From a virus, in the IMG/VR virus record IMGVR_UViG_3300022539_000562: 64,000 nucleotides of DNA; one strand, given 5' to 3'. Below are positions 1 through 64,000 of the stretch, in pieces. A program made the position numbers and the translations under genes. The notes beneath the pieces are model-generated. The model searched no databases, had not been told where the DNA came from, and saw only the letters and a program-made list of their open reading frames with translations. Each line of letters opens with the position of its first letter. Within the stretch, counting starts at the first letter, position 1.

Positions 1-873
1 AAATATAGAGGAATTGTTCCTGAAAGTGCAAATAATTTCTGTGGTCATGGAGCAACTGGTGCTAAAGGAGTATATACTATTTTTGAAACTGAAGAATTAG
101 GTATTCTTGGTCATCTAACTCATCTTGCTTGGTATATATTTCCTGAACATATGGCAATTAAAGATGAAAATGGAGATTTATATTGCAGTACAAAATATGA
201 TATTAGACATTTTGGTAAAAATCATGTATATAATGGAAATTATAATTTGAATACATTAAATGGAAGATGGGCTGTTCCAGGAAAAACTTATGCTCAAGCA
301 ATTACTAATATTGCTAATTATATTCTTAATTATAAACAAGAAATAGAAAATAAAGTAAAATTTGACCTCATAATTCAAATGGGACATGTAGGCAGAACAA
401 GAGGAGCAACAGGAGCCAGAAATGAACAAAAATTTACAAAAGCATTAGGAGAAGCTTTATATAAAAAAATGAAAAAAACAAATCTTAAAATCCGACTTAT
501 GGGAGCAGATAACTGGCTTAAAAATAAACCCAATTTATGTAAATGTTTCTTTTCAATTCATTATGATGGTTCTCTTAATAAAAATGCCAAAGGAAGTAGT
601 GTAGGGTATCCAGAAAATTCTAATCCTATGTTTGCTCACAAAATGCATAATACTTATACAAAATTATCAAAATTTCCTCAAAGAAGAGATAATTATACAA
701 AAGGACTTAAAAATTATTATGCTTGGAGAAAAAACTATGTAATTGCAGATTATTATTGTTTATTAGAACATGGTTTTGGTACAAATGTGTATGAATGTGG
801 CTGGATGTTTTTGAATATAGAGGAAATTGCTGAATGTCATTACAAATCAATTATTGAATTCTTAAATGAATAA
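1..873 (+). CDS. Endolysin, 5'-truncated: glucosaminidase-like (GH73-like) segment plus C-terminal N-acetylmuramoyl-L-alanine amidase (Amidase_3)
   Basis: Frame +1 is open from base 1 (KYRGIVPESANNFCGHGATG...FETEELGILGHLTHLAWY) into the listed ORF. Amidase_3 Zn motifs: MGH, NE, SIHYDG, LEHGF. Confidence 0.75.
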   Translation, partial: KYRGIVPESANNFCGHGATGAKGVYTIFETEELGILGHLTHLAWYIFPEHMAIKDENGDLYCSTKYDIRHFGKNHVYNGNYNLNTLNGRWAVPGKTYAQAITNIANYILNYKQEIENKVKFDLIIQMGHVGRTRGATGARNEQKFTKALGEALYKKMKKTNLKIRLMGADNWLKNKPNLCKCFFSIHYDGSLNKNAKGSSVGYPENSNPMFAHKMHNTYTKLSKFPQRRDNYTKGLKNYYAWRKNYVIADYYCLLEHGFGTNVYECGWMFLNIEEIAECHYKSIIEFLNE

Positions 874-1300
874 AATGGAAAAACAAAAATTACCAAAAAA
901 AATAAAAAGAAAATTATCTGATTTTAAATGGAAAACTGGATATTTTTATTCTAAAAAAAATAAAAAAAAGTATAAATTTAGAAGTTCATATGAAAAAGCA
1001 ATTTTCAAAATATTAGAAAATGATAAAAATGTCATTAAATATGAATATGAACCTATTATACTTTTCTTTCATTATAAAGGCAGAATGAAAAGATACTTTC
1101 CAGATTTATTAGTTCAATATACAAATAATTCTTATAAATTAATAGAAATAAAACCCAAATGGAGATTTTTAAATATTTCTTTATATTTAAAATCACAGTT
1201 GTTAGTAGCAAAAGATTATGCAGAAAGACATAATATGATTTTCGAAGTATGGAATTGGAATGAAAAAGAAAATAAAATTGAAATTATTGATTGGAAGTAA
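866..1300 (+). CDS. TnsA N-terminal-like / T4 gp4-like PD-(D/E)XK endonuclease
   Basis: FRSSYE...YEYEP...YFPDLLV...LIEIKP motifs. Confidence 0.7.
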   Translation: MNKMEKQKLPKKIKRKLSDFKWKTGYFYSKKNKKKYKFRSSYEKAIFKILENDKNVIKYEYEPIILFFHYKGRMKRYFPDLLVQYTNNSYKLIEIKPKWRFLNISLYLKSQLLVAKDYAERHNMIFEVWNWNEKENKIEIIDWK

Positions 1301-1303
1301 GTA

Positions 1304-1750
1304 ATGTCATCAGGAATGTATTTAAGAACAGAAAAACATAAAGGTAAAAATGCTCCTAATTACAAAGATGGAAGAACACTGAAAAAATATTATTGTACGA
1401 ACTGTGGAAAAGAATTATCATATTACACTGCTAAAAGATGTCAAAGTTGTGCTAATAGAAAAAATTTTAGTGGTAAAAATAATCCTAATTGGCAAGGAGG
1501 TAATTCATTCAAACCATATTCTCCAAAATTCAATAATAATTTAAAAGAGAAAATTAGAAACAGAGATAATAAAACTTGTCAATTATGCAATAAAACAGAA
1601 AAACAAAATGGTAGAAATTTATCAATTCATCATATAGATTATAATAAAAAAAATAGTAATCCAAATAATCTAATAACCTTATGTATAAGTTGCAATTTTA
1701 AAGTTAATTATAATAGAAATTATTGGATTAAATATTTTAGAAAAAAATAA
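1304..1750 (+). CDS. HNH homing endonuclease with Zn-finger/NUMOD-type N-terminus
   Basis: CTNC..CQSC; NNPNWQGG; RD..CQLC...SIHHIDY...NLITLCISCN. Confidence 0.85.
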   Translation: MSSGMYLRTEKHKGKNAPNYKDGRTLKKYYCTNCGKELSYYTAKRCQSCANRKNFSGKNNPNWQGGNSFKPYSPKFNNNLKEKIRNRDNKTCQLCNKTEKQNGRNLSIHHIDYNKKNSNPNNLITLCISCNFKVNYNRNYWIKYFRKK

Positions 1751-1763
1751 TGAAATTATCAAG

Positions 1764-2096
1764 TTAGATTTTCCCAAGTTTTTCTAATGCCTCGCCATAT
1801 TCCTCTAAAATTTCTTCAAAAAATTTATGAAATTCTATCCATTTAATATGTAATTTATATGCCTCATCTATTGCTTCCTGCGGTGTTTTACAAACAGGAG
1901 ATAGATGTCTTTCTCTTATTTTTTCAGACTTTCCTTGTAATGGCAAATAACAAATTAATCCATCATTTAATAGACTTTCTTTACCCTGACAAAAAAATCC
2001 TACTATCCAAAATCTTTCCTTTTTAGTAGGATTTTCATTTTTTCCCCACAAAGTATCAAATTCAGCTTTTATATATTTATCAAGATTTATTTTCAT
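1764..2096 (-). CDS. Hypothetical protein
   Basis: 110-aa ORF overlapping the upstream ORF. Confidence 0.6.
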   Translation of the reverse strand: MKINLDKYIKAEFDTLWGKNENPTKKERFWIVGFFCQGKESLLNDGLICYLPLQGKSEKIRERHLSPVCKTPQEAIDEAYKLHIKWIEFHKFFEEILEEYGEALEKLGKI

Positions 2097-2364
2097 TTTT
2101 CACCTTCTTACATAACCAATGATTTCTCATCTTGGCTGTGCTTCCCAAAAAATTTTCACAACTTTTACAACATTTAATCCAAACTTTTTTATCCTTTTTT
2201 TTAGAGTAAGGACAATCTACATACATCTTTTTTTCACTTCCAAGTCTGTATAATCCCAAAGCATAATATTGCACTCCTTTTTCATCAAGTTCTTTATAGA
2301 GTGCATAATCCCTATGTTCTGGAGCAACATTTTGTAATTGTTCTCTTGTTCTGTGTTTAACCAT
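2080..2364 (-). CDS. Hypothetical Cys-containing protein
   Basis: 94-aa ORF with an AAGGTG SD, directly downstream of the tRNA array. Confidence 0.6.
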   Translation of the reverse strand: MVKHRTREQLQNVAPEHRDYALYKELDEKGVQYYALGLYRLGSEKKMYVDCPYSKKKDKKVWIKCCKSCENFLGSTAKMRNHWLCKKVKNENKS

Positions 2365-2388
2365 TTATTTCACCTTTATATATTAATT

Positions 2389-2464
2389 TGGAGCCAGCAG
2401 TCGGGTTCGAACCGACGACCTGTTCATTACAAGTGAACTGCTCTGCCAACTGAGCTACACTGGC
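2389..2464 (-). tRNA. trnT: tRNA-Thr(UGU)
   Basis: Cloverleaf; GTTCA-CT TGT AA-TGAAC; encoded CCA. Confidence 0.95.
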
Positions 2465-2539
2465 TGGAACTGGTGATGGGACTTGAACCCACAAAACTGA
2501 CTTGGAAGGACAGCATTTTGCCAATTAAATTACACCAGC
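2465..2539 (-). tRNA. trnG: tRNA-Gly(UCC)
   Basis: Loop CT TCC AA; U73; CCA. Confidence 0.9.
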
Positions 2540-2614
2540 TGGGGTAAGTGGCGAGACTTGAACTCGTATCTCATTGGTTCACAGCCAACACGCATTAACT
2601 TATGCTACACTTAC
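2540..2614 (-). tRNA. trnH: tRNA-His(GUG); base at -1 is C, not G
   Basis: Loop CT GTG AA; acceptor GTAAGTG/CACTTAC; C73; CCA. Confidence 0.9.
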
Positions 2615-2615
2615 G

Positions 2616-2689
2616 TGGCAAATCCACAAGGACTCGAACCTTGAACTTCTGTTTTGGAGACAGATATTTTTCCATTAAACTATGGATTT
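2616..2689 (-). tRNA. trnW: tRNA-Trp(CCA)
   Basis: TCTGT-CT CCA AA-ACAGA; G73; CCA. Confidence 0.93.
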
Positions 2690-2765
2690 TGGTAACAGAG
2701 GAGGGACTTGAACCCCCAACCTTCTGGATGTAAGCCAGACAATCTACCATTGATAATACTCTGTT
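2690..2765 (-). tRNA. trnV: tRNA-Val(UAC)
   Basis: TCTGG-CT TAC AT-CCAGA; CCA. Confidence 0.93.
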
Positions 2766-2839
2766 TGGCTGAGAAGAAAGGATTCGAACCTCTATCAATG
2801 GATTCAAAGTCCACTATCCTACCATTAGACGACTTCTCA
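2766..2839 (-). tRNA. trnQ: tRNA-Gln(UUG)
   Basis: GTGGA-CT TTG AA-TCCAT; U1:A72; G73. Confidence 0.93.
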
Positions 2840-2899
2840 TGGATTTAGTTATTATTTAAACTAAATTTTTTATTAAACCATAAAATATAATTATCAAAT

Positions 2900-2976
2900 T
2901 GGTATTCAGGGTAGGACTCGAACCTACATTAAACAGATTCTAAGTCTGCTGTGTTTGCCAATTACACCACCTGAAC
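2900..2976 (-). tRNA. trnL: tRNA-Leu(UAG), short variable loop
   Basis: GCAGA-CT TAG AA-TCTGT; variable region TTAAT (5 nt); A73. Confidence 0.9.
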
Positions 2977-3054
2977 TGGTGCTTGAAACAGGATTCGAAC
3001 CTGTATAAAATGGATTTTGAATCCACTATGTTTGCCTAATTACATCATTCAAGC
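2977..3054 (-). tRNA. trnL: tRNA-Leu(CAA), short variable loop
   Basis: GTGGA-TT CAA AA-TCCAT; variable region TTTAT. Confidence 0.9.
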
Positions 3055-3131
3055 TGGTGTACAAGGTCAGATTCGAACTGACAAAAGATGGATTTTAAGT
3101 CCATTATGTTTACCAATTACATCACTTGTAC
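3055..3131 (-). tRNA. trnL: tRNA-Leu(UAA), short variable loop
   Basis: ATGGA-CT TAA AA-TCCAT; variable region CTTTT. Confidence 0.9.
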
Positions 3132-3208
3132 TGGTAGCGGGAGTGGGATTCGAACCCACGACCTTCTGGTTATGAGCCAGTTTATCTACCTGACTGATAT
3201 ATCCCGCT
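3132..3208 (-). tRNA. trnM: tRNA-Met(CAU), initiator-like; A1 shared with the CCA of the upstream tRNA-Pro
   Basis: CTGG-CT CAT AA-CCAG; GCGGG/CCCGC acceptor; GAAGGTCGT variable/T region as in fMet; A11:U24. Confidence 0.85.
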
Positions 3209-3284
3209 GGTCAGAGTGAAAAGATTTGAACTTTTGACCTCATGTTCCCAAAACACGCGTTCTACCAGACTGAACTACACTCTG
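3208..3284 (-). tRNA. trnP: tRNA-Pro(UGG)
   Basis: CGTGT-TT TGG GA-ACATG; C1:G72; A73. Confidence 0.93.
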
Positions 3285-3361
3285 TGGTGGAACGAACAGG
3301 ACTCGAACCTACATCTTCCTGATTAAAAGTCAGACGCTTTACCATATTAAGCTATCGTTCC
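3285..3361 (-). tRNA. trnK: tRNA-Lys(UUU)
   Basis: TCTGA-CT TTT AA-TCAGG; CCA. Confidence 0.95.
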
Positions 3362-3436
3362 TAGTTGTATTGATGAGATTTGAACTCATATCTTGATGAT
3401 TAAGAGTCATCTGTTTTACCAATTAAACTACAATAC
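3362..3436 (-). tRNA. trnK: tRNA-Lys(CUU), possibly degenerate (3' CTA instead of CCA; 6-bp acceptor)
   Basis: GATGA-CT CTT AA-TCATC; ends ...CAATACAACTA. Confidence 0.75.
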
Positions 3437-3513
3437 TGGCTGTGCAGGTAGGATTCGAACCTACATCTTTGGGATTAACAGTCCCACATTTTACCAATTA
3501 ATACTACTACACA
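3437..3513 (-). tRNA. trnN: tRNA-Asn(GUU)
   Basis: TGGGA-CT GTT AA-TCCCA; G73. Confidence 0.95.
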
Positions 3514-3631
3514 TGGATTATAAGTCCTCACGCTTATAATACTACAATATAAGTCCCTGTGCTTATCAAAGGCAACCTATATAATTTTATCTCTTATCAA
3601 AATTTATGATAATTTTTTATATTAGATATTT

Positions 3632-3720
3632 TGGCGGAAGAGACAGGATTCGAACCTGTGTGGGTTTTACCCCAATGGATTAGCAGTCCATCTCGATAAA
3701 CCTGACTCTGACACTCTTCC
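3632..3720 (-). tRNA. trnS: tRNA-Ser(GCU)
   Basis: ATGGA-CT GCT AA-TCCAT; long variable arm; G73. Confidence 0.95.
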
Positions 3721-3728
3721 TGGATTAA

Positions 3729-4151
3729 TTATTTCTCCTTCAATCCATATTTTCCATCAAACCATTTCAAATAATCATCAATTCCTTGTTTTCCATATTT
3801 ATAATAAATATAATCATATGCTCTTTGATGTAATAATCCATGTTTTGAATTTGATAATAATATAATTTCATCATTATTTTCTTTTAAATAAATATGATGC
3901 TTACATAATATATTTCTTGCTTTTTCTCTAAATTCAGAATTTTGCCATTGTTTCTTTGTTGCTATCCTTAAATTTTTTTTATGTTCATCAGTTAATTTTC
4001 TACCTGTAAGTGCTTTGCTTATTTTTTTTCTAGTTTTTTCAGAATATTTTTTAGTTTTTAAATTATGTCCATTAATATACTTATTTCCTAATTTTACAAT
4101 TTGTCCACATCCACACTTACAATATTTTATTTTAATTTCACATAATTTCAT
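3729..4151 (-). CDS. Free-standing NUMOD3/HNH-like homing endonuclease inside the tRNA array
   Basis: CKCGCG, NUMOD3 repeats (SEKTRKKISKAL, TDEHKKNL), CKHH..SNSKHGLLH. Confidence 0.75.
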   Translation of the reverse strand: MKLCEIKIKYCKCGCGQIVKLGNKYINGHNLKTKKYSEKTRKKISKALTGRKLTDEHKKNLRIATKKQWQNSEFREKARNILCKHHIYLKENNDEIILLSNSKHGLLHQRAYDYIYYKYGKQGIDDYLKWFDGKYGLKEK

Positions 4152-4184
4152 TTTATTCTCCTAATTGATATAAATATTAAATTC

Positions 4185-4270
4185 TGGTAGACGAGGTAGG
4201 ATTCGAACCTACGAAGCTCTCAGCAATGGTATATAAGACCATCTCCTTTAACCTGCTTGGATACTCGTCC
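4185..4270 (-). tRNA. trnI: tRNA-Ile(UAU) with long, Tyr-type variable arm
   Basis: ATGGT-CT TAT AT-ACCAT; 13-nt variable arm TGCTGAGAGCTTC; 86 nt; CCA. Confidence 0.85.
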
Positions 4271-4359
4271 TGGTAGACAGGATAGGATTTGAACCTATGA
4301 AACTTTAATAGTAATGGCATATCAGACCATTCTCTTTGACCAAACTTGAATACCTGTCC
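4271..4359 (-). tRNA. trnI: tRNA-Ile(GAU) with long, Tyr-type variable arm
   Basis: ATGGT-CT GAT AT-GCCAT; 15-nt variable arm TACTATTAAAGTTTC; 89 nt; CCA. Confidence 0.85.
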
Positions 4360-4431
4360 TGGAGACAGAGAGGGGAGTCGAACCCCTGTGGATAGTTTTG
4401 CAGACTACCTCGATTCCAAATCTACTCTGTC
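4360..4431 (-). tRNA. trnC: tRNA-Cys(GCA)
   Basis: GTAGT-CT GCA AA-ACTAT; U73. Confidence 0.93.
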
Positions 4432-4507
4432 TGGTGGAGAAATTTGGAATTGAACCAAAACCTACAGGTCTTCAACCTATCGTGCAGACCTCTTACACCA
4501 TTTCTCC
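4432..4507 (-). tRNA. trnF: tRNA-Phe(GAA)
   Basis: ATAGG-TT GAA GA-CCTGT; G1 is the last base of the HNH stop codon TAG. Confidence 0.92.
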
Positions 4508-4962
4508 TATCTTATTTGATTATGACATCTAATACATAAAGTTAATAAATTATCTAATTTATTATTTTTCTTATTATCATTAATATGATGAACATGCAAT
4601 TTTTGATTATATTTTTTAATATATTCCTCCTGAGTTATTCCACATTTTTGACAAATATGATTATCTCGTTCCCTAATAAATTCTTTTAACTTATTATTAA
4701 ATTCTGGAGAATAAGGTTCAAATGATTTGCCACCTTGCCAATTAGGATTATTTTTACCTCTCATAATTTTTTTAATTGTTTTTCTATATTTAGGATTTTT
4801 CCAAACTTGTTCCATACTTTTACTAACACTTATGCTTATATTTTTCCTATGTTCTTCAGTAAGTTTTTTACCTTTATGTGCTTTACTTATTTTCTTTTTA
4901 ACTTTTTTAGAAACTATATGTCCTTTAACAAATCTTCCTTTATTATTTCTATCTTTGTTCAT
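4507..4962 (-). CDS. Free-standing NUMOD3/HNH homing endonuclease inside the tRNA array
   Basis: NUMOD3 repeats; NNPNWQGG; RDNHICQKC...LHVHHI...NLLTLCIRCH. Confidence 0.85.
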   Translation of the reverse strand: MNKDRNNKGRFVKGHIVSKKVKKKISKAHKGKKLTEEHRKNISISVSKSMEQVWKNPKYRKTIKKIMRGKNNPNWQGGKSFEPYSPEFNNKLKEFIRERDNHICQKCGITQEEYIKKYNQKLHVHHINDNKKNNKLDNLLTLCIRCHNQIR

Positions 4963-4981
4963 TTTTATCCCCCATATTTTT

Positions 4982-5058
4982 TGGCGACACTAACGGGATT
5001 TGAACCCGTATCTCTTGCGTGACAGGCAAGTGTCATAACCTGATTAGACCATAATGTC
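4982..5058 (-). tRNA. trnD: tRNA-Asp(GUC)
   Basis: CTTGC-CT GTC AC-GCAAG; G73. Confidence 0.95.
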
Positions 5059-5133
5059 TGGTAGAACTAGTGAGAATCGAACTCACATCATATGCTTGAA
5101 AGGCATATATCCTAACCATTAGACCATAGTTCC
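5059..5133 (-). tRNA. trnE: tRNA-Glu(UUC)
   Basis: TATGC-CT TTC AA-GCATA. Confidence 0.93.
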
Positions 5134-5223
5134 TGGCGGAAAGAGTAGGATTCGAACCTACGGAAGTTTTACCTTCAATAGTTTTCAAGACTATCACAAT
5201 AAACCTGACTCTGACATCTTTCC
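5134..5223 (-). tRNA. trnS: tRNA-Ser(UGA)
   Basis: ATAGT-CT TGA AA-ACTAT; long arm; G73. Confidence 0.95.
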
Positions 5224-5309
5224 TGGTGGAGAGAATAGGATTTGAACCTACGAACCCATACGAGAGCAGTTTTACAGACTGCCTGCTTTAACCACTTGCA
5301 TATCTCTCC
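5224..5309 (-). tRNA. trnY: tRNA-Tyr(GUA)
   Basis: GCAGT-CT GTA AA-ACTGC; 14-nt arm TCTCGTATGGGTTC. Confidence 0.95.
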
Positions 5310-5386
5310 TGGTACGCCTGGTAGGACTTGAACCTACATCTTGCGGATTAGAAGTCCACTGTTCTATTCCATTAAACTACAGACGT
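5310..5386 (-). tRNA. trnR: tRNA-Arg(UCU)
   Basis: GTGGA-CT TCT AA-TCCGC. Confidence 0.95.
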
Positions 5387-5462
5387 TGGTGGAGATAGAG
5401 GGACTTGAACCCACAACTTCAGGGTGCAAACCTAATGTTTTTCCAATTAAAACTATATCCCC
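5387..5462 (-). tRNA. trnA: tRNA-Ala(UGC)
   Basis: TTAGG-TT TGC AC-CCTGA; G3:U70. Confidence 0.95.
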
Positions 5463-5541
5463 TGGAGTGCCTGATGAGATTCGAACTCACAATCTATGGG
5501 TTCGTAGCCCATTGTTTTATATCCAATTAAACTACAGACAC
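5463..5541 (-). tRNA. trnR: tRNA-Arg(ACG)
   Basis: ATGGG-CT ACG AA-CCCAT; CCA. Confidence 0.93.
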
Positions 5542-5553
5542 TTAAATAAAAAA

Positions 5554-5594
5554 TACTTATTTTTTTAAAAGAAATAAGTAGAAAACTTTGTGGA
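5554..5594 (-). repeat. Hairpin + AAAACT element (family B) at the head of the tRNA operon
   Basis: TACTTAT..ATAAGTA GAAAACT TTGTGGA; near match to 9066-9108. Confidence 0.6.
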
Positions 5595-6087
5595 TTTAAT
5601 TAATATGTTTAAATTATAAATGAATTTATTTAAAACATCTAATTCATACCTCCACTAAACCATTCTAAATGTTCTTCTATTTGCTTACAATTTTCTTTCG
5701 GCATCTTACCTTCTTATATTTATTTCTAATTATTTATTAATGGATATTTTTTAAATCGGTTGTGTTTATTCTGTAAGATAGAGCAAACACACTTGGATAA
5801 ATCTCTAACTTACATTTGCCTATTTAAGAAATATAGAAATATCCAAAAACTATATTTCGCAAAATTTTTATAAATACTGTTTAGTAATTTAAAACCCAAA
5901 CAAGTATAAGAACTCCTTCTACACTTGGTAGATGAGATTATACCTGCCTTTGCCATCAACTTTGCTAACGCAGTTGCAGGTATATTTTAATGAAGTTTTT
6001 TTATAACTATTCATCCCTAACAACAACTAGAAAACTTCAAAACTAATTGGTTCTTTTGGGACGCCCATCAGCTTGACACATTTTTAA

Positions 6088-6140
6088 TGGCGAAAAGTAT
6101 AATTTATCTACTAAATACATAATAGGAACTTTCTATGCCA
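6088..6140 (-). ncRNA. Structured RNA motif family A, copy 1
   Basis: TGGC-ATA-GAAAGT-TCCTATT-hairpin-ACTTTT-C-GCCA. Confidence 0.7.
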
Positions 6141-6152
6141 TATTCTTTATAA

Positions 6153-6217
6153 ATAGCGAGAAGTAAATCTTTAGACAGGGTCTCCCCTGTATATAAAATA
6201 GGAACTTCTTATGCTAT
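6153..6217 (-). ncRNA. Structured RNA motif family A, copy 2
   Basis: ATAGC-ATA-AGAAGT-TCCTATT..ACAGGG(GAGA)CCCTGT..ACTTCT-C-GCTAT. Confidence 0.78.
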
Positions 6218-6222
6218 TATTT

Positions 6223-6702
6223 TTATTTAATTAAATTCAATATAGTATCTCTAAACCATATAAGATAATCATCAATCTTACCAATTTCTACTAAATAATT
6301 ATATGCTTTTACATGTAGTTTTCTATGTTCAGAATTTGTTAAAAATAAAACTCTCTTATCATCACCATCTAAATCAATATGATGCTTGTGTAATATATCT
6401 TTATGTTTTTTTCTAAATTTAGAATTTTGCCATACTTTTTTCATAGTTTTACTTTTTTTCTTCTTAACTTCAAATCTATTTCCTACTTCTCTACTTGCAC
6501 AACTTCTACATCTTTTAGCACCATAAACAATTTCCTTTCTACAATCTATACAATAATATTTTTTTAAAGTTCTACCATCAATATAACTTGGATGTTTTAT
6601 ACCATCTTTAAATTCAGTTTCAAATGAATAATGTTTATTCTTGTGAGCAATTCTTAATTTTTCTTTATGTTCTTCTGTTTGTTTATATCCTTTTTTAGGC
6701 AT
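6223..6702 (-). CDS. NUMOD/Zn-finger/HNH-like homing endonuclease
   Basis: KKGYKQTEEH; DGRTLKKYYCIDC; HKHHIDLD..TNSEHRKLH. Confidence 0.7.
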   Translation of the reverse strand: MPKKGYKQTEEHKEKLRIAHKNKHYSFETEFKDGIKHPSYIDGRTLKKYYCIDCRKEIVYGAKRCRSCASREVGNRFEVKKKKSKTMKKVWQNSKFRKKHKDILHKHHIDLDGDDKRVLFLTNSEHRKLHVKAYNYLVEIGKIDDYLIWFRDTILNLIK

Positions 6703-6706
6703 TATT

Positions 6707-8692
6707 TCACTTTAATAATCCCAGAATTGTATCTTTTTCTAAATCTTCTGGTGCAAGAGAAATATCGTAATCTTTTTTATCACTAGTAATTTCTGCACCT
6801 GCCATTTCTAAAATATCATTTAATTTAATAGTATTTCCATAAAAGTTAAATAGATATTTTCTACTATGTTCAGTAAAATTTGCATTATAAGAAGTTATTG
6901 AACATCCTATATGTGTTTCAGCAAAATAAAATCTGTTTTCATTAGGATTTGTAATTATAAGTCCTAATATTTTTTGTTGTTGTTTGATATTACTATGACA
7001 TACTACTGCAACATTATTTGGATTTACCATATAGTTCTTTCCAAAATTAGATATCTTTTCTTCTGCTATAACTATCTTAAATGGTACTTCAATATTTTCA
7101 TCAAAATTATAATAATTTACAAATAGAATTAATGCATCATCTTCTTGTTTTCTAACATAAAATAATTCAGTAGCCCCTTTTTGTGCATCTGTTAAATCTC
7201 CTGAAAACAAAATATCTCCTTCATCTGACCTATAACTAGCATCCCATCCTATTTTTGTGCTTTTGGAAATTACAGATAAATCTAAATCAATTCTATTACC
7301 TTTAACATTTTCCCAATATACCCCAAAGACCATATCTCTGGGAATTGTTACATAAGTACCAGATGGAAAATTACCTGTAAATTGTTTCTCTGTTGCTGGT
7401 AAGGTATATGTTATATTCTCTGGAATATAAATTTTCTTACCTTTAACATTTTTGCTAATATCTTCTACTATTGAATTTAAAACAATATCTAATACTTGTT
7501 TTGCTCCTTCTTTATTATCAAAATTAAAATCAGTTGCATATCCTTTACCATTTCTAATTCTATATAATATGCTATCAACATCTTTTGTTCTATATTTCAA
7601 AGCATATGCTAATCTTATTTTTCTAAAAGTATTAACTTTGTTTAATTCATTTTCTAAAATAAAATCATATACGCCCAACCCTTTTTTCAATTTAGTAGTA
7701 ATGCTATTTAAATAATCTATTGGCATTGGTTTATGATACTTTTTAGCAAGTCTTCCAATTCTATTTACTATTGTTTTTAATTGTCTATTTGTTCTCAATG
7801 CTAACCATAAAGGTTTAAATCTATAAAATATTTCTGCTAATTTTTCAAATCCATATTGTCTTTTATATTGTTCCAATAAATTAACAATATGTATATCTTT
7901 TTTTTCCTTAACTGCTGCTATAAGTCCAGGACTTTTAATTAACAAAGTGTTTCCTGTAATTTTATAAATAATAAATCTTAAAAATTCAACTGGATTTTCA
8001 GGTATTAAGTTTAAATAACTATACATAGTCGCTTTAATTTCTTTATTTCTAATAGTAGCCAAGTCTTGTTCATCTACTCCCACAAACAATGCTATATCTA
8101 TTACATCTTTAATAGTATCTTCTGCAAGAGCAATACCCATATTAAGCAAATTCATTAATTTTTCTTTCAATTCTTTTTTAGTATAACCTTGTATTACTAC
8201 CAATTTAATATTATCTATTTCAAGTCCTGGAATATTCAATTTTTCTTTTGGTATATAAATATAACCACTATCTATTGATTTATCTACATCAAAGTCTTCA
8301 AGTTCTAATATTTTCTTACCAAGATTATCTACGCCCCATTGTGCTCCTTTTTCTACTACATATTCTGCTGGATAATCACTTTCTACACCATAAGTAGTTA
8401 AATAATGAGCCAACTGTTCTACTACTAATTGCTCCATAGGAGTATCCTTAACTTTTAACCAAGACTTATGAAAAGAAGCATTTAATTTTTCAGCAGTCAT
8501 TCCATATATGTCTTGCACCATTTCAATAAGTTCAACATAGTTTGTATAATTACAAGCAATCTCTGGTGCAAAAACAAAACCCATTTTAATAGTATTCGCC
8601 AAAAGGTCTAAATCACTTACTTTATAAGTTCGTGCTTTCAATCTTTTTGATTTTACTGGTAATCCTTTAAATAATCTAATACTTGCTTTCAT
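6707..8692 (-). CDS. 661-aa protein with C-terminal TerD-like domain
   Basis: C-terminal GVYW..IDLDLS...LFSGDLTDAQKGATE resembles TerD; N-terminal NASFHKSW..EQLAHYLTTYG block. Confidence 0.6.
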   Translation of the reverse strand: MKASIRLFKGLPVKSKRLKARTYKVSDLDLLANTIKMGFVFAPEIACNYTNYVELIEMVQDIYGMTAEKLNASFHKSWLKVKDTPMEQLVVEQLAHYLTTYGVESDYPAEYVVEKGAQWGVDNLGKKILELEDFDVDKSIDSGYIYIPKEKLNIPGLEIDNIKLVVIQGYTKKELKEKLMNLLNMGIALAEDTIKDVIDIALFVGVDEQDLATIRNKEIKATMYSYLNLIPENPVEFLRFIIYKITGNTLLIKSPGLIAAVKEKKDIHIVNLLEQYKRQYGFEKLAEIFYRFKPLWLALRTNRQLKTIVNRIGRLAKKYHKPMPIDYLNSITTKLKKGLGVYDFILENELNKVNTFRKIRLAYALKYRTKDVDSILYRIRNGKGYATDFNFDNKEGAKQVLDIVLNSIVEDISKNVKGKKIYIPENITYTLPATEKQFTGNFPSGTYVTIPRDMVFGVYWENVKGNRIDLDLSVISKSTKIGWDASYRSDEGDILFSGDLTDAQKGATELFYVRKQEDDALILFVNYYNFDENIEVPFKIVIAEEKISNFGKNYMVNPNNVAVVCHSNIKQQQKILGLIITNPNENRFYFAETHIGCSITSYNANFTEHSRKYLFNFYGNTIKLNDILEMAGAEITSDKKDYDISLAPEDLEKDTILGLLK

Positions 8693-8715
8693 TTAATCTC
8701 CTTTCAAAATTTTTA

Positions 8716-8774
8716 GTGGCGAGAAGTAAATGTCAATCTGCCCGAAGGCAGGAAATAGGAACTTCTTATGCCAC
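8716..8774 (-). ncRNA. Structured RNA motif family A, copy 3 (just 5' of the TerD-like gene)
   Basis: GTGGC-ATA-AGAAGT-TCCTATT..CTGCC(TTCG)GGCAG..ACTTCT-C-GCCAC. Confidence 0.8.
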
Positions 8775-8811
8775 ATTATACAATTTCTTTAAACTTATTT
8801 ATACCTATTTT

Positions 8812-8876
8812 GATGACGAGAAGTAAAATGCAAATAGGGTTTCCCCTATATATTAATAGGAACTTCTTATGTCATC
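8812..8876 (-). ncRNA. Structured RNA motif family A, copy 4
   Basis: GATGAC-ATA-AGAAGT-TCCTATT..ATAGGG(GAAA)CCCTAT..ACTTCT-C-GTCATC. Confidence 0.8.
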
Positions 8877-8890
8877 TTTGTTAAATTTTT

Positions 8891-9418
8891 GGAGTAGTTG
8901 TTAAGTACAACTACCAAAACTGACATGCTCACTTTCAGCTTCTAGGATATCTTAGCTGAGACAAACCTTGCGATTCATAAGCACATTAATAATTGTTACA
9001 GTACAACTACTAAAACTGGGGGATTAACTCAAATGATAAAGCATCAATTTGATATTACCCATCCACCACTTTATTTTTTTCAAGAGTAATAAAGAAAACT
9101 CTTGTGGAAGAACAACATACTGCCAATATGATTTCTGACTTTCAACTAAATATAATAATCAAAATTAAAACTGGATTCTTATTTATAGAAGACAACCCAG
9201 CTAAAACTTCTGCCCCATGACGAAATGAGTACCAAGTTATTTTTTCTTAAAAGAAATAACTAAAACTTTTGTTCCAGTGATGAAACTGGTATACACAATG
9301 ACCTGTCAAGCTTGGTATTATTTTTTGATAAAGAAGAAATAATAAAAACTTCTTGTGCGTGTCGTCTAGTAGCACAAAACCACATCTCCAAAACCAAAGT
9401 TATTTTATCAAAGAACAA
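8891..9418 (-). repeat. Array of about six hairpin-AAAACT-stemloop elements (family B)
   Basis: AAAACT ends at 8921, 9017, 9100, 9208, 9267 and 9350, each directly after an inverted repeat on the + strand. Confidence 0.6.
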
Positions 9419-10030
9419 TTAAATATTTTCACTATCACTAAATTTAAAATCATCACATATTTCCAGATTTAACTTAGATTTTGCTATATAACCCTCTTTT
9501 AATTCAAATTTATTTACTATCATTTTGCAATAGTTTATAAATTCTTTATGTGTTCTATTAGATTTAGTTGTATTACATTTGTGACAAATAATCTGAACAT
9601 TATTCATATTTAATATTTTCTCATTATCAATTCTATCAAGTGCTGGTGAATTATCTTGTATACCTTTTCCTCTATTATAATTCATTTTCACATTACAATA
9701 TGTACAATATTTAATATTTTTTGCTAATATTATCAATTCATTTCTAGAAATATTTACTTGATATTTTCTTTTATGTTTACTTATTGTACTGTTAACCCAT
9801 AAATAATAAGAATCAGAACTTCTTCCATCTATCCAATTAGGATTATTTTCACCACATAATACTATACTTAAATTTCTTTTATGCTCTTCAGTTAATTTTC
9901 TACCTTTTAATGTCTTACTTATTTTCTTTTTAGTTTTCTCAGACCGATTTTTATTTTTCCAATATTTTGCACTATTCTCACTTAATTTTTTTTTGTGCTC
10001 TTCTGTTTGTTTATACCCTTTTTTAGCCAT
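9419..10030 (-). CDS. NUMOD3/HNH homing endonuclease
   Basis: KKGYKQTEEH; NNPNWIDG; CTYC..ALDRIDN..NVQIICHKCN. Confidence 0.85.
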   Translation of the reverse strand: MAKKGYKQTEEHKKKLSENSAKYWKNKNRSEKTKKKISKTLKGRKLTEEHKRNLSIVLCGENNPNWIDGRSSDSYYLWVNSTISKHKRKYQVNISRNELIILAKNIKYCTYCNVKMNYNRGKGIQDNSPALDRIDNEKILNMNNVQIICHKCNTTKSNRTHKEFINYCKMIVNKFELKEGYIAKSKLNLEICDDFKFSDSENI

Positions 10031-10190
10031 TTTTCATTTTTTTGTCACAAATTTCCTAAATAATCTTTCTGAAAATTTTAAATATTCACAATTATTTACT
10101 TTATTACATTTAACGCTTTTACACCATCTTCTATTAATCAATATTTTTTCTTTTTCTACCCAACATTTATTTTTCACAATTTATCCTCTA

Positions 10191-10204
10191 TATATATTAT
10201 ACTA
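10191..10204 (-). promoter_or_regulatory. Putative promoter motif TAGTATAATATATA
   Basis: Intergenic variant of a motif repeated at 16625, 38224 and 49358. Confidence 0.5.
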
Positions 10205-10224
10205 CATTTTTATATAAAAATCCA

Positions 10225-10419
10225 CTAAATCATTTTATTTTTTTTTCTTGTATTAAAACCACATTTGAACCTATAAATAAAACCTTGACCATTATAGGTT
10301 CTTTTCATCTTTATTTTCTTACATTTAGGGCATTTATATATTTTCTTTCTTTTTCTCCCTAACATAAGAATTTCTTTTGTATATCCACACTTTAGACACT
10401 TGTATATAAATAATGGCAT
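10225..10419 (-). CDS. FmdB-like zinc-ribbon protein
   Basis: MP.F.YKCLKCG...CPKC. Confidence 0.75.
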   Translation of the reverse strand: MPLFIYKCLKCGYTKEILMLGRKRKKIYKCPKCKKIKMKRTYNGQGFIYRFKCGFNTRKKNKMI

Positions 10420-10499
10420 AACTCATCCTTTTTATTAAGACTAGCAATAATTCAAGCCAGCAGTATTTTGCTTTATTCTATATTGCTAGTCTTAAATTT

Positions 10500-10856
10500 T
10501 TATTCAGTTTCTACAGTAGGCATAATTACTTTAACATGCTTCCATATACTACTTACTAAATCAGCAACTATAAAAGCATATGCTACAGTAGCAAAAGTTA
10601 ATAATGGAGTTGTAACTATTTCTGGAAATTTCCAATATACCATAGCAACTGGAATACTACCAAAAGCCCCCCACACTATTATGTATGGGAAAATATTAGT
10701 ACCCAAAAAATCTAAAAGGTATTTAAAATTAAATTCTTTCTTTTTAAATGCTGCTGCTACTCCTAGAATTACATCTAAAACTACTAACAAAATAATACCA
10801 CCAATGCCTAACAATAAATAACTGAGTTCTTTTAATATATTAGTAGGAAACCACAT
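10500..10856 (-). CDS. Probable holin (multi-TM membrane protein)
   Basis: Three hydrophobic segments; LLVVLDVILGVAAA resembles Phage_holin_4_1. Confidence 0.55.
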   Translation of the reverse strand: MWFPTNILKELSYLLLGIGGIILLVVLDVILGVAAAFKKKEFNFKYLLDFLGTNIFPYIIVWGAFGSIPVAMVYWKFPEIVTTPLLTFATVAYAFIVADLVSSIWKHVKVIMPTVETE

Positions 10857-10887
10857 TTTTATTTCACCTCCTTTAATTTTATTTTTT

Positions 10888-11061
10888 TTATAATTTTTCC
10901 ATATTATTCATAATTTTTAATAATGCTTTTTGAACAACTTTATTTAAAGCATTCAATTCTTCTCTCATTTCCTTAGTAATACTTTGTTGTGACATTTGTA
11001 TAATTTTCTCTTTTGTTTTTATAAGAATTTCTAAAGCATATAAATATTCAATATTTTTCAT
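10888..11061 (-). CDS. 57-aa helical protein, paralog of the C-terminal half of 11562..11855 (not in the ORF track)
   Basis: MKNIEYLYALEILIKTKEKI...LNKVVQKALLKIMNNM vs YSFTLQVLIKAKKEI...LNNNIQRLILKTLHQI. Confidence 0.55.
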   Translation of the reverse strand: MKNIEYLYALEILIKTKEKIIQMSQQSITKEMREELNALNKVVQKALLKIMNNMEKL

Positions 11062-11275
11062 TACTTTTCGTCTCCTTATTACTTTATAATTAATTTATCT
11101 TTCTAATTTTCCATCTGTATATTCGCCATTTACTTTAACACCCCATATCACAATATTACCAAAAGTACTATCTTCTGTCAATACTATTTCAATGCTATCA
11201 ATTTGTTTTTTAGAATGAGTTGTTTTAACCTTATCTAAAACTTGTTTTTCAAGATTTGTTAATATAACTTTCATT

Positions 11276-12831
11276 TTATTTCACCTCTCTTGTCAGAGTA
11301 AATTTTTTATCATTAATAATAAAGTTTCCCATAAAATTTTGAACATTTTGAGCATTTAAAACAAATCCCTTAAAAGATAATTCATCACCATTATCAATTA
11401 TCTTGATTATATTTGGATGCAAAAAATTATACCAAAATCCTCCTTTTTCATTTTCTTCTGTTCCTTTATAATCCAAAGTAAATGTCTTACTATTAAAAAT
11501 CAACTCAACACTATCTTTTACACACAAACAGTATGTTAGTTCTTTCACTTATTTCATCTCCTTATTCTTCTAATTCCTTTTGTATTTGATGCAAAGTTTT
11601 TAATATTAACCTTTGAATATTATTATTTAGTTTTTTTAAATTTTTTAATTCATCTTTACTTGCAAATTCTCTTAATTTTAAAATTTCTTTTTTCGCTTTT
11701 ATAAGCACTTGTAAAGTAAATGAATAATTATCATTATATCTTTCCATTATTTCACCTCCTTTGTTGCATCTTTCATTTTTAACATTTCTCTCAAATTTTT
11801 TCTTATTTTCTTTAATTCCCTCATCTGTCCCTCTATCATCATTAAAGAATGCCATAGAGTATCTTGATTAACTTGCGTAAAATTCGCTACTTTTTTCATT
11901 TATTTCGCCTCCTTTTTATTTTATTAGAAATCTAAAATATCATCTAGAAATTTTAAATGTAGAAAATTTCTAATCTTATTTATTCTTGTTTCCAATTCAT
12001 TCACTGCCCCAGTAAGTTCATTTACATTCTCAATAAGTTTATTCACTTCTTCAACAATAACTTTTAATGCTTCATCAACAGTTATATCTTTTTTTCTTTC
12101 TCTTTTTTCGTTCATTTTCATCTCCTTTTAATTACTTCATTAAAAAGTTTCTTTTGTTCATCAGTTAATTCTTTGTACATACCAATTATACCTTCTAATG
12201 CATTCATTTTGTCAACTACTTGTTCAATAGTTTTTATATCTTTTTTCTTTTCCTCTAACATTTCATCCTCTTTGTAACCAGTGCCTATTTTATCATCTGT
12301 AAAATGAATGCCATATTCTATATAATAACCATCTTCTATTGCTTTCATTTCAAGCTTTTCTGCACCTTCTATTGCATCCTCAAGTGATTTTCCCTTATAT
12401 ACTACATTTCCATATCCAGTTGAAGCACACATATGCATTACTTTAAAATTCTTTTTACTAATTAATAAATAATTATCTGCACTCATTAATTCTCCTTTTT
12501 ACTATTTTTAATAATTTTTATTGTTGCATCTATTATATTAATTACACACCTCCAAAAATACAGATATCCTCCAAAAACTAATATTTTTATTAACCAATGT
12601 GCTTTATTCAATTCTTCAAAAAAATTATTCATTTTTTTAACCTCTTATATAATAATATCCAAAAATTATCACAAAAATCCACCATAATATTAAGACAAAT
12701 TTTCCTGTTTTAGATAATGTTGTATATGTTTCTACATATAACATACTCTTTAAAACTTTAAATACCTTTTTAAAAACATATATCACATCACTAAATAAAA
12801 TGTCATATAACCATTTAAAAAATTTTATCAT
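11276..12831 (-). other. Run of small hypothetical CDSs (11276-11548, 11562-11855, 11924-12121, 12118-12486, 12637-12831 membrane)
   Basis: Co-oriented, closely packed ORFs, most with GGAG(G) SDs. Confidence 0.6.
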
Positions 12832-13313
12832 TATTTTTCCTTTCTTAATGGTAAAAGTTCTCCTAAAATTGATTCTCTAACACTTTGAAAAGCATCAATA
12901 CAACATTCTGCTCTAAATTCATTTTCTTTATTTTTAGAGTGCTTTAACTTATATCGCCAATATTTAATACATCTATCTAAATATTCTTTTAGTACTTTGC
13001 TTTCTATATAATCTTTCATTTGTTCCTCCTCTCCAAATACTTCTTCATGAGTCAAAAATCTTCCTTCTTTTGCATCTTTCATTCCTGCTTTTATATTCTT
13101 AATAAATTCATCTGAAAACACTAAATTTTTTTCATTACACAATTTTTTGAAAAATTTACTAAAGAAAAAAATTTCCAAACCTATAAATTCATTAGTTTCT
13201 GGGTCAAGTCTCAATAAAATATCATTTGCCAATTCAATTGTAACAGCAGGTCTATTATCTATTAAAAACATAAAAGTATCCTCATCTTTATTATATAATA
13301 TTTTAACTTTCAT
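12831..13313 (-). CDS. DUF2283-like N-terminus fused to an antitoxin-like segment
   Basis: YNKDEDTFMF..DILLRLDPETNEFIGLEI; AGMKDAKEGRFLTHEEVF. Confidence 0.45.
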   Translation of the reverse strand: MKVKILYNKDEDTFMFLIDNRPAVTIELANDILLRLDPETNEFIGLEIFFFSKFFKKLCNEKNLVFSDEFIKNIKAGMKDAKEGRFLTHEEVFGEEEQMKDYIESKVLKEYLDRCIKYWRYKLKHSKNKENEFRAECCIDAFQSVRESILGELLPLRKEK

Positions 13314-13482
13314 ATTTCCTCTCTTTTCTCTAAAATAAGATTGATAAAAGCACTAACCTCGTTTAAGTTTTTACAATGTTTAATCATATATACAAATTCT
13401 CGAGTAGTTAATTCTAATTTTCTTTCTTTTTCGTCATCATTTATATCCCAAATTAAAGTTGCTTTAAATATCATATTTCTCC

Positions 13483-14178
13483 TTATATTGAGGTCTTACT
13501 TATTCTTACATATTTAATTACTCTTCGTGTTAATAAATCTGTTGAGTCCACATCTTCTTTGCAATGCTTGTATACATGAAGCAATGATGGTATATGACCA
13601 GACTGAGCACGATTCCAAACCTCTGTATTATATCTATGACCCTTTGATTCAATACCAAAAAAATCACAAGCTGTTTCCATTCTATATCTATGTAATGATA
13701 GTTTAGTTTTACACATATCATATATATCAGTTACATATATACTTTTATATATAGGAAAATCTAAACCATATCTTTCAGCTCTTGACCTTACAAATGGTAA
13801 ATCGTGTCTTCTGTCTTTTCCATAATAAACTAAAATTCTATCAAACTTCTTAATATCCTCACATAATTTCGTTAGTAGTTTCTTGTCCTGATGTTGACTT
13901 CTAACCTCTTTTTGACTTAACAGATAACTTTCATACTTATTTTTACCATAATGTTTAATGTAATAACAAAAGCAATATCCCCAATTAGCTTTCAAGTTAG
14001 TTGTTTCAATGTCCAATATACCTATTTTTTCAGGTAAAGACATAATATCTTTGATGCCTTCTGGATAATCATTAATAAAACAATTATAATGTTCCAAATA
14101 GGTATGATGATGCTTGCATGAGTGAGTTCCTAACCAAATAAGTTCACTCTTAAGTAAACGATGAACAGGTGCTCTCAT
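13483..14178 (-). CDS. RNase H-like 3'-5' exonuclease (YprB/RNase_H_2, DEDD family)
   Basis: ILDIETT; YYGK..HDLPF; TDIY; HCKEDV. Confidence 0.8.
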   Translation of the reverse strand: MRAPVHRLLKSELIWLGTHSCKHHHTYLEHYNCFINDYPEGIKDIMSLPEKIGILDIETTNLKANWGYCFCYYIKHYGKNKYESYLLSQKEVRSQHQDKKLLTKLCEDIKKFDRILVYYGKDRRHDLPFVRSRAERYGLDFPIYKSIYVTDIYDMCKTKLSLHRYRMETACDFFGIESKGHRYNTEVWNRAQSGHIPSLLHVYKHCKEDVDSTDLLTRRVIKYVRISKTSI

Positions 14179-14221
14179 TCTTGTCCTCCTTTAATTATTT
14201 TTATTATTTTAATTATATTCA

Positions 14222-15385
14222 TTATAAATCTTTCTCCACTTTCTTTAAAAAATTAACCCAATATTTTTCCCATATTGTTTCATATTCAAAATTTTTCGCC
14301 CATTTTAATGATTTATCCTTATAAAAATTTTTATTCTTTTTTAAATTAAGATATACCTTTTCCATTTTTTTAACTATATCCTTAGTAACTGGTTTTTTTC
14401 TAAAACTACTAAAAAGTGTTAATTCTGGTTCTCCTACTCTAACTAATTCACCTGCTCCAACTAACTCAGGCATAGAACTAAAATTAGAAACAATAACAGG
14501 AAGTCCTACTGCTTGTGCTTCTATTATTGGCAAACCAAAACCTTCACCTGCTGAACAACACATCAAAACATCCATAGAATTATATATTTTATTCATTGCT
14601 GTTGGATTTAAACTCATTAAATATTCATATTTATTAATAATTTTAATTGCTTTATCAAGTTTTAATCTTATTATATAATCTACAAGAGGAACAGAAAAAG
14701 TCTGTACTTTTGTTGAGGAATGTATATACATTTTAGTATCAGGATATTTCTTGTGTATTTTTTGAAAAGCCCTCAATTGTCTATCAAATTGTTTCCTATC
14801 AGTTTCATCACTATTTGCTGCAACTATCCCAAAAACAAAATCCTTTTCATCAAAACCTAATATTTTTTTACATTTATTCCTTACGTCCTCTTTTAATGGA
14901 TAATAACTTATTGGGTCAAAACCTAATGGTATGTATTCAGAATATATACCAGCATTTTTTAATTGTTTAACCGCAAATTTTGAATAGTTTATACTTTTCC
15001 ATGCTCCCTTTAAATGATTAAGCACTGTATTAGATGCAGGAGTATGGTCAATTGGAAAATAAGGTATCCATCTTTTGAATCTTTTTCCATATCCTTGAAG
15101 TATATAAACATCACACAAAGTTATTATTAAATCTCTTTTAAATCTATCAAAATAATATTTCACAATATCATAACCATATCTTTCATAACCTGTAGGAAGT
15201 ATTAAACAAGAATAATTTTTCCCATAATATTTCAAATTATATTGTAAAACACCATTCTGCAAACCATAATGTGCCATAATTATAACATCATAACCTTCTT
15301 TAATTAATTTGGCAGCAAATAAATTTGTCTGGACACCATATCCAGAAGGACAAAAAGGTGCTGTGGATTCTAATAATATTTTCAT
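14222..15385 (-). CDS. Glycosyltransferase family 4 (GT-B)
   Basis: SAGEGFGLPIIEAQAVGLPVI; paralog of 27233..28489. Confidence 0.9.
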   Translation of the reverse strand: MKILLESTAPFCPSGYGVQTNLFAAKLIKEGYDVIIMAHYGLQNGVLQYNLKYYGKNYSCLILPTGYERYGYDIVKYYFDRFKRDLIITLCDVYILQGYGKRFKRWIPYFPIDHTPASNTVLNHLKGAWKSINYSKFAVKQLKNAGIYSEYIPLGFDPISYYPLKEDVRNKCKKILGFDEKDFVFGIVAANSDETDRKQFDRQLRAFQKIHKKYPDTKMYIHSSTKVQTFSVPLVDYIIRLKLDKAIKIINKYEYLMSLNPTAMNKIYNSMDVLMCCSAGEGFGLPIIEAQAVGLPVIVSNFSSMPELVGAGELVRVGEPELTLFSSFRKKPVTKDIVKKMEKVYLNLKKNKNFYKDKSLKWAKNFEYETIWEKYWVNFLKKVEKDL

Positions 15386-15393
15386 ACTTCTCC

Positions 15394-15723
15394 TTAAATA
15401 GTAGTATCTATATACATTAGGTTTGAATTTTTATTTTTCTTTACTTTGGATTCAAAATTAATAACAGCAACTTGTATTGTATTAGCAACTATTTCTATTT
15501 CTCTTAACATACTTATTGTAGTTTCCAAATAACGTAACAAATTTTGATTGTTTTTTGTTATAACTCTTGACTCATTTAAAAGTGGTAATTCTAAATGACC
15601 TAATTTTACAAACTGTATTGCATCGCCTTTCTTCAAATCAAAATACTGTACCATAGATACTTGTATTCTATGTGTTAAAACTAACATTTTTTGTAATTGT
15701 TCGAGCATATTTCTAAAATGCAT
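15394..15723 (-). CDS. Hypothetical protein
   Basis: Translationally coupled to the ParB-like ORF. Confidence 0.55.
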   Translation of the reverse strand: MHFRNMLEQLQKMLVLTHRIQVSMVQYFDLKKGDAIQFVKLGHLELPLLNESRVITKNNQNLLRYLETTISMLREIEIVANTIQVAVINFESKVKKNKNSNLMYIDTTI

Positions 15724-16619
15724 TATTCCTTCTCAATCATTTTTTCTAATTTAAAAAAAAGAGATGTTAACATAAATTTTAAAGTATTCACTTGATAATC
15801 TTTTAAATTAGTATTTGATTTTATATTTTCCAATAACCATTCTAAATGAGTGATTGTATTAGACAATGTTGTACGAAGTTTATTATAATACATTCCTGTA
15901 TATTTTATTTTATCTCGTTCTCGTTTGATTTCTTTTGTCCATTCTACTGCAGTCATAAAACCATATTTTAGAATATTTTCTTGGTCTTCTTTTTTAATAT
16001 ATTGAAAGTAAGGAATTAAATTTGTGATAAATGATACAGGAAGTAATTTTTTCTTTTTTAAATCCTTAATTTCACTAGCAAGTTGCAATCTTTCTTCTAT
16101 TGTTAAATATTCAAATCTAGAAACAATTCGTGCTGTTAGTACTTCAAATTGTATCAATTTTCCTTCATCTACACCATACCCTAAACTTAACCAAAACTTT
16201 CGTAATTTTCTTAAATAACTTGCATCTATTCCTAATTTTTTACCAAGTTGTGAACTATTCATTCCTGTTTTTTTAAACAAATTATAAATTGCTCTTGCTT
16301 TATCTGGAAATGTAGGCAGATTTTTACTATTTAGACAAATAGAAACTTGACGAAATAAATTATCATCATTATTGTCAAGAACTATACAATTAATAGTATT
16401 TTGTTTCAACAACTTTATTGCTCTAAATCTTCGTTCACCATCTATTAATTTGTACTTATTTCTAAAAGGTTTAACCATTATAGGATTTAATAATCCAACT
16501 TCCTTAATATTTGTGGCAAGTTTCTTTACATCAATGGTTTTATTGACACGTGGATTAGCTTTATCTAAAACAATATCCTTTATATTAATTTCTCTTAATT
16601 TTTGTTTTAATTTTTTCAT
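15723..16619 (-). CDS. ParB/Spo0J-like N-terminal domain protein
   Basis: NPR..LATNIKEVGLLNPIMV..LIDGERRFRA. Confidence 0.85.
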   Translation of the reverse strand: MKKLKQKLREINIKDIVLDKANPRVNKTIDVKKLATNIKEVGLLNPIMVKPFRNKYKLIDGERRFRAIKLLKQNTINCIVLDNNDDNLFRQVSICLNSKNLPTFPDKARAIYNLFKKTGMNSSQLGKKLGIDASYLRKLRKFWLSLGYGVDEGKLIQFEVLTARIVSRFEYLTIEERLQLASEIKDLKKKKLLPVSFITNLIPYFQYIKKEDQENILKYGFMTAVEWTKEIKRERDKIKYTGMYYNKLRTTLSNTITHLEWLLENIKSNTNLKDYQVNTLKFMLTSLFFKLEKMIEKE

Positions 16620-16624
16620 CTCTT

Positions 16625-16639
16625 TATATAATTATACTA
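16625..16639 (-). promoter_or_regulatory. Putative promoter motif TAGTATAATTATATA
   Basis: Identical 15-mer at 38224-38238; just upstream of the ParB-like ATG. Confidence 0.6.
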
Positions 16640-16663
16640 TAAAATATTTATTTATTTCTTAAC

Positions 16664-17149
16664 TTATTTACTTTCTGCACCATCTTTTGCTCTAATCATA
16701 ACAGTTTTTAACATATCTTCTATCTCAGGGTGGTCTTTGAGAAATTTCTCTGCCTCTTTTTGTTCTTTTTGTTTTAATAACTTTTCCATTCCTTTTTTCA
16801 TTTCATCTTTTCTTTTATCTTTAGTTATTATTAATCCTGCTTTATTTTCCCATTCAATAATTGCTTTAATTCTAACATGAGGTGGAACATCTTCATCAAG
16901 ACACAATTTTAAATGTTCCTTTTGTACATCTTGTGCTTGTCTTACAAATTCACCCATTGCTTCTACTCTTCTCTCGCCATAATGTTTTTCCATTTCTTTT
17001 TTAAATAACTCAGATTTCTTCCATTGTCTAACTGTATCGGGTTGAACACCTACATTTATAGCAACTTCTTTTGTACTTTTTCCTAAAGTTAATAAGTAAG
17101 CAGCATATTTATGTTTATCTGAAAGTTTAATTAAAATTATTTTTTTCAT
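16664..17149 (-). CDS. HTH protein, probable terminase small subunit
   Basis: N-terminal HTH (GKSTKEVAINVGVQPDTVRQW), adjacent to TerL. Confidence 0.55.
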   Translation of the reverse strand: MKKIILIKLSDKHKYAAYLLTLGKSTKEVAINVGVQPDTVRQWKKSELFKKEMEKHYGERRVEAMGEFVRQAQDVQKEHLKLCLDEDVPPHVRIKAIIEWENKAGLIITKDKRKDEMKKGMEKLLKQKEQKEAEKFLKDHPEIEDMLKTVMIRAKDGAESK

Positions 17150-17158
17150 TTTTACCTC

Positions 17159-18760
17159 TTATTTAAAAACTCTTCTCCCCTTTGGGATATCTCTTAAAAA
17201 TATACTTTTATTTTTTGATGTTTCAAATTTTTTACCTAATCTATAACTAAATACTAATGGTTGTTTTTTCATAATATATTTTATTACCATTTCTAAAGCA
17301 TCCAAAATATCATCATGTGCTATACGAGGAAAACCCAAATATTCTTTTTTTAAATCTGTCATATCTTTTTTAATAAAAATTTTACCTGCTTCAAAAACTG
17401 GTGAAAGTGTAGTAATAATTCTGTATTCCTTGCTAACACCTGTGTGTGAAACACCAGTTATTGGCAAAATTGTATCATGTAATAATTGTTGTTTCAATGC
17501 TGCTTGATAACTATTTGTTTCCATAACTATTTGTCTTACTTGATAAATATCTGCTTGTGTCTTAACTATTTTTAGTTGTTTAGGAAATTTTGTTTTAGTT
17601 CTATAATAACCAATTATATAAACATCATTCATTTTATTAACTGCTACAGTAATATCTACAAAATAATCTGCTCTTAATGTTTCAGATACTGCTACATCTA
17701 CTCCTTGATAATATTGATAATCATCAGTAGGCAATGTATCGTAATATCTTAGCCAATCAATATCAAACTCTTGTCCTCTCATTAGAGTAGGATTATTTTG
17801 TTTTTCTCTTTCAAAATAAGGTGGTGTTGAGCCAAGTCTATCTAGTAATAATGTTTTTATATCCCATAGTAGAGGTGCTAATACCTCCCAAGTACCTGTT
17901 ACTTCTACATCTACTACCAATCCCTCTTTGTCTTTTATATAAAAATCTCTTTCAGGATAAGCAGTAGGATTTCTAAAATGAGCTTCCCAATTATTTGGAT
18001 ATTTTATTATTGCCTTATCTATTGTTTTATGCCAGATAGCATTATCTAATATTTTATCATAAAGGTCATCCCAGTGCTTACGAGTACCTATAACATAAGT
18101 ATGAGTTGTAGGTTCTGCAAGTTGTCCAATTGTACCAAAAAACCAGTTATTAACACTTTCTCTTCTGCTCAAAGTTTTAGTATTTTCATCATCAATTGGG
18201 TCATCTATTATCATATAATCAAAATGACTTCCTGTAATACTACCAAGAACACCTATTGCCTCTATTGTTGGGTCACGCATACTTGCTCCCTCACTTCTTT
18301 TAACATAAATCTGAGTTTCAGTCCATGTACCCTTACGTTGTGTCCAAGCATTCATATCATCAGGCATATATACATCACCATATACTGCAAGAAGTTTTTT
18401 ATTATAAAGTAATTGTTCTTTTACATCTTTAAGAAACTTCATAGATTGTTTAAGAGACTTACTTGCTATAAGTATTCTAACATCTGGAACATTACATATT
18501 GCCCAAATTGGAAAAATTTCAGTGAATATTTTACTTTTACCATGGTCACGTGGTGATAATTGTAAGTGTTTTTTATATTTTAAATTTTCTATCCATTTTA
18601 CTTGATGTGGAAATATTTTAAAATCTTTGAAAAATATTTTGCCAAAAAATATTATATCTTTTTTACAAAGTGCTTTAATAATTTTTTTATTTGTAATAAG
18701 ATTGCTTGCTAATTCAGCAAAACTACTTGTTTTCTTCTGTTTTTTTATAGTATTACCCAT
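17159..18760 (-). CDS. Terminase large subunit
   Basis: SPRDHGKS Walker A; IIDDP Walker B; QGVDVA; ETNSYQ; HDDILDA. Confidence 0.9.
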   Translation of the reverse strand: MGNTIKKQKKTSSFAELASNLITNKKIIKALCKKDIIFFGKIFFKDFKIFPHQVKWIENLKYKKHLQLSPRDHGKSKIFTEIFPIWAICNVPDVRILIASKSLKQSMKFLKDVKEQLLYNKKLLAVYGDVYMPDDMNAWTQRKGTWTETQIYVKRSEGASMRDPTIEAIGVLGSITGSHFDYMIIDDPIDDENTKTLSRRESVNNWFFGTIGQLAEPTTHTYVIGTRKHWDDLYDKILDNAIWHKTIDKAIIKYPNNWEAHFRNPTAYPERDFYIKDKEGLVVDVEVTGTWEVLAPLLWDIKTLLLDRLGSTPPYFEREKQNNPTLMRGQEFDIDWLRYYDTLPTDDYQYYQGVDVAVSETLRADYFVDITVAVNKMNDVYIIGYYRTKTKFPKQLKIVKTQADIYQVRQIVMETNSYQAALKQQLLHDTILPITGVSHTGVSKEYRIITTLSPVFEAGKIFIKKDMTDLKKEYLGFPRIAHDDILDALEMVIKYIMKKQPLVFSYRLGKKFETSKNKSIFLRDIPKGRRVFK

Positions 18761-19245
18761 TGTTCTTTTACTCCAAATTCATAAATGCAAATAGCATCTG
18801 CTACATCTTGTGAAATTTTATACATTCTAAACTTATCTTTAATATATTGCATAATATCTTTTTTAGTTGCATTGCCATTGCCTACTATTTCTTTTTTCCA
18901 TGTCTTATTGTGAATTTCTCTAAATTTAATACCATATTTTATTAATAAAGCCAATAACATACCTGAAACTTGATTAACCATCTTAACACTTTTATGTCTC
19001 AGAGCAATAACTGGCTCTTCTATATAAGCAACACGAACTTCAGCATTTTCTAAAAAATAATTAAATTCTTTTAATAAATATTCAAATCTCTCTTTAAAAT
19101 TTTTAAGTTTTGTTTGTATATAATAATAATCAATACCAAGTTTATTTTCATTTATAGATGTAAAGGCAATAGCAATATTTTTACTGCTAAAATCAATTCC
19201 TATATATTTAGTTGCCCACATTGTTTCTCTTCGACTAGTCACCAT
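18745..19245 (-). CDS. ruvC: RuvC-like Holliday junction resolvase
   Basis: IGIDFS; YIEEP; WKKEIVGNGNATK; DVADAI. Confidence 0.85.
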   Translation of the reverse strand: MVTSRRETMWATKYIGIDFSSKNIAIAFTSINENKLGIDYYYIQTKLKNFKERFEYLLKEFNYFLENAEVRVAYIEEPVIALRHKSVKMVNQVSGMLLALLIKYGIKFREIHNKTWKKEIVGNGNATKKDIMQYIKDKFRMYKISQDVADAICIYEFGVKEQWVIL

Positions 19246-19855
19246 ATTTAAATGCTCCTTTTATATTTATATTTTTAATAAAGGATAATCTGTGATAAGG
19301 AGAAATACCATAGTGTTCTAATGCCATTCTGTGTTCTGTTGTTCCATATCCTTTATTATCTCTAAAATTATATACTGGAAAATCATAATGTATCATTTTC
19401 ATTTTATTATCTCTAAATACTTTTGCCAAAATAGATGCCAAAGCAACAGATTTATATTTCTCATCTGCTTTTGGTTCTATTTTTATTGCAACATTATCAT
19501 CAATTAGTAATTTTATCATAGATTTGTTTTTTAATCCTGAAACCCAATCAATATAAATTCTTTGAGGTTTATATTTCATAAAAAAAGTAATTATATCTAA
19601 AATAATTTCTTGATTAGCAACCTGTATTCCATATTCATCAATAAAATAAGCATCTTTTAAAGACCAATAAGACAATATATCCTTATTATTTTCAATTTTA
19701 AATGCTACACTTTCTCTTTCTCGTGATGTTAATTGTTTACTATCTTTAAAAATACCTTGTATTCTTTTGCCATCTGTTTTCATTAAAATACCACAAGCAA
19801 CAATATCACCTGCCCAAGCACCACGTCCAACTTCATCAATGCCAAGTACATACAT
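19235..19855 (-). CDS. rnhB: Ribonuclease HII
   Basis: GIDEVGRG; KDSKQL; KADEKY..VALASILAKVFRD; NKGYGT..H; HRLSF. Confidence 0.92.
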   Translation of the reverse strand: MYVLGIDEVGRGAWAGDIVACGILMKTDGKRIQGIFKDSKQLTSRERESVAFKIENNKDILSYWSLKDAYFIDEYGIQVANQEIILDIITFFMKYKPQRIYIDWVSGLKNKSMIKLLIDDNVAIKIEPKADEKYKSVALASILAKVFRDNKMKMIHYDFPVYNFRDNKGYGTTEHRMALEHYGISPYHRLSFIKNINIKGAFKYGD

Positions 19856-20355
19856 TATACAATGCCTTTCTTTACCAAATTGATACGACGATACATTTCT
19901 TTTTGTATAGCATCGTAATACTTCTCGTATGAACGTAATAATGCTTTTAACAATTTAACTTCAGCTTGGTAAATTTGTATTTTTTTAACCCATTTTACTA
20001 CATCCTTATTAGTTGAAACTTTTGCTTCAATAATTGATTTCAAAAGTTTCTTTTGACTATAACTTGGTGTTTCCCTTATCCATGCCTGACTATTATAAAA
20101 ATTATAAGCATTCTGTGAATAAATTAAAGTAATTTCAACCATAGACAATTGACTATAAGCATAACTTGCATATGCTGCATAATAAGAAGAAATAATTCCT
20201 AAATCACCACTAGTTAATACAGTTAAATTAACAGGAAAAGGAACACATTTTTTTTGCATAGGAGATTTGACTTTTGGCTTATCTATTCTTTCAAAACCTC
20301 TTTTTTCCATTCCATTTAATACAAATTCTTGTAATTCTTTTTCGTCATATATCAT
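19855..20355 (-). CDS. Helical protein, possibly a UvsY-like recombination mediator
   Basis: Size, coiled-coil character and recombination context only. Confidence 0.3.
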   Translation of the reverse strand: MIYDEKELQEFVLNGMEKRGFERIDKPKVKSPMQKKCVPFPVNLTVLTSGDLGIISSYYAAYASYAYSQLSMVEITLIYSQNAYNFYNSQAWIRETPSYSQKKLLKSIIEAKVSTNKDVVKWVKKIQIYQAEVKLLKALLRSYEKYYDAIQKEMYRRINLVKKGIV

Positions 20356-20672
20356 TTCTTACCTCTTTTTTTAACTTTGTAATTAACAGGAACATAAATA
20401 ATTTTTTGTTTTGATTGTAAATTTCCTGGTATAATAATTTTCTTTTTTAATTGTTCTTGTTGTAATTTTCTTTGTACATAATTTATAGTATCTAATATAA
20501 AAACTTCAAATGATACAGGTAAAATAATTCTATATATCTTATTATTACAATCAACCATAACAAATTGATTTGCTTGAAAATCATCAGGAAATTTAATACC
20601 CTGTAGTATAATTTCTTGTGTTTCACTTTTTACTTTTTTATTAGTCTTTTTCATTATTTCTCCAACATTCAT
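20352..20672 (-). CDS. Hypothetical protein
   Basis: Overlapping start/stop coupling. Confidence 0.55.
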   Translation of the reverse strand: MNVGEIMKKTNKKVKSETQEIILQGIKFPDDFQANQFVMVDCNNKIYRIILPVSFEVFILDTINYVQRKLQQEQLKKKIIIPGNLQSKQKIIYVPVNYKVKKRGKK

Positions 20673-21462
20673 TTATATATGCACAATATTCTTTTTTACA
20701 TTGTTTTTTATCAAAATAATGTCTATTTGGTATTTTTCTTTTTTTAATTTTTCCCATAATATTTTTGCATCTATCAATTAAATTTTTAATATATGCTTCA
20801 TTTTTATAAATTGTTACTTCAAATTGTCTAGAATTATTACGATTGTGTGCAAGAATAGTTGCTTTATCTAATTCTGTAACATACATATAAAACTGTGCTT
20901 GCATATACATTCCTATACCTGAAATATTAGTCTTAAGAAATTTTTCAGGATTTGTTTTAAACTGATTAAAATATCGTTCCAGAAGAGTTTTGACATCTAT
21001 TACTCTCTTGTCACCCTTGTATTCAATAATAAAATCTGGTTTTATAAGAAGAATTATTTCATTGCCATCATCATCTTTTATGCTTTTTCTTATAAATTTC
21101 TCTTTATAATTTTCTGATACTAAACCTGCCATTGGAAATAAATATTCTTCATACATTTTGTGTAACCAAGTACCACTATCCATATTAATTTGTTGGTCAG
21201 GTTTTATTAATTTAATATCTGGTGGAATAATAAAAGAATAATAAATACTTCTATCACATTGTTTTCTTAAAAGACTATACGAAAAATATTTTTTTAATTT
21301 TTTCCTTTTTTTACTTTCTTGCATTTGCTTATCCATATATTTTTTCTTAATATAAGGCATTACAAAAGGTTCTATTTTAACTTTTATATCATTTAGTTGT
21401 CTGGTTTTTTTTAAAGCACTAATTAATTGTTCTATACCATTCATTCCGATTTCTTCTGTCAT
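20641..21462 (-). CDS. Cas4-like PD-(D/E)XK exonuclease
   Basis: CDR..YY; GTWLH; PDF..IDVKT; Q..FYM; C-terminal C..C...C. Confidence 0.75.
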   Translation of the reverse strand: MTEEIGMNGIEQLISALKKTRQLNDIKVKIEPFVMPYIKKKYMDKQMQESKKRKKLKKYFSYSLLRKQCDRSIYYSFIIPPDIKLIKPDQQINMDSGTWLHKMYEEYLFPMAGLVSENYKEKFIRKSIKDDDGNEIILLIKPDFIIEYKGDKRVIDVKTLLERYFNQFKTNPEKFLKTNISGIGMYMQAQFYMYVTELDKATILAHNRNNSRQFEVTIYKNEAYIKNLIDRCKNIMGKIKKRKIPNRHYFDKKQCKKEYCAYINECWRNNEKD

Positions 21463-22099
21463 ACTTCCTCTCCTTCATCTTTTAATTTCCATTCTCCATA
21501 ATCTTTACAGAATAATAAAAATGCCCAATTTGCCATTTTAACCAAAGCCAACATTAATTTAGTATTTAAATACTCAAATAAATGTTTCATAACCTGAATC
21601 AAACAAAAAGTATCAGCACCAAAAACATCGCAAATAAAATCAGTTGCTTCTCTTTTTTCATTAAATGCATATCTTTTTGTTCCTTTTTGCAAACTTTTCC
21701 ACATTAAAGCAGTAAATTCTTTAAATAATTTTTTCTTAATTGCAACATTAGTATCCATTATACTCCTTTCTTATATATTATACCACTTCGTTGCCATTTT
21801 GTTGCTGTTCCAGCACATGGCTTAGGTATTTCAATACTAAACTCTAAATTAGGAAATATTTTTCGTGTTTCCTTATTCAATTCTACTTCATCAAACATCA
21901 TTTCTACTTCTCTAGCGGTTGAAAAAGGAATTACAATATTTTTACAAAAAATAATTTTTATATTTCCATTTTCTGTTTTTACAATATATTCTTCATTTGT
22001 TATCCAGCATTTATTTTCTAATTGTTGTTTAATAAAATCTATATACCTAACATATTCTATAAATTTATACTTTTTTTTATCCATCTCTAATAAATCCAA
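21459..22099 (-). other. Two hypothetical CDSs (21459-21758, 21758-22099)
   Basis: Coupled ORFs. Confidence 0.55.
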
Positions 22100-22433
22100 A
22101 TTTATAATTTGAAAACATTTCTCCTAATTCTTCTTCTAATTCAGTTAATTTAAAATAATTTTCCCAATCATCAAGCTTCATTGTATACATTATGTGTATT
22201 TCTTTGTTTATAATTAATGAATTCTTGTTAGTTTGTACAGATTCCCACCAAATTCCTTTTCTAGGTACAGGCATTTTTGTAACTATTTGTATGCCTTCTA
22301 TCTGTATATCTTCAAAATTTTTGTCTATATACTTAATCATTTTTTTTATTACTTTAATTTCTTTTTTATTTTCTATTTTTTCAATTTTTATTTTTTTATT
22401 ATAAATCATTATTTTAACTTCCTTGAAATTCAA
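22077..22433 (-). CDS. Small alpha/beta paralog family member
   Basis: Shares YID.N...YT.K..DW..YFKL..L.E.L.E.F..Y.F with 22414..22755. Confidence 0.6.
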   Translation of the reverse strand: MNFKEVKIMIYNKKIKIEKIENKKEIKVIKKMIKYIDKNFEDIQIEGIQIVTKMPVPRKGIWWESVQTNKNSLIINKEIHIMYTMKLDDWENYFKLTELEEELGEMFSNYKFGFIRDG

Positions 22434-22755
22434 ATGTATATTTTGGAAATATTTCTTCTAAGAATTCCTTTAAATATTGCAATTTAAAATATGGTTTCCA
22501 ATCAGTTGATTTTAATGTATATATCACTAGTATTGTAGCAACTTTGTGAAAAACTTTTATTCTATCGAATTGTACTTCTTTTATGTTTAGGTCAATATAA
22601 TTAAGCATATTGTTCACTTCTTTGTCTTTATTTTTAGTTTCTCGTGTTTCCTGTGACTGACCATAAAGTTTCATCATTGCTTTATATACTCCTTGACTTA
22701 CAATTAAACCATCTGGTTGAGGTTTATTTAACATCTTTCTTAGCAACTCCTGCAA
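22414..22755 (-). CDS. Small alpha/beta paralog family member
   Basis: Tandem paralog of 22077..22433. Confidence 0.6.
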   Translation of the reverse strand: MQELLRKMLNKPQPDGLIVSQGVYKAMMKLYGQSQETRETKNKDKEVNNMLNYIDLNIKEVQFDRIKVFHKVATILVIYTLKSTDWKPYFKLQYLKEFLEEIFPKYTFEFQGS

Positions 22756-23227
22756 CTCTTATTTGTACCCATTCTCCTGCTTTAGCATTATCTAGTGCTG
22801 TACCAACCCAAGAAGTTGTTTTACTAGTATCTGACACATCATCCCAAATAATATAATCATAGTGTTGTCCACCAGCAGTAGTATCCCAATCATAAGTCCA
22901 ATCAATATCAGCAGTATCTGAAGCAGTTTTATCCCATGGATATTCAGGCATTTTATCTCCACATATAAATACATTGTCTACATGAAAAGCAATTAGTATT
23001 TGAGGATATTCTCTATGCAACCATTCCATAATCTTTTTTAATTTCTCTTTTAAGTTTCCATTAGTTGCATTATTAATTGCAATTGTTTTATCTTTAGAAA
23101 AGAAAACTACATTATTATATGTTTTATTTTCAGTATCCAACATCTGATAAATTGTAAATTTATCAAAAGGTAGATTATCAACAATACAACTAATAAGTTT
23201 TTCTAATAATTCTTTATTTCCCTTCAT
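22724..23227 (-). CDS. Hypothetical protein with a DUF2190-like C-terminal motif
   Basis: VGTALDNAKAGEWVQIRVAG. Confidence 0.35.
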   Translation of the reverse strand: MKGNKELLEKLISCIVDNLPFDKFTIYQMLDTENKTYNNVVFFSKDKTIAINNATNGNLKEKLKKIMEWLHREYPQILIAFHVDNVFICGDKMPEYPWDKTASDTADIDWTYDWDTTAGGQHYDYIIWDDVSDTSKTTSWVGTALDNAKAGEWVQIRVAGVAKKDVK

Positions 23228-23347
23228 TGCACCAATCCTTTAAAAACTTTTTAATTGTTTTATTTAAATAAATATCAAGATACTTACACCATTTAGTGAT
23301 TTTGCCTTTTACTTTTTTTCTTGAATAATACTTACAACTTGAACATC

Positions 23348-24034
23348 TCATAATTTTAATCCTATCTCCTTTAAAGCTTTTAGCCAAATTTCTCCATCAT
23401 CCTTATCGCAACTAAATATTGTATTCATCATAGGATGAAACCAAGATGTTTTATTTGCTTGGTGAAAAATTATTCGTTCCATAAATTCATCTTTTTCAGT
23501 TGAAACTAATAAATCAAAAATACTAGAATATTTATCAAAATATTTTCGTAAAGTATATTTAAAAAGAGCAGGAAAATCAAGTGTTTGCCTTAATACTCCA
23601 AAAAATATTCTTGTATAATTTCTAATATCCTTTTCTAATAAATCTAAACTTATAAGAGTTGAAAAAAATAAATAATTTCTGAATTCTTCTTCTTTGTTTT
23701 CATTGGCATAGGGCAATACTAATTTTTTTTGGTGAGGATATTCTAATTCCTCATACACATCCAAACCTTTAGTTAAAAACCAATTCTCACAATAATCAAC
23801 AATATTATTGGGATTATTTTTTCTATCAATAAAATAACTTAATCTTACACCATCAGCATTGTGTATATACCACCCTGTAGTCAAATTATTAAATCTACCA
23901 TCTATTAATAAATCATTTACAATATCTAATGTTTGATAATATTGCTCTCTTTTATTATAATGTTGTTTTTTTATATAAAATCTTCCAAACAAATCTTTGG
24001 TACAAATACTTAACATTTTTCCTCTTTTAAACAT
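23348..24034 (-). CDS. Hypothetical protein, weak resemblance to the lantibiotic dehydratase C-terminal domain
   Basis: GWYI..GVRLSY; SWFHPMMN. Confidence 0.25.
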   Translation of the reverse strand: MFKRGKMLSICTKDLFGRFYIKKQHYNKREQYYQTLDIVNDLLIDGRFNNLTTGWYIHNADGVRLSYFIDRKNNPNNIVDYCENWFLTKGLDVYEELEYPHQKKLVLPYANENKEEEFRNYLFFSTLISLDLLEKDIRNYTRIFFGVLRQTLDFPALFKYTLRKYFDKYSSIFDLLVSTEKDEFMERIIFHQANKTSWFHPMMNTIFSCDKDDGEIWLKALKEIGLKL

Positions 24035-24255
24035 TTAGGAGTAACCATTCTTGGTTTTGCTTTTTCTATTTTTGTTATTTTAATCTCAATAGTATATTCT
24101 TTTATTGGTGGCATTGGTACATAAACATCGTATTCTATATCTTGTTCACAATAAAGTGGACAATTGAATTCATGATTTCCTGCTGTATCTAAATTACAAC
24201 AAGTACACATATCAATAAACTGATATTCTTTTCCATCTGTCGTTGTAATTTTCAT
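24010..24255 (-). CDS. Hypothetical Cys/His-rich small protein
   Basis: CTCC..H..NCP. Confidence 0.5.
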   Translation of the reverse strand: MKITTTDGKEYQFIDMCTCCNLDTAGNHEFNCPLYCEQDIEYDVYVPMPPIKEYTIEIKITKIEKAKPRMVTPKCLKEEKC

Positions 24256-24830
24256 TTTACCTCCTTTTCAATTATATTTTTTTTAATTATTATTTGATAT
24301 TTTTTTTCTAAAATTTCATATTGATTTTTAAAACAAGCTAAAAAAGAATCAATTCCCAATTTAGGTCTTTCTATTTCACTTTCTCCACCATACCATTTAT
24401 AATCATCAAAAATAATTAACCCTCCTTGTTTTAATAAAAACCAAGATAACACAGCATCTGATAAAACATCACAAGCTATATGAGAGCCATCAATATAAAT
24501 AACATCAAAAAATTGTTCCCATCTATTTGTTCTTAAAATATCAATAGAACGACCAATTAATAAATGAACTCTATCTTTCCATAATTTTGTATTCTGAATA
24601 AACTTTTCTTTTAATCTAGACAAATCCATGCCTTTATGCTCTGCTCCACCCTCAAAGGTATCAATTGCAAATACTTGTGCTTTTGAAAAATTCTTTAATA
24701 TCCAACAAGTAGCCATTCCTTCAAAACAACCAATTTCTAAATAATTAAATTCTTTATTTTTATAAATAGGAATTAAAAATCTTTTAAAATTACTTTTTGC
24801 TGTAATTTTAAACCAATTTTGTGTATACAT
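24252..24830 (-). CDS. Class I SAM methyltransferase (Methyltransf_24-like)
   Basis: YLEIGCFEG; AIDTF; DVIYIDGSH; GGLIIFDDY. Confidence 0.9.
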   Translation of the reverse strand: MYTQNWFKITAKSNFKRFLIPIYKNKEFNYLEIGCFEGMATCWILKNFSKAQVFAIDTFEGGAEHKGMDLSRLKEKFIQNTKLWKDRVHLLIGRSIDILRTNRWEQFFDVIYIDGSHIACDVLSDAVLSWFLLKQGGLIIFDDYKWYGGESEIERPKLGIDSFLACFKNQYEILEKKYQIIIKKNIIEKEVK

Positions 24831-24835
24831 AATAA

Positions 24836-25507
24836 TTATTTACCTTTTCTAATTTTCAAAAATAAAGTAATAAATGGAATATCAGCATATGCCTGTCCTA
24901 AATCATTTGTTTTTCTTATTTCTATATTAAGACCAAAACAGAGCTTATCAATTTTTTCTCTATTATAGATTCTCATATAAGAGTTATCCGTTTCTGAATA
25001 TTCCTTACTTTGTTTAGAATTATATTCGGTTGTCAGAAGCAATAAACCATTAGGTTTCAAAACTCTCATCATTTCTGATATAGCTCCAAAATCATTATCA
25101 ATATGTTCAATTGTAGAAATTGACAATACTTTATCAAAACTATTATCACTATATTGGAGATTACAAACATCTGCTATTTCAGCACTAACTTTGCCTTGAG
25201 ATTTTATTTCAACTTGTCTCATCCATTCTTCAGGAGAAGTCAATTTAGATTGTTTATAATATGTTCTTTTTGCCCAAGCCATATTATCAGTTGTTATTAC
25301 TGACTTAACTAATGGTGCTAAAAATATACTAAAATAACTTTGAAGTGCTCCTGTATCTAAAACTACATCCTTTGGTTTAAATTCTCCATATTCAAGAATT
25401 TGTTCAAAATCCCAGCCACGAAAATTAGACAAATAAACCTTATCACCATCAAAAATCTTATCTAAATAATTAATAATTTCATTACTTTTAATTATAGTTT
25501 TACTCAT
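24836..25507 (-). CDS. Class I SAM methyltransferase (Methyltransf_11-like)
   Basis: VLDTGA; ADVCNLQYSDNSFD; STIEHI; RVLKPNG. Confidence 0.88.
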   Translation of the reverse strand: MSKTIIKSNEIINYLDKIFDGDKVYLSNFRGWDFEQILEYGEFKPKDVVLDTGALQSYFSIFLAPLVKSVITTDNMAWAKRTYYKQSKLTSPEEWMRQVEIKSQGKVSAEIADVCNLQYSDNSFDKVLSISTIEHIDNDFGAISEMMRVLKPNGLLLLTTEYNSKQSKEYSETDNSYMRIYNREKIDKLCFGLNIEIRKTNDLGQAYADIPFITLFLKIRKGK

Positions 25508-26142
25508 ACTGGTTGTCTGCCTACATATTTCTTTAAATCTGGACTAGCTAATAAATCTGGAATTGGTTGTCCTGGATAATATCTAGCATATCTTCCTTTT
25601 GCATCTAATGCCCAACCATAATGAAAAATTATAGCATTAGGAACAAGTGTATATTCAGATATAGGACGAGGATTACCAACCTTATAAACAATTTCATGGA
25701 TTACATTTTTCCAATAATAACCCAATCCTAATCTTATAGCTCTGCCTTGAGTATCTGGAAATAATTTGTATTTAAAATGTTTTGTATCTCCAAAAAATTC
25801 TATTCTTGGAAAAACTAAAAATTCATTCTTTTTATTATTCATAAACAATTTTGCTTCTTCAATTCCCTCTTTAAACATACACTCATCAGCATCGAGCATA
25901 AAAAGCCAATCATAACCTTTCTCTTCTGCTTTTTTAACACAATAAGTTCTTGCTTCGCCAAAATTATTATTCCATGGTCTATTAAATACTTCTGCTCCAT
26001 ATCCTTGTGAAATTTCAACTGTTTTATCAGTAGATTCTGCATCAATTACTATAAAATGTTCAAAACAAGGAGCAATAATTGGTAGATGTCGTTTTAACAT
26101 AAATTCCTCATTCTTTGTTATCATTCCAAGTACTATTTTCAT
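25504..26142 (-). CDS. Glycosyltransferase family 2 (GT-A)
   Basis: MITKNEE; DAESTDKT; FGEART; LDADE; IHE; HYG. Confidence 0.9.
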   Translation of the reverse strand: MKIVLGMITKNEEFMLKRHLPIIAPCFEHFIVIDAESTDKTVEISQGYGAEVFNRPWNNNFGEARTYCVKKAEEKGYDWLFMLDADECMFKEGIEEAKLFMNNKKNEFLVFPRIEFFGDTKHFKYKLFPDTQGRAIRLGLGYYWKNVIHEIVYKVGNPRPISEYTLVPNAIIFHYGWALDAKGRYARYYPGQPIPDLLASPDLKKYVGRQPV

Positions 26143-27236
26143 TTAATTGCCTCCAATTTCTTTAAAATATCATCTCCAACTACTTTCATATTTAATTTAT
26201 TTTTAACAAAATCTTGAGCTAATTTACCTTTTTGAATAGTTAATTTTCTGTTAGAATACGCTTCCCACATACTAATTGCTAAATTACTATCATTAGGTTC
26301 TGCCCACAATTGAGAAGAATTATACCACTGAATATGTTCCATTCCAAATACATTAATTAATTTATATTCAAGCAACCAAGAATTTTTATTATTAAGAAAT
26401 TTATGAATACCACCAAAATTAGTAGATATAATAGGAGTAGCAACTGACATAGCTTCCATTTGTGGATAACCCCAACCTTCTCCTCTGTGAGGAGCAACAA
26501 AACAATTACCTGTTTTATGTAATCTCATAATATCATAAGTACTTAATTCTTCAAGAAATAAAAATATTTTAGGATAATGTTTTAAATTTAATTCTTCTTT
26601 CCATTTATAAATATTATCCTTAATTGTTTTTGTTCCATCTTTTAAAAAATTACTTTGATAAACTTTCAATAACAAAGCAACATCATTTTTATTCGCAAAA
26701 GTTTTCCAATAAGTTTTGAGTAGCATTTTAGGATTTTTTCTTTCTGTCCACTCAAATATAGAATAAAAAAGAAAACCTTTAAATCCCTTAATTTTAATAG
26801 GTTTATATTCATTTTTGATTTCAATAGGTTGTTTAATAACTTTAATAGGAACAATAACACCACTATCTTTAAAAGTATTAGCAGAAACATGAGAAGAAGT
26901 CCAAATCTCACTCATCTTGTTCATACAATCTACCCAATATTTATCCACCCCTAATACTTCCCAAAATAACATTCCAATATTATATTTATTTTTTTCTCTT
27001 GCAAAAATTGCATATTCAGGTGTAAACATTATTATTTTAATATCATAATTAAGTTTCTTATTTGCTAATTTTTTTGCTTGTTTTGCACCTTCATCTAAAT
27101 TATCCATTTCTGCACGAATAAGTGCAACTTCTGTTGTTACATTGATACCAGCTTCTAACATAGCTTGAAGTAAACTTCTTGCTGCTCGACCATAACCACT
27201 ATAACTAAGAAACCAAGATGTAAATTTTATATTCAT
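26139..27236 (-). CDS. Glycosyltransferase family 4
   Basis: SGYGRAAR; ERKN; HRGEGWGYPQMEAM. Confidence 0.9.
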   Translation of the reverse strand: MNIKFTSWFLSYSGYGRAARSLLQAMLEAGINVTTEVALIRAEMDNLDEGAKQAKKLANKKLNYDIKIIMFTPEYAIFAREKNKYNIGMLFWEVLGVDKYWVDCMNKMSEIWTSSHVSANTFKDSGVIVPIKVIKQPIEIKNEYKPIKIKGFKGFLFYSIFEWTERKNPKMLLKTYWKTFANKNDVALLLKVYQSNFLKDGTKTIKDNIYKWKEELNLKHYPKIFLFLEELSTYDIMRLHKTGNCFVAPHRGEGWGYPQMEAMSVATPIISTNFGGIHKFLNNKNSWLLEYKLINVFGMEHIQWYNSSQLWAEPNDSNLAISMWEAYSNRKLTIQKGKLAQDFVKNKLNMKVVGDDILKKLEAIK

Positions 27237-28489
27237 ACTTTTTCTACCTCTAACAAATCATTGATTGTATTGTAAGTAATCTGTTTAATATTATTGTTAG
27301 CTAAATTTATTTTTGTATGTTTAAATTCTTTTTTTATTTTTCCAAAAAATCCTTTCATATAATTTTTCCACACATATTCCATATCCCATTTTTTAGCAGT
27401 TTTTAAACACCCCTCTTTGTAATAATCAGGATTTCTTTTTAAATTTAAATAAACAATTTCCATTTTTCTAATTATATCATCAATGTCTGGTTTTTTTCTC
27501 CAACTTCCATAATATGTCATATGTATATCTTTTGTTTTTACTAACTCACCATTTATACCCGGTTCTACAATATCAGGCATTGAACTAAAATTAGTAGCAA
27601 TAACAGGAGTACCTGCTGATATACTTTCTATAAGAGGAACTCCAAATCCTTCTCCACTTGAACAATTCATTAAACAATCTATTACATTATAAATTTTATT
27701 TACTTCTACTTGGGATAAACCAATAAGACATTGCCATTTATCTATTACTGTTACATACTCATCTAATTTAAGAGTTTTTACATAATCTCTAATAGGAATA
27801 CAAGGCATTCCAAGACGAATATCATTTGTGTGTATAAATAATCTAACATTAGGATATTTTTTAACAAATTGTTTAAAAGCAAGTAACTGACTTCCAAATT
27901 CTTTTCTATCTTCATAATCTAAATTTGCTGCTACTATTCCAAATACAAAATTTCTTTTATTAAAACCTAAAGTTGTTTTTTTATTTTCTATATTAATAGG
28001 TTTAAAAATAGTACTATCAACACCAAAAGGCAAATAAGTTGCATTAATTCCTACTTTCTTAAGTTCTTTAATAGCAAATTTACTATAAGATACAGGTTTC
28101 CAACAACCTCGTAAATTATGATAGACAAATCTACTTACAGGTTGATGGTCTACTGGAAAAATTGCTATCCATTTATTTGGAAATCTTTCTCCATAATTTC
28201 TAAGAACAAAAACATCACAATGAGTAATAATAATATCACAATTAAATCTTTTAAAATAATAATCAATTATATCTTGACAATGATTCTGATATCCTGTAGG
28301 CAAAACTACAATAGGATAAAATTTATTTCTATATTTAAGAGAATAAGTAAGTGACGCTTCATTCAAACCATAATTAGAAGCCCAAATTACTTCATGATTA
28401 TTTTGTAATAATTTTACTGCCAATAATGTTCCTTGAACAGAATATCCAGTATGACAAAAAGGTGCTGTAGTTTGAAGTAATATTTTCAT
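27233..28489 (-). CDS. Glycosyltransferase family 4
   Basis: SSGEGFGVPLIESISAGTPVI. Confidence 0.9.
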   Translation of the reverse strand: MKILLQTTAPFCHTGYSVQGTLLAVKLLQNNHEVIWASNYGLNEASLTYSLKYRNKFYPIVVLPTGYQNHCQDIIDYYFKRFNCDIIITHCDVFVLRNYGERFPNKWIAIFPVDHQPVSRFVYHNLRGCWKPVSYSKFAIKELKKVGINATYLPFGVDSTIFKPINIENKKTTLGFNKRNFVFGIVAANLDYEDRKEFGSQLLAFKQFVKKYPNVRLFIHTNDIRLGMPCIPIRDYVKTLKLDEYVTVIDKWQCLIGLSQVEVNKIYNVIDCLMNCSSGEGFGVPLIESISAGTPVIATNFSSMPDIVEPGINGELVKTKDIHMTYYGSWRKKPDIDDIIRKMEIVYLNLKRNPDYYKEGCLKTAKKWDMEYVWKNYMKGFFGKIKKEFKHTKINLANNNIKQITYNTINDLLEVEKV

Positions 28490-28749
28490 TATTCCCCTTC
28501 TTTTAATACATTTATACTTTTTTTTATTTTAGATAATTGTTTAAAAAATACAGTTCCTGAAACTTTAGCAAAAAGTGTAAAATCTCTTCCTCTTCCTACA
28601 TTTAATCCAGCTTTATAATGACTACCTCTTTGTCTGATAAGAATTTCTCCACCATTTACAAATTGTCCACTAGAATGTTTTATTCCTAAACGCTTTGAAC
28701 TGCTTTCTCTTCCATTGCGTGATGTACTTTTGCCTCTTGTTTTTGCCAT
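28489..28749 (-). CDS. rpmA: 50S ribosomal protein bL27
   Basis: RNGRES..KRLGIK..GQFV..GEILIRQRG....G.NVGRGRDFTLFA...G.V.F. Confidence 0.95.
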   Translation of the reverse strand: MAKTRGKSTSRNGRESSSKRLGIKHSSGQFVNGGEILIRQRGSHYKAGLNVGRGRDFTLFAKVSGTVFFKQLSKIKKSINVLKEGE

Positions 28750-28877
28750 TTATTTTTCCTTTATAAATTTTGCATAAAAATAATCTTCTACAAACATATA
28801 TAATAATACTGAAATTGTTATTGTAAGCCATCCAAATAAAATACCAGCAAACATCCACCAAAATTCATTCCAATTCA

Positions 28878-29435
28878 TTATTTTACTTCCTTTCTTAATT
28901 TTAATATTACAAATGGTTTTCTTACACTAGTATTAAATCGTTCTGCACTTTCAAGTGCTAATTTTATTCTATCTTCAGATTTTAAAGAAGCATTCTTTGT
29001 AGAATAAAGACTACCCAAAGCAATATCTGCTCCACAACCAACACTAATAAAGTTATCAACCATTTCACCAACTTGATAATCACTATCAATAATAAATAAT
29101 CTACCTTTAAAACCAACCAAAAATGTTCCACCTTTTTCTGCTTTATTCTTTTCTTGTGCAAAACCACCTTCTTTTAAACATTTTCTTACTTTATTTATAA
29201 ATGTAGTCACCATGTAATTGTATAAATCTGTATCACCATAAAACTTAGGTGGTGTAAAACCATATCTTAAAAGTTGTCCCATTCTAAAACTGCCAGTAAA
29301 TCCCATAATATAACCTTCATTTATAAATATTTTTTCATCTGCCCTAACAAATAAACTATATCCACTAATTCCTGCACTATCACCACCCATATAAATATCA
29401 CCATTCTTATCTAATAATCCCACTATACAAGTCAT
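28878..29435 (-). CDS. HslV/proteasome-like Ntn hydrolase
   Basis: MTCIVG..GGDSAG; KIF; SVGCG; Thr2 nucleophile. Confidence 0.8.
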   Translation of the reverse strand: MTCIVGLLDKNGDIYMGGDSAGISGYSLFVRADEKIFINEGYIMGFTGSFRMGQLLRYGFTPPKFYGDTDLYNYMVTTFINKVRKCLKEGGFAQEKNKAEKGGTFLVGFKGRLFIIDSDYQVGEMVDNFISVGCGADIALGSLYSTKNASLKSEDRIKLALESAERFNTSVRKPFVILKLRKEVK

Positions 29436-29744
29436 TTACTCCTCCTCTATAATAATTAAAAAATTAATAGGATAATTCTTAAAGGTAATTCTCATTACAG
29501 GTATCTTTTCTGTATCAATAGCATGTTTAACTAAATTTTTAAGGTCTTCTAATTTAATACTAATACTTTTCTTACTAGTAAATTTATCCTGTATGAGTAA
29601 TTTATTAGTTCTTACATCTTCTTTGTATCCAGAAAAAGCACCACTACCTGCTTGTTTTTTGCCTTTGTATTTTTTAGCAGTTTTATTTTCTTGGTCTTTA
29701 TAATCTTTAGTCATCATCCAACGAGGATATTTCATTTTTTTCAT
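29436..29744 (-). CDS. Hjc-like PD-(D/E)XK nuclease
   Basis: GSGA..KEDV..LIQDKFTSKKSISIK. Confidence 0.6.
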   Translation of the reverse strand: MKKMKYPRWMMTKDYKDQENKTAKKYKGKKQAGSGAFSGYKEDVRTNKLLIQDKFTSKKSISIKLEDLKNLVKHAIDTEKIPVMRITFKNYPINFLIIIEEE

Positions 29745-30682
29745 ATTATAACTCCTCTTTTTAATTCACAATGATATATCATTTTTGAATCCATACTAAA
29801 AATCATAATTTTAAATGGAACATCCCAATAATTTTTACTCAATATTTCTAATATATATTTCATTTTATTATCCTCATTTGAACCAGAATAATAATACTTT
29901 TTTACTTCAAAATCTATATATATTATATTCCCATCATCAACCATTCCTATTTTATTTATTAATTTCATATTTAAAGAAAGGAAAGTTAAAAAATTTGCTA
30001 TTTCCTTTCTTCTTTTTTTCACTACTTTATATACCATAAATTCGCTATTAATAGTATGAGTATATACTGATTGTTTTTTCATTCTATTCATATTCTCTTA
30101 AAAGCATCCAATTATTATCATAAATTTTAATATTAAGAGGAATTTCCTTATATTTATGTTGCAATATTTGTGCTACTTTTTTTATTCTATTCCCATCATA
30201 AAGAATAAATTTATCTATCATAAAATGTATATATGTATTATTACCACTAGTAGTCATTTTTGTTTCCATAATTAATTTATCATTAGAAACAATTAAATGT
30301 AAAAAATTTTTTATTTCGTTTCTTTTTTCTTTTATTTTTTTCATTATCTTCTATCAAAACTGCTAAAACTTTCATATTGATTACCTTTTGTATTCTGAAT
30401 GTGAATTATAAAAAAAATATTATTATACTTTTCATAAAGTATATTTCCTACTTGTTTTATTTTATTACTCAATATGCTATTGTAATTATTCATACTAAAT
30501 ACAATTAAAATATATTTCTCTCTATTGTGCATCAATATATTCTTTATTGATTTCATATTGCGAGAAATCAAAACTAAAAAATTTGCTATTTCTTCTTTGT
30601 TTTCTTTTGTTATTTTGTATATTAAAAATCCATCACTAACACTATCATTATATACGAATTGTTTTTTCACTTTATTCATCAA
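29741..30682 (-). other. Three tandem paralogous small CDSs (29741-30091, 30084-30344, 30344-30682)
   Basis: Shared K..EI.NFL..I..N.K.I motif and C-terminal IL..KY...F.I. Confidence 0.65.
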
Positions 30683-30765
30683 CTTTCATTATTGAAATAG
30701 TAAAATAATTTGTACTATTAAACAAATAAAAATAAGTATTCCTATTTTAACTAAATCTATTTCCA

Positions 30766-31755
30766 TTATATATCCTTAATATATTTAATCCCTTTTTTAA
30801 TTTCTTCATTTAATGTATTAATTAAATCTTTATTTTTCATAATTTCTTTTCTTAATTTTTTAATACCATGATATTTTGTTCCCTTGTATTCATACCATCC
30901 AGCTGATTTGCTTTTAATATATCCTAAATCTAAAGCAACTTGTATATACTGTGGAGCATTATCTATACTACCATCATAATAAAATGGAAAACTACAAGTT
31001 TGCTGTGGAGGAGCAACTTTACTTTTAGTTATATCACAAACTACATAATGTCCTATTCTTTTTTTCTTGTATTCTATCCATTGACCTCTTTTAACTTTTA
31101 TCATTATTGTACTAATAAAATCTAATCCTCTACCTCCTGGTCTTGTATATGGACTGCCATATAATATTCCTATTTTTTCTCTTACTTGATTAATCATAAA
31201 AATAATAGTATTTTTATTAACAGCAATAAGTTTTCTAAGTGCTTTATTCATCATCCTTGCAGCAACACCCATTTGTTGGTCTTCCATTTTGCTTTCTAAT
31301 TCTACAAGAGGTACTAAACTTGCTATACTATCTAATACAACTATTGAAAACATATCTGGTACTACAAGACTTTCCATTATATCTAATGCTTCTTCTCCAT
31401 AACTTGGTTCACTAATATATAATTCTTTATTATTTACTCCTAATTTTGTAGCCCAATTTTTATCATAAGTTTTTTCAGTATCTATAAAAGCACATTTTTC
31501 TCCTCTTTTTTGAGCAGCAGCAATAGTTTTAAGAGAAAGTAGTGTTTTTCCACTATTAAAAGTTCCATATACTTGAATAAGTCTTCCTCTTGGTATTCCA
31601 CCACCTAATATATAATCAAGTATAGGAATACCAGTACTAACTACCTCATACTTCATATCACTTGCTCTCATAAGTACTTTTTTTCCAAACTTTTTATTCA
31701 GTACTGTAATTAATTCATCTATATCCATAAGCAATAATTTACCAATATCTGACAT
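30766..31755 (-). CDS. recA: RecA recombinase
   Basis: STG..LD..LGGGIPRG; GTFNSGKT; VLDSIASL; INQVREKIG; PGGRGL. Confidence 0.95.
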   Translation of the reverse strand: MSDIGKLLLMDIDELITVLNKKFGKKVLMRASDMKYEVVSTGIPILDYILGGGIPRGRLIQVYGTFNSGKTLLSLKTIAAAQKRGEKCAFIDTEKTYDKNWATKLGVNNKELYISEPSYGEEALDIMESLVVPDMFSIVVLDSIASLVPLVELESKMEDQQMGVAARMMNKALRKLIAVNKNTIIFMINQVREKIGILYGSPYTRPGGRGLDFISTIMIKVKRGQWIEYKKKRIGHYVVCDITKSKVAPPQQTCSFPFYYDGSIDNAPQYIQVALDLGYIKSKSAGWYEYKGTKYHGIKKLRKEIMKNKDLINTLNEEIKKGIKYIKDI

Positions 31756-34700
31756 TATTTTAACTCCTTTAGTTTCTTTATCTTATTCCCTGCTTTTGAA
31801 TTAAAAACTAATCCACCCCTATCATTTTTCTCAAGATGCATAGCATATATTTCTCCTACTTCTAAATATTCTTTATACTTTTTAGTAGCATCAGACCAAA
31901 AAATAACATTCTTGGCTATTTCATTTTCATCTGAAAGTTTAAGAAAAGTCATTATTTTGCCTTTTTTAGTTATCCAAAAATGATAATTCTCTATAACAGT
32001 AGCAAAAGAATAACTACTTCTTATAAATACTTTTTTTCTATCTGATAAAGTTTTAAGATTATATTTTTTAATTATTGTTCTGTATTTATCAAAAAGATTT
32101 TCAAAAAGTCTACAATTTTTAATCTTTTTATCTAATACAAACATTTCAGAAGCATATACTCTATCTTTTTCTTTTAAAACTTTTCCTATTATACTTACAG
32201 GTTTATTCATACCTTCTTCTAACATCCAAACCTTATATTTTTCAAATACTTCTGGTTTCATATTGACAGAAATAACTCCTTGTCCATTAGATATACTTAG
32301 ATTACAATACATCCTTTCTGATTCTTTTGCACTAAATAATGTACTACCTTTTACATTTTTTACTGTTTCTTTATATTTTTTTGAATTAATACTCACAATA
32401 ATACCTGATATAACAACTAAATCTCTTGCACATTCTATTACTTTTACATAATTTTTTATATAATATTGTTTATAAAAATTACTTAAATTACTAATAAAAT
32501 TTTGCTCAATCTTTCTCCATTTAGAAAAATTAATTAACTTTTTGATTACATCAGTAGAATATTCTTCTTTCATTGGTTTTGTATTTGCAACTTCATCTAT
32601 AATTGTTATTTTCTTTTTTAATAAATCATCTAAATTATTTAAAGTTTCTATTTCATTTGGAAACCAACATTTAAAAACACCTGCTTTAATTAAATTTTTA
32701 ATTCTTGCTGAATTTACTGTTCTTCGTTCAATTTTATCTAAAAAATCTATCCAATCTTTAAAAGTTTGTTTTTCAATAATGTGATTACTTGCTCTATTGC
32801 CCATCCCCATGATTTGATTAAAACCTTGTCTAATAGCATTTTTCTCGATAGAATATTCAATTGTAGATTTATTTATATCAGGTGGTAAAATTTCTATACC
32901 ATATCTATTGCACTCTTGTAACAAGTTTTGTTCATTCTTTTTATCTACTATTAAATTGCTAATTAAAAATTCTAATGGATAATAAACTTTTAAATACATA
33001 TTAATATATCCTAACAATGAATAAGCAACAGCATGTGCTTTATTAAAAGTCCAACTTCCATAATGCATATATCCTCTGTACATATTGCTTGCAGTTATTC
33101 TTGGAATACCCTTCTTAACAGCATTTTCAATAAATTTATCTTGCTTATCCAAAAAATATTCTGCACCTAAAGTTTTACTTATTGCCTGTCTAATTTGCGA
33201 TATTTCTATCCAATTAAAATTGCCTATATTAGATAAAATTTCCATTAGTTGTTCTTGAAAAATTACTTCACCATAAGTAGATTTTAAAATATGTTCTATA
33301 TCAGGATGTTCATATTTAATTTTTTTTCTACCTTTTTGTACATCTATATATCTTTTAGTAGCACCAGAACCAAGAGTTCCAGGTCTAGAAATAGCATTAG
33401 CATGTGCTAAATGTTCAAATTTAGTGATTTCCATATTATTACATAATTTACGAAAAGCATATGTATCAAATTGAAAAATACCAATAGTATTTGCTTTATC
33501 AAATTCTTTTATTATTTTTTTATCATCTAACTTTAAATTATATACATCTATATCCTTATTGTGTCTTTTCTTAATTAAATCTAAAGTTTTTTGTATAATA
33601 GTAAGATTAGATAATCCTAATACATCGAGTTTAAGAAGATTTAATTCTCCTTCTTTACTATCATTCTTATCAAATGGTATTGCTGTTCCTAAATTAGTTC
33701 TTATTAAACCACAATATTCAGTTAAATCTTGTAGCGAAATTATTAAACCAGCAGCATGAACACCATGATGTCGTACTCGTCCTTCTAATTTTTGTGCTAC
33801 TTTTATTACTTGTGGATATTTATTGGCAAATATTTTTGCTTCTTTAAATGTTTTAATACTATCTTCTATTGTAAATGTCTGATGTGTTTTTGCGAAAGAC
33901 CCTTGTAAAATATATTTAGTGATTTTATTTGCTTCTTTAAGCGGAACATCAAATACTCTACACACATCTTTTAATACAGCTCTACCTTTTAAAAGAGAAT
34001 GCGTAATCATATGTGCTACATGATTTTTGCCATATTTTCTTTTTAAATATTCTTTAATTTCATGTCTTCGGTTATCTTGAAAATCTATGTCAATATCAGG
34101 CAAATCATCTCTACTTGGTGAAATAAATCTAAAAAACAATAAATTATGTTTTATTGGGTCAACATTTGTTATATTTAAGCAATAAGCAAGTAATGAACTT
34201 GCAACAGAACCACGTGCTGTACCTACCATAATTATTTGTGATTTTGCCCACTTAATTAAATCCCAGACAATTAAAAAATATTTTTCAAACTGTAAACTTG
34301 TTATTAAATCATATTCTTCTTTAAGTCGTTTTAAATATTCCTTTTTTTGATGCAAATTTTTGTTTTTTAAACCCTGAAAAGATAAATACCAAAGCCATTC
34401 TTTATAATTATTAAATTTTTTTGGTAAAAATAAACTAGGAAGCATTTTATGTATGCTAGGTATTTTAAAATCTATATTGATTTTATTGGCAATTTTTAAA
34501 GTATTATTCATTGCTTCTTTAATAATTTTATCACTTATTTTAGAATGATATTTTTTACAAGTATCAATCATTTCATCTGCTGTTTTTAAATATATTCCTT
34601 CCAAATCAAAAATTGTTCTATTTTTATCATAGTATTTTTCTTTATATCCTATACAATGCATAACATCTCTTACCCATGAATCATTTTGATTAAGATAATG

Positions 34701-35399
34701 TATATCATTTGTTAGCACAAGAGGAAGTTTATATCTTTTACTTAATTCTATTAAAGATAAATTAACCATTCTTTGTGCATCCATATTATGTGGTTGTAAT
34801 TCTAAATAATAATCATCTTTAAATAATTTTTTCATAAATTTAATATGCTTATCTATCTTAACAAAATTATTATTCTGTATATTATAACCTAAAAAACCAT
34901 CTCCACAACCAGACAAAGCAATTAAATTACTAGTTTGAATTTGATTAAGATAATCCCAAGAAATTCTTGGTTTATAATAAAAATGATTTTCATCATTAGC
35001 ATAACTAATTAATTTGCAAAGTTCTTTAAAACCCTCATAATTTTTTGTAAGTAATACAAGATGATATACTGTTTGTTTTATAGTCCTAAATCCTTGTTTT
35101 TTCTCTTCATCTACAACTTGAATGCCTTTTGTATTAGCATCTTGAACTACATAAAATTCACAACCAAGAATTGGTTTAATATTTTTTTCTTTACAATTTT
35201 TATAAAATCTCCATAATCCAGAAATACTAGCATGGTCTGTAAGAGCAAGTGCTTTAAAACCTAATTGATGTGCTTTTTCAACTAATTCTTTGGGTTTAGG
35301 AATAGCATCGAATAAACTAAAATGTGAGTGACAATGTAAATGTACAAAATCTTTATTTTTCATTATTTCATATTCCAATGTTTTTTTTACCCTGTCCAA
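31755..35399 (-). CDS. dnaE: DNA polymerase III alpha subunit (C-family, with PHP domain)
   Basis: HLHCHSHFS; TDH; RGSVASSL; PDIDIDF; HAAG; LKLDVLGL; FNKAHAVAY. Confidence 0.97.
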   Translation of the reverse strand: MDRVKKTLEYEIMKNKDFVHLHCHSHFSLFDAIPKPKELVEKAHQLGFKALALTDHASISGLWRFYKNCKEKNIKPILGCEFYVVQDANTKGIQVVDEEKKQGFRTIKQTVYHLVLLTKNYEGFKELCKLISYANDENHFYYKPRISWDYLNQIQTSNLIALSGCGDGFLGYNIQNNNFVKIDKHIKFMKKLFKDDYYLELQPHNMDAQRMVNLSLIELSKRYKLPLVLTNDIHYLNQNDSWVRDVMHCIGYKEKYYDKNRTIFDLEGIYLKTADEMIDTCKKYHSKISDKIIKEAMNNTLKIANKINIDFKIPSIHKMLPSLFLPKKFNNYKEWLWYLSFQGLKNKNLHQKKEYLKRLKEEYDLITSLQFEKYFLIVWDLIKWAKSQIIMVGTARGSVASSLLAYCLNITNVDPIKHNLLFFRFISPSRDDLPDIDIDFQDNRRHEIKEYLKRKYGKNHVAHMITHSLLKGRAVLKDVCRVFDVPLKEANKITKYILQGSFAKTHQTFTIEDSIKTFKEAKIFANKYPQVIKVAQKLEGRVRHHGVHAAGLIISLQDLTEYCGLIRTNLGTAIPFDKNDSKEGELNLLKLDVLGLSNLTIIQKTLDLIKKRHNKDIDVYNLKLDDKKIIKEFDKANTIGIFQFDTYAFRKLCNNMEITKFEHLAHANAISRPGTLGSGATKRYIDVQKGRKKIKYEHPDIEHILKSTYGEVIFQEQLMEILSNIGNFNWIEISQIRQAISKTLGAEYFLDKQDKFIENAVKKGIPRITASNMYRGYMHYGSWTFNKAHAVAYSLLGYINMYLKVYYPLEFLISNLIVDKKNEQNLLQECNRYGIEILPPDINKSTIEYSIEKNAIRQGFNQIMGMGNRASNHIIEKQTFKDWIDFLDKIERRTVNSARIKNLIKAGVFKCWFPNEIETLNNLDDLLKKKITIIDEVANTKPMKEEYSTDVIKKLINFSKWRKIEQNFISNLSNFYKQYYIKNYVKVIECARDLVVISGIIVSINSKKYKETVKNVKGSTLFSAKESERMYCNLSISNGQGVISVNMKPEVFEKYKVWMLEEGMNKPVSIIGKVLKEKDRVYASEMFVLDKKIKNCRLFENLFDKYRTIIKKYNLKTLSDRKKVFIRSSYSFATVIENYHFWITKKGKIMTFLKLSDENEIAKNVIFWSDATKKYKEYLEVGEIYAMHLEKNDRGGLVFNSKAGNKIKKLKELK

Positions 35400-35908
35400 A
35401 TATATTTTTTAAAAGTTCCATTTTTTATTTCTTTTAAGTGTTGTTTTAATGCTTCAATTCCATTAGCATAACCTATACAAGCATGAGCCATCATTAAGTT
35501 TAACTTTCTATACATTACATTAGAATAAGCAAGTATAGGAGTTTTAACTTGATAAGCAATTCCCATTTCAAATGCAACACTACAATCCCAATCATCTATT
35601 ATAGCCAATACAAAATCTGCATTTTTTACTTCTTTTATATTTCTATTAAATGCTTTTTGACGTTCTTTGAAAGAATCAAAATTTACAATAAGATTATCAT
35701 CTTTTGGACTAAATACTTCAAATCCAAAATGTTCACATAATAATTTAAGAGTATCTACTAACTTCTGTTGCTTGTCATTAAAAAATGGAGCAACAAGATA
35801 AATTCTTTTTTTACTTTCCTTTTTTACTTCTATATTCATACCACTAAATAAATCTTTTGTTTTTATTTTTTTCTTTTTTTCTGTTAATACAATATTTTCT
35901 TTATTCAT
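35387..35908 (-). CDS. Nucleoside 2'-deoxyribosyltransferase / nucleotide N-hydrolase family
   Basis: IYLVAPFF; FSP; AD.VLA.ID; AFEMG.A...TP. Confidence 0.85.
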   Translation of the reverse strand: MNKENIVLTEKKKKIKTKDLFSGMNIEVKKESKKRIYLVAPFFNDKQQKLVDTLKLLCEHFGFEVFSPKDDNLIVNFDSFKERQKAFNRNIKEVKNADFVLAIIDDWDCSVAFEMGIAYQVKTPILAYSNVMYRKLNLMMAHACIGYANGIEALKQHLKEIKNGTFKKYIWTG

Positions 35909-36134
35909 TTTTTCTCCTTTTTTATTATTTAATTTTACTTACTAGTTGGTGATTGCATTTTATAATCGTCAATTATTCCTTTCTCTGTCTTATCTAAAAA
36001 AAATCTTAATGTAGAAAGACTTAATTTAAGTTCTTCTGCAAATTCAGCTTCAGACATATAACCTCTATAGAAACTAATTAATAATTCAAAGAACTGTTCT
36101 ATTTTCATTTTTTCTCCTTTTCTAATAATTTTAT

Positions 36135-36347
36135 TTATCTAATACTTCCTCTTTGTGTCACTAAAGATAATTCATTTAATTGCTTTGCTATTTTATTAAT
36201 ATCTGCTTTTTCATAAACCACTAATTGTTGAATAGTTATAGGTTTTGAATAATTCTTTAATATATTTTTCATTTCAATTTCTAAATCAAATGTTTTTGTT
36301 TTTAATTTAGATATATCTTTTTTTATTTTTTCTAGTTCTTTTTCCAT
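36135..36347 (-). CDS. Hypothetical protein
   Basis: GGAG SD, 70 aa. Confidence 0.5.
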   Translation of the reverse strand: MEKELEKIKKDISKLKTKTFDLEIEMKNILKNYSKPITIQQLVVYEKADINKIAKQLNELSLVTQRGSIR

Positions 36348-36415
36348 TTTTCTCCCTCAAAATAGTTTAGGTTTATTATTTATGTTTCATAAAATACCAA
36401 TAATTCATCTTAGTA

Positions 36416-37324
36416 TCATAATAATAATCTTCTTCCTATTTCAGTTATTACATTTGTAGTTACTGCATTACCCAACATTTTATATCTCTGTGTATCACTT
36501 ACTCCCTCTGTCCAACCATCAGGGAAACCTTGCAGTCTTTCACATTCTGTTGGAGTTAATCTTCTAATTTTAGAATCTTCAATCATTGGAATATGATGTC
36601 CACCACTTGAAGTTGGTATAGTAGGACTTATTCCTTTTTTGTTATATGTTCTATATGCTTGTCCTCCATCTCTGATTTTTTCAAGAACATAGGTTTCATT
36701 GGAAAATCCTGTGGAATAGTTTGTCCGGAGTGTATTACTAACTTGTTCTGAAAATTTTTGCTTCTTGTCATTATTAAATTCATTTGTATTTCTGAAAGGA
36801 AATACTTTTGGTCTACTTGTTCCTCTAATATGTCCAATAATGAACACTCTTTCCCTATTCTGTGGGACTCCGAAATTCTTGCTGTTAAGCACCTGCCATT
36901 GAAGGTCATACCCCAATTCATCAAGGGTTGAGAGCATAATCTTGAAGGTTCTTCCTTTGTCGTGTGACAAAAGTCCTTTGACATTTTCAAGAAGTAAATA
37001 TCTTGGTTTTTTGGCATTGAGTATCCTTGCGATATCAAAGAAGAGAGTGCCTCGTGTATCTTCAAATCCTTTTCTGTGCCCAGCAATTGAGAAAGCTTGG
37101 CAAGGAAATCCTGCTGTGAGTAAGTCGTGATTGGGGACTTCAGTAGCTTCAATTGTTCTGATGTCTCTTGTATCTGGTTTTTCTCCAAAGTTTTTTTCAT
37201 AGATTTTGACTGCGTATTTATTCCATTCATTTGCCCAAACATATTCATATTTTCCTGTTTTTTCAAGCCCATATCTAAATCCACCTATACCTGCAAAAAG
37301 TTCTACTAATTTTATATTTTTCAT
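36416..37324 (-). CDS. C5 cytosine DNA methyltransferase
   Basis: LFAGIGG; GFPCQAFS; ENVKG; PQNRER; LTPTECERLQGFP; GNAV. Confidence 0.95.
   Translation of the reverse strand: MKNIKLVELFAGIGGFRYGLEKTGKYEYVWANEWNKYAVKIYEKNFGEKPDTRDIRTIEATEVPNHDLLTAGFPCQAFSIAGHRKGFEDTRGTLFFDIARILNAKKPRYLLLENVKGLLSHDKGRTFKIMLSTLDELGYDLQWQVLNSKNFGVPQNRERVFIIGHIRGTSRPKVFPFRNTNEFNNDKKQKFSEQVSNTLRTNYSTGFSNETYVLEKIRDGGQAYRTYNKKGISPTIPTSSGGHHIPMIEDSKIRRLTPTECERLQGFPDGWTEGVSDTQRYKMLGNAVTTNVITEIGRRLLL
36628..37284 (-). CDS. Nested alternative-frame ORF inside the C5 MTase (possible beta-type subunit)
   Basis: 218 codons without a stop; contains SLLDILEEQVDQKYFLSE. Confidence 0.45.
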   Translation of the reverse strand: MDLDMGLKKQENMNMFGQMNGINTQSKSMKKTLEKNQIQETSEQLKLLKSPITTYSQQDFLAKLSQLLGTEKDLKIHEALSSLISQGYSMPKNQDIYFLKMSKDFCHTTKEEPSRLCSQPLMNWGMTFNGRCLTARISESHRIGKECSLLDILEEQVDQKYFLSEIQMNLIMTRSKNFQNKLVIHSGQTIPQDFPMKPMFLKKSEMEDKHIEHITKKE

Positions 37325-37347
37325 TTTTCATTCTCTTAATAAAATTT

Positions 37348-38007
37348 TTAAAAACTAGCAATTTCAGAACTAGATGTACTATCGTTTTCCTCATCAAAAG
37401 AATTATAAGTTTTTACAATTGATTCTATATCTTGTTTGTTGTAAATACGAATAGTATCTTTCAACTCAGAAAATTGTTTCATATCTACCTTTGGTGCTTT
37501 TGTTGGACTTTCTGGAATAAAATAATATTTTGTATCTAATCCTCCACCTTTTCTTGTAATCTCATAATCCCTATCAATAAGAGTGCCATACTTATTATAT
37601 AATACTCCCAAATCAGTCATTACTCTTATTCCCTGAATTATTCTTTCTACTTGTTTAGTATTTTTGTTCCATATATAAGTAGTAAATCTATATGTTTTCT
37701 TTTTTATATTACTATCACTTTCCATACACAATGGACATGGCTCTTTATCACTAATACAAGGTATATTGCGATAATAATTTACTTTCCTTTTAACAATCCT
37801 ATGTTCATACCATTGAACAAATTTATCAGCATCTAATAGAAATCTTACTGTTGTTTTTTGTCCTGATTCAAGTTTAAATAATGGTACACCTTCACGAGAT
37901 GATTCATATTTATCTATTGCTTTGTTTAGAAAATCTAAACCTTCAGACAAAATTTTACTCATTTGTTTACTCCTTTGATTTTTTATATTTTTTGCATTTA
38001 GTACCAT
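37348..38007 (-). CDS. Single-stranded DNA-binding protein (gp32-like)
   Basis: VRFL; C..CPLC; DYEITRKG..DTKY; acidic tail. Confidence 0.7.
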   Translation of the reverse strand: MVLNAKNIKNQRSKQMSKILSEGLDFLNKAIDKYESSREGVPLFKLESGQKTTVRFLLDADKFVQWYEHRIVKRKVNYYRNIPCISDKEPCPLCMESDSNIKKKTYRFTTYIWNKNTKQVERIIQGIRVMTDLGVLYNKYGTLIDRDYEITRKGGGLDTKYYFIPESPTKAPKVDMKQFSELKDTIRIYNKQDIESIVKTYNSFDEENDSTSSSEIASF

Positions 38008-38188
38008 AATTAGTACTACGTTCTAAAAGTTCAATCATACTTTCTTTTTTAAAAATATCTTCTTCACACCTTACGAATAAAGAATTTATAACAATACAAT
38101 TACTACAATTTAAACAACACTCTGTATTTTCCTCTAAAAGTTTATCAATCAGATAAATTAATTGACTTTTAGAAAGATTATTTTTCAT
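37967..38188 (-). CDS. Hypothetical Cys-rich protein
   Basis: CCLNCSNC. Confidence 0.5.
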   Translation of the reverse strand: MKNNLSKSQLIYLIDKLLEENTECCLNCSNCIVINSLFVRCEEDIFKKESMIELLERSTNYGTKCKKYKKSKE

Positions 38189-38223
38189 TTTACTTTCCTC
38201 CTTTAAAAATATTTAAACTCCTT

Positions 38224-38238
38224 TATATAATTATACTA
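38224..38238 (-). promoter_or_regulatory. Putative promoter motif TAGTATAATTATATA
   Basis: Identical to 16625-16639; followed by AAGGAG. Confidence 0.6.
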
Positions 38239-38268
38239 AAAAAAGCATTATTTTTCTTTAACTATTTT

Positions 38269-38817
38269 TTATATCTCATTTCCCCAAACATCCCAACCTT
38301 TAGTTTTTTGTCTTGCAAATAACTCTATTCGAGGCAAATCACCAGAACATCTAACTATTAAATCTCTTATTTCAGGAGGTTTTTGAGAATGTTTTAATCT
38401 ATTACTTATAAACCAAGTACTTTGTTTTCTATCTCTCGTATGAAACTTGCCTTTAACACCAAAAATAAGATGTTCTGAACTATTCCTAAAATAATATCCT
38501 AATGAAATCTGTGGTTTACACCAAGTAATAATATTCATTGGTCTAAAACCCCACTCTTTACACACTTTAATAGCATCTCCATCCATCAAATGTCTTGATG
38601 TAGTCCATAAATACAGATGACAATTTTTTTCAGTTAATTGTTTAACAGGCAAAGAACAAATCTCTTCTATAGACATTGTGTCATAATGAGCTTCAGGTTT
38701 GCTTTTTTGTCTATCCCAAAATCCTGTCTTAAAATGCCATGGTGGGTCGGCATATATTATTTGATATTTTTTATTAGGAAATGGTATTTTTTTTATTTTA
38801 GTTTTTATTTTTCTCAC
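38269..38817 (-). CDS. MT-A70 family adenine methyltransferase
   Basis: IIYADPPW; LYLWTT; WGF; HSQKP; RIELFAR..GWDVWGNE. Confidence 0.93.
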   Translation of the reverse strand: MRKIKTKIKKIPFPNKKYQIIYADPPWHFKTGFWDRQKSKPEAHYDTMSIEEICSLPVKQLTEKNCHLYLWTTSRHLMDGDAIKVCKEWGFRPMNIITWCKPQISLGYYFRNSSEHLIFGVKGKFHTRDRKQSTWFISNRLKHSQKPPEIRDLIVRCSGDLPRIELFARQKTKGWDVWGNEI

Positions 38818-38823
38818 CTCTTT

Positions 38824-39744
38824 TTATTTTTTTAATCTATTCAATTTTACTTTAAAATAATTTATTTTATTGGACAGAATTTCTTTAATTTCTTTTTCAG
38901 AACATTCACGAATATCCTTTCTATTATTAGGTAATTTAGTTAAATAAATTGGAATTTTACTAGATAATTTTTCAATTATTTTCTTAGTACCTCTTACGCC
39001 ACCATCATCATTATCAAGACACAGAGTTATGCAATCAAAATATTGAGTTATTAATTCTACTTGTTTATCAGAAATAAGATTTCCCATTATAGCAACAGCA
39101 TTTCTATATCCGTATTGATAAAGCCAAATTACATCCAATGAACCTTCTACTATAATTCCATCTCTACTTTCTAATTTATTACTACCAAATAAGAAAAGAC
39201 TTTTTTTAAAATCACGCATATATTTGTATCTGGGTTCTCCCATCATTTTTCTATAAATTATTCCTACTAATTGATTAAGATTATTTCTTACAGGAATAGT
39301 TATTGCCCATTCTTTTTTAAAAAAACCTATTTCCCATTCTTTTAATATATCTTCTCCAAAACCTTCTCTATACAACCATTTATGTCTAAATCTATAATTG
39401 TCTAAAATTGAATCTTGAAGAATTTTTATTTTTTTAGTTTGTGAAGTTATTTTTTTAGTTAGTTTTGATGTAGTCTTAGATGCCATTTTTTTAACTAACA
39501 ATATCGCTTGCCATCTAAATATACCTTCCATTTTGCTTACAAAAGTATATAAATCACCTTTTTCTCCACACCCAAAACATTGCCATATACCTTTGCTTCT
39601 ACTCATAGAAAAACTTCGTTGTGTATCCCGGTGAAATGGACACAAAGCCATAAGTTGTTCCTGATTAATAGTTAATTGATTTAAATTATAATATCTTAAA
39701 ACATCTGCTGGGTCAATTTCTAAGAAAAAATCTTTTAATCTCAT
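38824..39744 (-). CDS. dnaG: DNA primase (CHC2 Zn finger + Toprim)
   Basis: CPFH..CFGC; IVEGSLDV; LCLDNDDGG. Confidence 0.92.
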   Translation of the reverse strand: MRLKDFFLEIDPADVLRYYNLNQLTINQEQLMALCPFHRDTQRSFSMSRSKGIWQCFGCGEKGDLYTFVSKMEGIFRWQAILLVKKMASKTTSKLTKKITSQTKKIKILQDSILDNYRFRHKWLYREGFGEDILKEWEIGFFKKEWAITIPVRNNLNQLVGIIYRKMMGEPRYKYMRDFKKSLFLFGSNKLESRDGIIVEGSLDVIWLYQYGYRNAVAIMGNLISDKQVELITQYFDCITLCLDNDDGGVRGTKKIIEKLSSKIPIYLTKLPNNRKDIRECSEKEIKEILSNKINYFKVKLNRLKK

Positions 39745-41216
39745 TTTTCTGCCTTAATCCTTGCATTAGCAATTTCTATATATTCTTTATTTGTTTCAAA
39801 ACCTAAATATCTTCTATTTAATATCTTACAAGCAATAGCAGTAGTTCCAGAACCAATAAAAGGGTCAAAAATTATATCTCCTTCTCTACTTCCAAGAATA
39901 ATAAGATAAGACATTAATTTAATTGGTTTAACAGTTGGATGTATATTTTTAATTGGAGTAGGTCTTGTCTTGTAAGGAACATTCCTTATATCTTGTCCTT
40001 TATCTCTACCTTTAATTCTTGTCTTTTTAAATTCTTCTAATCCTCTATTCTTTTCACTCTTACTTGCTTTAGGAACTATTAAGAAGGGAAAAGTATCTTT
40101 AACACCTTTTGAAACTGCCCAAGCATCTAAATCAAAATATCTACTATAACTCCCTTGTCCTTTTGGTTTCTTTTTATCAACTTCGCCTGTTGGTTTAAAT
40201 CCATAGCCATTTCCTCTACTGTGTTTTCCTCTTCCACCTATTCCACCATCTTTGCGAATTTTCCCATCATTTAACACATCATCACTAACTAATAGATTTG
40301 CAGGAAAGCGACCTTTAATATCCGACCTACAAGGTTTAGGAGGTATTCCTTTTCCACCACCATAAATAGTTTGTGGAACTTTATTATTTCTTAATTTAGT
40401 CCCACTTTTTAAATCTTTCTCACTTTTGTAAGGCATTTTACAATCATCTAACCAAGTTATCCCCTTTCTATTCTCTAATGCTTGGTCAATATAAGTCTTT
40501 TCTGACAATGGTTTCATAGCAACAATAATAATTTCTACTGCTGGTTTAGGTTGAAAACCTGCATAAGAACCTTCTAATTTTTGTGCTTGTGGAGAAACTC
40601 TTTCTTTAATTTCATATACTTGTTTCATACTATGTTCGTGCCAACCTCTTTTTGGTTCAAAACCAGTAGGACTTGTTCCATTTTTTCTTATTTCTTTAAT
40701 TGGAGCAAATTCTTTCCACGCTATCTCAAATTCTTTTTTAGTCGGTTTCTTACCTAATTTTTTAGTTAATTGTTTTCTACATTCTCGTTTGTCTACCATC
40801 TTACTTATATTACCTGCTTTTGGAAATCCACTTGCATAAGTCCAATAGATAGAAGTAAAACCTGTATTAAATCCTGCTTCGGATAATGCCTGAATCTGTG
40901 TCATTAGAACATCTTGACGAGACGAACACATTATAAAAGCAAAACCACCTGGTTTTAAAATTCTTAAACACTCTTTCCAGACTGGCACAAAAAATTCCAT
41001 CATTGCATTAGTGCTATGTCTTGGTAATTGTTTAAATCCTTTTTTGTGTTGGTATGCACCTTTTGGTTCAAAAGTATCCCATTTCTTTCCCATAAATGCT
41101 ATTCCATAAGGTGGGTCAGTTCCTATTAAGTCTACTTTATTGCTTGGAATATATTGCATTAATTTTTCACAATCACCACAATATATTTTATCTAGTTCGA
41201 ATTTGCCTAATTTCAT
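39741..41216 (-). CDS. N4-C/N6-A DNA methyltransferase (beta class)
   Basis: TDPPYG; HPTVKP; DPFIGSGTT. Confidence 0.92.
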   Translation of the reverse strand: MKLGKFELDKIYCGDCEKLMQYIPSNKVDLIGTDPPYGIAFMGKKWDTFEPKGAYQHKKGFKQLPRHSTNAMMEFFVPVWKECLRILKPGGFAFIMCSSRQDVLMTQIQALSEAGFNTGFTSIYWTYASGFPKAGNISKMVDKRECRKQLTKKLGKKPTKKEFEIAWKEFAPIKEIRKNGTSPTGFEPKRGWHEHSMKQVYEIKERVSPQAQKLEGSYAGFQPKPAVEIIIVAMKPLSEKTYIDQALENRKGITWLDDCKMPYKSEKDLKSGTKLRNNKVPQTIYGGGKGIPPKPCRSDIKGRFPANLLVSDDVLNDGKIRKDGGIGGRGKHSRGNGYGFKPTGEVDKKKPKGQGSYSRYFDLDAWAVSKGVKDTFPFLIVPKASKSEKNRGLEEFKKTRIKGRDKGQDIRNVPYKTRPTPIKNIHPTVKPIKLMSYLIILGSREGDIIFDPFIGSGTTAIACKILNRRYLGFETNKEYIEIANARIKAEK

Positions 41217-41219
41217 ATT

Positions 41220-41801
41220 TTATCCATTCAATTCTTTTTTCAATTCTTTATAAACATTATAAATCACAGATAAATTTTCTTTAAATAATTTTAAAAATAC
41301 TTTTTTATTAACAGTAGGCAATTGATGCCAATAATTTTTTAAACTTTTTATTTGATGAACTAACTCATTAAAATCTGCTACAGTTATATTTAATTGCCTA
41401 ATAATAGTAGTGAATCTTCCTATATTTCGTTTTAAATATTCTTGTTCAATTAATCTATAAAATTCAATACTAGATAAAGTTTCTATTTTTTGAAACCATT
41501 CTTTATAATTCTTTTTATTTAAAAAAGGTAATATATCTATTAATTTCCCCACATTTAAAGTTTTTAAATATTCTTTGTCTACTTTATATCTCACACATAA
41601 TATTTTATAAATTTTAATTAAGCTCATTGTTTTATCAACAGAATTCAAATAATTATTAGCAAGAATAAAATCCTCAAATGAATCAAATTTGTAATTTCTG
41701 TAAAGTTTATTTTTTAATATATTGACAAGATATTCTACTGCTTTTATCCAATCATCTTGATATAAAATATAAAATTGTTTAGCATTTAATATTATTTCCA
41801 T
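41220..41801 (-). CDS. Hypothetical DNA-binding protein; resembles 52741..53487
   Basis: SFEDF..SLIKIYK..GKL.DI.P pattern shared with 52741..53487. Confidence 0.45.
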   Translation of the reverse strand: MEIILNAKQFYILYQDDWIKAVEYLVNILKNKLYRNYKFDSFEDFILANNYLNSVDKTMSLIKIYKILCVRYKVDKEYLKTLNVGKLIDILPFLNKKNYKEWFQKIETLSSIEFYRLIEQEYLKRNIGRFTTIIRQLNITVADFNELVHQIKSLKNYWHQLPTVNKKVFLKLFKENLSVIYNVYKELKKELNG

Positions 41802-42449
41802 TTAAAAACCTAATTTAATATTATAATTTTTACATTTATTCAAATAATTTATTATATTGAAATTATCTTTTTCAATTTTATTTCCCCAAATACGAACAAT
41901 ATTATACTTATTTCTAATAGCACATTTATTTTTTCTTTTATCTCTTTTTGTTCCATTTGGATAATTGTGCCAATATTCACCATCTATTTCAATTATAAGA
42001 TTATATTCAGGTAAATAAAAATCATAAAAAAAATTATTTAATCTGTATTGATGAATAAAACTGATATTATTTTTTTTTAATTGTTTTTTAACTTTTAATT
42101 CTATATTTGATGGATTTTTTTGTCCACTTATTATAAATTTTTTTAATTCTTCAGGATTATTTTTGAAATACTCTTTTTGTGCTTTACTTAATTTTTCTTT
42201 ATGTTTTTTAGATAATTTTTTATTTTTCATTGCTTTACTTATTTTTTTCTTAGTTTCTTTTGATTGTTTATATCCTGTGTGTCCTCTATTCTTTTCTCTA
42301 TATTCAGGATTTTGCCATCTCTTTTTTGCTGTTTTACGCATATTCCTTTTTTCTTTTTCAGTTAATACTACATTTTTTCTATTATGCCCCCAAATATATC
42401 TTTTTCCAAGTTTAACTATTTGTCCACATCCACACAAACATTTATTCAT
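41802..42449 (-). CDS. NUMOD3 + DUF559/Vsr-like endonuclease
   Basis: CLCGCG; NUMOD3; S.IE..HQY..FYDFY..IEIDGEYWH..D. Confidence 0.8.
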   Translation of the reverse strand: MNKCLCGCGQIVKLGKRYIWGHNRKNVVLTEKEKRNMRKTAKKRWQNPEYREKNRGHTGYKQSKETKKKISKAMKNKKLSKKHKEKLSKAQKEYFKNNPEELKKFIISGQKNPSNIELKVKKQLKKNNISFIHQYRLNNFFYDFYLPEYNLIIEIDGEYWHNYPNGTKRDKRKNKCAIRNKYNIVRIWGNKIEKDNFNIINYLNKCKNYNIKLGF

Positions 42450-43723
42450 TAAAAACTCGCTCCCCTTTCTTTTACAAAATCTTCTTTGGTAGCAATATAA
42501 CCTTTATCAACATCCCAATAAAGCCAAAATTCTTCTATTTCTCTTCCACCCCTATTTTTAATAAGAGCACAACGCATATAATCCTTACCATCATCTTCAT
42601 TTCTAACTCTACTAATAGAAAGAATTTTATCACTATCTCTACCTACACTATCACTATGTGCTATTTGATGAATCTTAGGAAGATAACCTGATTTTCTTGC
42701 AGCACCTCTGCCTGCCTGTACTACCACAATAATAGGAGTACCTCTTCTTGCTATTGCTTTCATATCTCTTGTTAGAACTGTAACTTTTTCCCAGATACTA
42801 CTAAATTTTGTAGTTGTATTTAATAAATTAAGATAATCTACAAAAACAATATCAGGTTCATATTCAATTATTTTTGCTTCTAAATCAATCATTGTAAATC
42901 TCGTAGAATCCTTTGCTCTAGTAATTAACCAAAAATCCCTATTTTTTGATAAATTTTTCTCAATAAATTTTTTATATTCTTTTATATCTATATCTGATAT
43001 TTTTCCTTGCATTAGTCCTATATTAGAAAATTGTTTACTAATAAGAGTATCCATTCTAAATCCTATTTCATATTGTCCCATTTCTAGGTTTATCATCAAT
43101 GGTGTATATCCTGCTTTCCATGCTTCTACTGCCATTTTTAAAAGAAGCCAACTCTTACCCATCCCTGTACGACCTACTACAATCCAAACATCATTGGGTA
43201 AAACACCTCCTGTATAATTATCAAGCACTTCTATACCTGTAGTAATACCTACTAATCCTTGATTTTTAACTTTTGTTCTTCTTCGTTCTAATTCTTCATA
43301 TCTACTCATTGCATCTTTTGTTAGATTTATATCATGTCCCACTCCTAATACTGTAGTTAATTTTCTAATATCCCCTAAATGCCTATCTATGATATTTCTA
43401 ACAGGAGTATTTTTAATTAAATCATTTGAAGTCGTTTCTAAAACAGATACCATTTGATTTTTTAAAAATCTATTACGCATTCTTTCTATTAAAAAATCTA
43501 AATCATAACTTTTTATTTCTTTCTCAGTAGGAATATTTGCATATATTCCTTTTAAAACTTCAAGAGTTAGTTTTTTATATTGTTTGTAGTAAGTCTTAAT
43601 ATATTGCCATTTCTCTAAATGAAAAAGAAACAGAGTATCATTTAGACCTTTTTGAAATGCTTCTTTAATTTTATTTTCTAAACATATTTTACTTATAGTT
43701 TTTATTTCTAAATCTATTGTCAT
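42449..43723 (-). CDS. dnaB: Replicative DnaB-like helicase
   Basis: GRTGMGKS; INLEM; VFVDYL; VVVQ; SDSVGRDSD; KNR. Confidence 0.92.
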   Translation of the reverse strand: MTIDLEIKTISKICLENKIKEAFQKGLNDTLFLFHLEKWQYIKTYYKQYKKLTLEVLKGIYANIPTEKEIKSYDLDFLIERMRNRFLKNQMVSVLETTSNDLIKNTPVRNIIDRHLGDIRKLTTVLGVGHDINLTKDAMSRYEELERRRTKVKNQGLVGITTGIEVLDNYTGGVLPNDVWIVVGRTGMGKSWLLLKMAVEAWKAGYTPLMINLEMGQYEIGFRMDTLISKQFSNIGLMQGKISDIDIKEYKKFIEKNLSKNRDFWLITRAKDSTRFTMIDLEAKIIEYEPDIVFVDYLNLLNTTTKFSSIWEKVTVLTRDMKAIARRGTPIIVVVQAGRGAARKSGYLPKIHQIAHSDSVGRDSDKILSISRVRNEDDGKDYMRCALIKNRGGREIEEFWLYWDVDKGYIATKEDFVKERGASF

Positions 43724-43744
43724 TTAATATTCATTCCTTTATAT

Positions 43745-43990
43745 TTAATGTCCCCATATAACATCTGTACCTCTTATTAATTCAACTTTAATATTTGGAA
43801 ACATTTTTTTTAAACATTGTTCTAATTTATAATGATAAATATCTTCATTTTTGTAAAGAATCATAAGATAATCATCACGAATCCATCTATACATATCCAT
43901 ATCAATTTTAGGAAATACTATCCTTTTTAAAAAATTTAATATTTCTTTTCTACGTTCTCTTGTAGCCATTTTTTTATTTTTACCTTCCAT
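43745..43990 (-). CDS. Small alpha/beta paralog family member
   Basis: EILNFL...L..MFPNI.V. Confidence 0.5.
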   Translation of the reverse strand: MEGKNKKMATRERRKEILNFLKRIVFPKIDMDMYRWIRDDYLMILYKNEDIYHYKLEQCLKKMFPNIKVELIRGTDVIWGH

Positions 43991-44207
43991 GTCTATATAA
44001 TATAAAACCTACATTTTCGCTTTCAAATATTTTATCTAAAATCTCTGTTAATTTATCTATATTAACTGTTTCTATTGATTCTATATATATATAAACATAA
44101 TAATTATAAAGATTTTCACTTGTTCCTGGTGAAATTTCTGTACTTTTTATTTTAAGATGAAATGATAAAAATTCTAATGTTTTTTTTATTTTTATTTTTG
44201 TATTCAT
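43980..44207 (-). CDS. Small alpha/beta paralog family member (start probably MNTK, not the longer start in the ORF track)
   Basis: ENL.NYYV..I..L.EILD.IF..ENVGFIL shared with 55240..55524; the longer start runs through the tmRNA-like gene. Confidence 0.6.
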   Translation of the reverse strand: MNTKIKIKKTLEFLSFHLKIKSTEISPGTSENLYNYYVYIYIESIETVNIDKLTEILDKIFESENVGFILYRHGR

Positions 44208-44219
44208 TTTTAATTTTGA

Positions 44220-44314
44220 TGGAGCAGGAGGGATTTGAACCTTCGTCCAAAATAAACAAATAAACAAATATTATGTCAGTTTATTCATTTATCCTGTCGA
44301 AACCCATCTGCCCC
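44220..44314 (-). ncRNA. Minimal tmRNA-like RNA (tRNA-like domain only)
   Basis: GGGGCAG-AT-GGGTTTCGA-[18-bp helix, 13-nt loop]-GAC-GAAGG-TTCAAAT-CCCTC-CTGCTCC-A; G3:U70. Confidence 0.8.
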
Positions 44315-44321
44315 TGTATCT

Positions 44322-44705
44322 TTAATCCCATAAATGTGCAAAATACTTAGCAAATAATTTTATTCCATGTTGAAATTTTTTTTCTAATAAATCTATTTTT
44401 TTGCTATCTATTTCTTGTTTAAATTTACCTTTAATCCATTTGGGTTCGTCATAAGAATCCTTGTATGCTTTAAAACCTTGTATCATTATTTCTAAAGTTT
44501 CAGACCATTTATGACATTCATCATTCTCTACTTTTTCATCCCAGAATTCTGATGAACAACCATGATGTTCTTTTTTTAATCGTTCTAATCCTGCAATAAT
44601 AATACCTGCTAAATAATCATTGAAATCCCATACATCACAATCAGCCCATCCTCTTTTACCTCTCTGGCAAAACCACTTTATATCTTGAAATATATGTTTA
44701 ATCAC
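44322..44705 (-). CDS. Hypothetical phage protein
   Basis: D.W.F..YLA.II..GL...K..HG; LFAKYF.HLWD pattern. Confidence 0.6.
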   Translation of the reverse strand: MIKHIFQDIKWFCQRGKRGWADCDVWDFNDYLAGIIIAGLERLKKEHHGCSSEFWDEKVENDECHKWSETLEIMIQGFKAYKDSYDEPKWIKGKFKQEIDSKKIDLLEKKFQHGIKLFAKYFAHLWD

Positions 44706-44716
44706 TTTACACCTCC

Positions 44717-45208
44717 TTATTTTTTCTTTATCTCTTTTATAAGTAATTCTTCTAATATTTTTTCAGTTTCTTTATGTAATTGCATTTTATTTTTATTTTT
44801 CAAATACCATTCTCTTACAGGAGTATCATTCCTTTGTGCTTTTCCTGCACCCTTCCAATCATAAATCATCTCTAATATATATTTTTTAGGCATAGGTAAA
44901 ATCTTAATAGCACCACTATCTTCTAGTAAAATCCACCATTGCCAATGATGTCTATTTCTTTTTTGATGAAGTAGCCAAGCAAAATCAAAAGCATCATCAC
45001 CTGTATCTGTAGGTTTATAATATCCTGTTTTATCTCTAATTATTTGTTTTTTACCATAAAAATAATTTACATAAGGAATAAATTCATCTAATCTAAATTT
45101 TGATAAATCATGTACTAAACCTTGCCAATATAATCCTAATTTAAAACACTCTATCATTACAAACCATTTGTGTCTTAACATATAAGACAAATACTTAATA
45201 AACTTCAT
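44717..45208 (-). CDS. HD-like protein (DUF5662-type)
   Basis: HDLSKF; HQKRNRHHWQWW; EMIYDW. Confidence 0.7.
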   Translation of the reverse strand: MKFIKYLSYMLRHKWFVMIECFKLGLYWQGLVHDLSKFRLDEFIPYVNYFYGKKQIIRDKTGYYKPTDTGDDAFDFAWLLHQKRNRHHWQWWILLEDSGAIKILPMPKKYILEMIYDWKGAGKAQRNDTPVREWYLKNKNKMQLHKETEKILEELLIKEIKKK

Positions 45209-45229
45209 TTTTTATTTCCTTTCATCCTA

Positions 45230-46906
45230 CTAATAAGGAGAAAATTTTCTTTTCACATATATACGAAATCTTACATGCTGTTTAATAAATATTTCATCTA
45301 AAATTTCTTCTAATTTATTTCTTTCTATTGTTCCCTTTTCTTTAAGAGTTATACAAATAATACAACTATTTGATAATCCAAACATTTTTGGTACAACATG
45401 TGTTTTCTCTATTTTTAAATTTTCGTTTAAAAAATTTATTATATTTTCTGTAATATTCATTTTCTTTCTTTTTTTAAACCATCCTTATAACCTATTTTAT
45501 ATGCTCTTTCTATTAATTCGTCAGGTTCATTTAAAATATTAGACAATATTTTTTTTCTTGTAAACCATCTTTTCATATCTACAAAAGCAATTAATCTTCC
45601 ATAATGCCAATATACTCGTTCTACTGTTCCTCCATCACAATGTTTTTGTTCTTTGAAAATTTCTGGATAATTTTTATATAACCATTTTTCAAGTTTTTCA
45701 ATTTCATTTTTTAATATTTTTTTCATCTTTCTTCCTAAAGTTATTTTTACTTATGTTTTTTCTTATGTCTTGCTTTTCTTTTTCGTTTTTTGTATTTATG
45801 TTTCTTCATTTTTTTTCTTTTTTTCTTAACTACTGAACCCATACTCACTCTCACTCTTATAACTCATTATTTTTTCTCCTTAATTTGTTTTTGAATTTCT
45901 TTTGCTACTTTTTTTACTCTTTTTTGAATTTCTCTTTCTTCTATCATTTCTTGTATCCACATATTAATATTATAACCAAGTAAAAAACTAATATCATAAT
46001 ATTCTAATTCTAATTCAAATATATAATCTATTAATCTTTTAATCAATTCTGTATTATTCATCTGGTCTAAAAAATTTTTTGCTAAAGCAGTATCTCGTTT
46101 CCAATTAATTATATAAGGAAAACCTATTTTTTCTAAATATTTTTTTGACCAATACAGAACTAATTCTTTTGAATTCATTTATTTTTCCTTCTTTTTACGA
46201 TATTCCTTTAATATTCTTTTTATTATGTCTTCAAGATAAATATCTTTTTCTTCTTTTTCAGATGCATCAATTACCTTCAGTTCTAAATAATTAAGCAAGT
46301 CTCTACTTATCCTTAAACAAATTTCTTTACTCCCCTTTATTTTCATTTTTACTCCTTTTTAAAAGCAAAATCAAATTTTGGAAATATAGCATCTAATAGT
46401 AATATTAATTCTATATACACCTTGGGTATTCTATCTACATACATATCCACTCTAATTTTTTCATTCTTGTTGTATTCTCCATCACTATATCCAACAACAA
46501 AATCTCTTTTATTAGTATCCAAGAATAATTTAATACCAATAGCACCATTAAATTGTACATAACTTATATGTGTATTTTTTAGTTGTTGATTAATATAAAA
46601 AATTATTGCTTGTATTTGTTTCTGTATATTCTCTTGTATTTGTTTTTGCATATTCATTTATTTCTCTTCCTTTTTAAAACAAAAAGTATATTGTGGAAAT
46701 ATATCTGCCAATGTATATAATAAAATTGATGACCTTTTAGGTAATCTATCTACGAATATGTTAACACAAATTTTTTTATTTAGCAAATCTCGTGAAACAT
46801 TGCCAATAGTAGTATCAATAACTGAATTAAAATCTATGCGTTTTATTTTGGTATTCTTTAATTGTTCCCCAATATATAAAATTATATTAACTACTACTTC
46901 TGTCAT
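45230..46906 (-). other. Small hypothetical CDSs (45230-45460, 45457-45726, 45867-46178, 46349-46657, 46658-46906); three belong to the alpha/beta paralog family
   Basis: 46349 and 46658 share YI..QLKNT.I..VDR.PK..L..IFP...F.FKKE. Confidence 0.6.
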
Positions 46907-47418
46907 TTATTTTTTTTCCTTTTCCAACTTATTCTTTTAATTATAATATCTCCTTCGTACCCTTTCTCCCAAACATACCATCCAAATAGCCATCCTAAAT
47001 TTACTTCAACCCACTCAATTTTCTCATTAAACACATAAATAGTTTTTAGATTTTTTGATGTTTTTGTTTCAATTTCATTACCCAAATTTTTAACATACCA
47101 TAATAAAGCCAATTTCCTTTTTGTTAATGGCAATAAGTGTTTTTTAACAAGTTGCTGTTGTGAAAACGGTGGATTAGTGATAATATTATCGTATTGTTTA
47201 GAAATACTAAACAAATCTTTAATTTCTCCATATCCATAAGGAAATTTATCAAAGGAGTAAACTTTATATCCGTGTTTTTTTAAAACTTTTGAAATAGCAC
47301 CATCTCCACAACAAGGTTCTAAAATATTACCATCAAACTCTTCATATTTTAATAATGCTTTTGTAACTAATGAAGGTGTTTTGATAAAATCAGCTTTCAT
47401 TTTGCTTCCTTTTGCCAT
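46903..47418 (-). CDS. Small N6-adenine DNA methyltransferase-like protein
   Basis: ILEPCCGDGAI; IITNPPF. Confidence 0.75.
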   Translation of the reverse strand: MAKGSKMKADFIKTPSLVTKALLKYEEFDGNILEPCCGDGAISKVLKKHGYKVYSFDKFPYGYGEIKDLFSISKQYDNIITNPPFSQQQLVKKHLLPLTKRKLALLWYVKNLGNEIETKTSKNLKTIYVFNEKIEWVEVNLGWLFGWYVWEKGYEGDIIIKRISWKRKKNK

Positions 47419-47615
47419 TTAATAGCATTTCTTATATGAATAAATGTATAACCTAAAACACCAGGTAGAAGTCCCCAATGTTTAGTCTGTATAACATAAG
47501 CTATCCATAATACTTGATTAAAAATACCGATGATTGGAGCACAAGGATGTTTATTTCCCATTAACCATAACATAACAAAACTACTAAAACTTAATATCCA
47601 ATTTAAATAATTCAT
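47397..47615 (-). CDS. Small multi-TM membrane protein (PnuC-like fragment)
   Basis: Hydrophobic; NQVLWIAY..WGLL. Confidence 0.4.
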   Translation of the reverse strand: MNYLNWILSFSSFVMLWLMGNKHPCAPIIGIFNQVLWIAYVIQTKHWGLLPGVLGYTFIHIRNAIKWQKEAK

Positions 47616-47782
47616 TTTATCTTTCTTTCAGATGTTCATTAATTTCTTTTTTATTTTTTATTTTTTGTTTTTTTCTATCATAAGTTTTTTTACTTTTTTT
47701 AATTCTAGTAAAAGGTTTAATTTTCCATATTCTTCTAAACCTACCTCTAATAGTACTACCTCTAGCAGTACCTCTTGTACTT

Positions 47783-48067
47783 TTAGCCATTTTCTTCTCC
47801 TTGATTCATCAAACAATATAAAGCAAGAAGCATTAAAGAAGTTTTGCCATCAAATTGAAAAGAAAAATCTTCATCTAAATTATATTCTTTTTCAATTTGC
47901 TCTAGTACTGAATGTACTTCCTCATCATTATCTGTGTATATATATAAATTCGCACCATATGGGTCAAAAAGCATTATATCATAAACATCATTAATACACT
48001 TCTCAATAATATCTGTTATTACACATAATATACTCCAAAGTTTATTTTCTAATTGTTCTTTTTTCAT
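47783..48067 (-). CDS. Hypothetical protein
   Basis: 94 aa, GGAG SD. Confidence 0.5.
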   Translation of the reverse strand: MKKEQLENKLWSILCVITDIIEKCINDVYDIMLFDPYGANLYIYTDNDEEVHSVLEQIEKEYNLDEDFSFQFDGKTSLMLLALYCLMNQGEENG

Positions 48068-48104
48068 TAAATTTCTCCAATTTTTAGATTTCTTGATTTT
48101 ATTC

Positions 48105-49346
48105 TTATAAACGATAAGTTGGATATTCGAATGTAAAACTTATACTTTTTTCCGCATTAAATGGTATGTGTCCCTTTAATTCATTAATCAATCTATCTAA
48201 ATTATAATCACTTTTACTTAATAAACATTTTATATTATGTGAAATATATCTACCAATCCCTTTTATTATTTTCGATTTATAAGTTGCATAATACCCTTTT
48301 GTCTCTACATCTATTGACCAAATTACTGAATTACTATAAGCATTATAATAATAATTTGCTCTTTCAAATGGAATATTACCACAAGATGTATAATCAGTAT
48401 TATTTGCTTGAGAATAAAAGAATACCTGTGTATTACCACTCAACAATAAACACCATTTATCAGGAAACCAAAAATAAAAATCTATTACTGGTTCATTTTT
48501 TCTATAATGTTTCATTTTAACCTATAATTCACGAATATTCATTGCTGTTATATTTTTACTTATTTCATCTATTATTTCTTGTATATTCTTATTATATTTT
48601 TTTGTCATCACTACTACATTTCTCCAAATATATCCTGCTACTCCTTTTAATTTTTTCAATTTCAACAATTCTAAATCATCCCTATTAACAATCCATGACC
48701 AAGATAAACAATTGTTATAATTAAGAAAATATTTATTTGCAACCTCATAAGACATATAACTATAATTTATTTTTTTAGCAACATAAACATAATCTATTTG
48801 AAGTATCTCTTTTCCACTATTAAATATTATGCAAGTTGAAAGAGATTGAGCATCTTTGCCATATGGAAAGAAATATAAATCTATTCTTGGATTATTTTTA
48901 CTATAATGAGTCATTTTTATTCCTCATAAATAATATATTTCTACATTATCAACTACTCTTACTTTCTTTGGACGCATTCGTTCTTTTATAGTACTAATAC
49001 ATTTTTCTACATTCATATGACACTTTTTAAAAAGACTTACAAAATTACGCACTACAAATTCATTATTACCACTTATTTGTTTTTTATTAAATAAAGGATA
49101 GTGATAATCATAAAAATCATTGTTAAGTTTTAATGAAAAAATTATACTTCTATAATTACTATTATAATATTCATTTGCTTCTTTTTCAGACATATTGCCA
49201 CAAGATAATCCAAATTTTGCATTAGGATAACCTGATTGGTAAATATAAAATACCTGTTCTCCACTACTTAATATTAAACAATAAAGATTGCATTCCAAAT
49301 CGTAAAAATCTACTCGTGGTATATCTTGATAGTGTTCTTTTTTCAT
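48105..49346 (-). other. Three tandem paralogous CDSs (48105-48515, 48522-48914, 48924-49346)
   Basis: Shared HY...P.(I/V)D(F/L)Y...C....G.(Q/E)...AN.Y. Confidence 0.65.
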
Positions 49347-49357
49347 TTTATTTCCTA

Positions 49358-49371
49358 ATATAATTATACTA
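49358..49371 (-). promoter_or_regulatory. Putative promoter motif TAGTATAATTATAT
   Basis: Intergenic copy upstream of the paralog triplet. Confidence 0.55.
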
Positions 49372-49390
49372 TATTTTTACTATTTTTTTC

Positions 49391-50068
49391 TTAAAATTCC
49401 CAATATTTTTTTCTCATTTTAATTAGAAAATCATTAATTTCCTTTTGATTACGCTCTTTCTTTGGTTTATTTTTATAGATTTCCTTGGCAATATTAATAT
49501 ATTTCTCAGCAATATCTATTACATATCCTGCTGTATACATACCTTTTTTTAATTTTAATAACATTTCTCTAATTTCTTTACTTTGAATTCTAACATTAAA
49601 AATACCTGTATCAAGTAATTCGCATAATTGAAATAGAACCCTTACATAAGCAACTGCATACTTGTGTGGTCTACTATCCTTTTTATTAAGAAACTTTTTA
49701 CGTTGATTAAGACCATAACCTATAAAAGCATCGAGAGCATATTTACTACTCCAAATATATGGAAAAAGTTTTCTTAATTCTTGTCCATCTTCGTTTGCTT
49801 CTATTACAGGTGCAAGAAATACTTCTAAAATACTTGGATTACTTTTACTTGCTAAATGCAAAAAGTGTCCTAATTCATAAGCAACATTATCCTCTTTGCC
49901 TTGTATTTTAACCCAAGTACTTCCTTTATAAAAATTTCCCAAAGACAATAATTCTTTTGTAGGTATAATATAAACTGCTCTATAATCATAATCACTATCC
50001 TTGTTATGAAGTCCATGTGCTCTACTACCACAAAGCACTTTCAATAAAATTTGTTTTTTTAATTTCAT
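49391..50068 (-). CDS. Pol-beta superfamily nucleotidyltransferase (RlaP/PF10127-like)
   Basis: GSRAHGL..DSDYDYRAVY; YEL..FL.LA.K.NP..LE. Confidence 0.85.
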   Translation of the reverse strand: MKLKKQILLKVLCGSRAHGLHNKDSDYDYRAVYIIPTKELLSLGNFYKGSTWVKIQGKEDNVAYELGHFLHLASKSNPSILEVFLAPVIEANEDGQELRKLFPYIWSSKYALDAFIGYGLNQRKKFLNKKDSRPHKYAVAYVRVLFQLCELLDTGIFNVRIQSKEIREMLLKLKKGMYTAGYVIDIAEKYINIAKEIYKNKPKKERNQKEINDFLIKMRKKYWEF

Positions 50069-50990
50069 TTCCCACCTATAAAATATTTTAAAAAATTTAC
50101 TATTGATTTTATTTTAGGTAATTGTGAGTCGCAACTCAAATAGATATTTTTTCTAAATAATAATGAATACATACTTTTAGTTATCAAAAAAGTACCTAGT
50201 CTTATTGTATAAAGTGGAGATGTATATTTATGTTTAGTATTCAAAAAAATATAATATCTTTCTAAACCAGAAGTTGTAAAAAATCTTATTGCTCCTCCTT
50301 TTTTTAAATAATGAGTATCAACATTATTCATTTCTTTAATATATTTGACTTCTTTAAAACGATTGATACTTTCGAGAATATCTTTTTCAGTCTTAATATA
50401 TGATTTGTATGCATTATCATATATTGTGTATGCTTTGTATACAATAGTATTTGGTTTTGTAATACGAACATTAATATATAATATAGCATTTATTGTATCT
50501 AAAAAAATCTTAAATACTTTTATTTTCTTTTTCATTTTTTTCTTCCTATAAAATATTCTATAAAATCTGAAAAATATTCTGTTTTAGGTATCATATGATT
50601 TTTTGTTAAATAAACATTGCCAAGTTTATCCTCTAATAAACTCCTAACTTCATAAAGCTGACTTTCTCGCATATAAAAAAGTTTAGAAATATATTTATGT
50701 TTCTTGTTCAAAAAAATATAGTAATGACCTTTATTCATAGTTGCAAACATTCTTATTGCTCCTCCTTTGTTGAAATAAAAGGTATCTATACTATTTATTA
50801 ATAAACAATCATCATCTTCTCTAAAAGTAATAATTTCTTCTGCAATAGATTCTACAATATCAGTGAGAAAAAAATTATCGCCAAATATATAAACAAAAAA
50901 TTTATCTGATTCTTTATAATGTATACACACAGACAAAGCATTAGTTTTTTTATTTAAAAATATATCTAATATTCTAAATGTTTCCTTCAT
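50065..50990 (-). other. Two tandem paralogous CDSs (50065-50535, 50532-50990)
   Basis: Shared DT.Y..KGGAIR.F...YYIFLN.KHKY. Confidence 0.7.
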
Positions 50991-50999
50991 TTTATTTCT

Positions 51000-51341
51000 T
51001 TATTTTGGTATTCCATTTTTTATTTTATTTAATATATCAAATAATTTTTTTCTATTTCTAATATCTTGTAAATATTTTTTTGGAGTCTCATCATTTAATT
51101 GTTCATTTTTGGTATACAACCATTTTTTGTATCCTTCTTTGCCTATAACATCTAATGCTAATTTTGTTACTTTTTCAATTTCTCGATTATTCCACAATAC
51201 ATAATGCCTATTACAACAAAATAATTTATAATTTTTAGGTTCATCCTTGTAATAAACTTTTAACCGACTTTTAGAAAATTGTTCTTCTAGTTTATTACAA
51301 AATAAACAAATATTTTTTTTCATCTTATTCTTTCCAATCAT
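51000..51341 (-). CDS. Protein with an MbcA/ParS/Xre antitoxin C-terminal-like domain
   Basis: ALDVIG..KKWLYTKNEQLNDETPKKYL. Confidence 0.55.
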   Translation of the reverse strand: MIGKNKMKKNICLFCNKLEEQFSKSRLKVYYKDEPKNYKLFCCNRHYVLWNNREIEKVTKLALDVIGKEGYKKWLYTKNEQLNDETPKKYLQDIRNRKKLFDILNKIKNGIPK

Positions 51342-51344
51342 TAT

Positions 51345-51968
51345 TTAATTTTTATTTACTAACTTTTTTACAATAATTTTACTTTTAAATTCACCACAAG
51401 CAATACCATCTAATAATACTTCTGGATATGTTTGCTTATATCTTATCTTAGGAAAAATTTTTCTTATTGTTCTTTTAGGTGGAAATCTCCAACAATATCC
51501 CCAAACTGAATCTTCCCATCTATACCAATAACATTCTCCACATTTTTTAAATTTCATTTCTCCTCCTTTATTTCCTTAATAATTTTAATTATCAATTTAG
51601 CAGTTCTTTCACATTCAAAATCCCTACTATCATAACTTGACCAATTATCTTTGGTGCTTGATAACATTTCTTCTAATTGTTTAGCTAATTGTTTTATTCG
51701 TTTATTTTCTTTCATTTTTTCTCCTTTTTGTTTATTCAAACCATAATAAATAATATTTATCAACTAAATTTGGTTCTCCCCATTCTTCATTCTTATCTTC
51801 ATCTAATCCCTCCATACCTAAAAACCAAGCTTTTTTCTTTAAAACTAAATTGAACCAGAAAAATCTTATAATTTTAAAAATTCTATGTGCAAATTTATAA
51901 TTTGAAATTCTTATTTTCATTTTCTTTCCTTTAAATATTTTTGATAATTTTTTTCTAAATTTAGCCAA
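51345..51968 (-). other. Small hypothetical CDSs (51345-51557, 51554-51763, 51732-51968)
   Basis: Coupled ORFs. Confidence 0.45.
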
Positions 51969-52513
51969 AATTTTGCTGAAACATTAAATTCTTTTTCAAA
52001 TATTTTTGCTATTTTTGGAGTTATTGAATAACTTCCTCTAATAATACTTTTTAATACACTAGAAGATACACCTGTCTTTTTAGATAAACCATATACACTC
52101 ATATTTCGAGCTTCTAATGTTTCCTTTAAAGTTATTCCAGGAGGAAAAACCATATCAGGATTATATTCTTTTAAATTCATTTTACACATTATATCTATAC
52201 ACAATTTTTTATGAATATTAGCAGGAATATTTAACCACCATTCATTATCAAATTGTTTTAAACAATCTAGTGCTTTTTCTACCGAAAAAGATGTATGTAT
52301 AAGAAGGTATAATTCTTTATATTCAGTTTCACATTCTGGGTCAATTGTAATTTCAAGAGTAAGCTGTACTAATTCTCCAAAATATTCTTTAATTTTTTTA
52401 TTTGCTTCATAGAGAACTTCTATAAGAGATAAATTATCCATAAGAAATTTCTCTACTTCTGTGTGTTTATGAAAAGTATAAAATTGTTTTAATAAATCTA
52501 ATTTAGTTTTCAT
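51917..52513 (-). CDS. Fusion: unknown N-terminal domain + HigA-like HTH antitoxin
   Basis: PPGITLKE.L..R.MS...LS..TG...IIRG..SIT..IA..F...F.VSA.FWLNL. Confidence 0.75.
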   Translation of the reverse strand: MKTKLDLLKQFYTFHKHTEVEKFLMDNLSLIEVLYEANKKIKEYFGELVQLTLEITIDPECETEYKELYLLIHTSFSVEKALDCLKQFDNEWWLNIPANIHKKLCIDIMCKMNLKEYNPDMVFPPGITLKETLEARNMSVYGLSKKTGVSSSVLKSIIRGSYSITPKIAKIFEKEFNVSAKFWLNLEKNYQKYLKERK

Positions 52514-52525
52514 TTCCTTTCCTTT

Positions 52526-52744
52526 TTAAATAAACATTAATCTTTCAGGATTAGTTGCTACACCTGTATAATCTTGAAATCTATTCCAATTGCCAGCACA
52601 TTTATATACAACAAAAATATACTTATTGTTCCAAGATTTTATTTTGCCTTTTTCTATTAAATGTTCTTGATATTCTGCAAATGTACCAATATATTCTACC
52701 CATTTGCCAATATCTTCTTTTTTTAATTTTGTTATATCTATCAT
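52526..52744 (-). CDS. Hypothetical phage protein
   Basis: 72 aa, coupled. Confidence 0.5.
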   Translation of the reverse strand: MIDITKLKKEDIGKWVEYIGTFAEYQEHLIEKGKIKSWNNKYIFVVYKCAGNWNRFQDYTGVATNPERLMFI

Positions 52745-53487
52745 TCTTTCTCCTTTAAAATAGTTATAGATTTTTCACCATCCATAATTCGTTTTAATTC
52801 CTCATTTATTGCATTTATTAAAATCACTAATTCACCCATTCCATCTTTTTCACCTCTTAATTTATCCAATCTTTCTACTTCTTTCTTTGTCCTTCTACCC
52901 CACAAATCATAAATTTTTTTTAATCTTTTAATACAAATTTTTACAGAGATTATAAATTGTCTTACAGTTTCTCTAAATACTTCTTGAGTATAATTTTCAG
53001 GAAACATCTTGCCTTCAAATTGTTCCCAATTAGAAAGCGACGGTGACGGCGTTTTCTGTGCTTTCTTTAATAATCTACGAATTTCTTTTAAAGAATTAAC
53101 TTCCAACATTTTTAATAAATCTTTAACTTGTTGTTTATCTTTTGCTATTTTTACTACTGGAGCAATTTCAGATAATTTTGACCATTCATATTGTTCTATA
53201 TCACTTGCTAATAATTTCCATTTAAGTATAAATATCTTGTAGATTTGAATAATTTTTTGAACTGTTCTTAATTCAAATCCTATTTCACTGCACTGAACAT
53301 AATCTTGCCAAGAATTATAAGTCAATAATAAATATCCTTTTGATTCTTTCATTTCATACAATTCTTTACCTAAAAGCAAATAATGTTTCTTAATATTATG
53401 AATATTCTGTAAAATATTTAAATGCTTTTTTTCTACCTCTTTGCGAGTTAGAACTCCTTCTTTTAAAATTTCTATTTCATTTCCCAA
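52741..53487 (-). CDS. DUF3102-like DNA-binding protein
   Basis: LGKELYEMKE..SWQDYV..F..RT..K.IQIY. Confidence 0.45.
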   Translation of the reverse strand: MGNEIEILKEGVLTRKEVEKKHLNILQNIHNIKKHYLLLGKELYEMKESKGYLLLTYNSWQDYVQCSEIGFELRTVQKIIQIYKIFILKWKLLASDIEQYEWSKLSEIAPVVKIAKDKQQVKDLLKMLEVNSLKEIRRLLKKAQKTPSPSLSNWEQFEGKMFPENYTQEVFRETVRQFIISVKICIKRLKKIYDLWGRRTKKEVERLDKLRGEKDGMGELVILINAINEELKRIMDGEKSITILKEKE

Positions 53488-53638
53488 TTTTTTTTCATCT
53501 CCTTTGATAATTTTTTAACTTCTTTTACAAATTCTTTCATTACTGCTTGTGTCTTACTTGTTTCTACCATAAGTTTAACAAAACTTTTTGCCCATTTATT
53601 AAATTTCATAAAAGCTTCAAAATCTGTAAAATTTGTTA

Positions 53639-54573
53639 TCATTTTTTTATTATTAAGCTAAATAATATATCTTTTATTTTTTCTATACTAGGCACTTTTG
53701 TATAAGTATCTAAATATATAATAGTAGCACTAAATTTTGTTAATAAATCGTTTCTTATTATTTCCCATTTTTCATCTTGAATTTTAATTGGTTTATTAAT
53801 TTTCTTGTTACTTACGAATTGATAATACCAATCTCTAAAACTTTTTAATAATCTAATTTTATAATTTGCTTGTTTTATTTGACAAGAATAAATAATGCTA
53901 ATTGCTATACTATCCTTAATACAAAGTTGTCTTACCATTTCATTTATTGCCATTCCTAAATTAGCATTTTGTGGAACAAGTTTTTTTTCAACTAATTGAA
54001 AATTATCATAAGAAACCAATATACAATGTAATATATGATATATATTATCTTTTTTACCCTTATTTTCTTTAATAATAAAATTAAGCAAACCTGTTTCTAA
54101 ATCTAAACGAATTCTTTCTATTTTAAACACTATTTTATTACTCCTTTTCTATGTTGAATATGATTACATTTTTCACATTGTACCCAATCTTTTGTTATTT
54201 CTTTATTTTTATACATATCTGCGATATCAGTATAAGTATGTCCATTTAAATTTTGAAATAAATCAGGTCTTTTAATTACTCCGAGAACAAATTTAGTTTT
54301 TTCTATAAGAACTCTTTTAAAATTCTTAAAAAATAAAGGAGTATTTACATTTACTGTTTTTAATACTTCTCGAAAATGTATATTTATAATAATAGGAGTT
54401 TCATAAAATTGAATTTCAATCATTTCCCTTTCCATATATTTTTTTATAATTATTTTATTTTCCGAATCTGCCCAAGTACAATAATCAAAAGGAATAGGAT
54501 TAGGAATTTTTTTAATTGCCTCCATAATTTCTTTTTCTTTACTTAAAATTTCTTTTCTTGTCTTCATTTTCAT
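53639..54573 (-). other. Two hypothetical CDSs (53639-54130, 54130-54573)
   Basis: Coupled ORFs. Confidence 0.5.
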
Positions 54574-54675
54574 CTCTCTCTTTAATAAACCATATAATTC
54601 CTATTGATTTAAAAACATTATATACTAAATCTCTCAATGCTTCTCCTACTTTATTAAGTGCTTCCCTAGTTGTTT

Positions 54676-55230
54676 TCATTTTACTAATCCTTTTTTAATT
54701 TGCTGATAGAGTTTCATTATTTCCTGTAATGTAACAGGTCTGTAATTATGCACATCTACGCCTACATTAATTAGTATTCTCAATTTATTTCTATCAATCA
54801 TTTTTCTTTGAAATTTCCAATTTTGATGTATATGTCCTACTAAATTTAATTGATAATTATAATTTGCTTCTGCTGGATTATGAACTAAATTTATTAACAT
54901 TTTACTATAATATATTTGCAATGATTTTATTCTACTTTTTACAGAATTATTTCTATCATGATTTCCTATAATATGAGTAATCTTACCATTTAACATATCT
55001 TCCCAATATTTTGCAGGTTCTATTCCACCTTCTCCTCTATATATCATAGCAGGAGTATTTTTAAAACAAAAATCTCCTATTACATAAACTACATCTTCAT
55101 TCTTAACTCTTTCATTCCATCTACGAATTAATTCTTCATTCATATGTGTTAAACTCTTAAATGGTCTTCCACAGTATCTGATAATATTGTAATGATTAAG
55201 ATGTAAATCACTTGTCACAAAATATTTCAA
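54676..55230 (-). CDS. Calcineurin-like metallophosphoesterase
   Basis: SDLHLNH; IGDF; GNHD; GHIH; NVGVD. Confidence 0.92.
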   Translation of the reverse strand: MKYFVTSDLHLNHYNIIRYCGRPFKSLTHMNEELIRRWNERVKNEDVVYVIGDFCFKNTPAMIYRGEGGIEPAKYWEDMLNGKITHIIGNHDRNNSVKSRIKSLQIYYSKMLINLVHNPAEANYNYQLNLVGHIHQNWKFQRKMIDRNKLRILINVGVDVHNYRPVTLQEIMKLYQQIKKGLVK

Positions 55231-55239
55231 TTTTCCTCC

Positions 55240-56772
55240 TTATAGTGTTTTATGATTTTTATCATGTAATATAAAACCTACATTTTCTTTTTTAAATATT
55301 GCATCTAAAATTTCCTCTAATTCTCTTAATTGCTTTCTATTAATAATATTAATATATACATGAACATAATAATTAAATAAATTCTCTGGATAACTTTTTG
55401 CACGAATTTCTGATTTTCTAACTCTAAAAGAAATTGATATCAATTCTAATATTTTATTTATATTCTTTTTAATATCCTCTTCAATCATTTTATTTTTATA
55501 ACTTTTAATATTTTTGTTAATCATTTAATTTCTTTTTATATAGTAATAATCTTCTAAAAAACTTTTTATTAATACTAAAACTGTTATATCAACTAAACAT
55601 CCATCTAATTCATCATTATTAAATTTCTCAATATATCTTTCATAAATTTTTTTACCTTTAAACATTTCTTTTTCCCAAACTGTAAACTGCAAATTTCCTC
55701 GTCTATATCTAAAATAAAACCACTCATTATCATTAGTAAATCCATCCCATTGCGTAGGACATGCTGAACAAGTTTTTCTTAAAAATGTACAATATTTTTT
55801 AATAAGTAATTTCCATAATTTTTTTTCTATTTGCTTTTCTTCATTAAAAATATCTTTTATTATTTTCATCTTAAATTACTCCCAATTTTTACCATATTTT
55901 AAAAACTTTTTAGCATTTAAACACATTTCTTCTGGATGAAATTCAGCACAGAACCAAGGATAATAATCATCTGTATTTCTTGTTCCTATGTATAAAATAT
56001 CTCTTTTAGCAATAACATCTTGAACAATAATCATATCTGCTTCGCAACCATCATATTCTTCTACATATCTTACTTTTACTGGAATAGGAGGAAATTTATT
56101 TTTTATTTTTATATTAACTGTTACATAAATTTCTTCCATACTACTTCTATATCCATTTTGTTCATCTTCTATTGCAAAATGAATAAAATCATTTAAAATA
56201 AAAGCAATACCTGTTTTATCTCCATCTTTAATCATTTCAACACCTGATAATTCGTGGAATCCTACTAAATCTTTTAGTTTCATTCTTTCTCCTTATTTTC
56301 TAATAAATAAAATTCTTTAATTATCCATTCATTTCTTGCTAAAATTTCATCAATAAATCTTGCATTAATTTCTGCACATGTTTCATTGCTTAAATTATCT
56401 AAACAATCAAAAACTAAATGAGTTAAGTCATGCCAGAATGCTATTCTTTTTAATACAATTGACAATTCTTTCCTTATATATATATCTTCTGTTTCCTTAT
56501 CAATAAAAGCATGAACATAACCCATATTATATTTCTTTTGCCACTCTTCTATCTTTTTAGTATCAAAATGAATTTTAATTTCTCTACTTCCCCATTTTAC
56601 TATTTTCATCTTGTTCCTTTCTAATTTTGTCTATATCTTTTACTAACATTACCTCATTACAATTTCTACATTTCACAATTTTATTTCCCAATTTATTATA
56701 ACCTACTTCACACAACGCATATTTATTACAATAAGGACAAGTTTCAATAGAATAAAAACTTTTATAATCCAT
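55240..56772 (-). other. Small hypothetical CDSs (55240-55524 paralog family; 55525-55869; 55876-56283; 56280-56609 with HDLTH; 56584-56772 Zn ribbon)
   Basis: Co-oriented, coupled ORFs. Confidence 0.55.
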
Positions 56773-56785
56773 CTTCTCTCCTATA

Positions 56786-57511
56786 CTAAAATCCTTTTTG
56801 TATTTTTAATCTCTTCATTTGACTTTTAGATAATTCAATTAATTCTGCAATACCATAATCCTTATGTTTTATTTTAGTAATTACTCTATTGCCATTTCTT
56901 GCCTTCAGTTCTACCATAGGTTTTAATACCATTCCTTCTGCTAAAAAATCTCCCCATTGAGATTTAAGAGTACCTGATTTAATCAATTTGATAGCATCAT
57001 CAAGAGTACCTTTTCCTATAATTGGAACTACCTTTAAATCAAGTTTACTTGCTATTTCTTCTACATCATTTCTCTTTAACCACCAATCTCCTATTTTAAT
57101 ATCAAAAAGTATAAAATCTACTCCTTTTGGAATATATTTACCACCACTTTTTTGAATTTTAGCACCATAACCTTCTCCATACATACAAACATCTGGAATG
57201 TCATCACTCTCTCCAATTTTAAATACTTTCAACATTTTATCTTCTATAAATATTTTATTTAATTTTGCTAATAAAAAAATCGGTATTTGTGCCTTATCAG
57301 TTCTACCTTTAAAAACTATATGTGAAACCATTAATGGATGACTATGCCATAATATTCTAATATTTGTTCCATTTATTTTTTCAGTCCAATACCATATATT
57401 ATTTGCTAAATACTCTAGCCATTCTGTACTATACTGTCCTTCCAAAAAAGTCTTATAATTATCATCAGGATTTCTTTTAAATATACTTTGTATTTTAGGA
57501 TATTTAGTCAT
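56786..57511 (-). CDS. RNA ligase (ATP-dependent, Rnl2/RNA_ligase-like)
   Basis: YPKI; TEKINGTN (motif I); YGE; FDI; EGMV.KP; KIK. Confidence 0.85.
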   Translation of the reverse strand: MTKYPKIQSIFKRNPDDNYKTFLEGQYSTEWLEYLANNIWYWTEKINGTNIRILWHSHPLMVSHIVFKGRTDKAQIPIFLLAKLNKIFIEDKMLKVFKIGESDDIPDVCMYGEGYGAKIQKSGGKYIPKGVDFILFDIKIGDWWLKRNDVEEIASKLDLKVVPIIGKGTLDDAIKLIKSGTLKSQWGDFLAEGMVLKPMVELKARNGNRVITKIKHKDYGIAELIELSKSQMKRLKIQKGF

Positions 57512-59669
57512 TTTATCTCCTTTTTTAATTTTTTAAAATATTCATAGCTTTTAAATGCTTCAAGTTCTTTTAATATACCATTTGCTTTTGTTGGTTTATA
57601 ATATTTTCCATTGCCTTGACACCAAACTTTATAATTAGGAAAGTGTTTTATAAAACAATTAACACTATTTTTTAAATCAAATAAAACATTTTCAAAATTA
57701 TATCTTACTCCTTCTTCTCCATAATGTCCATAATCACAACCAACTTTAATTGCAAAAATATCTCCTATTTCATTTTTTAATACTTCATAAAAAGTTATTC
57801 CATAATGCATATCAAAATAATCTGCAAGTTTATAATCATCATAACAATATCTACCATCAAATTTACTTTTGTAAGGTTTCAACACTAATTTTTTAAAAGT
57901 ATAAGGTAGATTTTTCTTTTTAATCAAAATATAAGCATTCCACATTGGATTAGTTTCAAAATTTAGATATTTGCTATTAGTATCAGCATATCCCCATTTA
58001 ACTATTTCAGTTCGTAATCCTTTAATATATGGTTTCCAAATTATTTTTTTAATTTTATTCATTTTTTTCTCCTTTTATTTTGCGTCTTTTTGCACACCAA
58101 TTGATAATTTTTACTAATTCATCTGATGTAACATAACCTAAAGTATCATCAGGATATTTATCTGGATATAAATCCTTCATCATTTTATTTGTAATCCATC
58201 TGTGTTCTTCTCCTATCTCTCTCCATATTGCTACTTCACAATTTAAAGAACAAAGACGACCAAATTCATCCTTCAAACAATCTTTATCTGTATAAACATC
58301 ATTATTATCAGAATAAGTTCCCCAACCGAATTGAACAGATAATAAAATATTATTCTTAAATTTAATATGAAATCCACTACCATTTCTTGTTATTGTAAAC
58401 AATTATTTTCCCTCCTTTTTCTAAAATTAAACCACAATTTAATAAATCCAAAATAAATTCTAAACATCCAACCCATACTTTCACATTCGAGATATCTTAT
58501 ACTAATTCCAAAAGCACATTGATAAGGAAAAAATACCAACTCGCCACAACCAAATTTAGTATGGAATTCTTTAATTATTTGAACTTTCATTTGATTCATT
58601 ATTCCTCTTTATTAAATTGTTTAACAATTCATAAAAATTAATACTAAAAGTCCACAAATAAAATGACCATTTAATATTAAATAAATACCAATAAAGACTA
58701 AAATCATTTCTCTCATTTTTCACCTTCTTTTACTTCTTCCTCATATCCAAGAAGTTTCACATCAGCAAAAAACATATCTGGTGGGTCACCACATGGTTTA
58801 GTTTTTATAAATCTTCCAACCATTGTCTTTCCACTCTTCATAGGAATAAGTAATAAATCTCCTTCAATTGGTAAAGGATTCTTCCACCCATAAACTTTGA
58901 CAAGTGGTTTTCCATCAACAGCATATTTATCAATTACAATACTATCTCCCCAACCACCACCTATTTTATATGTTCTCTGTTCTTTACTATGTGATTTCAT
59001 AGGAATAATTTTATCAATAAATTGATTATAAACTGCACCAATTATTTTTTGGAAATTTCGTCTTAAATTCATTTTTTTCTCCTTTTCTCTTTATGTTCTG
59101 CTATTATCTCTTCACATACTTTATGTAAATTCTCCTTTAAAATTTTTTCCCAATCTTCGTTTATATCATCCATATATTCTTCCATATCTTCTTCATCTAT
59201 TCTTGATTTTGTATTATAAGACTCAGTTTTTATATATGTTATTTTATATTTTTTTGTGCCATTCCTATTATCTGTATATTTTTCAATTTTTCCTTTCATT
59301 ACTCCTCCCTTATAAACCATAGATAGTCATCTATAATTATTTCCTCTACTTTGTTTAAATAAATTCTTAATTGAGAAAAAGAAATACCTAACTCTTCTGC
59401 CAATTTCATTTTTGACATATCACCTTTTAGATATGTTATTAATAATTCAAAAAATTTTTTAATTTTCATTATTTCTTTTTCTTCTTTTTATTTGTTTCTA
59501 TTAATCCTTTAATATATTCTAACACATCATCAATAAAATTATCATATTCTTCTCCAGTAGCAAAACAAAGAGGAGCAGGATTTACTCCATGAAGATGATG
59601 CATCATACTAACACAAGTATTTTTTTTAAGAATTTCTTTTATATCTCCTTTTATTTTATCCCAATTCAT
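57508..59669 (-). other. Run of hypothetical CDSs (57508-58062, 58055-58402, 58390-58599, 58713-59072, 59069-59320, 59469-59669)
   Basis: Co-oriented ORFs, several with GGAG SDs. Confidence 0.55.
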
Positions 59670-59932
59670 AATTTCATCTCCTTTTTTATTTCACAATATT
59701 TATGGACTAACTTTGTATATTCATCTGCCCACAAAACAGTATGAAATTTTTTTCTTTCTTTGGCAAGTGCATGTGCAATTTCGTGTAAAACCATTGCTAT
59801 ATTTAATTGGCGTCTATCAATCCATATTTGTTTATCTTCATACCAACAACAACTACCACTATTGGTTATTACTAGTTTCCAACCTACTAATCCTTCTTTT
59901 TTAAATATTGCTTCAATTTCTTCCCTTGTCAT
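59666..59932 (-). CDS. Small HEXXH zinc metalloprotease-like protein (SprT-like)
   Basis: VLHEIAHAL...H...W. Confidence 0.65.
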   Translation of the reverse strand: MTREEIEAIFKKEGLVGWKLVITNSGSCCWYEDKQIWIDRRQLNIAMVLHEIAHALAKERKKFHTVLWADEYTKLVHKYCEIKKEMKL

Positions 59933-59968
59933 TATTTTATATCCCTTTTATTTTACTAAATAAATTTT

Positions 59969-60439
59969 TTATATTTTATTTCTTTCTATTCCTAAAATTT
60001 CTAAAATATATCCTTTATCATAATAAAATCCATTTTTTAAATGATATTTTCCCCAAGAACATTTTTGTATATTAGGTAAATTCACATTTTTATCTACTTT
60101 ATTAATTTCTGATTTATGTTTCCCTTTAATTGATTGATAATACTGAATTGTATCAGTACCTATTTCTTGAAGATAAAAAGGTTTCATCAATTTTAAAAAT
60201 ACAGATTTATCAACTATAAAAAAAGTTATATCATCTACTCTTATTGTTTTTGACCATAATGAAGGAGAATAAACTCTTTCAACATCAATCATACCTTCAT
60301 CTATCAATATTTCATAAAACTTTTTATGACTACTCTGAAAAATATATGCACAAAAATTTTTATTCCCTAAGCGTATATATGAAGTAAGAAACCTTAATTT
60401 CTTGGGTAAATCTTTTAATTTCATTTTATTAATCACCAA
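59969..60439 (-). CDS. Hypothetical protein
   Basis: 156 aa. Confidence 0.5.
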   Translation of the reverse strand: MVINKMKLKDLPKKLRFLTSYIRLGNKNFCAYIFQSSHKKFYEILIDEGMIDVERVYSPSLWSKTIRVDDITFFIVDKSVFLKLMKPFYLQEIGTDTIQYYQSIKGKHKSEINKVDKNVNLPNIQKCSWGKYHLKNGFYYDKGYILEILGIERNKI

Positions 60440-60854
60440 TTAAAATTCCATTAAGATGGTCAATTTCATGTTGAATTACTATTGCCATCAAATTTTTAGT
60501 TTGAAATGTAAATATCTTATTATTTACATTTTTAGCAATTACTTTAATTTCTCTTGCTCTATTTATTGTATAACTCTTGCCAGGAAGACTTAAACATTCT
60601 TCCATCATACTTATTTTTCCCTTTTTCCAAACAATAACAGGATTAATCATTTCTATTATTTTACTATTCTTTCTAATGACAATTATCCTTTTTAGTATTC
60701 CAATTTGATTAGATGCAAGCCCCAAAGCATTATGCTCTTGTAAAGTATCTTTTAAATTTTCAACTAATTTACAAACACTACTGTCTATTTTATTTACTTT
60801 TTTTGCTTTTTCTCTTAACAAAGGAGAATCAAAAATTAAAATTTTCTTAATCAC
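60429..60854 (-). CDS. def: Peptide deformylase
   Basis: ALGLASNQIG; EECLSLP; QHEIDHLNG. Confidence 0.92.
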   Translation of the reverse strand: MIKKILIFDSPLLREKAKKVNKIDSSVCKLVENLKDTLQEHNALGLASNQIGILKRIIVIRKNSKIIEMINPVIVWKKGKISMMEECLSLPGKSYTINRAREIKVIAKNVNNKIFTFQTKNLMAIVIQHEIDHLNGILIGD

Positions 60855-60856
60855 CT

Positions 60857-62876
60857 TTATTTACTTTTCTTTTTAGATTTGACTTGTGCCTGTTTAATGC
60901 GAATTAATTTTTTATTAACTTCTTCTGTTACCAATTCTTCTGCTTTTTTGAATGCTTCTTTATAGTCTCCTTCTGCTAATTTTAATTCATCTGGTGCATC
61001 AGCACTACTCACTAATTTTACTTCTGCCTGAATTCTTGCACTTTCATAATTTCCTAAATTAATGGTTAATCCCATAGATACACTAACTGAATCTACAGAC
61101 CATTTTGTTTTTTTACCCATTATCTACCTCCTTAAAGGTTTCTTTATAATATTCTTTTAATTCATTCCAAACACCTTCACTACCTTTTTCTAATAGAATT
61201 TCATATACATCTTTTGCTCTTAAACCAGAACCATCATAATAACAAGGTTTACCATCTAAATATGGACAATTTTTAGTAGGTTTCTGTCCCTTATACATTG
61301 GTTTAAGACTATGATAACCTACATCAGCAGGTAAAGGCAAAAATCTTACTTTTATATCTAATAAATCTCCTATTCTTTTTCCTAAAAATTCTTCTGTAAC
61401 ATGTGGAAGTTGCCAATTAGTAAAAAGCACAAACTGAACAGCACCTTTTTCACCTTTTAAAACAAATCTTAAATCAACTCCGTATATTCCATAATTCTTT
61501 TTTGGGTCAGAATCTCTTCCATCATAAGCAGGACTAAATGTTATAATTTTTTCATATTTTTTATTCACTATTTCTCCTTATTTTTACATTCCTTTTATTT
61601 TTAAACTTAAACCTTCTTTTCTGCCTTTTATCAATCCATCTTTATGTCCTATATTGTGTGCTTCCTTTACTAATTCCTCCCAATCTTCTTTTAATCTACT
61701 TTTTAATAATCTAATAGCAACATCTACGGCACTTTCACTTGTTTCCTTTCCTATTTCATAAGGATAATTTTTAAGTATAAAATCTGCAAGTCTATCAATT
61801 TCACTTTCACAACTCATTATTTTTCCTTATTTTTACATTTTTCACAAATAAAACATATACCATTAAAATATCCTTCTTTGATAGAAACACCACAGAAATC
61901 ACATTTGCCTAAAAATTCTCCTGTTACTTCATCTATATTAACAGAATTCAATGGTAATTGCAAATCAAATTCTTTATCCCAATTAAACTTCCATTTCTTT
62001 GTATATTCCTTAAAAATTCTTAAATTAGGACTATCCAATAAACATTCTGGTATTTTCATATTCTTACATGCTTTTAATTTTTCTGTTAAATAAATAGGTG
62101 CTTTTCCTACAATACCTTCATTGTTTTGCATTAGAATACAAAAAACTACTGCTTGTCTTAAATTCATTTTTTCTCCTTTTAAATAATTTATTCTTGTTTT
62201 TCCTCACAGTTATCCCAACCATCATCATGTCCATCTTTATATCCTTCGTCATAAATTTTATGAAAAGCTTCTTCTAATTCATCAAAAAGAGAATCACTTA
62301 TATTTAATTTTTTTATTAATTCTTCCTTTGATATATCTACATTAATATATTTAATTAATAATTTAAGAAATCTTTCACTATTATTTTTCATTTTTCCTCC
62401 TTTTTAATTTCTTCAATTTTTGCTTCTCTAATCCTTGCTTCAAAATGCTTAATCTCATCCCACCTGAGATTAATGTCCCTTATAAACTCATTCATATCTT
62501 CTATGTCTACTTTAAAAGACCTAATTCCATATGTTCTTCTATAACCTACTTCATAATATTCCTCATTATCTCATTCATCTCTTTCGTATTTTTTAAGAAG
62601 TCCTTTCACTTATTACACCTCCTTTTGATGATTTTTATGCCATTTCATATGCTTTAATAACTCTCTTTTAGAACGCCCTCCATCTAACTCCTCTTTTAAA
62701 ACCATTATTGTAACTCCACAATAACGACATTTGCCCATATCACACCAAGGACAAATAACAGTTCCGCCCACAGAAGCACTTACAACAGGTTCTCCACACA
62801 TTATACAAGGAGCATTTTCATCATATTCTACTTCTATAACTTCTCCACTCATTAATGTATATTTAGCTTTTTTCAT
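60857..62876 (-). other. Run of hypothetical CDSs (60857-61120, 61113-61568, 61584-61817, 61817-62167, 62188-62391, 62613-62876)
   Basis: Co-oriented, coupled ORFs; several Zn-ribbon CxxC pairs. Confidence 0.55.
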
Positions 62877-63307
62877 TTTTCTAATCTCCTTTTTAAATAA
62901 TTTTTTATTTTGATATAAATAATTCTTATTATTTTTGTTATCAATATACTGATTATATTGTTATCGGTTATTTGTTTTATTTTTTGTTCATTATAATGTA
63001 ATTCGCTATGACAATTAAGACATAATATTTGACATTTTTCAATTTCTCGTAAAATCTTTTTTTTGCCAAATCCTATTCCTATCATATTATTAGGAGAAGT
63101 AAATTTCTCTTCTGGATTTCTGTGATGGAAACTTAATGCTCCTACACATTTATTATATCCACACCTTTCACATTTTAATTTAGATTTGTATTCTTTTAGC
63201 CAATCTCTTCTTTTCATTTTCGTTTTATATTTTTTCGGATTTTTCTTTAAAAAACTCTTCAAATGTTTCAACTTTTCCTTCAGCATAATCTTTACGTGAT
63301 TGTTCAA
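62873..63307 (-). CDS. HNH endonuclease-like protein
   Basis: CERCGY..LSFHH.NP..K..EIEKCQILCLNCHSELH. Confidence 0.75.
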   Translation of the reverse strand: MNNHVKIMLKEKLKHLKSFLKKNPKKYKTKMKRRDWLKEYKSKLKCERCGYNKCVGALSFHHRNPEEKFTSPNNMIGIGFGKKKILREIEKCQILCLNCHSELHYNEQKIKQITDNNIISILITKIIRIIYIKIKNYLKRRLEK

Positions 63308-63476
63308 TTTCTTTTATCACTTCTGAATTACTTACAAGTAATATATCTTCTAACTTCTTATCTAATTTTTTTATTATTTGTCTACACTTTTTTATCTCTT
63401 TTTCATAATTCTTTATATTTTTTTTATAATATTTTAGTTGGTCTTTCACAATTCTTATAATATCTGTATTACTCAT
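63225..63476 (-). CDS. Small protein with an antitoxin-like C-terminal motif
   Basis: EIEQSRKDYAEGKVETFEE. Confidence 0.4.
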   Translation of the reverse strand: MSNTDIIRIVKDQLKYYKKNIKNYEKEIKKCRQIIKKLDKKLEDILLVSNSEVIKEIEQSRKDYAEGKVETFEEFFKEKSEKI

Positions 63477-63491
63477 CTTTTTTTCACCTCC

Positions 63492-63836
63492 TTATTTTAT
63501 ATTAACATTTAGTAAAGCAGGATTTAAAATTGCTCCTTCTTTTTTATTAGCTTCTTCTCCTTCATCTTTTATCTGATATTCTATATTCCACCACTTTCTG
63601 AATTCCTCACCTCTTGGATGATATTTAGATATTGCACTTGCAATACAACCAGACTGAAATCCTGTTATTCCTAAGTCTCCAATTCCATCCCAAAATGCTT
63701 TCTTGCAATCCATATTTAAGTCAAGATTTTTTCCAACCTTTTCAACACATATTAAAACTGCCTCAGCATAAGGACTATTACTATTAATTTCTAAATATTC
63801 TTTGTATTTTTTTTCTAACCCTTTTTTAATTTTCAT
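63492..63836 (-). CDS. Hypothetical phage protein
   Basis: GITGFQ..C..HPRGEEFRKWWN. Confidence 0.6.
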   Translation of the reverse strand: MKIKKGLEKKYKEYLEINSNSPYAEAVLICVEKVGKNLDLNMDCKKAFWDGIGDLGITGFQSGCIASAISKYHPRGEEFRKWWNIEYQIKDEGEEANKKEGAILNPALLNVNIK

Positions 63837-64000
63837 TTTTCCTCTTTGTTTTTAATAAATATTTTATTATTTTCTCCATATTTGATTAATTTTCACTATT
63901 AAATTTGCAATATAAATAAATGCATATAGAATGCCAATAAATGCTCCTAAAAAAAGTATGATTGTTAAAAAGAATACTCCTAATTGTATTAAATAATCCA

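Follow-up and report, generated by a model that had tools for sequence, protein, structure and literature searches.

The viral contig (IMG/VR; 115,399 bp, 26% GC, 99% complete according to CheckV) originates from a marine-sediment metagenome, and positions given here refer to the window, the whole stretch of 64,000 nucleotides that was analyzed. Two co-directional ORFs are located on the minus strand of the window: an upstream ORF of 127 amino acids with no assigned function (44322–44705) and a downstream ORF of 75 amino acids starting from the ATG at 44207 (43980–44207). The 115-nt gap between the two ORFs is filled by a tmRNA-like gene on the same strand, hereafter called mini-tmRNA, whose predicted mature size is 95 nt, counted from the initial G of the acceptor stem through the discriminator A73 (44220–44314). 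The stop codon of the upstream ORF is located 8 nt before the mini-tmRNA, and the start codon of the downstream ORF 12 nt past it. A gene for a DnaB-type helicase is present approximately 500 bp away, and there are no defense or anti-defense genes in this gene context. Around the mini-tmRNA, neither promoter nor terminator signals exceeded the level expected by chance. The lack of such signals and the short distance from the upstream stop codon both suggest that the mini-tmRNA is probably released by excision from a longer, polycistronic transcript.

Read on the minus strand, the mini-tmRNA has GGGGCAGATGGGTTTCGAC at the 5′ end and GGACGAAGGTTCAAATCCCTCCTGCTCCA at the 3′ end; its start GGGGCAGAUGGGUUUCGAC and its end GGACGAAGGUUCAAAUCCCUCCUGCUCCA are tmRNA-like, and one hairpin lies between the two. 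The parts are arranged in the standard 5′ to 3′ order. The 5′ strand of the 7-bp acceptor stem, GGGGCAG (44308–44314), holds G3 and pairs with CUGCUCC (44221–44227), which is followed by the discriminator (3′ strand and A73, 44220–44227). G3:U70 and A73 are the determinants of alanine identity. The acceptor stem is followed by a D-loop analogue, AUGGGUUUCGAC (44296–44307), which lacks a D stem, contains the tmRNA-specific UUCGAC, and was aligned with high posterior probability to positions 8–20 of the Rfam tmRNA model RF00023. The interior is a helix-2-like hairpin (44249–44296), found in both the MFE and the centroid structures, which consists of an uninterrupted 18-bp helix (14 Watson-Crick and 4 G·U pairs) and a 13-nt loop, UGACAUAAUAUUU, including UGA and UAA. 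The GGAC motif (44245–44248) was aligned to the RF00023 consensus cGGACG; its first G closes helix 2, and the GAC is unpaired on the 5′ side of the T arm. The role of GGAC in the contact with SmpB is known from published structures of TLD–SmpB complexes, where TLD is the tRNA-like domain. The T arm (44228–44244) is composed of the GAAGG/CCCUC stem, whose third pair is an A·C mismatch, and the loop UUCAAAU. After the discriminator, UCA occupies the position of CCA (44217–44219). The preliminary description, made from the sequence alone, had reported a 95-nt mini-tmRNA with tmRNA-like ends on the minus strand, carrying G3:U70, A73, the GGAC motif, no D stem, and an 18-bp helix with a 13-nt loop containing stop codons; all of these features are present at the coordinates originally assigned.

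The search with RF00023 gave a score of 68.9 bits (E-value of 9.8e-25, model positions 1–374), and the result was the same on the whole genome. This score exceeds the gathering score of the model (47 bits) by 22 bits, and the match to the tmRNA model is far beyond chance. In the RF00023 alignment, 286 internal model positions are deleted; neither a resume codon nor a stop-terminated tag frame is present in this alignment, and ARAGORN found no tag peptide. The pseudoknots PK1–PK4 are also absent, because no sequence remains to form them: the place of the tag frame and the pseudoknots is occupied by the single hairpin of approximately 47 nt. These results agree with the early reading that pseudoknots, a tag ORF, and an encoded CCA are all lacking. 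Compared with standard bacterial tmRNAs (ssrA, RF00023; especially those of Flavobacteriales and Bacteroidales), the mini-tmRNA possesses homologous 5′ and 3′ ends but lacks approximately 300 nt comprising the resume codon, the tag frame, the stop codon, and PK1–PK4, and is therefore incapable of the mRNA half of trans-translation.

The strand assignment is supported by the predicted folding. The minus strand folds with −36.2 kcal/mol (z = −5.6; 0 of 200 shuffled sequences were as good), whereas the plus strand of the same site folds with only −22.5 kcal/mol. The four G·U pairs of the helix would be A·C mismatches if read on the plus strand, consistent with the earlier remark that the G:U pairs favor the minus strand. 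ARAGORN called neither a tmRNA nor a tRNA at the site, and detected 26 tRNAs elsewhere in the window. Identity as tRNA-Ala was rejected on the basis of this lack of a tRNA call and the presence of a true phage tRNA-Ala at 5387–5462. A two-piece (permuted) tmRNA was likewise rejected, given the standard order of the parts and the best clan match, which was the standard model. Assembly collapse of a full tmRNA had been named as a finding that would overturn the initial interpretation. From the same run, a Logan contig (33 kb) exhibited 0 differences and 0 gaps over 43900–44700; this contig was assembled independently but from the same sample, so that its independence is partial. Assembly collapse is therefore unlikely. 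Taken together, the mini-tmRNA is the TLD of tmRNA without the mRNA-like domain.

The TLD had also been described as intact. Its identity as a TLD was confirmed, but the word intact goes slightly too far, given the UCA tail and the A·C mismatch in the T stem, the latter having been overlooked. The T arm of standard tmRNA consists of 5 bp and a 7-nt loop of the GGUUCNANUCC type; the mini-tmRNA has all of the motifs there, with four of the five stem pairs formed, and the middle pair is marked as noncanonical in the alignments to both RF00023 and the class model R1 described below. CCA is encoded by 25 of the 26 phage tRNAs, the exception being tRNA-Lys(CUU) with CUA, versus UCA in the mini-tmRNA. 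A T-stem mismatch, one in each case, was also observed in two of the 25 well-registered phage tRNAs (His and Ala); a single mismatch is therefore not disqualifying. The A·C mismatch and the UCA tail are both GC-to-AT changes, as drift in a genome of 26% GC would yield.

A search of phage sequences for short TLD-only matches, which had been suggested at the outset, revealed that this form is not confined to the present phage. Two pattern scans of IMG/VR for two conserved TLD halves separated by at most 60 nt yielded 126 candidates, which were filtered for a 7-bp acceptor stem starting with GGG and containing G3:U70. The resulting class consists of 85 loci with 62 unique sequences of 61–107 nt. 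All of the members possess A73; CCA is encoded in 30 of the 62 sequences and not in the other 32. A covariance model, R1, was built from a seed of 16 members sharing the 5′ geometry of the mini-tmRNA, with the mini-tmRNA itself in the seed. R1 recovered all 62 sequences, the 61 other IMG/VR members scoring 53–78 bits. The mini-tmRNA scored 67.3 bits with R1, versus 29.3 bits for the phage tRNA-Ala. In addition, R1 found an element outside the seed in Mycobacterium phage DS6A (JN698994:28478–28557, 52.2 bits), at an unannotated site between gp33 and the gene for DNA polymerase III; this element did not reach the RF00023 cut-off.

In the alignment of the 63 sequences, 97.8% of the cells are paired, compared to 70.4% in shuffled sequences. 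Compensatory changes were observed in 12 of the 18 pairs, and the covariation signal was lost when the partners were slid by 1–3 columns. The acceptor stem and G3:U70 (63 of 63) were partly pre-selected by the filter, and UUCGAC and GGAC are invariant by construction of the search pattern, whereas the filter did not select for covariation in the T stem or at the base of helix 2. The first six pairs of helix 2 covary across the class. The only unpaired T-stem cell of this alignment is the A·C of the mini-tmRNA (pair 138–150, counted as "other:1"). The mini-tmRNA is also at the edge of the class in other respects: its GC content (0.38) is the lowest, its 18-bp helix is the longest of the 62 members (the next longest is 16 bp), and its 13-nt loop is the largest (8 nt or less in all of the others).

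Most of the class members are missed or mislabeled by ARAGORN. About 38 of 60 members have no tRNA gene nearby, and their contexts are diverse. Among the 39 other viral records carrying a mini-tmRNA, an integrase was found in 11, SmpB in none, and RtcB in only three. A link to RtcB, which had been suggested by DS6A, was rejected on these counts and on the absence of RtcB from the present phage. The TLD-only form of tmRNA is thus recurrent and common in phage sequence data, and the present copy is not a new kind of RNA.

The precedent cited in the preliminary description, the tag-less tmRNAs of jakobid mitochondria, is valid, but a closer precedent in DS6A and the wide occurrence in phages had been overlooked. 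The DS6A molecule is entered as a CDS-less, "TLD only" tmRNA in the tmRNA Website (tmID 11587), and it is treated in two papers (PMC4131195 and PMC11915505). According to Hudson, Lau & Williams (2014), who cite Mao et al. (2009), a molecule similar to that of DS6A strongly inhibits tmRNA whether it is chargeable or not, perhaps by titrating SmpB (PMC4131195). The 2025 database paper states that the DS6A form inhibits the endogenous tmRNA in E. coli (PMC11915505). Like the mini-tmRNA, the DS6A element is a phage-encoded complete TLD (G3:U70, A73, no D stem, and a T arm) with a single-hairpin interior, has neither a tag frame nor pseudoknots, occurs in a phage without SmpB, and is found by R1. 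Both are located near a replication gene: the DS6A element is just upstream of the DNA polymerase III gene, and the mini-tmRNA is near DnaB. In contrast, the DS6A element is 80 nt with 70% GC, compared to 95 nt with 38% GC for the mini-tmRNA. The former has variant motifs (GGUCGAC and GGCACG), and its short interior ends in a CCGCACGCGG tip, whereas the latter has canonical motifs, an AT-rich helix of 18 bp, a 13-nt loop, and the T-stem mismatch, and passes the Rfam cut-off. Furthermore, DS6A is temperate (integrase gp56), whereas the present phage has no integrase.

The organellar tmRNAs offer a second comparison. CDS-less tmRNAs persist together with SmpB in jakobid mitochondria and some plastids; the tmRNAs of jakobid and oomycete mitochondria and those of Mallomonadaceae plastids (approximately 65 nt) are TLDs without a coding part, and SmpB is encoded elsewhere (PMC11915505). 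These tag-less tmRNAs are the sole tmRNA of their compartment and have co-evolved with an imported SmpB, whereas the mini-tmRNA is an extra copy brought by a virus. Existing alongside the full tmRNA of the host, it would therefore be a competitor rather than a resident system.

Comparison with bacterial genomes provided some insight into the origin of the mini-tmRNA. The exact sequence of the T arm and the 3′ strand of the acceptor stem, with the mismatch position left open, was found in only 6 of 185,579 species genomes, all of which are Bacteroidota (three Chryseobacterium and three Bacteroidales). The 5′ 24 nt of the mini-tmRNA, which were not selected in this search, match the Chryseobacterium tmRNA at 20 of the 24 positions. 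The full tmRNAs of the six genomes have no encoded CCA, and their 5′ 24 nt also match the mini-tmRNA. The Chryseobacterium tmRNAs contain exactly two copies of the 8-mer TAAGCATG, at approximately positions 41 and 338. Helix 2 is palindromic in its upper part, of which each copy forms one strand; the copies are therefore direct repeats flanking the whole coding and pseudoknot region. A deletion between the repeats is predicted to give a 103-nt product, whose interior is identical to that of the mini-tmRNA at 32 of 54 positions (z = 2.4, p of about 0.01 versus shuffled sequences). Of the 62 class members, 7 have GCATG precisely at the tip of the hairpin, compared to 1.5 expected by chance. These observations suggest that repeat-mediated deletion is a simple and repeatable route to TLD-only forms, and they lend modest support to such a route for the mini-tmRNA. 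A Shine-Dalgarno core precedes 54% of the long ORFs of the phage, compared to 6% of random windows, and such heavy use of Shine-Dalgarno sequences is unlike Bacteroidota. The putative host signals are thus in conflict: the TLD resembles the tmRNAs of Bacteroidota, but the use of Shine-Dalgarno sequences does not. The phage also encodes the ribosomal protein bL27, and the nearest bacterial bL27 genes belong to a different, uncultured lineage.

The base composition of the mini-tmRNA bears on whether this copy is maintained. The two TLD arms have a GC content of 58%, which only 1.7e-5 of all 48-nt windows in the genome attain. In the interior, the GC content is down to 17%, but all 18 pairs are kept, and the sole non-Watson-Crick pairs are G·U on the transcribed strand. 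The combination of GC-rich arms and an AT-drifted but fully paired interior thus points to long residence under selection at the RNA level: the AT-ameliorated interior argues against a recent capture, and the GC-rich arms argue against a relic. Judging from these compositional features, selection on the mini-tmRNA is likely, and we regard it as very probably a functional RNA gene.

Searches for a close relative of the phage or an ortholog of the mini-tmRNA, using DnaB, the adjacent DUF5662 gene, the 127-aa ORF, and two metagenome scans, found none. The DnaB search found no close relatives in IMG/VR. The DUF5662 gene, with 1,631 homologs, belongs to the mobile genes of phages and occurs in unrelated contexts; the six loci examined contained no tmRNA. 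The 127-aa ORF has three homologs, the closest of which are L140/L141 with 53% identity. The syntenic gap of L140 contains an unrelated GC-rich hairpin, with no tmRNA-like match even at an E-value of 0.01. As for the metagenome pattern scans for an ortholog, the first was empty and the second gave only the L035 and L016 subtypes. BLAST searches of the region and of the mini-tmRNA against the INPHARED phages gave nothing useful.

We next consider what the mini-tmRNA may do in an infected cell. The stack of the acceptor and T stems, the alanine identity pair, and the elbow motifs are the parts of tmRNA that bind SmpB, alanyl-tRNA synthetase, and EF-Tu. In the 99%-complete phage genome, no gene was found for SmpB, a CCA-adding enzyme, ArfB or another RF-1-domain protein, or peptidyl-tRNA hydrolase (Pth), and any activity of the RNA would thus be expected to rely on host factors. 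The anatomy of the TLD, the lack of phage partner proteins, and the inhibition reported for the DS6A form together lead us to propose competition for SmpB and stalled ribosomes. The role put forward initially, an SmpB decoy or a tag-free rescue RNA, is in keeping with this proposal and with the one made for the DS6A element (PMC4131195, PMC11915505). We infer the steps of expression, processing, SmpB binding, charging, and host effect as follows. The mini-tmRNA would be co-transcribed with its neighbors, and host RNase P would cut the 5′ end. Precursors of phage tRNAs without CCA can be matured by 3′ nucleases and the CCA-adding enzyme of the host; similarly, host enzymes would have to trim the 3′ trailer beginning with UCA and add CCA before the RNA could be charged. 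The tmRNA-specific elbow (UUCGAC and GGAC, with no D stem) would bind host SmpB, and G3:U70 and A73 would permit charging by the host alanyl-tRNA synthetase. The resulting complex would sequester SmpB and, if charged, might also enter stalled ribosomes. Lacking a resume codon and a tag frame, it would not add the degradation tag. Overall, the RNA would block or dilute tagging by the host during infection, leaving truncated phage proteins or ribosome complexes unmarked for proteolysis. The view that the mini-tmRNA is an expressed TLD-only tmRNA gene of a lytic-type phage, competing with the host tmRNA through host factors, is our preferred explanation, and we consider its chance of being correct to be about even.

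The same determinants could instead serve tag-free rescue, in which alanylated mini-tmRNA together with host SmpB would free stalled ribosomes without tagging, the benefit being additional release capacity. The requirements for charging and for binding EF-Tu and SmpB are all there (G3:U70, A73, the 7 + 5 bp stack, UUCGAC, and GGAC), and the complete set of 26 tRNAs together with bL27 indicates that the phage invests in translation. The retention of CDS-less tmRNAs with SmpB in jakobid mitochondria and some plastids, as described in PMC11915505, is also in line with such a role. However, release of peptidyl-Ala-RNA would require a host hydrolase, as genes for chain release (ArfB, RF-1 domain, or Pth) are absent from the phage, and CCA is not encoded. 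No resume or stop codon would be able to reach the decoding center: the stop triplets lie at the tip of the 18-bp helix, and in tmRNA, helix 2 is directed away from the decoding center, so these triplets are expected to be unreadable. Moreover, the DS6A-like molecule is described as inhibitory regardless of chargeability (PMC4131195). We therefore regard tag-free rescue as unlikely. It is less probable still that the mini-tmRNA is a decaying relic, i.e., a captured bacterial tmRNA whose interior was deleted and which is drifting as a nonfunctional remnant. Such a history would account for the sole T-stem mismatch among the 63 members, the UCA in place of CCA, and the failure to detect an ortholog in a relative, including the different hairpin at the syntenic gap of L140, and the TAAGCATG repeats of the Chryseobacterium tmRNAs offer a simple deletion route. 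Drift would, however, erode both the GC-rich arms and the fully paired, AT-rich interior, and all four non-Watson-Crick pairs of the helix would hardly be expected to be G·U on the transcribed strand. The RF00023 score well over the cut-off and the tolerance of one T-stem mismatch in tRNAs of the same phage also argue against decay, and we consider this explanation unlikely.

A role in RNA processing or stability was also considered, in which the mini-tmRNA would act mainly as an RNase P/RNase Z site for the flanking mRNAs and have no role on the ribosome. The position in the narrow gap between co-directional ORFs, where promoter and terminator signals did not exceed chance, is compatible with such a role. 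The tRNA array of the phage is tightly packed, so that single cuts mature neighboring RNAs, which offers a parallel. On the other hand, RNase P needs only the acceptor/T stack, for which UUCGAC, GGAC, and G3:U70 would be superfluous, and the motifs are kept in all of the class members, including the majority situated away from tRNA genes in diverse contexts; this role is accordingly rated as very improbable. The mini-tmRNA might alternatively be a decoy for other host factors that bind tmRNA, such as SmpB-like defense proteins (CnuH of CoCoNuT) or RNase R. For CoCoNuT systems, OB folds resembling that of SmpB and possibly able to bind tmRNA are predicted (PMC11090510), and RNase R is bound by tmRNA fragments in the AcrIIIA1 system (PMC11662646). 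This idea rests wholly on predictions for other systems, and the lack of defense or anti-defense genes around the mini-tmRNA, together with the absence of RtcB from the phage and its rarity in the other records, makes it highly improbable. Finally, ssrA is a common integration site for phages, and an integrase is found in some of the other viral records, which might bring to mind an attP-type remnant of ssrA from an integration or excision event. An attP carries only the 3′ part of ssrA, whereas the mini-tmRNA has both halves, perfectly paired, and no integrase gene was found in the phage genome. A derivative of tRNA-Ala is opposed by the scores on the class model (29 bits for the phage tRNA-Ala versus 67 bits for the mini-tmRNA). 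An origin of either kind is hardly credible.

Another gene of the phage may be related to ribosome rescue. The bL27 gene (28489–28749, minus strand; PF01016, 94.6 bits) is located 15.5 kb from the mini-tmRNA. The phage protein is a rare form of bL27 lacking HKK: in a sequence alignment, its N-terminus is AKTRGKST, compared to the almost invariant AHKKAGGS of bacteria. The only close homolog, P0126, is on a 1-kb contig; it is 77% identical and also has an altered N-terminus, ATTRAKG. AHKK is retained in the nearest bacterial copies, and AHKK or AHKM in the four other viral bL27 genes of IMG/VR. A 2026 study reported that the N-terminus of bL27, specifically HKK, restrains tmRNA–SmpB, and that replacement of HKK with AAA lowered the EC50 of tagging to less than 25% of that of the wild type (PMC13450312). 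The set of 14 viral ribosomal proteins in Mizuno et al. (2019) does not include bL27. P0127–P0130 were rejected as related phages, since they are bacterial chromosomal genes in the mreBCD...rng-rpmA-obg context. One may imagine a two-part system that reprograms ribosome rescue, in which the phage bL27, without the HKK that gates the access of tmRNA–SmpB to the peptidyl-transferase center, would replace the host bL27 and alter the ribosome entry of tmRNA-type ligands, and the mini-tmRNA would then occupy SmpB and stalled ribosomes. The link gets no support from co-occurrence: bL27 was found in none of the 39 other viral records with a mini-tmRNA, and no tmRNA-like gene was found in the three other bL27-encoding viral records searched, one of which is a 4.6-kb provirus fragment. 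Weak matches to the tmRNA model in two jumbo-phage records carrying bL27 turned out to be ordinary tRNA-Ala and tRNA-Glu. The two-part system remains conceivable because both genes are intact in one genome and the altered N-terminus is common to P0126, but we consider it very unlikely.

TLD-only tmRNAs look like a common tool of phages, for which DS6A is the only example in the literature. Their detection by standard means is poor: ARAGORN skips the mini-tmRNA and overlooks or misassigns most other members of the class, and the Rfam cut-off omits DS6A. The present copy gives the clearest compositional evidence of selection in the form of GC-rich arms in an AT-rich genome, and, as the bearer of the longest helix of the class, should be useful for learning how much of helix 2 matters. 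Many bacteria cannot live without trans-translation, which is also a target for antibiotics. If it is true that TLD-only RNAs block or divert trans-translation, they would be a natural and transferable inhibitor of the pathway. In the present phage, such an RNA occurs in one genome with a variant of bL27, a ribosomal protein recently shown to gate tmRNA–SmpB (PMC13450312).

TLD-only tmRNAs, which retain the tRNA-like domain but no tag sequence, could have arisen from full tmRNAs by a simple route. In the full-length tmRNAs of three Chryseobacterium loci (L153:2775-3174, minus strand; L149; and L152), TAAGCATG occurs exactly twice, at approximately positions 41 and 338. The two copies are direct repeats enclosing the entire coding and pseudoknot region, and a deletion between them is thus suggested, from sequence comparison, as a path to TLD-only forms. 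GCATG is situated at the tip of the hairpin in 7 of the 62 unique viral mini-tmRNAs, compared to 1.5 expected by chance.

The published TLD-only tmRNA of Mycobacterium phage DS6A (L132:28478-28557, identical to JN698994:28478-28557, plus strand), located between gp33 and the DNA polymerase III gene, is not annotated in GenBank record JN698994 and scores below the Rfam gathering threshold. ARAGORN called some mini-tmRNAs either long tmRNAs with implausible tags or odd tRNAs (Glu, Arg), the mislabelled loci being L082:2640-3138, L005:2976-3318, L066:1991-2081, and L085:1899-1981, and made no call for most of the others.

In the 20.5-kb phage-like contig L140, the site syntenic with the mini-tmRNA of the window lies directly after a homolog (53% identical) of the ORF upstream of that mini-tmRNA. 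It is occupied by a long GC-rich hairpin (L140:10388-10613), which is unrelated to the mini-tmRNA and had no match in Rfam. The same contig encodes a reduced, 266-nt class-A bacterial RNase P RNA (L140:12472-12737, plus strand; RF00010, 149 bits against a cut-off of 100) within a tRNA gene array of about 30 members (L140:12058-15582). The RNA ligase RtcB is encoded in 3 of the 39 other mini-tmRNA viral records (G001 and G012, of the L005/L039 type, and G018, carrying L055). DS6A also encodes RtcB (gp76), unlike the phage of the window. A TROVE (Ro60-like) protein is encoded at L135:3579-5045 (plus strand), in a phage-like contig found via DUF5662.

The phage-encoded ribosomal protein bL27 (window 28489-28749, minus strand; PF01016, 94.6 bits) lacks the conserved HKK, its N-terminus being AKTRGKST. 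Its sole close homolog (P0126, 77% identity, on a 1-kb contig) begins with ATTRAKG. AHKK is kept in the nearest bacterial homologs (67–70% identity), whose genes lie in the context mreBCD...rng-rpmA-obg-nadD-rsfS-leuS-comEA/EC. AHKK or AHKM is likewise retained by the remaining four viral bL27 genes of IMG/VR. The host indications of the whole 115,399-bp genome contradict each other: the TLD most closely resembles Bacteroidota tmRNAs, whereas a Shine-Dalgarno core accompanies 54% of long ORFs, compared to 6% of random windows.

Among the 26 phage tRNAs, only tRNA-Lys(CUU) (window 3362-3437, minus strand), which has an A1·A72 mismatch, lacks an encoded CCA. Its CUA end, together with the UCA of the mini-tmRNA, implies that the phage would rely on its host for 3′ trimming and CCA addition.
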